Virus record (IMG/VR): IMGVR_UViG_3300006482_000005
Length of the DNA: 27,823 bases
From: a virus
Strand: one strand, 5' to 3'
Shown here: piece by piece, positions 1 to 27,823 of the stretch
How the letters are laid out: every line of letters starts with the position of its first letter
How positions within the stretch are numbered: position 1 is the stretch's first letter
The notes under the pieces: model-generated
What the model was told of the DNA's origin: nothing
The model's database searches: none
What the model saw: the letters and a program-made list of their open reading frames with translations, nothing else
Program-made: the position numbers and the translations under genes

Positions 1-46
1 TCATGAGCAAAACGCTCTGCAAGAAGTGCCAGGCGGAGGCGAGCGT

Positions 47-841
47 GTGATCATCATCATCGCCGACGTCGACGAGGTCGCGGCGCTGCTCGATATGGAC
101 GGGTCCCGGGCGCCGGAGATCATCCTGCCGCAGACGAGCGGCCCGTGCGTGCACTACGACGAGCAGGCGGAGTACGCGGCGGACGCCGACCCGTGCACCT
201 ACCCGTACGGCGACGGGTGCCCGCATCTCGACGACCCCGCGATCCTCTGCCCGGTCAAGGATGCCTGCTACGCGATGAGTGAGGTCGCCCGGATGCGGGA
301 GGCCTGCGAGGCAGAGCAAGCCGCCCAAGACGCTGATATGACGGCCAGGGGGCCCGTCTACGAGACCCCTGCGCCAGAGTGGGTGGAGCCGGAGCCGGAT
401 GAGCGATCATCATACGCCATCCATCTCCCGCTGCCGGCAAAGCGCAAAGATGCGTGGACGGAAGAGGAGAACTGGACGGTTGCGCGCGCCGACACTCGCG
501 ACGAAGCGATCGAGATCTACCGCGCCGCATATCCCGACAGTACCCGCACCGACAAGGCGATCCGGTCCCGGTGGGAGAAACTGCACCGGGATTGCAAGGT
601 GCCGCTCGCACCGGATTTCGTCGGCGATGCCGTCCCGGTGACACAATGCGACGAGGAAGCGTTCGCCGTCCCTCGCCCGACGTTCCGCCCCGGCGACAGG
701 GTGCGGATCAAACATGCGCTGCACCGGGGGCAGACTGGCGAGATTCAGCGGTATTTCCCGGCGACGGAGAACTATCTCGTCGCGATCGACGGGATGCCGG
801 ACAAGATCGTCCTCGCCGACGAGCAGATGGAGAGGGTCTGA
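47..841 (+). CDS. Hypothetical protein with a Myb/SANT-like helical domain and a C-terminal KOW/SH3-like domain
   Basis: ORF 26..841. A GTG start at 47 overlaps an upstream TGA (GTGA). Motifs AWTEEE...RTDKAIRSRWEKL and FRPGDRVRIKHALHRGQTGEI. Confidence 0.65.
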   Translation: MIIIIADVDEVAALLDMDGSRAPEIILPQTSGPCVHYDEQAEYAADADPCTYPYGDGCPHLDDPAILCPVKDACYAMSEVARMREACEAEQAAQDADMTARGPVYETPAPEWVEPEPDERSSYAIHLPLPAKRKDAWTEEENWTVARADTRDEAIEIYRAAYPDSTRTDKAIRSRWEKLHRDCKVPLAPDFVGDAVPVTQCDEEAFAVPRPTFRPGDRVRIKHALHRGQTGEIQRYFPATENYLVAIDGMPDKIVLADEQMERV

Positions 842-988
842 GTGGCGACGGATCTCATCGAGGCACGCCGGCAGCACCTCACGGCAGAGGTCGGGCGGCG
901 TAAAGCCTGCGGTGACCGGCGGGGGCTGGCGGATGCCTCTGCGTCGCTGCGGATCCTCGGATATCTCTGTGATGAGGTGGGCGCGTGA
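842..988 (+). CDS. Small hypothetical protein (48 aa)
   Basis: Hand translation MATDLIEARRQHL...GDRRGLADASASLRILGYLCDEVGA. It fills the gap exactly, and its stop overlaps the next start (GTGA). Confidence 0.65.
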   Translation: MATDLIEARRQHLTAEVGRRKACGDRRGLADASASLRILGYLCDEVGA

Positions 989-1371
989 CCCGCCCGATCC
1001 TCTACATCAGCGGCCCATACTCCGCCGGGCACGGGCGCACCGTCGCGGAGAATATCGCCGTCGCCCGATCGTATGCGGTCGCGGCGGCGCGGAAGGGCTG
1101 GATGCCGTTTACGCCGCACCTCAACACGGCACACTTCGAGGAGGACTGCCCCGAGATCTCCAACGACGACTGGATCGAGGGCGACCTCGCGATCCTCCGG
1201 CTCCTGCCCCGGGCGCGCGCAGCGGTGCTGATGCTACCTGGCTGGGAGCAGAGCGCCGGGGCGCGGCTTGAGCGGGACTGGGCGATCCATCTCAACCTGG
1301 AGGTTTTCGACCCGCCCGCGACACCCTGGGATCTCCCGCCCGCTGCGGCGTTCAGGGGGCGGTGCCGATGA
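985..1371 (+). CDS. DUF4406/DUF1937-like protein (nucleoside deoxyribosyltransferase-like fold)
   Basis: LYISGPYS...PFTPHLN...DLAIL...VLMLPGWEQSAGARLE is the typical motif set of this phage family. Confidence 0.8.
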   Translation: MTRPILYISGPYSAGHGRTVAENIAVARSYAVAAARKGWMPFTPHLNTAHFEEDCPEISNDDWIEGDLAILRLLPRARAAVLMLPGWEQSAGARLERDWAIHLNLEVFDPPATPWDLPPAAAFRGRCR

Positions 1372-1760
1372 CCTTCCGCCCCGCGGGCGAGGCGCGGCTC
1401 GACCTCTACACCGACGCGATGCTGCTCGATATCGGCCCGGATACGTTCGTGGTGCCGCTCGCCCGGCTCGCCGACCTCACCGCACACCGACGACGCGAGG
1501 TCGTGGTCTCCCGGCGGTACTGGGGGGATGCGCCGGGCGCGTATGAGGACGTCGAGCAGGGGCTCCGGCTCCGGCGCTCACAGACAGATCGGTCGCTGAT
1601 GTTGACCGAGCAGGGGCGCGTCTACTCGATGCCGATCCGCGCCGTGCACGATGTGCGCGAGGGGCGGGAAGAGTCCTGCGGGATCTCGCTGCTCGTGACT
1701 GACGCGCGGCAACTCGACGACGCGCACAGCCGGCAGACGGTACTGGAGGTGCGGGCGTGA
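1368..1760 (+). CDS. Hypothetical protein
   Basis: ORF with ATGA overlap at the start and GTGA overlap at the end. Confidence 0.7.
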   Translation: MTFRPAGEARLDLYTDAMLLDIGPDTFVVPLARLADLTAHRRREVVVSRRYWGDAPGAYEDVEQGLRLRRSQTDRSLMLTEQGRVYSMPIRAVHDVREGREESCGISLLVTDARQLDDAHSRQTVLEVRA

Positions 1761-1897
1761 CCTCCGGCGACGCCTCCGTCTCGTTCGACATCGACGGCCT
1801 GCCGGTAGAGCTCGTGCTCCCGGAGTGCTGCATCGAGGCGATGGGGTGCGCCTACCGGGCATCCTGCATCCTCCAGGAGGGGCGCGGCGATGAGTGA
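1757..1897 (+). CDS. Small Cys-containing hypothetical protein (46 aa)
   Basis: Hand translation MTSGDASVSFDIDGLPVELVLPECCIEAMGCAYRASCILQEGRGDE. Overlaps both neighbours. Confidence 0.5.
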   Translation: MTSGDASVSFDIDGLPVELVLPECCIEAMGCAYRASCILQEGRGDE

Positions 1898-2108
1898 CGA
1901 TCTCGTCCTCCCGCCCGGAGTGCGGCTCGACCCGCGCCCCGGGAGACTCGGGGCGCAGTACGTCCTCCTGACGTGCGCGGCGTGTGGTCGGGAGTTCCGG
2001 CTGCCGCTCTCGCAGGTGCGGCACCAGATGCGCCACAGTATCCTGCAGCAGACGTGCTCGTATGCGTGCAGGACGGAGTATCGACGACGGAGGAGGGCGG
2101 TATCGTGA
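1890..2108 (+). CDS. Small zinc-finger-like protein
   Basis: CAAC...CSYAC pattern. GGAGG site upstream. Confidence 0.7.
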   Translation: MSDDLVLPPGVRLDPRPGRLGAQYVLLTCAACGREFRLPLSQVRHQMRHSILQQTCSYACRTEYRRRRRAVS

Positions 2109-2215
2109 TCTCCCTCCTTAACCGCGCGCTCTGGTTCTCCGCGGGGTTCCTGCTCGGCGTCGTCGCGACGGCGCTCGGGCTGCTCTGGATGATGGCGCGG
2201 GCGGTGGTCGGATGA
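2105..2215 (+). CDS. Small single-pass membrane protein (36 aa)
   Basis: Hydrophobic ALWFSAGFLLGVVATALGLLWMMA. GTGA and ATGA overlaps on both sides. Confidence 0.6.
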   Translation: MISLLNRALWFSAGFLLGVVATALGLLWMMARAVVG

Positions 2216-3093
2216 AAGTCCGCCTCGTAGATGTGGATTCGAAGATCCCAAACCTCGCCCTGATGAAGATCAGCGCCTACCACAAGTCGCGCGGGGATGA
2301 GGTCGGGTTCGATGTCACCGACCCCGATCGCGTCGTCGCATCAGTCGTGTTCACGCAAAACCGATGGAAAGCGGACGGCCTCCGGTTCATGTTCCCCAAT
2401 GCGGAGATCGTCACCGGGGGGTCAGGGTATGATCTCTCGACGACCCTCCCGGACGAGATCGAGCGGATGAAACCCGATTATGATCTGTATCCTGACATCG
2501 AGTACTCGCTCGGGTTCACCACTCGCGGCTGTATCCGAAAATGTCCGTTCTGCATCGTTCCGGAGAAAGAAGGCAGGTTCCGGCGAGCGCAACACATCAG
2601 CGAATGGCACGACGATCGGTTCGATTCGGTAGTCTGCCTCGATAACAACGTCTACGCAGATAAAGCGTGGTTTTTCAAGAACACTGATTTTGTTCTCGAC
2701 TCCGGACTGCGTTACAACGCCGTGCAAGGGATGGATATCAGAATCCTCGATACGGAGATCGCCGGACGGCTCGCAGACCTCAAGTGGTCGGGGCAGATGC
2801 ATTTTGCCTTCGATTCTATCCGAGACGAGGCGGCGGTGCGGGCAGGGATCCAGATGCTTCAGGATGCTGGGATTCGGACGAGGCACGATGTGAGCATATA
2901 TGTCCTCGTCGGATTCGACTCGTCGCCTGAAGAAGATCTCCGGCGGTGTGAGGTTCTGAAGGAGATCGGCGCGACGCCGTTTATCATGCAGTACAAGCGT
3001 ACCGCGTGGACAAAGCGCATCGCTCGTCTGAATCGACCGCAGATCTTCTGGTCTGCCGGATCGCTTGAATCCCTACGACGGGTGATGGCATGA
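2212..3093 (+). CDS. Radical SAM protein
   Basis: TTRGCIRKCPFC (CxxxCxxC, 2530-2553), downstream DNN and AFD motifs, N-terminal PNLALMKISAYHK segment. Confidence 0.9.
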   Translation: MKVRLVDVDSKIPNLALMKISAYHKSRGDEVGFDVTDPDRVVASVVFTQNRWKADGLRFMFPNAEIVTGGSGYDLSTTLPDEIERMKPDYDLYPDIEYSLGFTTRGCIRKCPFCIVPEKEGRFRRAQHISEWHDDRFDSVVCLDNNVYADKAWFFKNTDFVLDSGLRYNAVQGMDIRILDTEIAGRLADLKWSGQMHFAFDSIRDEAAVRAGIQMLQDAGIRTRHDVSIYVLVGFDSSPEEDLRRCEVLKEIGATPFIMQYKRTAWTKRIARLNRPQIFWSAGSLESLRRVMA

Positions 3094-3260
3094 ACCCCGG
3101 CATCAGCGCCTTTTTCGGGGGCGCGGATGCGCTCCGACTCCAGAGGAGATACCGCGATCTCCGGGAGCGCATGGCAGAGGCGCAGCGCGTCGGGGACCGG
3201 CGGACTGTGGCGGATGTACGGGCGAGCATGGTAGTTTTCGAGGGGTTGTTCTGTGACTGA
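3090..3260 (+). CDS. Small hypothetical protein (56 aa), similar to 842..988
   Basis: Hand translation MNPGISAFFGG...GDRRTVADVRASMVVFEGLFCD. ATGA overlap at the start. Confidence 0.65.
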   Translation: MNPGISAFFGGADALRLQRRYRDLRERMAEAQRVGDRRTVADVRASMVVFEGLFCD

Positions 3261-5655
3261 CATAGTTCTCGCGGTCCCGCTGGGGGCCGCAACATTTCAG
3301 CGAGCGTTAGAGACCATGAGCCCGGAGATCGCGGCGCGGGTCCGGGAGTGGCCGGGGAAGGCTGTGATCGTCGAGAGTGTCGCGTATATCCCGCTGCGGA
3401 CGGACTGGATGCCACCGAGGGACCGCCGGACCGCTGACGGGGTGGAGCTGCTCCTCGCGGGCAAGTGGCCGGAGCAGGTGCAGGCGGCGATCGCGGCCGG
3501 GCAGTTCGCGCGGGTTTCAGGGCGCGTGATTGGAGAGTTCTGGAAGTGTATAGCAACATGTGGTTTATCGGAGAAATGCGATGAGAAACAGAGCGAAGCG
3601 CCCGCGGTGGCGCCGGAACCCGTGGCGGGAGTGGTACAGCCGGTGGCTGCTCGACACGATGAAACGGTGGGACCCGACGACCCGGTTCCAGTTCCTCCGG
3701 TGGACGCCGGAGAACGACCGGGACCTGAGACTCCGCCTCCGGTCGAAGGGGGCGGAGAGGAGAACGAGAGGGCTGAACCTGCTGCCGGAGTACCGGCACC
3801 CGAACAGGTGACCCCGGACGAAGAACCCGGGGCCGGCGAGCCGGCGCTGGAGTCGGTCCTCCCGCTTGACAAGGTCGCGGAGATGGGGGCGGCGACGGCC
3901 ATCAAACTGCTTGAGGCGTACCGCGACCTGCACCCGCACCTCGGGATCCCTGGCACCGATGCCCTGGACCTGATGGGGCGGGAGGAACTGGTCGCGCTGC
4001 TCGCCCGGGTCGTGACCGACCCACAGGTGGTCGAGGGGGCGAAGGGGCAGCGTGCACGGCTCGACGCGGCCGCAGAGGCCCATGCCCGGGAGGCGCGGCG
4101 ACCGAAGATCGTGATGAACGACAAGGTCCTGAACGAGAAGACCGCTGAGGCGATCGACGCCCTGCAGGTGATGAACGATCCGCCGCGGCTCTTCGTCCGA
4201 GCGGGGCGGCTCGTCCGGGTGGAGCGCGATGAGCACAACCGGCCCGTGATCCAGACGCTCAACAAGGCGGCGATCCGCGGCGAGCTGGACCGGGCGGCCC
4301 ACTGGGTCCTCTACAAGCCCGATAAGAAAGAGGGTGTCGTCGAAACTTACGTCACCCCGGGGGAGGCAATCGCCGAGGATCTGATGGAGCGGCCGCCGTC
4401 GGAATGGGGGTTGCCGCCGCTCGTCGGCATCGCGACGTCCCCGATCCTGCACCTGGACGGCTCGATCCATGATACTGTCGGATATGACCCCGTGACGCGG
4501 ATGTATCTGCTCCCCGAGCCCGGGTTCGTCCTCGCGCCGGTGCCGGCGTCGCCGACCCCTGCAGATGTCGAGGCAGCGAAGGCGCTGCTCCTGGAGATGT
4601 TCTGGGACTTCCCGTTCGTCGACGAGGCGAGCCGGTGGAACGCCGTCGGGGCGTTCCTGACGGGGGTGTTCCGGCCGATCATCGAGGGGCCGTGCCCCTG
4701 CTGGCTCCTGACGAAACCGCAGGCCGGATCCGGCGCGTCACTGATGCAGTGTGTCACCTACACCGCGATCACGGGTTCCGACCCGCCGGCGTCCGTGACC
4801 CCGAAGACAAAGGAGGAGTGGGAGAAGCGGGCGCTCTCGATCCTCATGAGCGGCGCCCCGGTCCATATCTGGGACAACCTCGAGGGCAGTTTCCGCGCGG
4901 ACGTGCTCGCCTCACTCCTCACGGCGCGAGAGTGGCGCGGCCGCCGGCTCGGTCAGACCGAGGAGGTCTCGGTGCCGGCACGGACGGTCTGGTTTGCCAA
5001 CGGCAACAATGTGGCGATCGGGGGCGATCTCGCCAGGAGAGTCTACCTGAGCCGGATCGATGCGGAGGTCGCGCTCCCGTGGATGCGGGAGGACTTCCGG
5101 CACCCGGACCTCCTCGGGTGGACCCGGGAGAACCGCGGCCGCCTGATCGCCGCTGCGCTGACCCTGGGGGTCGCGTGGGTGCAGGCCGGGTGCCCGGAGC
5201 CGGAGAAGGTGCCGCCGCTCGGCGGGTATGAGGACTGGCGCCGGGTTGTCGGCGGGGTCCTCGAGCACGCCGGGGCGACGCAGTTCATGGGGAACGCGAT
5301 GGAGGTCTTCCTGGAAGCGGATACGGACCTCCGGCAATGGGAAGGGTTCCTGTCGGCAGTGTTCGAGGTCTGGGGCTCGAATCCCTGGAGCGTGGCGGAC
5401 CTGAAGGCCCGGCTGGAGGGCGAGATGAGTGCGGTGACGCAGTACCCTGTCCGCATTAACGAGGTGCTGCCGGACGACCTGGCAGACGCCTTCGTGGATC
5501 CGCGCCGGTCGTTCTCCCGGTCATGCGGGCGGGCCCTGGCTCGGCAGGAGGGCAGGAGGTTCCCCTCCGGCCTCATGATCAAGCGAGGGAAGGCAGTGCA
5601 GCGGGCGACACAGTGGGTGATTATTCAGACTATGACAGGAGGCGATGCCGAGTGA
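3253..5655 (+). CDS. Replication protein with a C-terminal SF3/AAA+-like helicase-type domain (degenerate Walker A)
   Basis: PQAGSGAS (Walker A position), VHIWDN (Walker B), RRLG, ANGNN and DLARR motifs. Pro/Glu-rich linker. Directly followed by iterons. Confidence 0.7.
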   Translation: MTDIVLAVPLGAATFQRALETMSPEIAARVREWPGKAVIVESVAYIPLRTDWMPPRDRRTADGVELLLAGKWPEQVQAAIAAGQFARVSGRVIGEFWKCIATCGLSEKCDEKQSEAPAVAPEPVAGVVQPVAARHDETVGPDDPVPVPPVDAGERPGPETPPPVEGGGEENERAEPAAGVPAPEQVTPDEEPGAGEPALESVLPLDKVAEMGAATAIKLLEAYRDLHPHLGIPGTDALDLMGREELVALLARVVTDPQVVEGAKGQRARLDAAAEAHAREARRPKIVMNDKVLNEKTAEAIDALQVMNDPPRLFVRAGRLVRVERDEHNRPVIQTLNKAAIRGELDRAAHWVLYKPDKKEGVVETYVTPGEAIAEDLMERPPSEWGLPPLVGIATSPILHLDGSIHDTVGYDPVTRMYLLPEPGFVLAPVPASPTPADVEAAKALLLEMFWDFPFVDEASRWNAVGAFLTGVFRPIIEGPCPCWLLTKPQAGSGASLMQCVTYTAITGSDPPASVTPKTKEEWEKRALSILMSGAPVHIWDNLEGSFRADVLASLLTAREWRGRRLGQTEEVSVPARTVWFANGNNVAIGGDLARRVYLSRIDAEVALPWMREDFRHPDLLGWTRENRGRLIAAALTLGVAWVQAGCPEPEKVPPLGGYEDWRRVVGGVLEHAGATQFMGNAMEVFLEADTDLRQWEGFLSAVFEVWGSNPWSVADLKARLEGEMSAVTQYPVRINEVLPDDLADAFVDPRRSFSRSCGRALARQEGRRFPSGLMIKRGKAVQRATQWVIIQTMTGGDAE

Positions 5656-6221
5656 AACTCACAAAACTCACTTATCAAGAGATTACTATCGGACCTGGAA
5701 AGAAACTCACAAAACTCACAAACTCACCTCGTGATGGCGAGACCCGGATAGTGACCCGGAAAGAAACTCACAAAACTCACGAAACTCACACGCCCCCCGA
5801 CTGGAAAGAAACTCACAAAACTCACCTGAAAAAGAAACTCACAAAAAATCGGGCCTCATTACGTTCCCCGATTGTAAGAATATCTAATAATATTAGATAT
5901 TCATTTTCTCTATGTGAGTTTGTGAGTTTTACAGAGGTACAATGCAGGGAAGAGATCAAAAAAGGAGAGAATATACAGTACATAAATAGCCGAGGAGAAA
6001 CTCACAAAACTCAGAAACTCACACCCCCCCTCAGGCCCCCCTCCCTCTCTCCCCGAGTCCTCTCGCGCCGTCTGGATCGGTCTCCCTCGCGCCGCATGTC
6101 ACTCCACCCCGGCCTCTCCCTCCGCCCACCGTCCCCAGCAGAGCGGCCGCACCTCTCGCACCCCTCGCCGCATCTGGGACGATGCACGTGGGACAATGTC
6201 CCACGGGGGGTGCCGGCGTGA
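5652..6221 (+). CDS. Possible low-complexity ORF running through the iteron array (189 aa)
   Basis: Open frame with GTGA overlaps at both ends and GGAGG 9 nt upstream. The translation is repeat-derived (KLTKLT, ETHKTH), so it may be non-functional. Confidence 0.3.
   Translation: MKLTKLTYQEITIGPGKKLTKLTNSPRDGETRIVTRKETHKTHETHTPPDWKETHKTHLKKKLTKNRASLRSPIVRISNNIRYSFSLCEFVSFTEVQCREEIKKGENIQYINSRGETHKTQKLTPPLRPPSLSPRVLSRRLDRSPSRRMSLHPGLSLRPPSPAERPHLSHPSPHLGRCTWDNVPRGVPA
5654..6022. repeat. AAACTCAC iteron array with a central AT-rich palindrome, putative viral replication origin
   Basis: 13 direct perfect copies, 2 inverted copies (5914, 5922) and 1 imperfect copy (6007). GAAACTCACAAAACTCAC at 5654, 5702, 5763 and 5808. 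Palindrome with 12-bp arms at 5878-5902. Confidence 0.85.
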
Positions 6222-6637
6222 CCGCGAACACCCCCGCCTCCCGCAAGGCCAAGGGACGGCGGCTGCAGCAGGCGGTCCGGCAGGACCTGATCGACCGCCT
6301 CGGCATCGACCCCGGTGACGTCCAGAGCACGGCGATGGGGCAGTCCGGTTGCGACCTCTATCTCTCGCCGGCCGCCCGCGAGCGGTTCGGGTTTGGGGTC
6401 GAGTGTAAGCACCAGGAGCGGGTCGCCCTGCCGGAGTGGTGGAAACAATGCACCCGGAACGCCGCGGCCGAAAACCTCGCCCCCCTCCTCGTCATGAAGC
6501 AGAGCCGGCGGGAGGCTCTGGCCGTGCTCCGGTGGGAGGACCTCCTCGCGCTGGTGAAGCAAAAGAACCGGGCAGTTGAGGAATGGTATTATTGGAACGG
6601 CCTATACCGAAAGGATTGTGAAGGGGTGGAGGCGTGA
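6218..6637 (+). CDS. Holliday junction resolvase-like PD-(D/E)xK nuclease
   Basis: SRKAKGRRLQQ...MGQSGCDLYL...GVECKHQE...PLLVMKQSR. GTG start at 6218 chosen over the ORF-track start at 6182. Confidence 0.8.
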   Translation: MTANTPASRKAKGRRLQQAVRQDLIDRLGIDPGDVQSTAMGQSGCDLYLSPAARERFGFGVECKHQERVALPEWWKQCTRNAAAENLAPLLVMKQSRREALAVLRWEDLLALVKQKNRAVEEWYYWNGLYRKDCEGVEA

Positions 6638-6891
6638 CCGCGTATCGATACCATCTCATTAGATCCGATGAGAACTCCTCGTCCTTGGGGGAATGCGAGA
6701 TCTGTGGGAAGAGGGTCACCACGGTCTATCGTCAGATTGAGGAGCGAGAGTATACCCGTCCTGACGGGACGCAAGGGTGGACCCGCGGGGGATGCACAGA
6801 TCAGTTTGGCCACGAAGAGTGCCTCCTGCTGGTGCGTCGCCCAGATTGTCGCTGGCAGAACCTCGCCGAGGGGCTGACGGGGGGCAAATGA
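6634..6891 (+). CDS. Small CxxC/His-Cys hypothetical protein
   Basis: GECEICGK...FGHEECL. Start and stop overlap both neighbours. Confidence 0.7.
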   Translation: MTAYRYHLIRSDENSSSLGECEICGKRVTTVYRQIEEREYTRPDGTQGWTRGGCTDQFGHEECLLLVRRPDCRWQNLAEGLTGGK

Positions 6892-7163
6892 TCATGCCCA
6901 CATATGACTCAGAATACTGGAGAGAGCAGCGTCAGGTAGCGGCAGAACTCGGAGTGCCATTTGTCGAGCCGCTTTCCCCAGGCCTCGCCTCAATGGCTGA
7001 GGCGTCAGCCTCACCCTCGCCCGATGTCCGGGAAAAAATAGAGGCTCTCAAACGTGCGGAGGAGAGGGTGCGAGCACAAACTCAGCGGATGGAAGAAGAA
7101 TCCAAACCTCTCCCTGCACGGAAAGGATGGCGGCAACCCCGAAAGCGGAGGGCGCGGTCATGA
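6888..7163 (+). CDS. Hypothetical protein (91 aa)
   Basis: ATGA overlaps at both ends. Basic C-terminal tail. Confidence 0.65.
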   Translation: MIMPTYDSEYWREQRQVAAELGVPFVEPLSPGLASMAEASASPSPDVREKIEALKRAEERVRAQTQRMEEESKPLPARKGWRQPRKRRARS

Positions 7164-7468
7164 CCCGGGTTGTCCATATCGAGACCTGTGAGCAGTGCCC
7201 GTGGTCGGTCGGGTCTCGTGGCTGCCGGCACCCAAACGCCCTCTGGGACGACGAGGGGATCATCCGCATCAAAGTGTTCAATGACTTCCCTGTGATTCCG
7301 ACCTGGTGCCCGCTCGAGCAGACTGGCCCGGACTGGCACCCGCCCGCGACCATCGACCTCAACGGCCCGCCGTGCTACGCTCGGAGCACGACCGATGCCG
7401 GCGACCATGCTCCCTGTCTACGATATGCTGACCGAGGAGGCGAGCCCCCATGCCGCGGATTGAAGTAA
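7160..7468 (+). CDS. Cys-rich hypothetical protein
   Basis: CEQC...C...WCPL...CY...CL...C. ATGA overlap at the start. Confidence 0.65.
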   Translation: MTRVVHIETCEQCPWSVGSRGCRHPNALWDDEGIIRIKVFNDFPVIPTWCPLEQTGPDWHPPATIDLNGPPCYARSTTDAGDHAPCLRYADRGGEPPCRGLK

Positions 7469-7617
7469 CCTCCGAAGACGCCGCCGAGATCGCCCGGCTC
7501 TGTTACCTCCTCGAGCCGGGGGTGGTCCTCACTCGGGCGGAGGCGGTCCACCGGGTCCTCGTCGAGTGGCGGCAGGCGAAAGTGGCGAAACCGGCGAAAA
7601 TGGTAAAAACGCCATAA
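7450..7617 (+). CDS. Ribbon-helix-helix-like small DNA-binding protein (55 aa)
   Basis: Hand translation MPRIEVTSEDAAEIARLCYLLEPGVVLTRAEAVHRVLVEWRQ... shows a strand-helix-helix pattern. GGAGG upstream. Confidence 0.55.
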   Translation: MPRIEVTSEDAAEIARLCYLLEPGVVLTRAEAVHRVLVEWRQAKVAKPAKMVKTP

Positions 7618-7662
7618 TCTACTCTATTTTTCTATTCGGGGAGCCTATACCCTCCTGATTGT
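7618..7662 (+). promoter_or_regulatory. AT-rich intergenic junction between early and packaging genes (possible terminator/promoter)
   Basis: A T-tract (CTATTTTTCT) in one of the few intergenic gaps. No clear TATA box. Confidence 0.3.
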
Positions 7663-8091
7663 ATGCCTCTCGAAAAACGCCGCCAGATCGCTGAGGAGAT
7701 CATCGCCCTGCTCCGGGCGGAGGGTTACGTCCGGACCGAGGGCGAGATCAGCCGCGACACCGGCGAGTGCCGCATCTCGTTCGCCGGCGAGGATGGCACG
7801 ATGTGGATCAACATCCGCGACAAGGCCCCCTCGCTTCTCGCTGAGTTCTGCAACGTCTACGAGGAGATCCACGCGCTCGGGTTCGGGCTCATCCATTCCT
7901 GCACGAGGCTCCGCCCGCTCGGCTACAGTGAGATCGCGAAGGAGGATCTCTCCCCCGATCTGATCGCGGACCTGGAGCACGAATACCACTACTACAAGGG
8001 TGCGTTCTGGGCGCCTCGAATTGTCGTCGCCCTGGCGATCCTCGTGGCCACCGGCAGCCTGGAGACGGTTAGGCATCTGCTCGGGTGGTGA
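7663..8091 (+). CDS. Hypothetical protein upstream of the terminase genes
   Basis: 142-aa ORF with host-like codon usage. No motif recognised. Confidence 0.7.
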   Translation: MPLEKRRQIAEEIIALLRAEGYVRTEGEISRDTGECRISFAGEDGTMWINIRDKAPSLLAEFCNVYEEIHALGFGLIHSCTRLRPLGYSEIAKEDLSPDLIADLEHEYHYYKGAFWAPRIVVALAILVATGSLETVRHLLGW

Positions 8092-8097
8092 TAGTCG

Positions 8098-8523
8098 GTG
8101 CCTCGGACAAACGTCGGTGCGGCCGCGAAGACCTCCACGCGGAAACTGGAGATCGCCGAGCGCCGGGCCGAAGTGCTCCGGCTCCGGAAGCAGCGCGATC
8201 CCCGGCTATCCATCCGGGACATCGCAAAACGGCTTGAGATCCCCCGCTCGGTCGTCCACAGGGACCTGATGCACGAGATTGGGATTGCTCAGGCGAAGCG
8301 CACGATGCAGGCCGAGAAACTGATCGATATCGAACTCCGGGAACTCGAATCCCTCCTCATCGAGGCCAAGCTCCACGTCGAGGACGGGAGCGAGACGGCC
8401 ATCGACCGGGCGTTGAAGATCCTCGAATCCCGGCGGAAGCTCCTCGGCCTCGACGCGGCGCAGAAGGTCAATGTGAATGGCATCGCGGAACTCCACTTCG
8501 ATAAGGAAGACGAGGACCTATGA
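8098..8523 (+). CDS. terS: Terminase small subunit (HTH)
   Basis: LSIRDIAKRLEIPRSVVHRDL HTH and AIDRALKILESRRKLLGLDA, directly before terL. Confidence 0.75.
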   Translation: MPRTNVGAAAKTSTRKLEIAERRAEVLRLRKQRDPRLSIRDIAKRLEIPRSVVHRDLMHEIGIAQAKRTMQAEKLIDIELRELESLLIEAKLHVEDGSETAIDRALKILESRRKLLGLDAAQKVNVNGIAELHFDKEDEDL

Positions 8524-9767
8524 GCGGCATCAAGAAGACCCCCAAGCAGCGCCGCGCGATCGCCCTCATGAGCGACCCTGATATCCGGTATATCCTCCTC
8601 TCCGGCGGCTCCCGGAGCGGCAAGACATTCATTGCCTGCTACTCTATCGTAGTCCGGGCGCTCAAAGCCCCGGGCTCCCGCCACGCAATACTCCGGTATC
8701 ATTTCCGCGACGTGAAGAACTCGGTCGGGCGGGACACCATGCCGAAGGTGCTCGGGCTCATCGGCGTTACCTACGAACTCGATAAGACCGACTGGTTCTT
8801 TACGCTCCCCAACGGCTCTGAGATATGGCTCGGCGGGCTCGACGACGATGAGCGGGTCGAGAAGATCCTCGGCATGGAGTATTCGACGATCTACTACAAC
8901 GAGTCCTCCCAAATCTCCTACCACGCATACACCACGGCACAGACCCGCCTCGCGCAGAAGACCTGTCTCGTCAACCGGGCATATGTGGACTGCAACCCGC
9001 CGACAAAGAGCCACTGGCTGCACAAACTCTTCTTGGAGCATATCGACCCGGAGACCCGCGTCCCGGTCCCGAACCCTGGCCGCTACGCCGTCCTCGACAT
9101 GAACCCGATCGACAACCGGGAGAACCTGCCGGACGGCTACATCGAGGACACGCTCGCGGCTCTGCCGGAACGCAAGCGCCGCCGGTTCCTTGAGGGCGAA
9201 TGGCTTGACGACCCGGAGGGGGCGCTCTGGAAGCGGAGCATGATCGACGAGCACCGGCACACGGGGAAACCGCCAACCCTCGCGCGTATCGTCGTCGGCG
9301 TCGATCCTGCCGTCACTGGGAGCGAGACGAGTGACGAGACGGGGATCGTCGTCGTCGGCAAAGACGCCGCCGGGCACCTCTACGTCCTCGGCGATCACTC
9401 CGTCCGAGGCACTCCGCTCGATTGGGCCAAGCGCGTCGCGTGGGCCGTCGATAAGCACGGGGCGGATCGTGTGGTTGGAGAGGTCAACAACGGCGGGGAT
9501 CTCGTCGAAGTCAACCTCCGCACCGTCAGCAAGGCGCTCCCGTTCAAGAAGGTGACTGCGAGCCGGGGCAAATACATTCGAGCCGAGCCGGTCGCCGCAC
9601 TCTACGAGAAGGGGGAGGTTCACCACGTCGGCGCGTTCCCGGAGTTAGAGGATCAAATGTGCGAATGGGTGCCCGGCGACGAGTCCCCCGACCGCATGGA
9701 CGCGCTCGTATGGGCGATCACCGAACTCGCCGAACCCGTCGAGGAGTTCGCCTGTTTCGCATTATAG
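8520..9767 (+). CDS. terL: Terminase large subunit
   Basis: Walker A GGSRSGKT, Walker B YYNES, coupling motif DCNP, nuclease GVDPA and C-terminal PDRMDALVWA. Confidence 0.95.
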   Translation: MSGIKKTPKQRRAIALMSDPDIRYILLSGGSRSGKTFIACYSIVVRALKAPGSRHAILRYHFRDVKNSVGRDTMPKVLGLIGVTYELDKTDWFFTLPNGSEIWLGGLDDDERVEKILGMEYSTIYYNESSQISYHAYTTAQTRLAQKTCLVNRAYVDCNPPTKSHWLHKLFLEHIDPETRVPVPNPGRYAVLDMNPIDNRENLPDGYIEDTLAALPERKRRRFLEGEWLDDPEGALWKRSMIDEHRHTGKPPTLARIVVGVDPAVTGSETSDETGIVVVGKDAAGHLYVLGDHSVRGTPLDWAKRVAWAVDKHGADRVVGEVNNGGDLVEVNLRTVSKALPFKKVTASRGKYIRAEPVAALYEKGEVHHVGAFPELEDQMCEWVPGDESPDRMDALVWAITELAEPVEEFACFAL

Positions 9768-9777
9768 GAGGCAGATA

Positions 9778-10131
9778 GTGACAACCATCAGACAGCAACT
9801 CATCAACGCGCTCGCCCGAGCCCTCCGGGTCGAGCCTCCGGTCCGCATCGTCGTCGAACCTTACGAGGTCCGCGTCCCGAGCCCGGCCCCGCCCGTCGAT
9901 TACGTCGAGACCCTGCACGACGACCCCGGCCGCGTCTACGTCTGGATCGCCCGGCAGGACGCCACCGACGACCAGATCGCAAGTATCGCCGAGAGCCTCG
10001 GGCAGAGGGGGCCCAAGGCGCTCCACGTGGTCTGTCGGGACATCGCCGAGATCCGCAAGCTCTCCCCGGAGGATATCCGCAAATACCTTGCCCCGATCGT
10101 CAAGCAGGCAGAGGAGGGCGGATGGCAGTAG
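9778..10131 (+). CDS. Hypothetical protein between terminase and portal
   Basis: 117-aa ORF with GGAGG upstream. Confidence 0.7.
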   Translation: MTTIRQQLINALARALRVEPPVRIVVEPYEVRVPSPAPPVDYVETLHDDPGRVYVWIARQDATDDQIASIAESLGQRGPKALHVVCRDIAEIRKLSPEDIRKYLAPIVKQAEEGGWQ

Positions 10132-12617
10132 TCGCGCCGGGGATCAAGGGTGGCGGCGCCCGGGCGCTCAACGGCGCTGGCACCCCGCGGGCGCTCGACC
10201 TCTCGCAGTCGATCTGGTATACCCCTGGGCGAGGGGTCCCGCGCTACGAGGACCTGCACACGATCCGGCGCTTCTCCCGCTCACACACCGTCTCGATCCC
10301 GATGACGGCGATCAAGGGGCAGGTCACGACGACCGACTGGAGCATCGTCCCGACCGTCGACAAGCCGACGAGCAAGCACTTCGCCGCCTGCGACGCCGTG
10401 GTCGACTTCCTCGACGGAGGGTTCTCGCGCAACCCTGCGACCTTTGACACGCTCTGCAAGGAGGTCCTCAACGACATCCTCGTCATCGACGCCGGGGTCC
10501 TCGAACTCGTGCCGGACTCGTCCGGGTTCCTCCGCGAAATCTACGCCCGTGACGCGGCCACCTTCACGAAAAACCCCGACGAGCACGGCCTCCTCCCGGA
10601 CCCCGGCAGCGACATCCCAGCATACTACCAGGTCGGAGCACAGGCGTCTATCGCGCAGGACGCCTTCGGATCCGGGCTCCCGCGCATGTCGACGATCTCG
10701 CAGATGGATACCCCCCTCTACCGGGCGATCACGCCGATCCCCTTCTCCCGCGACCAGATCGTGTGGATTGAAGAGAACCCCTCGACGGACCGGCAGTACG
10801 GGTGGAGCCGGGTGCAGATGGCGCACCGGCTCATCGAGATCCTGCTCAACCAGGACGTCTCAAACCTCAAGTACTTCCCGCAGAATGAGGTCCCGGAGGG
10901 CATCTTAAATCTACCCGGCCTGTCAAACGACAACCTGACCCGGTTCAGGGAGTATTGGAAAGACGAGATCGTCGGCAAGCCGCACAAGCTCGCCTTGATG
11001 AACAGCACGGACGCCACCTGGATCCCGTTCCGGGCATCGCCGAAAGAACTGGAGTTCCTGGCGAGTCAGGAGTGGTACAACAACCTCGTCTGGATGTGCT
11101 TCGGCGTCTCTGCGAACGAGGTCGGCTACGTGCAGGACGTCAACAGATCCACGGCGCAGGAACAGGCCGAAGCCGTCTGGCGGCGCACTACGGTCCCGCT
11201 GCTCGAACTCCTCGCCGGTGCGATCAACCGCTCAATCCTCCCGTTCCTCGAAGCATATTGGGACGTGGCCGGCGAGATCGAGTTCCGGTGGGACCCACAC
11301 AACCCGATCATCGAGCGGCAGAAGCGGCTTGAGCAGGAGAGCGACCTCCGGCTCGGCCTGTCCACCCCGAACCGCATCCTCGTCGAGCGCGGGGAGGAGC
11401 CGGTGCCGTGGGGGGACATGCCCCTCGCGCTCGTGGACTCCCTCGCCCGGATGCACCCGGAGTGGTTCGCCCGCGAGATCATCGGCATTGAGAACGCCCC
11501 GGAACCGCTCTACGGCGGAGGGCTCCTCCTCTCATCCCCGGACCCCGTAACCAAGGCGCTCGCAGCGATGAAGGCCGCTCCTGACGACGAGCCGGAGGAG
11601 TGGCGGAGCCGCATCGAGGCGCTGCACCGCCGGGTTTCTGGCGTGTTCGACGACGCCCTGCAGGCGCTCCGCCCGGCGATCGAAGAGGCGTTCCCGGCAG
11701 AGCGGCCCGAGGGTGACGCCCGGCCTGCCGTGGACCTCGACGCGATCCTCGACCAGATCACGATCGCCGAGGACCTCCTCGCGGCCACCGCCGAGCCTCG
11801 GGCCGACGCGCTCAAGCACGGGGTTGACCTGGAGAGCCGCCGGCTGGAGCAGGAGCTCGAAGGCAGGATCGGTAAGGGGCTCTACCGAGTCCACATCACC
11901 AAAGACTTCGACGTCACTCAGACCTTCGCGTTCCGCCTCCTCCAGCAGCGGGCGGCGCGGAACATGCGCGGCGTCGAGGACAGCATCAAGAACCTCGTCC
12001 GGACCTCGCTCACCCAGGTGATCGGGCAGGGCGGCAACGTGAACGACGCCTGGCTCGTCCTGCAGCGCGACGTCGCCGGCATGACCAGCGACCACGCTCG
12101 GCTCGTCGCGAGGACCGAGATCATGGGGGCGCAGCGTTACGGCAAGCAGGCGCTCGCCGAGGAGACGGAGCACCTGCTCAAGGGCAAGACCTGGCGGGCA
12201 CGCAAGATCCCCGGCCGGTCTCGTCAGTGGCACAATGTCATGGACGGGGTCACGGTCCCGGTCCGGGAGTCGTGGACTGTCCCGGCAACCGGGGCGAAGG
12301 GGCAGCCGAAGGACTACCCGAAACAGGCATACGTCGTCGGGGAGGACCAGCCGTTCAACTGTATGTGCGACCAGCGGCTCGCGCTCGCGGACGACCTCCC
12401 CGACACCGCGCAGGAACTCCGGAGCGTCAAGGGCGTGACTCTCGAACCGATGACGAAGCAGGCCGCCGTGCTATTAGAGCATGGGGCGCCGCACGAATCG
12501 CTGAAGGAACTACTGACCCGCATGGAGGGATCTATGAGCAGGAACAAAACCGCCGAGGCACTCGGCATCAGCAAAGCGACGCTCTACGAGTGGAGAGCGC
12601 AGGAGGGGGTCGAATGA
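10122..12617 (+). CDS. Portal protein fused to a Mu gpF/SPP1 gp7-like head morphogenesis domain and a C-terminal HTH
   Basis: Portal motifs (YF...PEGIL, LEFL, FGVS..EVG), MuF motifs (ARLVARTE, KTW, R..H..MDG, PFNCMC) and terminal SRNKTAEALGISKATLYEW. Confidence 0.85.
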   Translation: MAVVAPGIKGGGARALNGAGTPRALDLSQSIWYTPGRGVPRYEDLHTIRRFSRSHTVSIPMTAIKGQVTTTDWSIVPTVDKPTSKHFAACDAVVDFLDGGFSRNPATFDTLCKEVLNDILVIDAGVLELVPDSSGFLREIYARDAATFTKNPDEHGLLPDPGSDIPAYYQVGAQASIAQDAFGSGLPRMSTISQMDTPLYRAITPIPFSRDQIVWIEENPSTDRQYGWSRVQMAHRLIEILLNQDVSNLKYFPQNEVPEGILNLPGLSNDNLTRFREYWKDEIVGKPHKLALMNSTDATWIPFRASPKELEFLASQEWYNNLVWMCFGVSANEVGYVQDVNRSTAQEQAEAVWRRTTVPLLELLAGAINRSILPFLEAYWDVAGEIEFRWDPHNPIIERQKRLEQESDLRLGLSTPNRILVERGEEPVPWGDMPLALVDSLARMHPEWFAREIIGIENAPEPLYGGGLLLSSPDPVTKALAAMKAAPDDEPEEWRSRIEALHRRVSGVFDDALQALRPAIEEAFPAERPEGDARPAVDLDAILDQITIAEDLLAATAEPRADALKHGVDLESRRLEQELEGRIGKGLYRVHITKDFDVTQTFAFRLLQQRAARNMRGVEDSIKNLVRTSLTQVIGQGGNVNDAWLVLQRDVAGMTSDHARLVARTEIMGAQRYGKQALAEETEHLLKGKTWRARKIPGRSRQWHNVMDGVTVPVRESWTVPATGAKGQPKDYPKQAYVVGEDQPFNCMCDQRLALADDLPDTAQELRSVKGVTLEPMTKQAAVLLEHGAPHESLKELLTRMEGSMSRNKTAEALGISKATLYEWRAQEGVE

Positions 12618-13837
12618 CGGCCCGGAGCGGAGCAGTCATCAGCGAACAGACATTCGGCGAGACGGTCGCCGACGCCTACGGGATCCCGTTTACCCTCGCA
12701 GCGGATGGGAAATGGTATCGGGCGGACGCGAGCGATCCGCTGCTCTCCCTCGGCGACGTGGCGCTCTGCATCGAGACGATCGTCGCCGCCGACGGGACCG
12801 GGTCGCTCCTGAAATACGGCTACGTGCAGAAAACCGGGTGGACGTGGGCCCTCGGGCAGCCGGTGTACTTCGGCGCGACCCCGGGCACGCTCACGCAGAC
12901 GAAACCGGCCGGGAACACGATCCGGTATGCAGGCTACCCTGTAGCGGCCGACGCCCTCTGGTTCTCGCCGACGGATCCGATCCTCGCGGAGTACTTGTCG
13001 CTTGAATTACCTCCTGGGACCGAGGGAGATTACCTGTATCACAATGGTGTCGCGTGGACCGCGCACCCGTTGGACCCACTCCCAGAGGGCACGCAGGGCG
13101 ACCTGCTCTACCACAACGGGACGGCGTGGGTGCCGACCGAAGCAGGGGCTCTCCGGAACTGGATCATCAACGGAAACTTCGCCGTCAACCAGCGCGCCGC
13201 CGCGACGAAAGCGCAGGCGGCTGGGGTCTACGGCTATGACCGGTGGAAGGGGCATGCGAACGGCATCGAGCAAGTCGTCGAGGCGCTCCCGGCGGGCGAG
13301 TATACCCTCTCCTGGTCTGGTGGCGGGACGGGATATCTCGACGGCACGAGCGGGACCTCGCCGATCACGAAGACCGTCGCGGGAGGGAACACGAGTGTCG
13401 TCGTCCCGGCAGATGCCGACGAGGTGGTGCTCAACGCCGGATCGGTCGCGCTCCCGTTCGCCCCGCGCCCGTATGCGGAGGAACTGGCGCTGTGCCAGCG
13501 GTATTATTGGAGGTTGTCGGCAGACGAGGGGGATATTTTTGTCGGACTAGGATTCGGGCTGTCATCGACAACGGGGCGCATCCTCACAGGATTCCCAACC
13601 ACAATGCGCGTTGCCCCAACAATGTCGTTCTCTGATGCATCCCATTTTCAGATATCCCAGACATCCGGCGGGGCATTCGTCAATACCACCCTGACCGGTC
13701 TGAGTGGGGTGGCAATCAACCCAGATAGTGCATATTACAGCGTAGCGATGGCTTCTGGAGGGATTGTTAGTGGGATGTCATTCTTAGTTTTACGCAGTGG
13801 CGCGGGACGATATTTGGCATTTAGCGCGGAGTTGTGA
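12614..13837 (+). CDS. Fibre-like structural protein (probable head fibre)
   Basis: N-terminal GWTWALGQPVYFGATPGTLTQTKP, two 24-aa repeats, and RNWIINGNFAVNQR...ELALCQRYY...FSAEL typical of phage fibres. Real start is the ATG at 12614 (ATGA overlap). Confidence 0.7.
   Translation: MTARSGAVISEQTFGETVADAYGIPFTLAADGKWYRADASDPLLSLGDVALCIETIVAADGTGSLLKYGYVQKTGWTWALGQPVYFGATPGTLTQTKPAGNTIRYAGYPVAADALWFSPTDPILAEYLSLELPPGTEGDYLYHNGVAWTAHPLDPLPEGTQGDLLYHNGTAWVPTEAGALRNWIINGNFAVNQRAAATKAQAAGVYGYDRWKGHANGIEQVVEALPAGEYTLSWSGGGTGYLDGTSGTSPITKTVAGGNTSVVVPADADEVVLNAGSVALPFAPRPYAEELALCQRYYWRLSADEGDIFVGLGFGLSSTTGRILTGFPTTMRVAPTMSFSDASHFQISQTSGGAFVNTTLTGLSGVAINPDSAYYSVAMASGGIVSGMSFLVLRSGAGRYLAFSAEL
13007..13129 (+). 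repeat. Two 72-nt-period coding repeats (LP.GT.GD.LYHNG.AW)
   Basis: LPPGTEGDYLYHNGVAW at 13007 and LPEGTQGDLLYHNGTAW at 13079. Confidence 0.85.
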
Positions 13838-14163
13838 TCATGGGCGAACCACGATTTAAGCCTGAGAACTACGAGATCCTGACCGAGGCCGGGCAGAATC
13901 TCTGCATCCGCCGATCCGACGGGGCGAGCATCCCGATCTGCCCCGGCAACCGAGACTACGACGAATACTGCAAAATCGACCCGGACGGCACCCTTGCCCG
14001 CCGCGTCGACATCACCCCTGCGCCCGATACACGGCCAAGCAAAGATGAGATCATCGCCGCCCTGGTGGAGCAGGTCGATGCCCTGACGACCGCGACCGAG
14101 ACAGAGAAGACGGCGGCGTTTAAGGAGATCACGAAAGACGTCACGGAGGCGGCCACGAAGTGA
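13834..14163 (+). CDS. Fibre-associated small protein (assembly chaperone-like)
   Basis: IRRSDGASIP..PGNRDYDEY motif, usually found downstream of such fibres. Confidence 0.6.
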   Translation: MIMGEPRFKPENYEILTEAGQNLCIRRSDGASIPICPGNRDYDEYCKIDPDGTLARRVDITPAPDTRPSKDEIIAALVEQVDALTTATETEKTAAFKEITKDVTEAATK

Positions 14164-14247
14164 CGCCGGAGTGGGTGGTTCAGTGACCGAAAAACCCACT
14201 GAACCGGACTGAACCCAATACCTCGAACGACGAATAGGTGATCAGAG

Positions 14248-15219
14248 ATGCCTACACTGAAAACAAAATCCCTCGACGCGGCCCCCGGACAGGTGAAGGT
14301 CTGGAAGGCGCGCCTCGTCGAGAGCGGCCCGGAGGTGACACTCATCCGCGTCCCGATCTCCTCGACCACCGAGGACCGGGACGGCGACGAGTTCTCCCTC
14401 GCGGGGTTGGAATCGATGCTCGCGGGGCTCAAGAGCGGCAAGATCCCGCTCTACCTCGACCACGGATTCCGGGAGTCCGGCGCTCGCCTGTACGGGGCGC
14501 TCGATATGCTCGGCGCGTGGATCGACGGGGAGATCGAGGAGAGCACCCTCTACGGCACCGCGTTCCTGGATCCGGACAACTGGCCCGCGATGGAGCTCGC
14601 CCGCAAGATCGAGGCGGGGCTCCCGATGGGGTTCAGCGTCGGGTTCGGGATCGTCAAGAGCCGGGGCAAGGACAACGGCGGCCTGATCTTCGACGAGGTC
14701 TCTCTCTGGGAGGTCTCCGCCGTAGGGATACCGAGCAACCCCGACGCTGTGAACTCGGCTGCCGTGCAGGCGGTCGTCAAGTCGCTCCGCGTCAAGGCGG
14801 GGCTGGAAACCGATGAAATGAAGCGGAAAACCAAAGAGGAAGGCGAAGAGCCGAAGGAAGAGGAGCGGGAAGAGGAAGAGGAGCAGGAAGAGGAGAAGCA
14901 ATCCGAAGCCTGCGAGGATGAGGAAGAGAAAGCGCCGGAGGGTGAGCCCGAGGAAGACGAGGAGGATGAGAAGTCATTCGAGGTCCTCGACGAGGCGAAG
15001 CTCCGGGGACTCATCGCGGAAGAGGTCGGTAAGCAGCTCGCGCCGCTCATGGAGCGGATGAAGGCCCTGCCTACGTCTGCGGAGATCAAGGCCCTCGCCG
15101 AGAAGACCGCCCCGAGGGCGAAAGGCCCCCGGGCGATCGTCGTCGCCCGCGAGACCAAGGACAGCGAACAGAAGACCGCCGACGGACCGGAGCAGAAAGG
15201 GCCGGTCTTCGTCGCGTAA
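14248..15219 (+). CDS. Prohead protease with an acidic scaffold-like C-terminus
   Basis: DRDGD, PLYLDH, GFSVGF and WEVSAVGIPSNPDA motifs, followed by an E-rich tract. Confidence 0.9.
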   Translation: MPTLKTKSLDAAPGQVKVWKARLVESGPEVTLIRVPISSTTEDRDGDEFSLAGLESMLAGLKSGKIPLYLDHGFRESGARLYGALDMLGAWIDGEIEESTLYGTAFLDPDNWPAMELARKIEAGLPMGFSVGFGIVKSRGKDNGGLIFDEVSLWEVSAVGIPSNPDAVNSAAVQAVVKSLRVKAGLETDEMKRKTKEEGEEPKEEEREEEEEQEEEKQSEACEDEEEKAPEGEPEEDEEDEKSFEVLDEAKLRGLIAEEVGKQLAPLMERMKALPTSAEIKALAEKTAPRAKGPRAIVVARETKDSEQKTADGPEQKGPVFVA

Positions 15220-15234
15220 GGAGGCAACACACCT

Positions 15235-16401
15235 ATGGCATCAGCAAAACAGATACTCGGCCTCGGCCGGGACGCAGAGAAGATCTTCTCCGCAATCTGG
15301 GAGAAGCACGGATTCTACGCGCCCGACAGAGGGTTTACGCCCAGCATTCAGAGCATGTTCTACGGACGCCCGGAGAACCAGAAGGCCGCCGAAGGTCTGA
15401 CGGTGAAGGGGATCCGCGGACTGATCGGGAAACAGGTCACCAGCGCAACGGTTACCGACGCAGTCCCGGTGGCGTTCGACCCGGAGATCCTCGACATCGT
15501 CCGCAAGGACGCGCCGCTCCTTGCCCGCCTACCGCAGGTCGGGTACAAGGGCTACACGGTCCGCACGAACCTGATCAGCGCCCGGGCAGCCCCCCGCGGC
15601 TGGGTCTCCGAGGCAAACTCGCTCGACCTCTCCGGGGTATCGAACGAGTTCACGCTCGGCGAAACCGACTACGACATGAAAATCTACGCCGACGCCGTGA
15701 ACATCGGCGACTTCGCGGAGCGCGGTGCGGAAGGCGGCTACCTCCCCGTCCGCGAGACGGCGCTCGGGCAGCGGGTCGCCGCGTACTCGCAGTACAAGGA
15801 GCAGGCAATCCTCTACGGCGACCACTCGCAGGCACTCACCGACGGATCCCCTGGTGACGCCAACGTCTTCGACGGGATGAGCGTCCACGCGGCGGCTGCC
15901 GGTAACGACGTCGACAAGTCCGCCGTGAACCTCGCTGCCAGCGACGCCCTCCTGAAGGACATCAAGGCCGAGGTCAAGGACTTGCTCCAGAACGCCAACG
16001 TCTTCAAGGGCGACCTTGAGATCTGGACCTCACACACGCTCTTCGACGAGCTCGAGAACGAGCTTCAGGTGCGGGCGATCCTCGACCAGAACGTCAACTC
16101 CGCCAACTATGGGTTCGAGGTCATCTACATCTCCGGCATCCCGGTGATCGCCTCGCACAACGTCGCAGAGCACACCTACGACACAGGCGGTGTCGCGGGC
16201 GGTCCGTACACCATCGGCAGCGAGGGCGACGTGTTCATCGTGAACAAGCGGGCCAGCTACTATGCGAGCCTCGCGCCGCTCTTCACCCTGCCGCTCGGCC
16301 GGATCGGTCTCGCGGAGCACTTCGCGCTCGGAGAGTACGGGACCTACGTCGACCGCAGCCAGGGCGCCTTCGGCAAGTGGCTCCACGACTACGCGATCTG
16401 A
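15235..16401 (+). CDS. Major capsid protein (HK97 fold inferred)
   Basis: Position after the protease, 388 aa, and patterns such as EQAILYGD, FDG and ISGIPVIASHNV. Confidence 0.85.
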   Translation: MASAKQILGLGRDAEKIFSAIWEKHGFYAPDRGFTPSIQSMFYGRPENQKAAEGLTVKGIRGLIGKQVTSATVTDAVPVAFDPEILDIVRKDAPLLARLPQVGYKGYTVRTNLISARAAPRGWVSEANSLDLSGVSNEFTLGETDYDMKIYADAVNIGDFAERGAEGGYLPVRETALGQRVAAYSQYKEQAILYGDHSQALTDGSPGDANVFDGMSVHAAAAGNDVDKSAVNLAASDALLKDIKAEVKDLLQNANVFKGDLEIWTSHTLFDELENELQVRAILDQNVNSANYGFEVIYISGIPVIASHNVAEHTYDTGGVAGGPYTIGSEGDVFIVNKRASYYASLAPLFTLPLGRIGLAEHFALGEYGTYVDRSQGAFGKWLHDYAI

Positions 16402-16413
16402 GGAGGGACCTGG

Positions 16414-17082
16414 ATGACTATCCTTGTCCCCCCCCGGGCTGACCCGAACATCGCCTGCGCGGTGGAGGGGTTCAACCTCTCCAACACCATCAGCGGCACC
16501 AAGCAGGTGATGACGGCCACGGTCGCCACGCCCTCGGTCGCTGATGGCGATGTCGTCGTCACCGTGACCGCAGCAAACATGGGCAGCACCCCCAAAGACG
16601 TGACCGTCACGGTCGCCGACGGGGATACCGAGGCGCAGGTCGCGACGAAGCTCCGCGCCGCACTCGCGGCTGACGACGACGTCGGCGGGTTCTTCGACGT
16701 CACCGCCGCCGGCGCAGTCGTCACGCTGACTCGCAAGACGCACGCCGCCAACGATCCGACGATGGCACTCGCAGTCAAGACCGACGCCTCTAACACCGGC
16801 GTAACCATCGACGACGCGATCACAGTGCAGGGCGCGCTCGCGACCTCGTGCACGATCACACTCACGCCCGAAGTCTCGTATGCGGCGACGCCGGTGCTCT
16901 GCGGGGTTCCGCAGCACGTCCCGGATGCCGCCGGATCCGCCGCTACGACCATGACGTGGAAGGTCACTTCGCAGTCCACCTCGGCGATTGTCCTCACCGT
17001 CACGCTCGATCAGGCTCCCGGTGCAGGCAAGACCGACACGATCGTCTTTAACGGCGGACTGATCGGCATCCCGGCGCGGTGA
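16414..17082 (+). CDS. Thr/Ala/Val-rich structural protein (decoration-like)
   Basis: Beta-rich composition, GGAGG site, directly after the capsid gene. Confidence 0.55.
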   Translation: MTILVPPRADPNIACAVEGFNLSNTISGTKQVMTATVATPSVADGDVVVTVTAANMGSTPKDVTVTVADGDTEAQVATKLRAALAADDDVGGFFDVTAAGAVVTLTRKTHAANDPTMALAVKTDASNTGVTIDDAITVQGALATSCTITLTPEVSYAATPVLCGVPQHVPDAAGSAATTMTWKVTSQSTSAIVLTVTLDQAPGAGKTDTIVFNGGLIGIPAR

Positions 17083-17333
17083 TCAGCGTGAAGTGGCAGC
17101 ACAGAACCTCGAAGAGCGGGCAGATCAGTTTCGGCACCCGGGCGAGGGTGCGGATCGTGGACGGGGTCTTTGAGGCCCCGGACGACCCCGCCCTCGCCGA
17201 ACGGCTGAAAAAGGCGGGGCACACCCCGATTGAGGACGCCCCGACACCGCCCGCAGCGGAGGTGGAGAGAGTTGGCGCACCGGATGCAGATGGTGAACGG
17301 AAGACCGACGGAAAGCCTAAGAAAGGACGGTGA
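17079..17333 (+). CDS. Small hypothetical virion-module protein
   Basis: 84-aa ORF coupled by GTGA overlaps. Confidence 0.6.
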   Translation: MISVKWQHRTSKSGQISFGTRARVRIVDGVFEAPDDPALAERLKKAGHTPIEDAPTPPAAEVERVGAPDADGERKTDGKPKKGR

Positions 17334-17743
17334 CGCGGATGACAAGAGGCATCCCCCCGACACCGGAAGAGATCGCCGTACTGGACACTGATCCTGTCTA
17401 CTCGTCGATCGCCGACCTCCGGACGATCGGCGATGCGATCTGCAAGGTGGTGAACAACACCAACAAAGCGGTGGACGCCACGCTGCAGCTCGCACTCGAT
17501 GACGACCCGACGATGACCGACCCCTATGAGGGGGGAGAGAGCACCGGCGGGGACTATGTCGTCGCCGGCGCCATCTCGGCAACCGCAGGCATCGCAACGG
17601 CGACCCTTGCCGCCTCCGGGAGCGTCTACTTCCGGGTCCGGGGGCCGTGGGCGTTCGCCCGCATCAAGGGCGAGCCGGCAGAGGCCCCTGCAGCGGGCGG
17701 TACCCTCACCGTCGTCTGGAGCTACAAGCACCGGGGGGACTAA
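17330..17743 (+). CDS. Hypothetical structural protein
   Basis: 137-aa beta-rich ORF in the head-neck region. Confidence 0.65.
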   Translation: MTRMTRGIPPTPEEIAVLDTDPVYSSIADLRTIGDAICKVVNNTNKAVDATLQLALDDDPTMTDPYEGGESTGGDYVVAGAISATAGIATATLAASGSVYFRVRGPWAFARIKGEPAEAPAAGGTLTVVWSYKHRGD

Positions 17744-17746
17744 TCC

Positions 17747-18340
17747 ATGTCGGCATACGGTGACCCTACCCGGACCCTGACCCGGTCCGGTATCACGTAC
17801 GCCGACCTGGGACTCGCGGACGACGACGCTCTCGTATCTCTCGTCGAGGATCTCATCGAGCAGGCATCCGGCATCGTCGACCAGTACTGCGGCCGGGATT
17901 TCGACCACTATGCTGACGTCTCGGAGCGGCACGATGGCTCCGGGCGCCGGCGGCTGCGGCTCAAGGGCTGGCCGATCATCGCCGTGACGTCCGTAGAGGT
18001 CGGCGGGACCGCGCTCACCGAAGGTCTCGAGTATGAGGCCGTGCCCGACCCCGGCATCCTGGAGCGCATCGACGGCCTCGTATGGCCCGCCGGACTGCGG
18101 AACGTCTCGGTCGTCTACTCCCACGGCTACATCTCGCCGCCGGGCGCGATCGTCAGCATCGTCGAGGACCTCGTTGTCGGGGCACTGACCCACGCCGCCC
18201 GTAACAGGGCGACGAAGGGGGCCTCCTCGATGAGTATGGACGGTTACAGCGTCGCATACTCTGAGCTCTCCCGGCTCATGGTGCTCGCACCGGAGCAGAT
18301 GCAGATCCTCGACCGCTACTGCGTCGTGGGGGGTGCGTGA
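17747..18340 (+). CDS. Head-tail connector/adaptor (gp6/gp15-like)
   Basis: LIEQASGIVDQYCGRDF...WPIIAVTSV...VVYSHGY...P.AI...SMDGYSVAY. Confidence 0.85.
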   Translation: MSAYGDPTRTLTRSGITYADLGLADDDALVSLVEDLIEQASGIVDQYCGRDFDHYADVSERHDGSGRRRLRLKGWPIIAVTSVEVGGTALTEGLEYEAVPDPGILERIDGLVWPAGLRNVSVVYSHGYISPPGAIVSIVEDLVVGALTHAARNRATKGASSMSMDGYSVAYSELSRLMVLAPEQMQILDRYCVVGGA

Positions 18341-18549
18341 TGGTCAGCGACCATGACCTCCTCGTGAGGATCGACGAGAAAGTGGACCACATCATTGAGC
18401 GCCTCGATGACCACGAATCCCGGCTGCGGCCGCTCGAGCACCAGCACTATAGGTGGCTCGGGAGAGACGGTGTGATCGTGGCCGGGATCTCCATGGGGGT
18501 TTCGGTGGCCGTGGCACTCATCACGTGCCTTCTCGGGAGGGGATCGTGA
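18337..18549 (+). CDS. Small coiled-coil plus C-terminal TM protein (holin/XhlA-like)
   Basis: LLVRIDEKVDHIIERLDDHESRLRPLE followed by the hydrophobic GVIVAGISMGVSVAVALITCLL. Confidence 0.6.
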   Translation: MMVSDHDLLVRIDEKVDHIIERLDDHESRLRPLEHQHYRWLGRDGVIVAGISMGVSVAVALITCLLGRGS

Positions 18550-19040
18550 CCGACGACATCCTCGCCCGGGTCGGTGAACCTTGCCTCCTCGTCTCCGTCC
18601 AGGCGGCGAAGTTCGACGACTATGACGGGTTCGATCCGGACACCTCCTCGTTCACCGTGGAGGCGATCCGGGCGCTCTTCTCGTCGCCGAGTGAAAAGGA
18701 AGCGCGGAACCTCGCCGGTCGCGGTATCGATGCGACACTCCGGGCGACGGTCCCGAGCACCTGCACCGTGCAGGCGGACCGCCCCGGGCAGCCGGACCAT
18801 GTCGTCCGCGTCCCGGGGGCGAAGACGATCACCGTCGCATCAGATGAGGGCGGGTGGACAGTCACCATCGACGGCACCGCCGCGTATGCTGTGACGGTCG
18901 ACGAGGCGGGGGTGCTGCTCGGCGCGCTCGCCCGGTCCGCCTACAACGACCTGGTCGTGCGGGAGGTGCGGCCGGACCGGCACCCGTTCACGGGCGTCCG
19001 GAAACAGACCCTCTACCTGCAGGAGGCCGTGGGCGCATGA
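18546..19040 (+). CDS. Putative head closure/stopper protein
   Basis: Synteny after the adaptor. GTG start at 18546 overlaps the upstream stop. Confidence 0.55.
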   Translation: MTDDILARVGEPCLLVSVQAAKFDDYDGFDPDTSSFTVEAIRALFSSPSEKEARNLAGRGIDATLRATVPSTCTVQADRPGQPDHVVRVPGAKTITVASDEGGWTVTIDGTAAYAVTVDEAGVLLGALARSAYNDLVVREVRPDRHPFTGVRKQTLYLQEAVGA

Positions 19041-19537
19041 GTTACGCGATCAAGGTCAGCCGACGGCGGCGCCCGAACCACCGACAGATCGCGAGTGAGG
19101 AACTCTGGAAGGCCGCAGTCCGGACGCAGAACGCGTGGCGGGAGAACCTCGATGCTGGGATCGGCGCGACCGGGTCTCATAGCCGCCCCTACGTCGGCAC
19201 CGGGGAGGCGATCGCCCGGACGACAGTGTTCCCCGAACTCCCCGGCGCTGACGAGTATATCGTCGCCGGAGAGACGGTCCAGCATCTGATCGCCGAGTTT
19301 GGCCGGACGCCGGGCTCGAAGATGCCCCCGCCCGAACCCATCGAACGGTGGGCGAGAGAAGCGGGACTCAAACCGCGCGACGGCGAGACGTGGGAGAGCA
19401 TGATCTGGACGATCCGCCGGCACATCGCCGTGCACGGTCTGCCCGGGTTCGCCCCGGCACAACTCGCCGCGGCCACGATCGCACCGACACTCGGACCCGC
19501 CATAAAGGCGAGGTTCCGTGAACTCGAAACACAGTAA
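19037..19537 (+). CDS. Putative neck/tail-completion protein (HK97 gp10-like)
   Basis: HLIAEFGRTPG..MPPPEPIERWA...I..HG pattern and synteny. Confidence 0.65.
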   Translation: MSYAIKVSRRRRPNHRQIASEELWKAAVRTQNAWRENLDAGIGATGSHSRPYVGTGEAIARTTVFPELPGADEYIVAGETVQHLIAEFGRTPGSKMPPPEPIERWAREAGLKPRDGETWESMIWTIRRHIAVHGLPGFAPAQLAAATIAPTLGPAIKARFRELETQ

Positions 19538-19586
19538 CTCTGCAAATGAGCAGGAGCACACGACATGAACTCAAATGAGGGTTCCC

Positions 19587-20093
19587 ATGACGACAACCGA
19601 GATCTCTTCTCGTAGCTTGAGCACCGCGATCATCCTCAACCTGTTCCGCCAGAACCTTCAGGCAGCGGTAACAGCCGGGGATATCACCGATCCGGCAGCG
19701 ACCCGGCGAGGAACAACCGGCGCGCCGATGGTGCAGGGCGAATTTCCTGACCGCAATCCGGTGTATCCGCACATCATCGTGCAGGAGGCATCCGACACCG
19801 CCGACCGTCCCGACAGCCGTGTCGATCTCTGGGAGCATCGGTATGCAGTGAACATCGAGATCCGCGCTAAGAGCGCGACGACGATGTACAAGATCCGCGA
19901 TCAGGTGCGGGGATGGATCGAGGGGCACGTTGACACTCTGAACGCCGCCGGGTTCACGGACCCGCAGATCTCACCCGGGATCTCCCTGAACTGGGACGAC
20001 CAGGAACAGGTGCGGCGATGGGCGTTCACCGTCACAGGAACCGTCTACACCAAGTACGAACCGCCAGAAGAACCGCCAGAAGGAGAAGAGTGA
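19587..20093 (+). CDS. Putative tail terminator
   Basis: FP....YPHIIV pattern, directly before the tail tube gene. Alternative ATG at 19575. Confidence 0.6.
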   Translation: MTTTEISSRSLSTAIILNLFRQNLQAAVTAGDITDPAATRRGTTGAPMVQGEFPDRNPVYPHIIVQEASDTADRPDSRVDLWEHRYAVNIEIRAKSATTMYKIRDQVRGWIEGHVDTLNAAGFTDPQISPGISLNWDDQEQVRRWAFTVTGTVYTKYEPPEEPPEGEE

Positions 20094-20095
20094 CT

Positions 20096-21043
20096 ATGGT
20101 GAGAAAACTCCAGGCCAGTGAAGGCACAGTATCGTGGGGCGCGGAAACGGAGCCCTACACGAAAGCAGCGACGTCGAAAACACCCTTCGGACTCGTGACC
20201 AGCGCGATCGACTGGCCGGTCGCGAACCCGAAGACGCCGAAGGGGTCGGTCGGGCACCGCCGGGGGCCGTTCCTCTACAGCGCGGACGAGTACGATCTCT
20301 CGTTCTCGGTCCCGTTCGAGGTGCTCAACGATAACGCACCGTTCCAGTGCGCGCTCGGGAAGTCCGAGGCGGTGAGCGGCGCCGGGTACACCGGGAAGAA
20401 GTTTACCGAACTCGACACGCTCCCGACGATCACGGTGCAGCACACGCAGCAGGACGCCGCGTTTATCGAGTATTTCATCGGGTGCAAGGCAGACCTCTCG
20501 CTCTCGGCGAAGCGGGGCGAGGCGCTGATCGCGACGATGGACTTTGTCGCGGCGTCCCGGGACGTCGACACCGCCGCCTCGTCATTCCCGACAATCGCGA
20601 CCCCCGAACTCCAGCCGTACCGATTCTGGATGATCGGGGCGCTGGCGACAGTCGACGGCACTCCGCTCGCGTCGATCACCTCGCTCGACGCGACGTGGAC
20701 CAACGGGATCGAGCCCTACGGTGGTGACGGCGCCCGGGGAGCCTACGATATCGCCGAAGGAGAGGCCGAAGGGAAATACGACGTCAAGATCGGATTCCTG
20801 CCGACCGACAACTCGATGTTCGCGGCGGCGTGGGCGGACGGCGACCCGGTCGATATTGTGATCCCGTTCCTCCGCGCCGGGTCTGCCGTGGCGAGCGCGA
20901 CCGATGCCGTGATCGTCACGTTCGAGGACTGCACGATCCTCGACGCCCCGATCCCGCTCGGCGAGAAAGGGTCGTTGGAGTCCGTGCTCTCGGTCGGCCC
21001 GCTGAATTCGAGCATCGAGATCCGCGTCCCGACGGGGGTGTGA
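20096..21043 (+). CDS. Major tail tube protein
   Basis: 315 aa, N-terminal VSWGAETEPY, FIGCK..LSLS...GE.L.ATMDF, and synteny before the chaperone and tape measure. Confidence 0.8.
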   Translation: MVRKLQASEGTVSWGAETEPYTKAATSKTPFGLVTSAIDWPVANPKTPKGSVGHRRGPFLYSADEYDLSFSVPFEVLNDNAPFQCALGKSEAVSGAGYTGKKFTELDTLPTITVQHTQQDAAFIEYFIGCKADLSLSAKRGEALIATMDFVAASRDVDTAASSFPTIATPELQPYRFWMIGALATVDGTPLASITSLDATWTNGIEPYGGDGARGAYDIAEGEAEGKYDVKIGFLPTDNSMFAAAWADGDPVDIVIPFLRAGSAVASATDAVIVTFEDCTILDAPIPLGEKGSLESVLSVGPLNSSIEIRVPTGV

Positions 21044-21047
21044 TCGC

Positions 21048-21422
21048 ATGGCTGATCTGTCCTGGCAGGATGCGGTCGCGGCGTTCGACCGGCTGCAGAG
21101 CGAGACGAAAGACCTTGTGTTCCCGGCGGGCGACGGAGAGATCCGGTTCCGTGTCCGGGCGATCTCCCAGCTGGAGCGGGACCAGATCGAGGCGAAAGGG
21201 CTCCGGATGAGGAAGCGTCGCCGGGGCGACACCGTCACCGCAGACGAACTCCGGGCGCTGAAGACCGAATACATCCGCGTCGGCGTCGTCTCCGGGCCGG
21301 AAGGGTTCGCCCCGACGGAGGAGAACATCGCCCTGCTCCCGGCCCACATCCGGGACGCGCTCGCGGACGCGGTGCAGGGGTTCGTGGAGCTGGAGGAAGA
21401 AACCCGGATCGGGTTTCGCTGA
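21048..21422 (+). CDS. Tail assembly chaperone (gpG-like)
   Basis: Small gene between tail tube and tape measure, ending GGG TTT CGC TGA. Confidence 0.8.
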   Translation: MADLSWQDAVAAFDRLQSETKDLVFPAGDGEIRFRVRAISQLERDQIEAKGLRMRKRRRGDTVTADELRALKTEYIRVGVVSGPEGFAPTEENIALLPAHIRDALADAVQGFVELEEETRIGFR

Positions 21423-21639
21423 CTACGGACACGGCGACACGGTCGTCGCCGAGGAGGAGTGGGAGGCCCGGGTGCTGCAGGATGCGGCGATCTGGGCGAA
21501 GTACGGGTGTCCGTTCGACGCCCGCGCCGTGCTGCCCGCCCGCGAGTATCGGGCGCACCTGGCAATCCTGGAAGGGGAGGCGAGACGAGTGAAGGAAGAA
21601 CAGGACAAGGCTAAAAAGAAGGGGAGGCGGCGATGGTAG
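21415..21639 (+). CDS. Chaperone frameshift extension (gpT-like) in the +1 frame
   Basis: Hand translation FADYGHGDTVVAEEEWEARVLQDAAIWAKYGCPF...KAKKKGRRRW*. No ATG in this frame. Overlaps the tape measure start. Confidence 0.7.
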   Translation, partial: FADYGHGDTVVAEEEWEARVLQDAAIWAKYGCPFDARAVLPAREYRAHLAILEGEARRVKEEQDKAKKKGRRRW

Positions 21640-22853
21640 TCGTCAGCGAGGTCGCGGTCGTATACACCTCATCCGGCGCGGACCGCCTGATCCGGGACGA
21701 GGAGCGGGTCGATAAGGCGATATCGAAGACCGCGAAGAACGCCGAGAAGAACGAGAAGAAGACGGAACGCTGGATGGAGCGGCACAAAACCGCTCTGACG
21801 ACGATCGGGCTCGCGGCAGCCGGGGCGCTCGCGGCCGTGATCGCGGCATCGCCCGGACTCCAGGCGGCGCTCAACGGGGTCTATCTGGAGTTCTCCATGC
21901 TCGCGCTGGATATCGGCGAGCGATGGGTGCCGGCGTTTGAAGGGCTCGAAGGGATCGCGGGGCGGCTCACGGATGCATGGGAAGGGTTGCCCGAACCGCT
22001 GAAGGATGTGTTTGCCTACGGGCTCCTGGTGACGCTCGGGCTCATCGCGATCTCCGGGGCGGTCGCCGGGCTCTCGTTCCTGCTCGGACCGCTGAACGCA
22101 CTCCTCGGTGGCGCCGGGCTTGCCGGCGTCCTGTCAAAACTCCCGCTCGCAACCGCGGCGGGGGGGCTCACTACGCTCGGGCTGGCGGTCGCCGGGGTAA
22201 CGGGGCTTGTCCTCGGCGGGCTCGTAGTCTGGGGGCTCTGGAAACTCGGCGTCATCCAGACAATCGAGGACGCCGGGGCGCAGTTTGGCCTCTTCGCACA
22301 GAACGCGATCACGATCCTCGGGAACCTGAAAGACAACATCGTCGAGTGGTTCTCGCTCGTCGCGGCGAGCGCGGGACTGTGGGGCGCACAGCTCGCGCTC
22401 AACTGGATGGAGGGGATCGTGTCGAAGATCCCGATCCTCGGCGATATGCTCGCACCGCAGATCGACCGCCTGCAGGCGACGCTCGACTCTGCCGGCACCG
22501 AACTCCTCGGCCGGTGGGAGAAGTGGGGGCTCACGGAGGGACTCATGGAAGGCGTGATCATCAAAGAGCCGACGCCGAACCGCGCCGTCTCCGACCTGAT
22601 CGGCGAGATGGACAAATGGGTATTCGGGTCCGGGGAGCAGCCGACGCCGTCGGGCGGGACCGCGTGGATCGGGCAGACCTATCAGCAGCCGGTCCCGATG
22701 CCGACGCAGGAGCGCGGCGGGGATGTCTACCTCACGATCGAGCGCGGCGCGGTCTCTGTCTCGGGAGCGGACGCGACCGGGTTCGATGAGCGGAAACTCG
22801 CGGAGTTGTTCGGGCAGATGTGGCAGGACGAACTCAGGAGGCAGGGGCGGTGA
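21633..22853 (+). CDS. Tape measure protein (short, 406 aa)
   Basis: N-terminal basic helix, long Ala/Gly/Leu-rich helical and hydrophobic core, and synteny. Confidence 0.8.
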   Translation: MVVVSEVAVVYTSSGADRLIRDEERVDKAISKTAKNAEKNEKKTERWMERHKTALTTIGLAAAGALAAVIAASPGLQAALNGVYLEFSMLALDIGERWVPAFEGLEGIAGRLTDAWEGLPEPLKDVFAYGLLVTLGLIAISGAVAGLSFLLGPLNALLGGAGLAGVLSKLPLATAAGGLTTLGLAVAGVTGLVLGGLVVWGLWKLGVIQTIEDAGAQFGLFAQNAITILGNLKDNIVEWFSLVAASAGLWGAQLALNWMEGIVSKIPILGDMLAPQIDRLQATLDSAGTELLGRWEKWGLTEGLMEGVIIKEPTPNRAVSDLIGEMDKWVFGSGEQPTPSGGTAWIGQTYQQPVPMPTQERGGDVYLTIERGAVSVSGADATGFDERKLAELFGQMWQDELRRQGR

Positions 22854-23353
22854 CGTACACCTATTGCACGCTTGGGGTGGATGGATACGTCCGCCTCTAT
22901 CTCGCCCCTCTCGCAGAGGAGAACGTCGTGCTCAAGAACAGCCTGTTCACCGGCGACAGGTCCGGCGGCCGGGGTACCATCGTGAAGAACAAACTGATCT
23001 GCCGGCATGAGATCACCCTGCAGGGCGAGTTCGTGTCGACGAGCGAGATGCCTGCGGACCACAAAGCCGCCGTGCAGACGCTCTTCGGCCGGCCGACAGT
23101 CTCGGCGGCCGATCAGTTCCGGGTGCTGGAGATCCTCAACCTCCAGGAGGAGCAGAACCTCGACCTGGTCCTCGGCGACGATCGGTATACGGCAGCGACG
23201 CCTGCAGAACTGTCATACTCTGTCGACGGCTGTGTGTTCCCGAAAGTCGCGATCGATGAGTTGAGGAAGAATAAATCGACGAAAAAGGACCGGGTCGGGT
23301 GGACGCTGCGGCTCATCGCAGGGTTCGAGACGTCGGCGGGGGAGAGCGAGTGA
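22850..23353 (+). CDS. Tail tip protein (distal-tail-like by position)
   Basis: GTGA-coupled to the tape measure gene. Assignment by synteny only. Confidence 0.5.
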   Translation: MTYTYCTLGVDGYVRLYLAPLAEENVVLKNSLFTGDRSGGRGTIVKNKLICRHEITLQGEFVSTSEMPADHKAAVQTLFGRPTVSAADQFRVLEILNLQEEQNLDLVLGDDRYTAATPAELSYSVDGCVFPKVAIDELRKNKSTKKDRVGWTLRLIAGFETSAGESE

Positions 23354-24705
23354 CCCCGGTATCGTTCCGGTTCGATGAGACGGTTCCTCTCACCGTCGAT
23401 CTCCAACCCCCTTCCCCGCTCGCGGAGTTCTTCGGGGTCCGCCCCCTCTTCCCCGCCCGGACGGAACGGGCGACGGTCTGGAAACTCTACGCGCCGACGA
23501 CGGCCGCATGGGTGCCCGGCATCCTCGACTGTTACGTGCAGGATGCGTTCTCGCGGTTTGGCCGCACCGCCGAAGTCAGGATCTACGACCCGGACTCGAC
23601 GATCGAGCAGATCTACCCCCGCGATACGCCGCTAGAGTTGTGGGTCTCGGAACGAGGATCGCCGCTCGCGCTCCGGATGGGGGGGTTCGTGTCGAAGGTT
23701 ACGACCGACGCCGGCACCACGACGCTGAAACTCCTCGCTCATGACTTCTGGATCCGGCGGCGGGCGGTCTTCAAAACCTACTCCTCGCAGACGGTCTCCG
23801 CGATCCTCGAGGACCTGATCACGACGCTGACGCCGCTAGTGTGGAATCCCGCGCTCGTCTCCATCACCTACGACCGGACGCTCTCGGTGACGTGGAAAGG
23901 GGAATATCTCGACGTGGTGATCGCCGAACTCGCGAACGGCAGCGACGGGGAAGAGTGGGGTGCGGATGACTCGATGCAGTTCTTCTTCCGTCCCCGGGCG
24001 GCGAACCGGAGCCCGCGAGATTTCGTCGAAGGGGAATACTACGACGCGCGGTTCTCGGAAGACGGACAGGTCGAGATCAACAAAGCAACGGTGTACTGGG
24101 GGACGCCCCCGACCACCGGCGCGGTCTCGGTGCAGGACCGGGCGGCACAGCTCGCGCTGAAGGAGAAATTCGGCGCCCCGCGTGCGGTCGTGATCGAGGT
24201 GGTGAAGACCTACCCGGAGATCACGAGCGAGGACGAGGCCCGGCAGAAAGCGTCTGCGATCCTCGCCGACCGGCAGGTGATCCGGACCGGGACGATCCGG
24301 ACGTGGGGCGGCACCGGGATCCGCCCGGGCGACGTCTGCTCTGTGGTCGTGCCGGACCAACAGGTCAACGGCACCTACAGGGTGGCGCAGATCGAGTATG
24401 CGTGGGCTAGCGGGGAGACGACGGTGAAGCTCGCCGAGAACGCAGGAGGCGTCGTCGACGTCCTGGTCGAGCTCTCGGACGAGGTGAGCCGGATCGATGC
24501 CCGGGCGGCCGACGGCGACGCTGCGCTGCTCGAGATCGTCGACCTGACCGAGGAGATCGTGACTGACGTCGAACTCCGGGTCTACACCCGGGCGATCCCG
24601 GACGACATGTTCATCTTCGGTGCGACCGGCGGCGGGGTCGGGCATCCGGACGTCGGCGGCGGCCTGCTCGGGGACCGCCGGGGCGACAGAGTGCAGGTGA
24701 TCTAG
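23350..24705 (+). CDS. Baseplate hub/tail tip protein
   Basis: 451 aa. Patterns KTYSSQTVSAILEDL, FFFRP, EARQKA..IL, IRPGD.C.V..P...V.G.YRV.QIEY typical of hub proteins. Confidence 0.7.
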   Translation: MTPVSFRFDETVPLTVDLQPPSPLAEFFGVRPLFPARTERATVWKLYAPTTAAWVPGILDCYVQDAFSRFGRTAEVRIYDPDSTIEQIYPRDTPLELWVSERGSPLALRMGGFVSKVTTDAGTTTLKLLAHDFWIRRRAVFKTYSSQTVSAILEDLITTLTPLVWNPALVSITYDRTLSVTWKGEYLDVVIAELANGSDGEEWGADDSMQFFFRPRAANRSPRDFVEGEYYDARFSEDGQVEINKATVYWGTPPTTGAVSVQDRAAQLALKEKFGAPRAVVIEVVKTYPEITSEDEARQKASAILADRQVIRTGTIRTWGGTGIRPGDVCSVVVPDQQVNGTYRVAQIEYAWASGETTVKLAENAGGVVDVLVELSDEVSRIDARAADGDAALLEIVDLTEEIVTDVELRVYTRAIPDDMFIFGATGGGVGHPDVGGGLLGDRRGDRVQVI

Positions 24706-25044
24706 ATGATAACAGCAATCGGCAGAAACGCGCAGCGGGACCTCTGGCAGGGGCTCCTGTCAACGGTGGTGGTCGGGATCGGAACCACGGCAGAGAACGA
24801 AGCGGATACGGCGCTGCAGACGCAGGTGGCCTCGAAGGTCGCCAGCCTGGAGACCCGGAGCACGGGGGAGGTGGTCGCCAGCGGGCGGCTCACCTCCGGC
24901 GATGTGAACGGGTCCCTGCTGGCAGAGGTCGGGGTGAAGACATCCGGGGGCAGCCTGCTTTCCCGGAAGACGTTCTTGCAGTTAGAGAAGAACGAGACGA
25001 TCGAGGTTGAATTTGAGATCCTTTACAGGGTGAGAAATCCATGA
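24706..25044 (+). CDS. Small tail tip/fibre-associated protein
   Basis: VGIGTT....DTAL....LAEVGV.......LLSRKTF..LEK pattern seen in phage fibre-base proteins. Confidence 0.55.
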   Translation: MITAIGRNAQRDLWQGLLSTVVVGIGTTAENEADTALQTQVASKVASLETRSTGEVVASGRLTSGDVNGSLLAEVGVKTSGGSLLSRKTFLQLEKNETIEVEFEILYRVRNP

Positions 25045-25796
25045 TTACATTCGAGGATGGGATGGGACTATATGGCCCGCAGCTGAACGCAATGTTCGCC
25101 GCGCTCCGGGGCACCGCAGTGTTCTCCGGCTGCGTTGCGAGCGCGACGGGAACGAACAGAGGGGTCTCAGTGACTGCGGGCAAATTGATGGTCAACGATG
25201 CCGCTGTGACCTACGCCGGCGGCTCCGTGACACTCGATGCCGGCAGCGCGTTCGACCGCTACGACCTGATCACGATATCGGCCGCGGGGGCGCTCGCGGC
25301 CACGAAGGGGACCGAGAAGAATAAGTGCCCGCCGCAGCCCGCGAACACCTGCCTGATCGCAATCGTGCGGGTGCCTGCCGGGGCGTCAGTGGTCGCGACC
25401 GGGGACGTGATCGATGCGTCGGTGCAGGTGAAGGGGTGGACGCCTCCAGGGGGGATCATAGAGTGGTCCGGGGCGGTCGCCGATATCTGGCCGGGGTGGC
25501 ACCTGTGCGACGGAACGAACGGCACTCCGGATCTTCGCGATCGGTTCGTCGTCGGTGCCGGGTCTACGTATGCGGTCGGCGCGACCGGGGGCGAGGCCAT
25601 GCACACCCTGACCACGGACGAGATGCCGAGCCATACGCACCCGATCACAGAGATCTTGGGGGTGGGGGGACCTATTGGTATGGGTGGCTCCACCTACGGA
25701 TTCTATTCCGGATCCACTGGGAGCGCCGGTGGCGGCAAAGCCCACGAAAACCGGCCGCCGTTCTACGCGCTGGCGTATATTATGCGGCTACCCTAA
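25041..25796 (+). CDS. Tail fibre with a phage tail-collar domain
   Basis: PPGGIIEWSG..GWHLCDGTNGTPDLRDRFVVGAG...GGEAMHTLT..EMPSHTH...HENRPPFYALAYIMRL. Confidence 0.85.
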   Translation: MITFEDGMGLYGPQLNAMFAALRGTAVFSGCVASATGTNRGVSVTAGKLMVNDAAVTYAGGSVTLDAGSAFDRYDLITISAAGALAATKGTEKNKCPPQPANTCLIAIVRVPAGASVVATGDVIDASVQVKGWTPPGGIIEWSGAVADIWPGWHLCDGTNGTPDLRDRFVVGAGSTYAVGATGGEAMHTLTTDEMPSHTHPITEILGVGGPIGMGGSTYGFYSGSTGSAGGGKAHENRPPFYALAYIMRLP

Positions 25797-26176
25797 CTCT
25801 TTTTCTGCTGCCGAATCGCGATCTGCCGGAGGATTACGAGGGCGGAAGCGGTCCAGAACGCCGCCCCGACGACGATCGGTTTAGTCCCAAGCGCGACGGG
25901 GATCCAACCGATGAAGACATACATCAACGCCCCGACCGGGAGCGCGAGCGCTCCGGCGAGAAGCAGCGCATACGGTAACGGGACCTGTGCGGTGCGCCCC
26001 CACTCGTGCCAGATGATCGCGGCGATCAACGGGACACCGATCAGGACGGGGATCATCGTCTGCGGCGCAGTCAGGACGTCGCGAGCCATCCAGAGCGCCG
26101 GGATGATGATCAGCGCCGCCAGGACAGCCGCGAGGAATTTGGCTTCGCGGTCGGAGATATATTTGCATTCGGTCAT
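25793..26176 (-). CDS. Multi-pass membrane protein (accessory gene)
   Basis: 127 aa with about four hydrophobic segments. Has its own promoter. Stop overlaps the fibre stop. Confidence 0.75.
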   Translation of the reverse strand: MTECKYISDREAKFLAAVLAALIIIPALWMARDVLTAPQTMIPVLIGVPLIAAIIWHEWGRTAQVPLPYALLLAGALALPVGALMYVFIGWIPVALGTKPIVVGAAFWTASALVILRQIAIRQQKKS

Positions 26177-26199
26177 GTGAGAGGGGTCGTCGAAAAAGG

Positions 26200-26210
26200 A
26201 TATAGTTTTT
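26200..26210 (-). promoter_or_regulatory. Archaeal BRE/TATA-like promoter AAAAACTATAT
   Basis: First T of TATAT lies 28 nt upstream of the ATG at 26176, consistent with a leaderless mRNA. An identical 11-mer occurs at 27589-27599. Confidence 0.65.
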
Positions 26211-26241
26211 ACGGAGACATCCCGGCATTTTTGCCGGGATG

Positions 26242-26964
26242 TTAGGGGTCCAGCACCACAATTTTGACGCGCTTACCGGAGTATTTCCGGGCCAGGGTGA
26301 CGTGCGCCGTGCCCCCAAAATTCTTGGCGACGCCCTCCAGCACGACGTATCCCCGGATCTGGTAGCAGTCCGGCTCCGGGATCGCGTCGCGGAGATCCTG
26401 TCGATAGTCGAGGAGGTAGGCCCGGACTGCCTCGCGCCCCGCGACAATCACCACGTTTTCGGCGGCCGCCTCCTCGACGATCCTGTCGGCGAGCGACTCG
26501 ATCGCGGCGTCCGTGGTCTCGTGCGACAGGTCCGGCACGCCGCCGGAGAGCCAGTCCCCGACGTGCCACAGACCGCCATCGTGCAGCGGGGGCTCGATCC
26601 GATCCATCCAGGCGTCGAAATCGTTTTTCTCGTCCTCGTGGCCTGGGAACCGGCCGAACTGCTCGATGTCCTCCCAGACCGTCTCATATGCCCCCAGGAG
26701 CGGGGCGGCGCGCGGAAGCACCTCGTCCTCGACCCACTCGCGGATCTGTGTCGCGTCCACGAGCGGCGGGAGCGTGTAGGCGTCCCCCATCCCGCGCCAG
26801 CGATACTCGGATCTCGTGTTGTCGTCGTGCGCCCGGGTCTCGGCGCTGATGATCTCGCTCGCCCAGTCGATGACCAGGTAGATCCGCCGGGGCTGTCCGT
26901 CGCCATCGGTCTCCAGGAGCGCCGTGGGGTTGTCGTAGTCGAGAGCGAGGGTGAGGGGGGCCAT
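26242..26964 (-). CDS. Acidic hypothetical protein with a C-terminal DUF2080-like domain
   Basis: C-terminus VAKNFGGTAHVTLARKYSGKRVKIVVL resembles DUF2080. D/E-rich N-terminal region. Confidence 0.65.
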   Translation of the reverse strand: MAPLTLALDYDNPTALLETDGDGQPRRIYLVIDWASEIISAETRAHDDNTRSEYRWRGMGDAYTLPPLVDATQIREWVEDEVLPRAAPLLGAYETVWEDIEQFGRFPGHEDEKNDFDAWMDRIEPPLHDGGLWHVGDWLSGGVPDLSHETTDAAIESLADRIVEEAAAENVVIVAGREAVRAYLLDYRQDLRDAIPEPDCYQIRGYVVLEGVAKNFGGTAHVTLARKYSGKRVKIVVLDP

Positions 26965-27390
26965 TTACTCCACCCCCAACACTGCGTCGATCTCCGCGAG
27001 CCGCGCGAGCAGCCGCGCCCGCTCCTCTTCCAGCGCCGCCCGGTCGGGCCCAGTTCGCGCCGCCGCGATCGCCGCTGCCGAGGTCTCGCACTCCTCGATC
27101 GTGATCTCCGAGCCAGTCACGCTCCGCACCACGCCGTACCAGCGCTTCGGGTGGCGCTTGCCCCCGCTGCTCGTGTAGTCGGCAGCGATCTCGACCGCTT
27201 TGCCGACGACCTCCGGGCCGACGATATATAGATACCGCCCGCGCCCGCTCTTGACAAACTCTCGCGCCAGGCCGCCCGGGGCCGCCGGGTCTGCCTCGAT
27301 CGTCGCCATCCAGTTCTTGCCGCGTGAGTGGGCCTCGTAGATAGGGGCCTCGACCATCGCGCCATCCTCAATCTTGTAGGTCTCTGTCAT
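26965..27390 (-). CDS. Hypothetical protein with a C-terminal coiled coil
   Basis: ORF abuts the next gene. ATG at 27390 (alternative GTG at 27399). Ends LEEERARLLARLAEIDAVL. Confidence 0.75.
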   Translation of the reverse strand: MTETYKIEDGAMVEAPIYEAHSRGKNWMATIEADPAAPGGLAREFVKSGRGRYLYIVGPEVVGKAVEIAADYTSSGGKRHPKRWYGVVRSVTGSEITIEECETSAAAIAAARTGPDRAALEEERARLLARLAEIDAVLGVE

Positions 27391-27408
27391 CTGTTTCACA
27401 TCCTACAA

Positions 27409-27440
27409 TATATCTATTAGATATACTTGTATATATAACT
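27409..27440 (-). promoter_or_regulatory. TATA box (TTATATATA) with a downstream palindromic operator-like site
   Basis: AT-rich block. Perfect 8-bp arms TATATCTA-T-TAGATATA at 27409-27425 between the TATA box and the start codon. Confidence 0.55.
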
Positions 27441-27483
27441 ATCGTATATGATGACAACTCCCTCCCCACCGGAGACGATCGGC

Positions 27484-27564
27484 AAAAACAGGGCCCGGAA
27501 TGGGCGCCTGTAGAACTGTCATGAGACAATAGAGTATGATTTCAATCCACGCCCGGAGGGCGAC
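27484..27564 (-). CRISPR. CRISPR-like mini-unit: shortened type I-C repeat, 30-nt spacer, degenerate repeat hairpin, U-tract
   Basis: GTCGCCCTCCGGGCGTGGATTGAAAT (27564-27539), spacer 27538-27509, GGCGCCCATTCCGGGCCC (27508-27491), TGTTTTT. No cas genes in the window. Confidence 0.7.
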
Positions 27565-27588
27565 ACATTGAGATTGACCCAGATCTAA

Positions 27589-27602
27589 ATATAGTTTTTG
27601 CC
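27589..27602 (-). promoter_or_regulatory. BRE/TATA-like promoter of the CRISPR-like RNA
   Basis: GGCAAAAACTATATTTA. First T of TATAT lies 29 nt upstream of the repeat's first G. Same 11-mer as at 26200-26210. Confidence 0.65.
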
Positions 27603-27626
27603 AGGGCGACTGCTGCAAAACAAGAG

Positions 27627-27698
27627 AGCCTCGGGCGGGAATCGAACCCGCGACCTCTTCCTTACCAAGGAAGCGCGATACCGCTATGCCACCGAGGC
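27627..27698 (-). tRNA. tRNA-Thr (GGT)
   Basis: 72 nt. Acceptor GCCTCGG/CCGAGGC, anticodon arm CTTCC-TTGGTAA-GGAAG, T-arm GCGGG-TTCGATT-CCCGC, no encoded CCA. D-stem has an A12-C23 mismatch. Confidence 0.92.
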
Positions 27699-27699
27699 G

Positions 27700-27771
27700 C
27701 CGCACTCAGGGATTAGGTGGGTTCGGCTGCGTCCTTACCAAGGACGCGCTCGACAACCGTGTCAGATAGAA
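27700..27771 (-). pseudogene. Decayed tRNA-Thr(GGT) copy retaining only the anticodon arm
   Basis: GAGC-GCGTCC-TTGGTAA-GGACGC at 27751-27729, offset 73 nt from the intact anticodon arm. Acceptor and T-arm do not pair. Confidence 0.55.
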
Positions 27772-27794
27772 GAGATCCCAACTTGAAGTCAAGA

Positions 27795-27823
27795 TGCGAG
27801 GGGTGAGATTCGAACTCACGAAC
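27795..27823 (-). tRNA. 3' end of a tRNA, probably tRNA-Leu, truncated by the window edge
   Basis: Minus strand GTTC-GTGAG-TTCGAAT-CTCAC-CCCTCGC-A gives a T-arm plus acceptor 3' strand matching GCGAGGG-starting archaeal Leu tRNAs. Anticodon not visible. Confidence 0.7.

Follow-up and report, generated by a model that had tools for sequence, protein, structure and literature searches.

A solitary type I-C-like repeat unit in a provirus of a Methanoculleus-like host: a candidate RNA anti-CRISPR with a conserved guide

Anatomy of the unit and its surroundings

The window (the whole 27,823-nt stretch of DNA that was analyzed) carries near one end a compact unit built around a type I-C-like CRISPR repeat. 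It is followed by the first genes of a leftward operon and preceded by a tRNA gene. The rest of the window belongs to a tailed virus, with a large terminase, a portal, a prohead protease, a tail tube, tail fibres, and a primase-like protein. The features of this end of the window are as follows.

27626-27698, minus strand: tRNA-Thr(GGT), probably the site of integration, bounding the provirus on the host side
Between tRNA-Thr and the extra GTCGCCCT, minus strand: short trailer, read from the sequence
27449-27616, minus strand: accessory cassette of 168 bp with the whole unit and a tail of ~40 nt, delimited by variant contigs without it
27610-27484, minus strand: whole unit, read from the letters as box, repeat, spacer-like segment, second hairpin, and T-run
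27603-27610, minus strand: extra GTCGCCCT 5' of the TATA box, identical to nt 1-8 of the repeat, read from the sequence
27586-27593, minus strand: TATA-like box TATATTTA, A/T-rich, centred ~33 nt 5' of the repeat start, putative promoter element
27539-27564, minus strand: type I-C-like repeat GTCGCCCTCCGGGCGTGGATTGAAAT, 26 nt, from sequence and folding
27562-27550, minus strand: repeat stem CGCCC/GGGCG with loop TCC, preceded by GTC, from sequence and folding
27549-27539, minus strand: 11-nt handle TGGATTGAAAT, the 3' end of the repeat, an exact match
27509-27538, minus strand: spacer-like guide of 30 nt, whose first 26 nt (27538-27513) are kept across four units
27491-27508, minus strand: degenerate second repeat or hairpin GGCGCCC-ATTCC-GGGCCC, from sequence and folding
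27484-27490, minus strand: TGTTTTT run, likely an archaeal oligo-T terminator
27397-27438, minus strand: conserved promoter/operator block TATATATA ... TATATCT-AAT-AGATATA ... GGATGTGA, the second conserved block of the four-way alignment
26968-27390 and 26242-26964, minus strand: leftward-operon genes adjoining the unit, used in the family searches

Every element described in the first-pass annotation lies where it had been placed on the minus strand, and its statement that cas genes are lacking agrees with our scan of the larger ORFs of the window, which gave no cas family match. Type I-C repeats end in TGGATTGAAAY, which gives an 11-nt 5' tag after the cut by Cas5c, and this end is found in the handle. 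The handle had been called an exact one; TGGATTGAAAT is present and is the same as in all I-C repeat types read from Methanoculleus, Methanocalculus, and Methanocorpusculaceae. The repeat had also been described as ~6 nt too short at the hairpin, and it is indeed 26 nt long in the window versus 32 nt in the host genus. GTCGC and the hairpin are present, but the stem has 5 bp and the loop 3 nt, whereas host repeats have 7 bp and a loop of 4-5 nt. The 26-mer occurs once in the window and had 0 matches in 100 shuffles. Its exact sequence is absent from IMG/VR, the GTDB genomes, and the JGI metagenomes, and this short version of the repeat is unique to the window so far.

RNA folding gave a repeat hairpin with 5 bp and a 3-nt loop, an open handle and guide, and then the 3' hairpin. 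The z-scores of the fold are weak (-0.9 to -2.6), and thus the structure alone is not the evidence. In a hand alignment, the second hairpin shares ~17/26 positions (about 65%) with the first repeat. Oligo-T runs are transcription termination signals in archaea. The extra GTCGCCCT may have remained from an older repeat or have arisen by chance.

The first-pass annotation placed the unit within the provirus on the assumption that a tRNA gene is the attachment site, and the similarity of the flank to host genomes ends at the 3' end of tRNA-Thr. The 5' 42 nt of this tRNA gene are identical in Methanoculleus, Methanofollis, Methanocalculus, and Methanocorpusculaceae genomes. The flank beyond it has 87% identity to the Methanoculleus genomes G016 and G006, over 27623-27772 only. 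An 18-nt near-copy (17/18) of the anticodon arm of tRNA-Thr is located upstream of the gene at 27732-27749; it is host sequence and not an att duplicate, because it is also found in the flanks of G016 and G006. At 27793-27823, the last letters of the window are the 3' part of a further tRNA. Related proviruses with 70-82% nucleotide identity are present in four Methanoculleus genomes, and a 228-nt stretch of the gene next to the unit is 88% identical to the Methanoculleus virus Blf4. By these comparisons, the host of the provirus is Methanoculleus-like. The large terminase (8520-9767) is 49% identical to those of Synechococcus phages; no archaeal virus in the GenBank phage set is as close. Contigs from RNA libraries (X16 and X20), which as contigs cannot show absence, cover the neighbouring genes and the tRNA, not 27355-27574.

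The leftward operon starts with the second conserved block. TATATCT-AAT-AGATATA is a perfect inverted repeat between a TATA-like box and a ribosome-binding site, and the four unit-bearing viruses all have it, including G001, in which another gene follows. It is likely an operator for a dimeric regulator. A guide complementary to this adjacent promoter/operator was considered and rejected, as the resemblance was gapped, weak, and found by eye only. The genes at 26968-27390 and 26242-26964 had no matches in Pfam, PHROGs, PADLOC, or the ESM Atlas besides a sub-threshold DUF2080 tail. Part of the 240-amino acid gene next to the unit has 88% DNA identity to a hypothetical gene (121 amino acids) of Blf4, which is lytic. 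Both genes are anti-defence candidates by position only.

Related viral units and the type I-C system of the host genus

A search of IMG/VR with the spacer gave three viral contigs (L059, L060, and G001) that have a homologous unit, and the seed pattern of the guide matched only these three homologous units in that database. One of the unit-bearing relatives is a complete virus of 48.5 kb with a terminase 92% identical to that of the window, and its unit is internal; in G001, the unit is mid-genome, between viral genes. The repeats of the relatives are full length (31 nt) and near-canonical for type I-C, with GTCGCACCCCCGCGGGCGCGTGGATTGAAAT in L059 and GCCGCACCCCCGCGGGTGCGTGGATTGAAAT in L060 and G001. 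The unit is more than a chance sequence because it is homologous: the same handle and guide are found in three viral contigs, and the same 12-nt end in host arrays.

The four-way alignment has two conserved blocks, namely the handle with the first 26 nt of the guide, and the promoter/operator of the next gene. Within the 26 nt, the four units vary only at positions 13, 18, and 23. The sequence 5' of the repeat comes in three unrelated contexts, one of which is shared by L060 and G001, and each context includes an A/T-rich box ~30-35 nt before the repeat. L059 also has GTCGCCCGG 21 nt 5' of its repeat, and its upstream 300 nt match proviruses in two Methanoculleus genomes. The stem-loop differs among the units by indels and substitutions with pairing mostly kept; folding indicated stems of 7 bp in G001, 6 bp with one mismatch in L059, and 5 bp in the window. 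At the place equivalent to the second hairpin, the relatives have CCCCGG-CCT-CCGGGG, which differs from the sequence of the window, and the T-run of the window is not conserved in the relatives in this alignment. The near-invariance of guide and handle, amid unalignable upstream sequence and a stem-loop that bears indels, argues for a sequence-specific role.

The unit also exists in a polymorphic state. In contigs from two runs (compost and landfill DNA), 27448 is followed by 39 other letters and then by 27617; they represent this provirus at its tRNA-Thr junction, lacking the cassette. The 39-nt linker has only a marginal 13-nt similarity to the cassette. The same landfill run holds the unit-bearing form, in a contig covering 27404-27542. 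Related proviruses in G046 and G052 are without the unit, and it is absent from the 48 Methanoculleus genomes searched. From its internal position in a complete virus, its homologs in relatives, and the cassette-free variant, the unit is an accessory, polymorphic cassette of the virus group. A decayed host array, the origin that the first-pass annotation named as fatal to its proposal, is excluded by the internal position in the complete virus and the absence from the 48 genomes of the host genus.

The proposal also presupposed a type I-C locus with comparable repeats in the host lineage, and this was found in Methanoculleus. Cas8c (PF09709) is present in 14 of the 48 genomes (E ~1e-170 to 1e-116). 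The operon has the order cas3-cas5c-cas8c-cas7-cas4-cas1 followed by the array, and its precomputed Pfam matches are Cas5d, Csd1, Cas7, Cas4, Cas1, and Cas2. Arrays of ~20-190 I-C repeats ending in CGTGGATTGAAAT were found in at least 13 of the 48 genomes. The repeats of the host genus are 32 nt long (GTCGCACCCTTCRCGGGTGCGTGGATTGAAAT), with the types GTCGCACCCTTCRCGGGTGCG..., GTCGTGCCTCACGYAGGCACG..., and GTCGTGCCCCACGCGGGCACG..., and the viral repeats are near-identical to the type GTCGCACCCTTCRCGGGTGCG..., a subtype match at the genus level. The last 12 nt of the host-genus repeats and of the viral unit are identical (GTGGATTGAAAT). The stem of the window is the host-genus stem shortened by 2 bp, and the handle is unchanged. 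G006 and G016, whose tRNA flank is the most similar to that of the window, yielded no Cas8c match.

In the I-C arrays, five spacers were found to match the window at 0-1 mismatch: G023 has two of them, and G013, G057, and G050 have one apiece. A 5'-TTC PAM accompanies four of the five matches, and type I-C immunity in Methanoculleus is therefore indeed directed at this virus group. Another type of array, with a 37-nt repeat (GTCACAGCGCATCAGAAAACCCGATAGGGATTGAAAC), is located in L153 (G048:C1:34500-38500); at least six of its spacers match the provirus at 94-100%, so that two CRISPR types of the genus target the virus group.

A solitary full-length I-C repeat, GTCGCACCCTTCGCGGGCGCGTGGATTGAAAT, was observed in a host locus, L101 (G025:C5), at 2675-2706 on the minus strand, ~170 bp upstream of cas3 and pointing away from it. 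It has the GGGCGCG variant that also occurs in the unit of the viral contig L059. The element is possibly a host CreR/CreA-like one. Its spacer is unrelated to the guide and had no convincing target. The other four of the five I-C loci have no degenerate repeat upstream of cas3.

Possible targets of the guide and the start of cas5c

A full protospacer was searched for in several sets. None was found in the 48 Methanoculleus genomes at up to three mismatches over 23 positions, in IMG/VR with an exact 16-nt seed beyond random low-GC matches, in the GenBank phages including Blf4, or in the related viral loci compared. Within the window, the best seed for self-targeting was only 8 nt and distant from the unit. 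Three functions had first been proposed for the RNA, i.e., sequestration of Cascade subunits, guidance to a cas promoter, and targeting of a competing element. Guidance to a cas promoter gained a concrete candidate site at the start of cas5c; targeting of a competing element was left with no protospacer.

The candidate came from a scan of five complete I-C loci for PAM-proximal guide matches, in which every sixth position was ignored. Type I effectors ignore every sixth position of guide pairing. The outstanding match is on the antisense strand at the cas5c start in G051, CTC|CATACACTATTTCCTC, which agrees with positions 1-16 of the L059 guide except 6 and 12. The cas5c start in G012 has TTC and guide positions 1-10. 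When cas5c starts in metagenomes were scanned for the seed, six I-C operons were obtained, by a pattern already requiring guide positions 1-11. One allele (L265) has CTC and positions 1-16 with only position 6 off. The others have TTC, followed by positions 1-14 in L269 and L270, 1-13 in L271, and 1-11 in L267 and L268. The matches of 1-13 to 1-16 at cas5c are counted against the L059 spacer variant, which has C at position 13; the window guide has T there, giving a U:G wobble with that cas5c allele.

In a shuffle test on the five I-C loci, a run of 16 as seen with the L059 variant occurred in 1 of 3000 shuffles (P ~3e-4), and for the strict run of 12 that the guide of the window itself makes at cas5c, P was ~0.10. 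Across the order (401 genomes), the seed pattern had 14 matches versus ~27 for the reversed control, i.e., no overall enrichment. G051 was the only Methanoculleus genome among those sampled order-wide with the seed pattern, and the match is in its I-C operon. The best-matching cas5c alleles carry CTC, unlike the TTC of real protospacers. Moreover, the reverse complement of the guide resembles a generic ribosome-binding site followed by ATG, and for this reason equally long seed matches occur at unrelated gene starts in other genomes. Allowing for alternative analysis paths, the overall P of the guide-cas5c link is ~1e-3 to a few 1e-2, which is suggestive. Another candidate target, the 5' untranslated region of hsp20 in L105 (another genome of the order; TTC PAM, 22/30), was judged to be a chance match because ~14-27 seed matches are expected at the scale of the order.

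The cas5c site spans the ribosome-binding site and the first codons and is ~50 nt downstream of a TTATAAATAG box. This AT-rich TTATAAATAG is conserved in L100-L103, where it lies inside the 3' end of cas3 at ~50-60 nt before cas5c, in a coding region otherwise rich in G+C. The box may serve the effector genes cas5c-cas8c-cas7 as an internal promoter, and Cascade parked at the cas5c start could block the expression of these genes.

Known crRNA-like elements and the possible roles of the unit

RNA anti-CRISPRs (Racr) derive from viral solitary repeat units, and RacrIC1 was experimentally validated against type I-C (Camara-Wilpert et al. 2023, PMC10651486). As in Racr, a single viral repeat of the subtype present in the host genus stands right behind a promoter-like element with no cas genes, small genes of unassigned function adjoin it, and the host lineage has the cognate system. 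The repeat occurs in one copy in the 27.8-kb window, in the intergenic space between tRNA-Thr and the first leftward gene, and in tailed-virus surroundings. At the sequence level, the unit thus conforms to the definition of a solitary repeat unit aimed at the I-C system of the host genus. It differs from Racr in that the virus is archaeal (of a methanogen), the repeat is cut to 26 nt, the guide-like segment is more conserved than the repeat stem, a second hairpin is present, and its activity is predicted from sequence. SRUFinder calls a mini-array at 90% repeat likeness (PMC10651486), and the second hairpin of the unit, ~65% like the repeat, is below this rule. The solitary-repeat survey in that paper mentions archaeal hosts; the accessible part of its supplements has no Methanoculleus or archaeal rows. 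The viral solitary-repeat RNA class is already known, and the unit stands out within it by the archaeal setting and the unusually well-conserved guide. The first-pass annotation knew of no such case in methanogen viruses, and our literature search likewise found no published description of such a unit in Methanoculleus or other methanogen viruses. Blf4 has no I-C-like solitary repeat, and its host carries type I-U (PMC8540584).

Viral crRNA-like RNAs named Cracr make Cas effectors silence their own genes or CreT toxins, with I-C among the types (Liu et al., bioRxiv 10.1101/2024.10.29.618823). The cases described are all from bacteria, and the class is defined by similarity to a host CreR/CreA with at least 9 PAM-proximal nt (bioRxiv 10.1101/2024.10.29.618823). 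The unit shares with them the degenerate viral mini-array, a reported type (I-C), and, as a candidate feature, PAM-proximal pairing of part of the guide (here 11-16 nt) with a cas-locus site near a likely promoter of effector genes. The candidate site here is, however, the cas5c start inside the operon and not the upstream cas promoter, and the match is statistically suggestive only. The unit falls outside the formal definition of Cracr because no host CreR counterpart was found; a host CreR/CreA with this guide is absent from the 48 genomes of the genus and the 401 of the order.

Mini-CRISPR arrays of Sulfolobales viruses have spacers that match related viruses and are attributed to virus-virus conflict (Medvedeva et al. 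2019, PMC6858448). They also combine an archaeal virus, a host-type repeat with a spacer, and a lack of cas genes. In the present unit, by contrast, the second repeat is degenerate and no protospacer was found, and because of the latter it does not qualify as such an array. CreTA and CreR are located inside cas loci, CreA with an adjacent toxin gene (Li et al. 2021; bioRxiv 10.1101/2023.03.10.532045). The crRNA-like architecture and the idea of Cascade binding without cleavage via partial complementarity are common to both, whereas the unit is on a provirus with no adjacent target, away from the location of CreTA.

The unit most likely specifies an RNA that subverts host CRISPR defence. Here, we tentatively prefer the possibility that it is a solitary-repeat anti-CRISPR crRNA mimic of the SRU/Racr/Cracr kind that would also dock Cascade on the cas5c start. 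This reading is favoured by the handle mimicry, the presence of I-C in the genus, the spacers against the virus, the accessory viral cassette, the conservation of the guide, the cas5c match, and the precedents of Racr and Cracr. Against it count the length of the repeat in the window, 6 nt below that of every host repeat read, the absence of a Cas8c match in G006 and G016, which have the closest flank, the weak points of the cas5c match given above, and the search for a host CreR/CreA with this guide, which found none. Transcription, processing, loading, binding, and repression are steps that we infer, in the following order. Transcription from the own TATA promoter would start a few nucleotides 5' of the repeat. 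Cas5c of the host would recognize the shortened hairpin with the handle and cut at the base of the hairpin, leaving the 5' tag UGGAUUGAAAU, and Cas7 and the other Cascade subunits would assemble on the conserved guide. The 3' end may be set by the substitute hairpin and the T-run, so that a second cleavage would not be needed. The loaded complex would be useless for defence, and this is the decoy effect. In addition, PAM-proximal pairing of 11-16 nt may lead to docking on the cas5c start, just downstream of the AT-rich TATA-like box in the 3' end of cas3, and Cascade binding without cleavage would lower the expression of cas5c-cas8c-cas7 in a Cracr/CreR-like mode. A more specific proposal, which we regard as rather doubtful, is that the guide RNA evolved in the virus with no host CreR template and parks I-C Cascade on the cas5c start, turning off cas5c-cas8c-cas7 while leaving cas3 untouched, with position 13 (T, A, or C across the viruses) tracking host alleles.

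All demonstrated cases of RNA anti-CRISPRs and viral crRNA-like regulators come so far from bacteria and their phages, and very little is known about counter-defence in methanogen viruses. The unit is a small, clearly bounded, and naturally polymorphic candidate of 168 bp, and its cognate system is well defined, i.e., Methanoculleus I-C with a TTC PAM and spacers against the same virus. If the unit works, archaeal viruses, and the Cas5c-processed type I-C of archaea, would be added to the known range of repeat mimicry. If docking on cas5c is true, a virus would be able to invent a cas-silencing guide without copying a host regulator.

As a somewhat unlikely alternative, the RNA may be a pure decoy in the strict Racr sense. 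It would titrate Cas5c and Cas7 via the repeat and handle into aberrant subcomplexes, and the guide would be targetless and conserved only by recent common descent of the cassette. The experimental validation of RacrIC1 (PMC10651486) speaks for a decoy. So do the solitary I-C repeats with the same handle, which numbered at least 50 in the first 106 loci from IMG/VR and bear out that this is a common class; the sequence downstream of such repeats is also conserved within phage groups, and no set searched contained a full target of the guide. A decoy, however, needs the stem-loop, and it is the guide that is better conserved here, with wholly different flanks; the cas5c match would also have to be chance (P ~1e-3 to 1e-2).

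That the unit is a viral mini-CRISPR array, whose working crRNA would turn the I-C system of the host on a competing virus or plasmid for superinfection exclusion, is improbable. The layout of repeat, spacer, and degenerate repeat fits this function, as do the precedent in Sulfolobales viruses (PMC6858448) and the conserved seed region, which a targeting spacer would need. No protospacer, however, was found in the 48 Methanoculleus genomes (up to three mismatches), IMG/VR (exact 16-nt seed), the GenBank phages, the window, or the related loci compared, and the guide is 22-30 nt long versus 33-35 nt for the five host spacers that were fully read (array period ~64-68 nt). The same spacer is, moreover, kept in viruses with diverged surroundings, unlike the fast-turning spacers of known mini-arrays. 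More improbable still is an inert relic, i.e., a decaying fragment of a captured array, or a Cas-independent small antisense RNA or DNA site with repeat-derived sequence: the truncation of the repeat to 26 nt, the dispensable cassette with its unit-free variant, the related proviruses in G046 and G052 without the unit, and the non-conserved terminator would fit decay, and Cas-free RNA-RNA pairing is conceivable with a guide antisense to the ribosome-binding region of cas5c, but handle and guide are intact in four contigs and three upstream contexts with a TATA-like box at the same distance in each, and the changes in the stem (7 bp; 6 bp and one mismatch; 5 bp) keep pairing. The remainder of the probability belongs to readings other than a decoy with docking, a pure decoy, a mini-array, or a relic.

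Most of the solitary I-C repeats among the IMG/VR loci have lower G+C and other stems and look unrelated to this virus group; high G+C (0.62-0.63) together with this guide was found only in the three relatives among those loci. The loci L155-L232 comprise dozens of viral contigs, with lower G+C in most of them, whose solitary I-C repeats have the handle GTGGATTGAAAT. Downstream sequence is conserved within several groups of these contigs, such as ten contigs in which it starts with ACCATCGTGCAAGCC.
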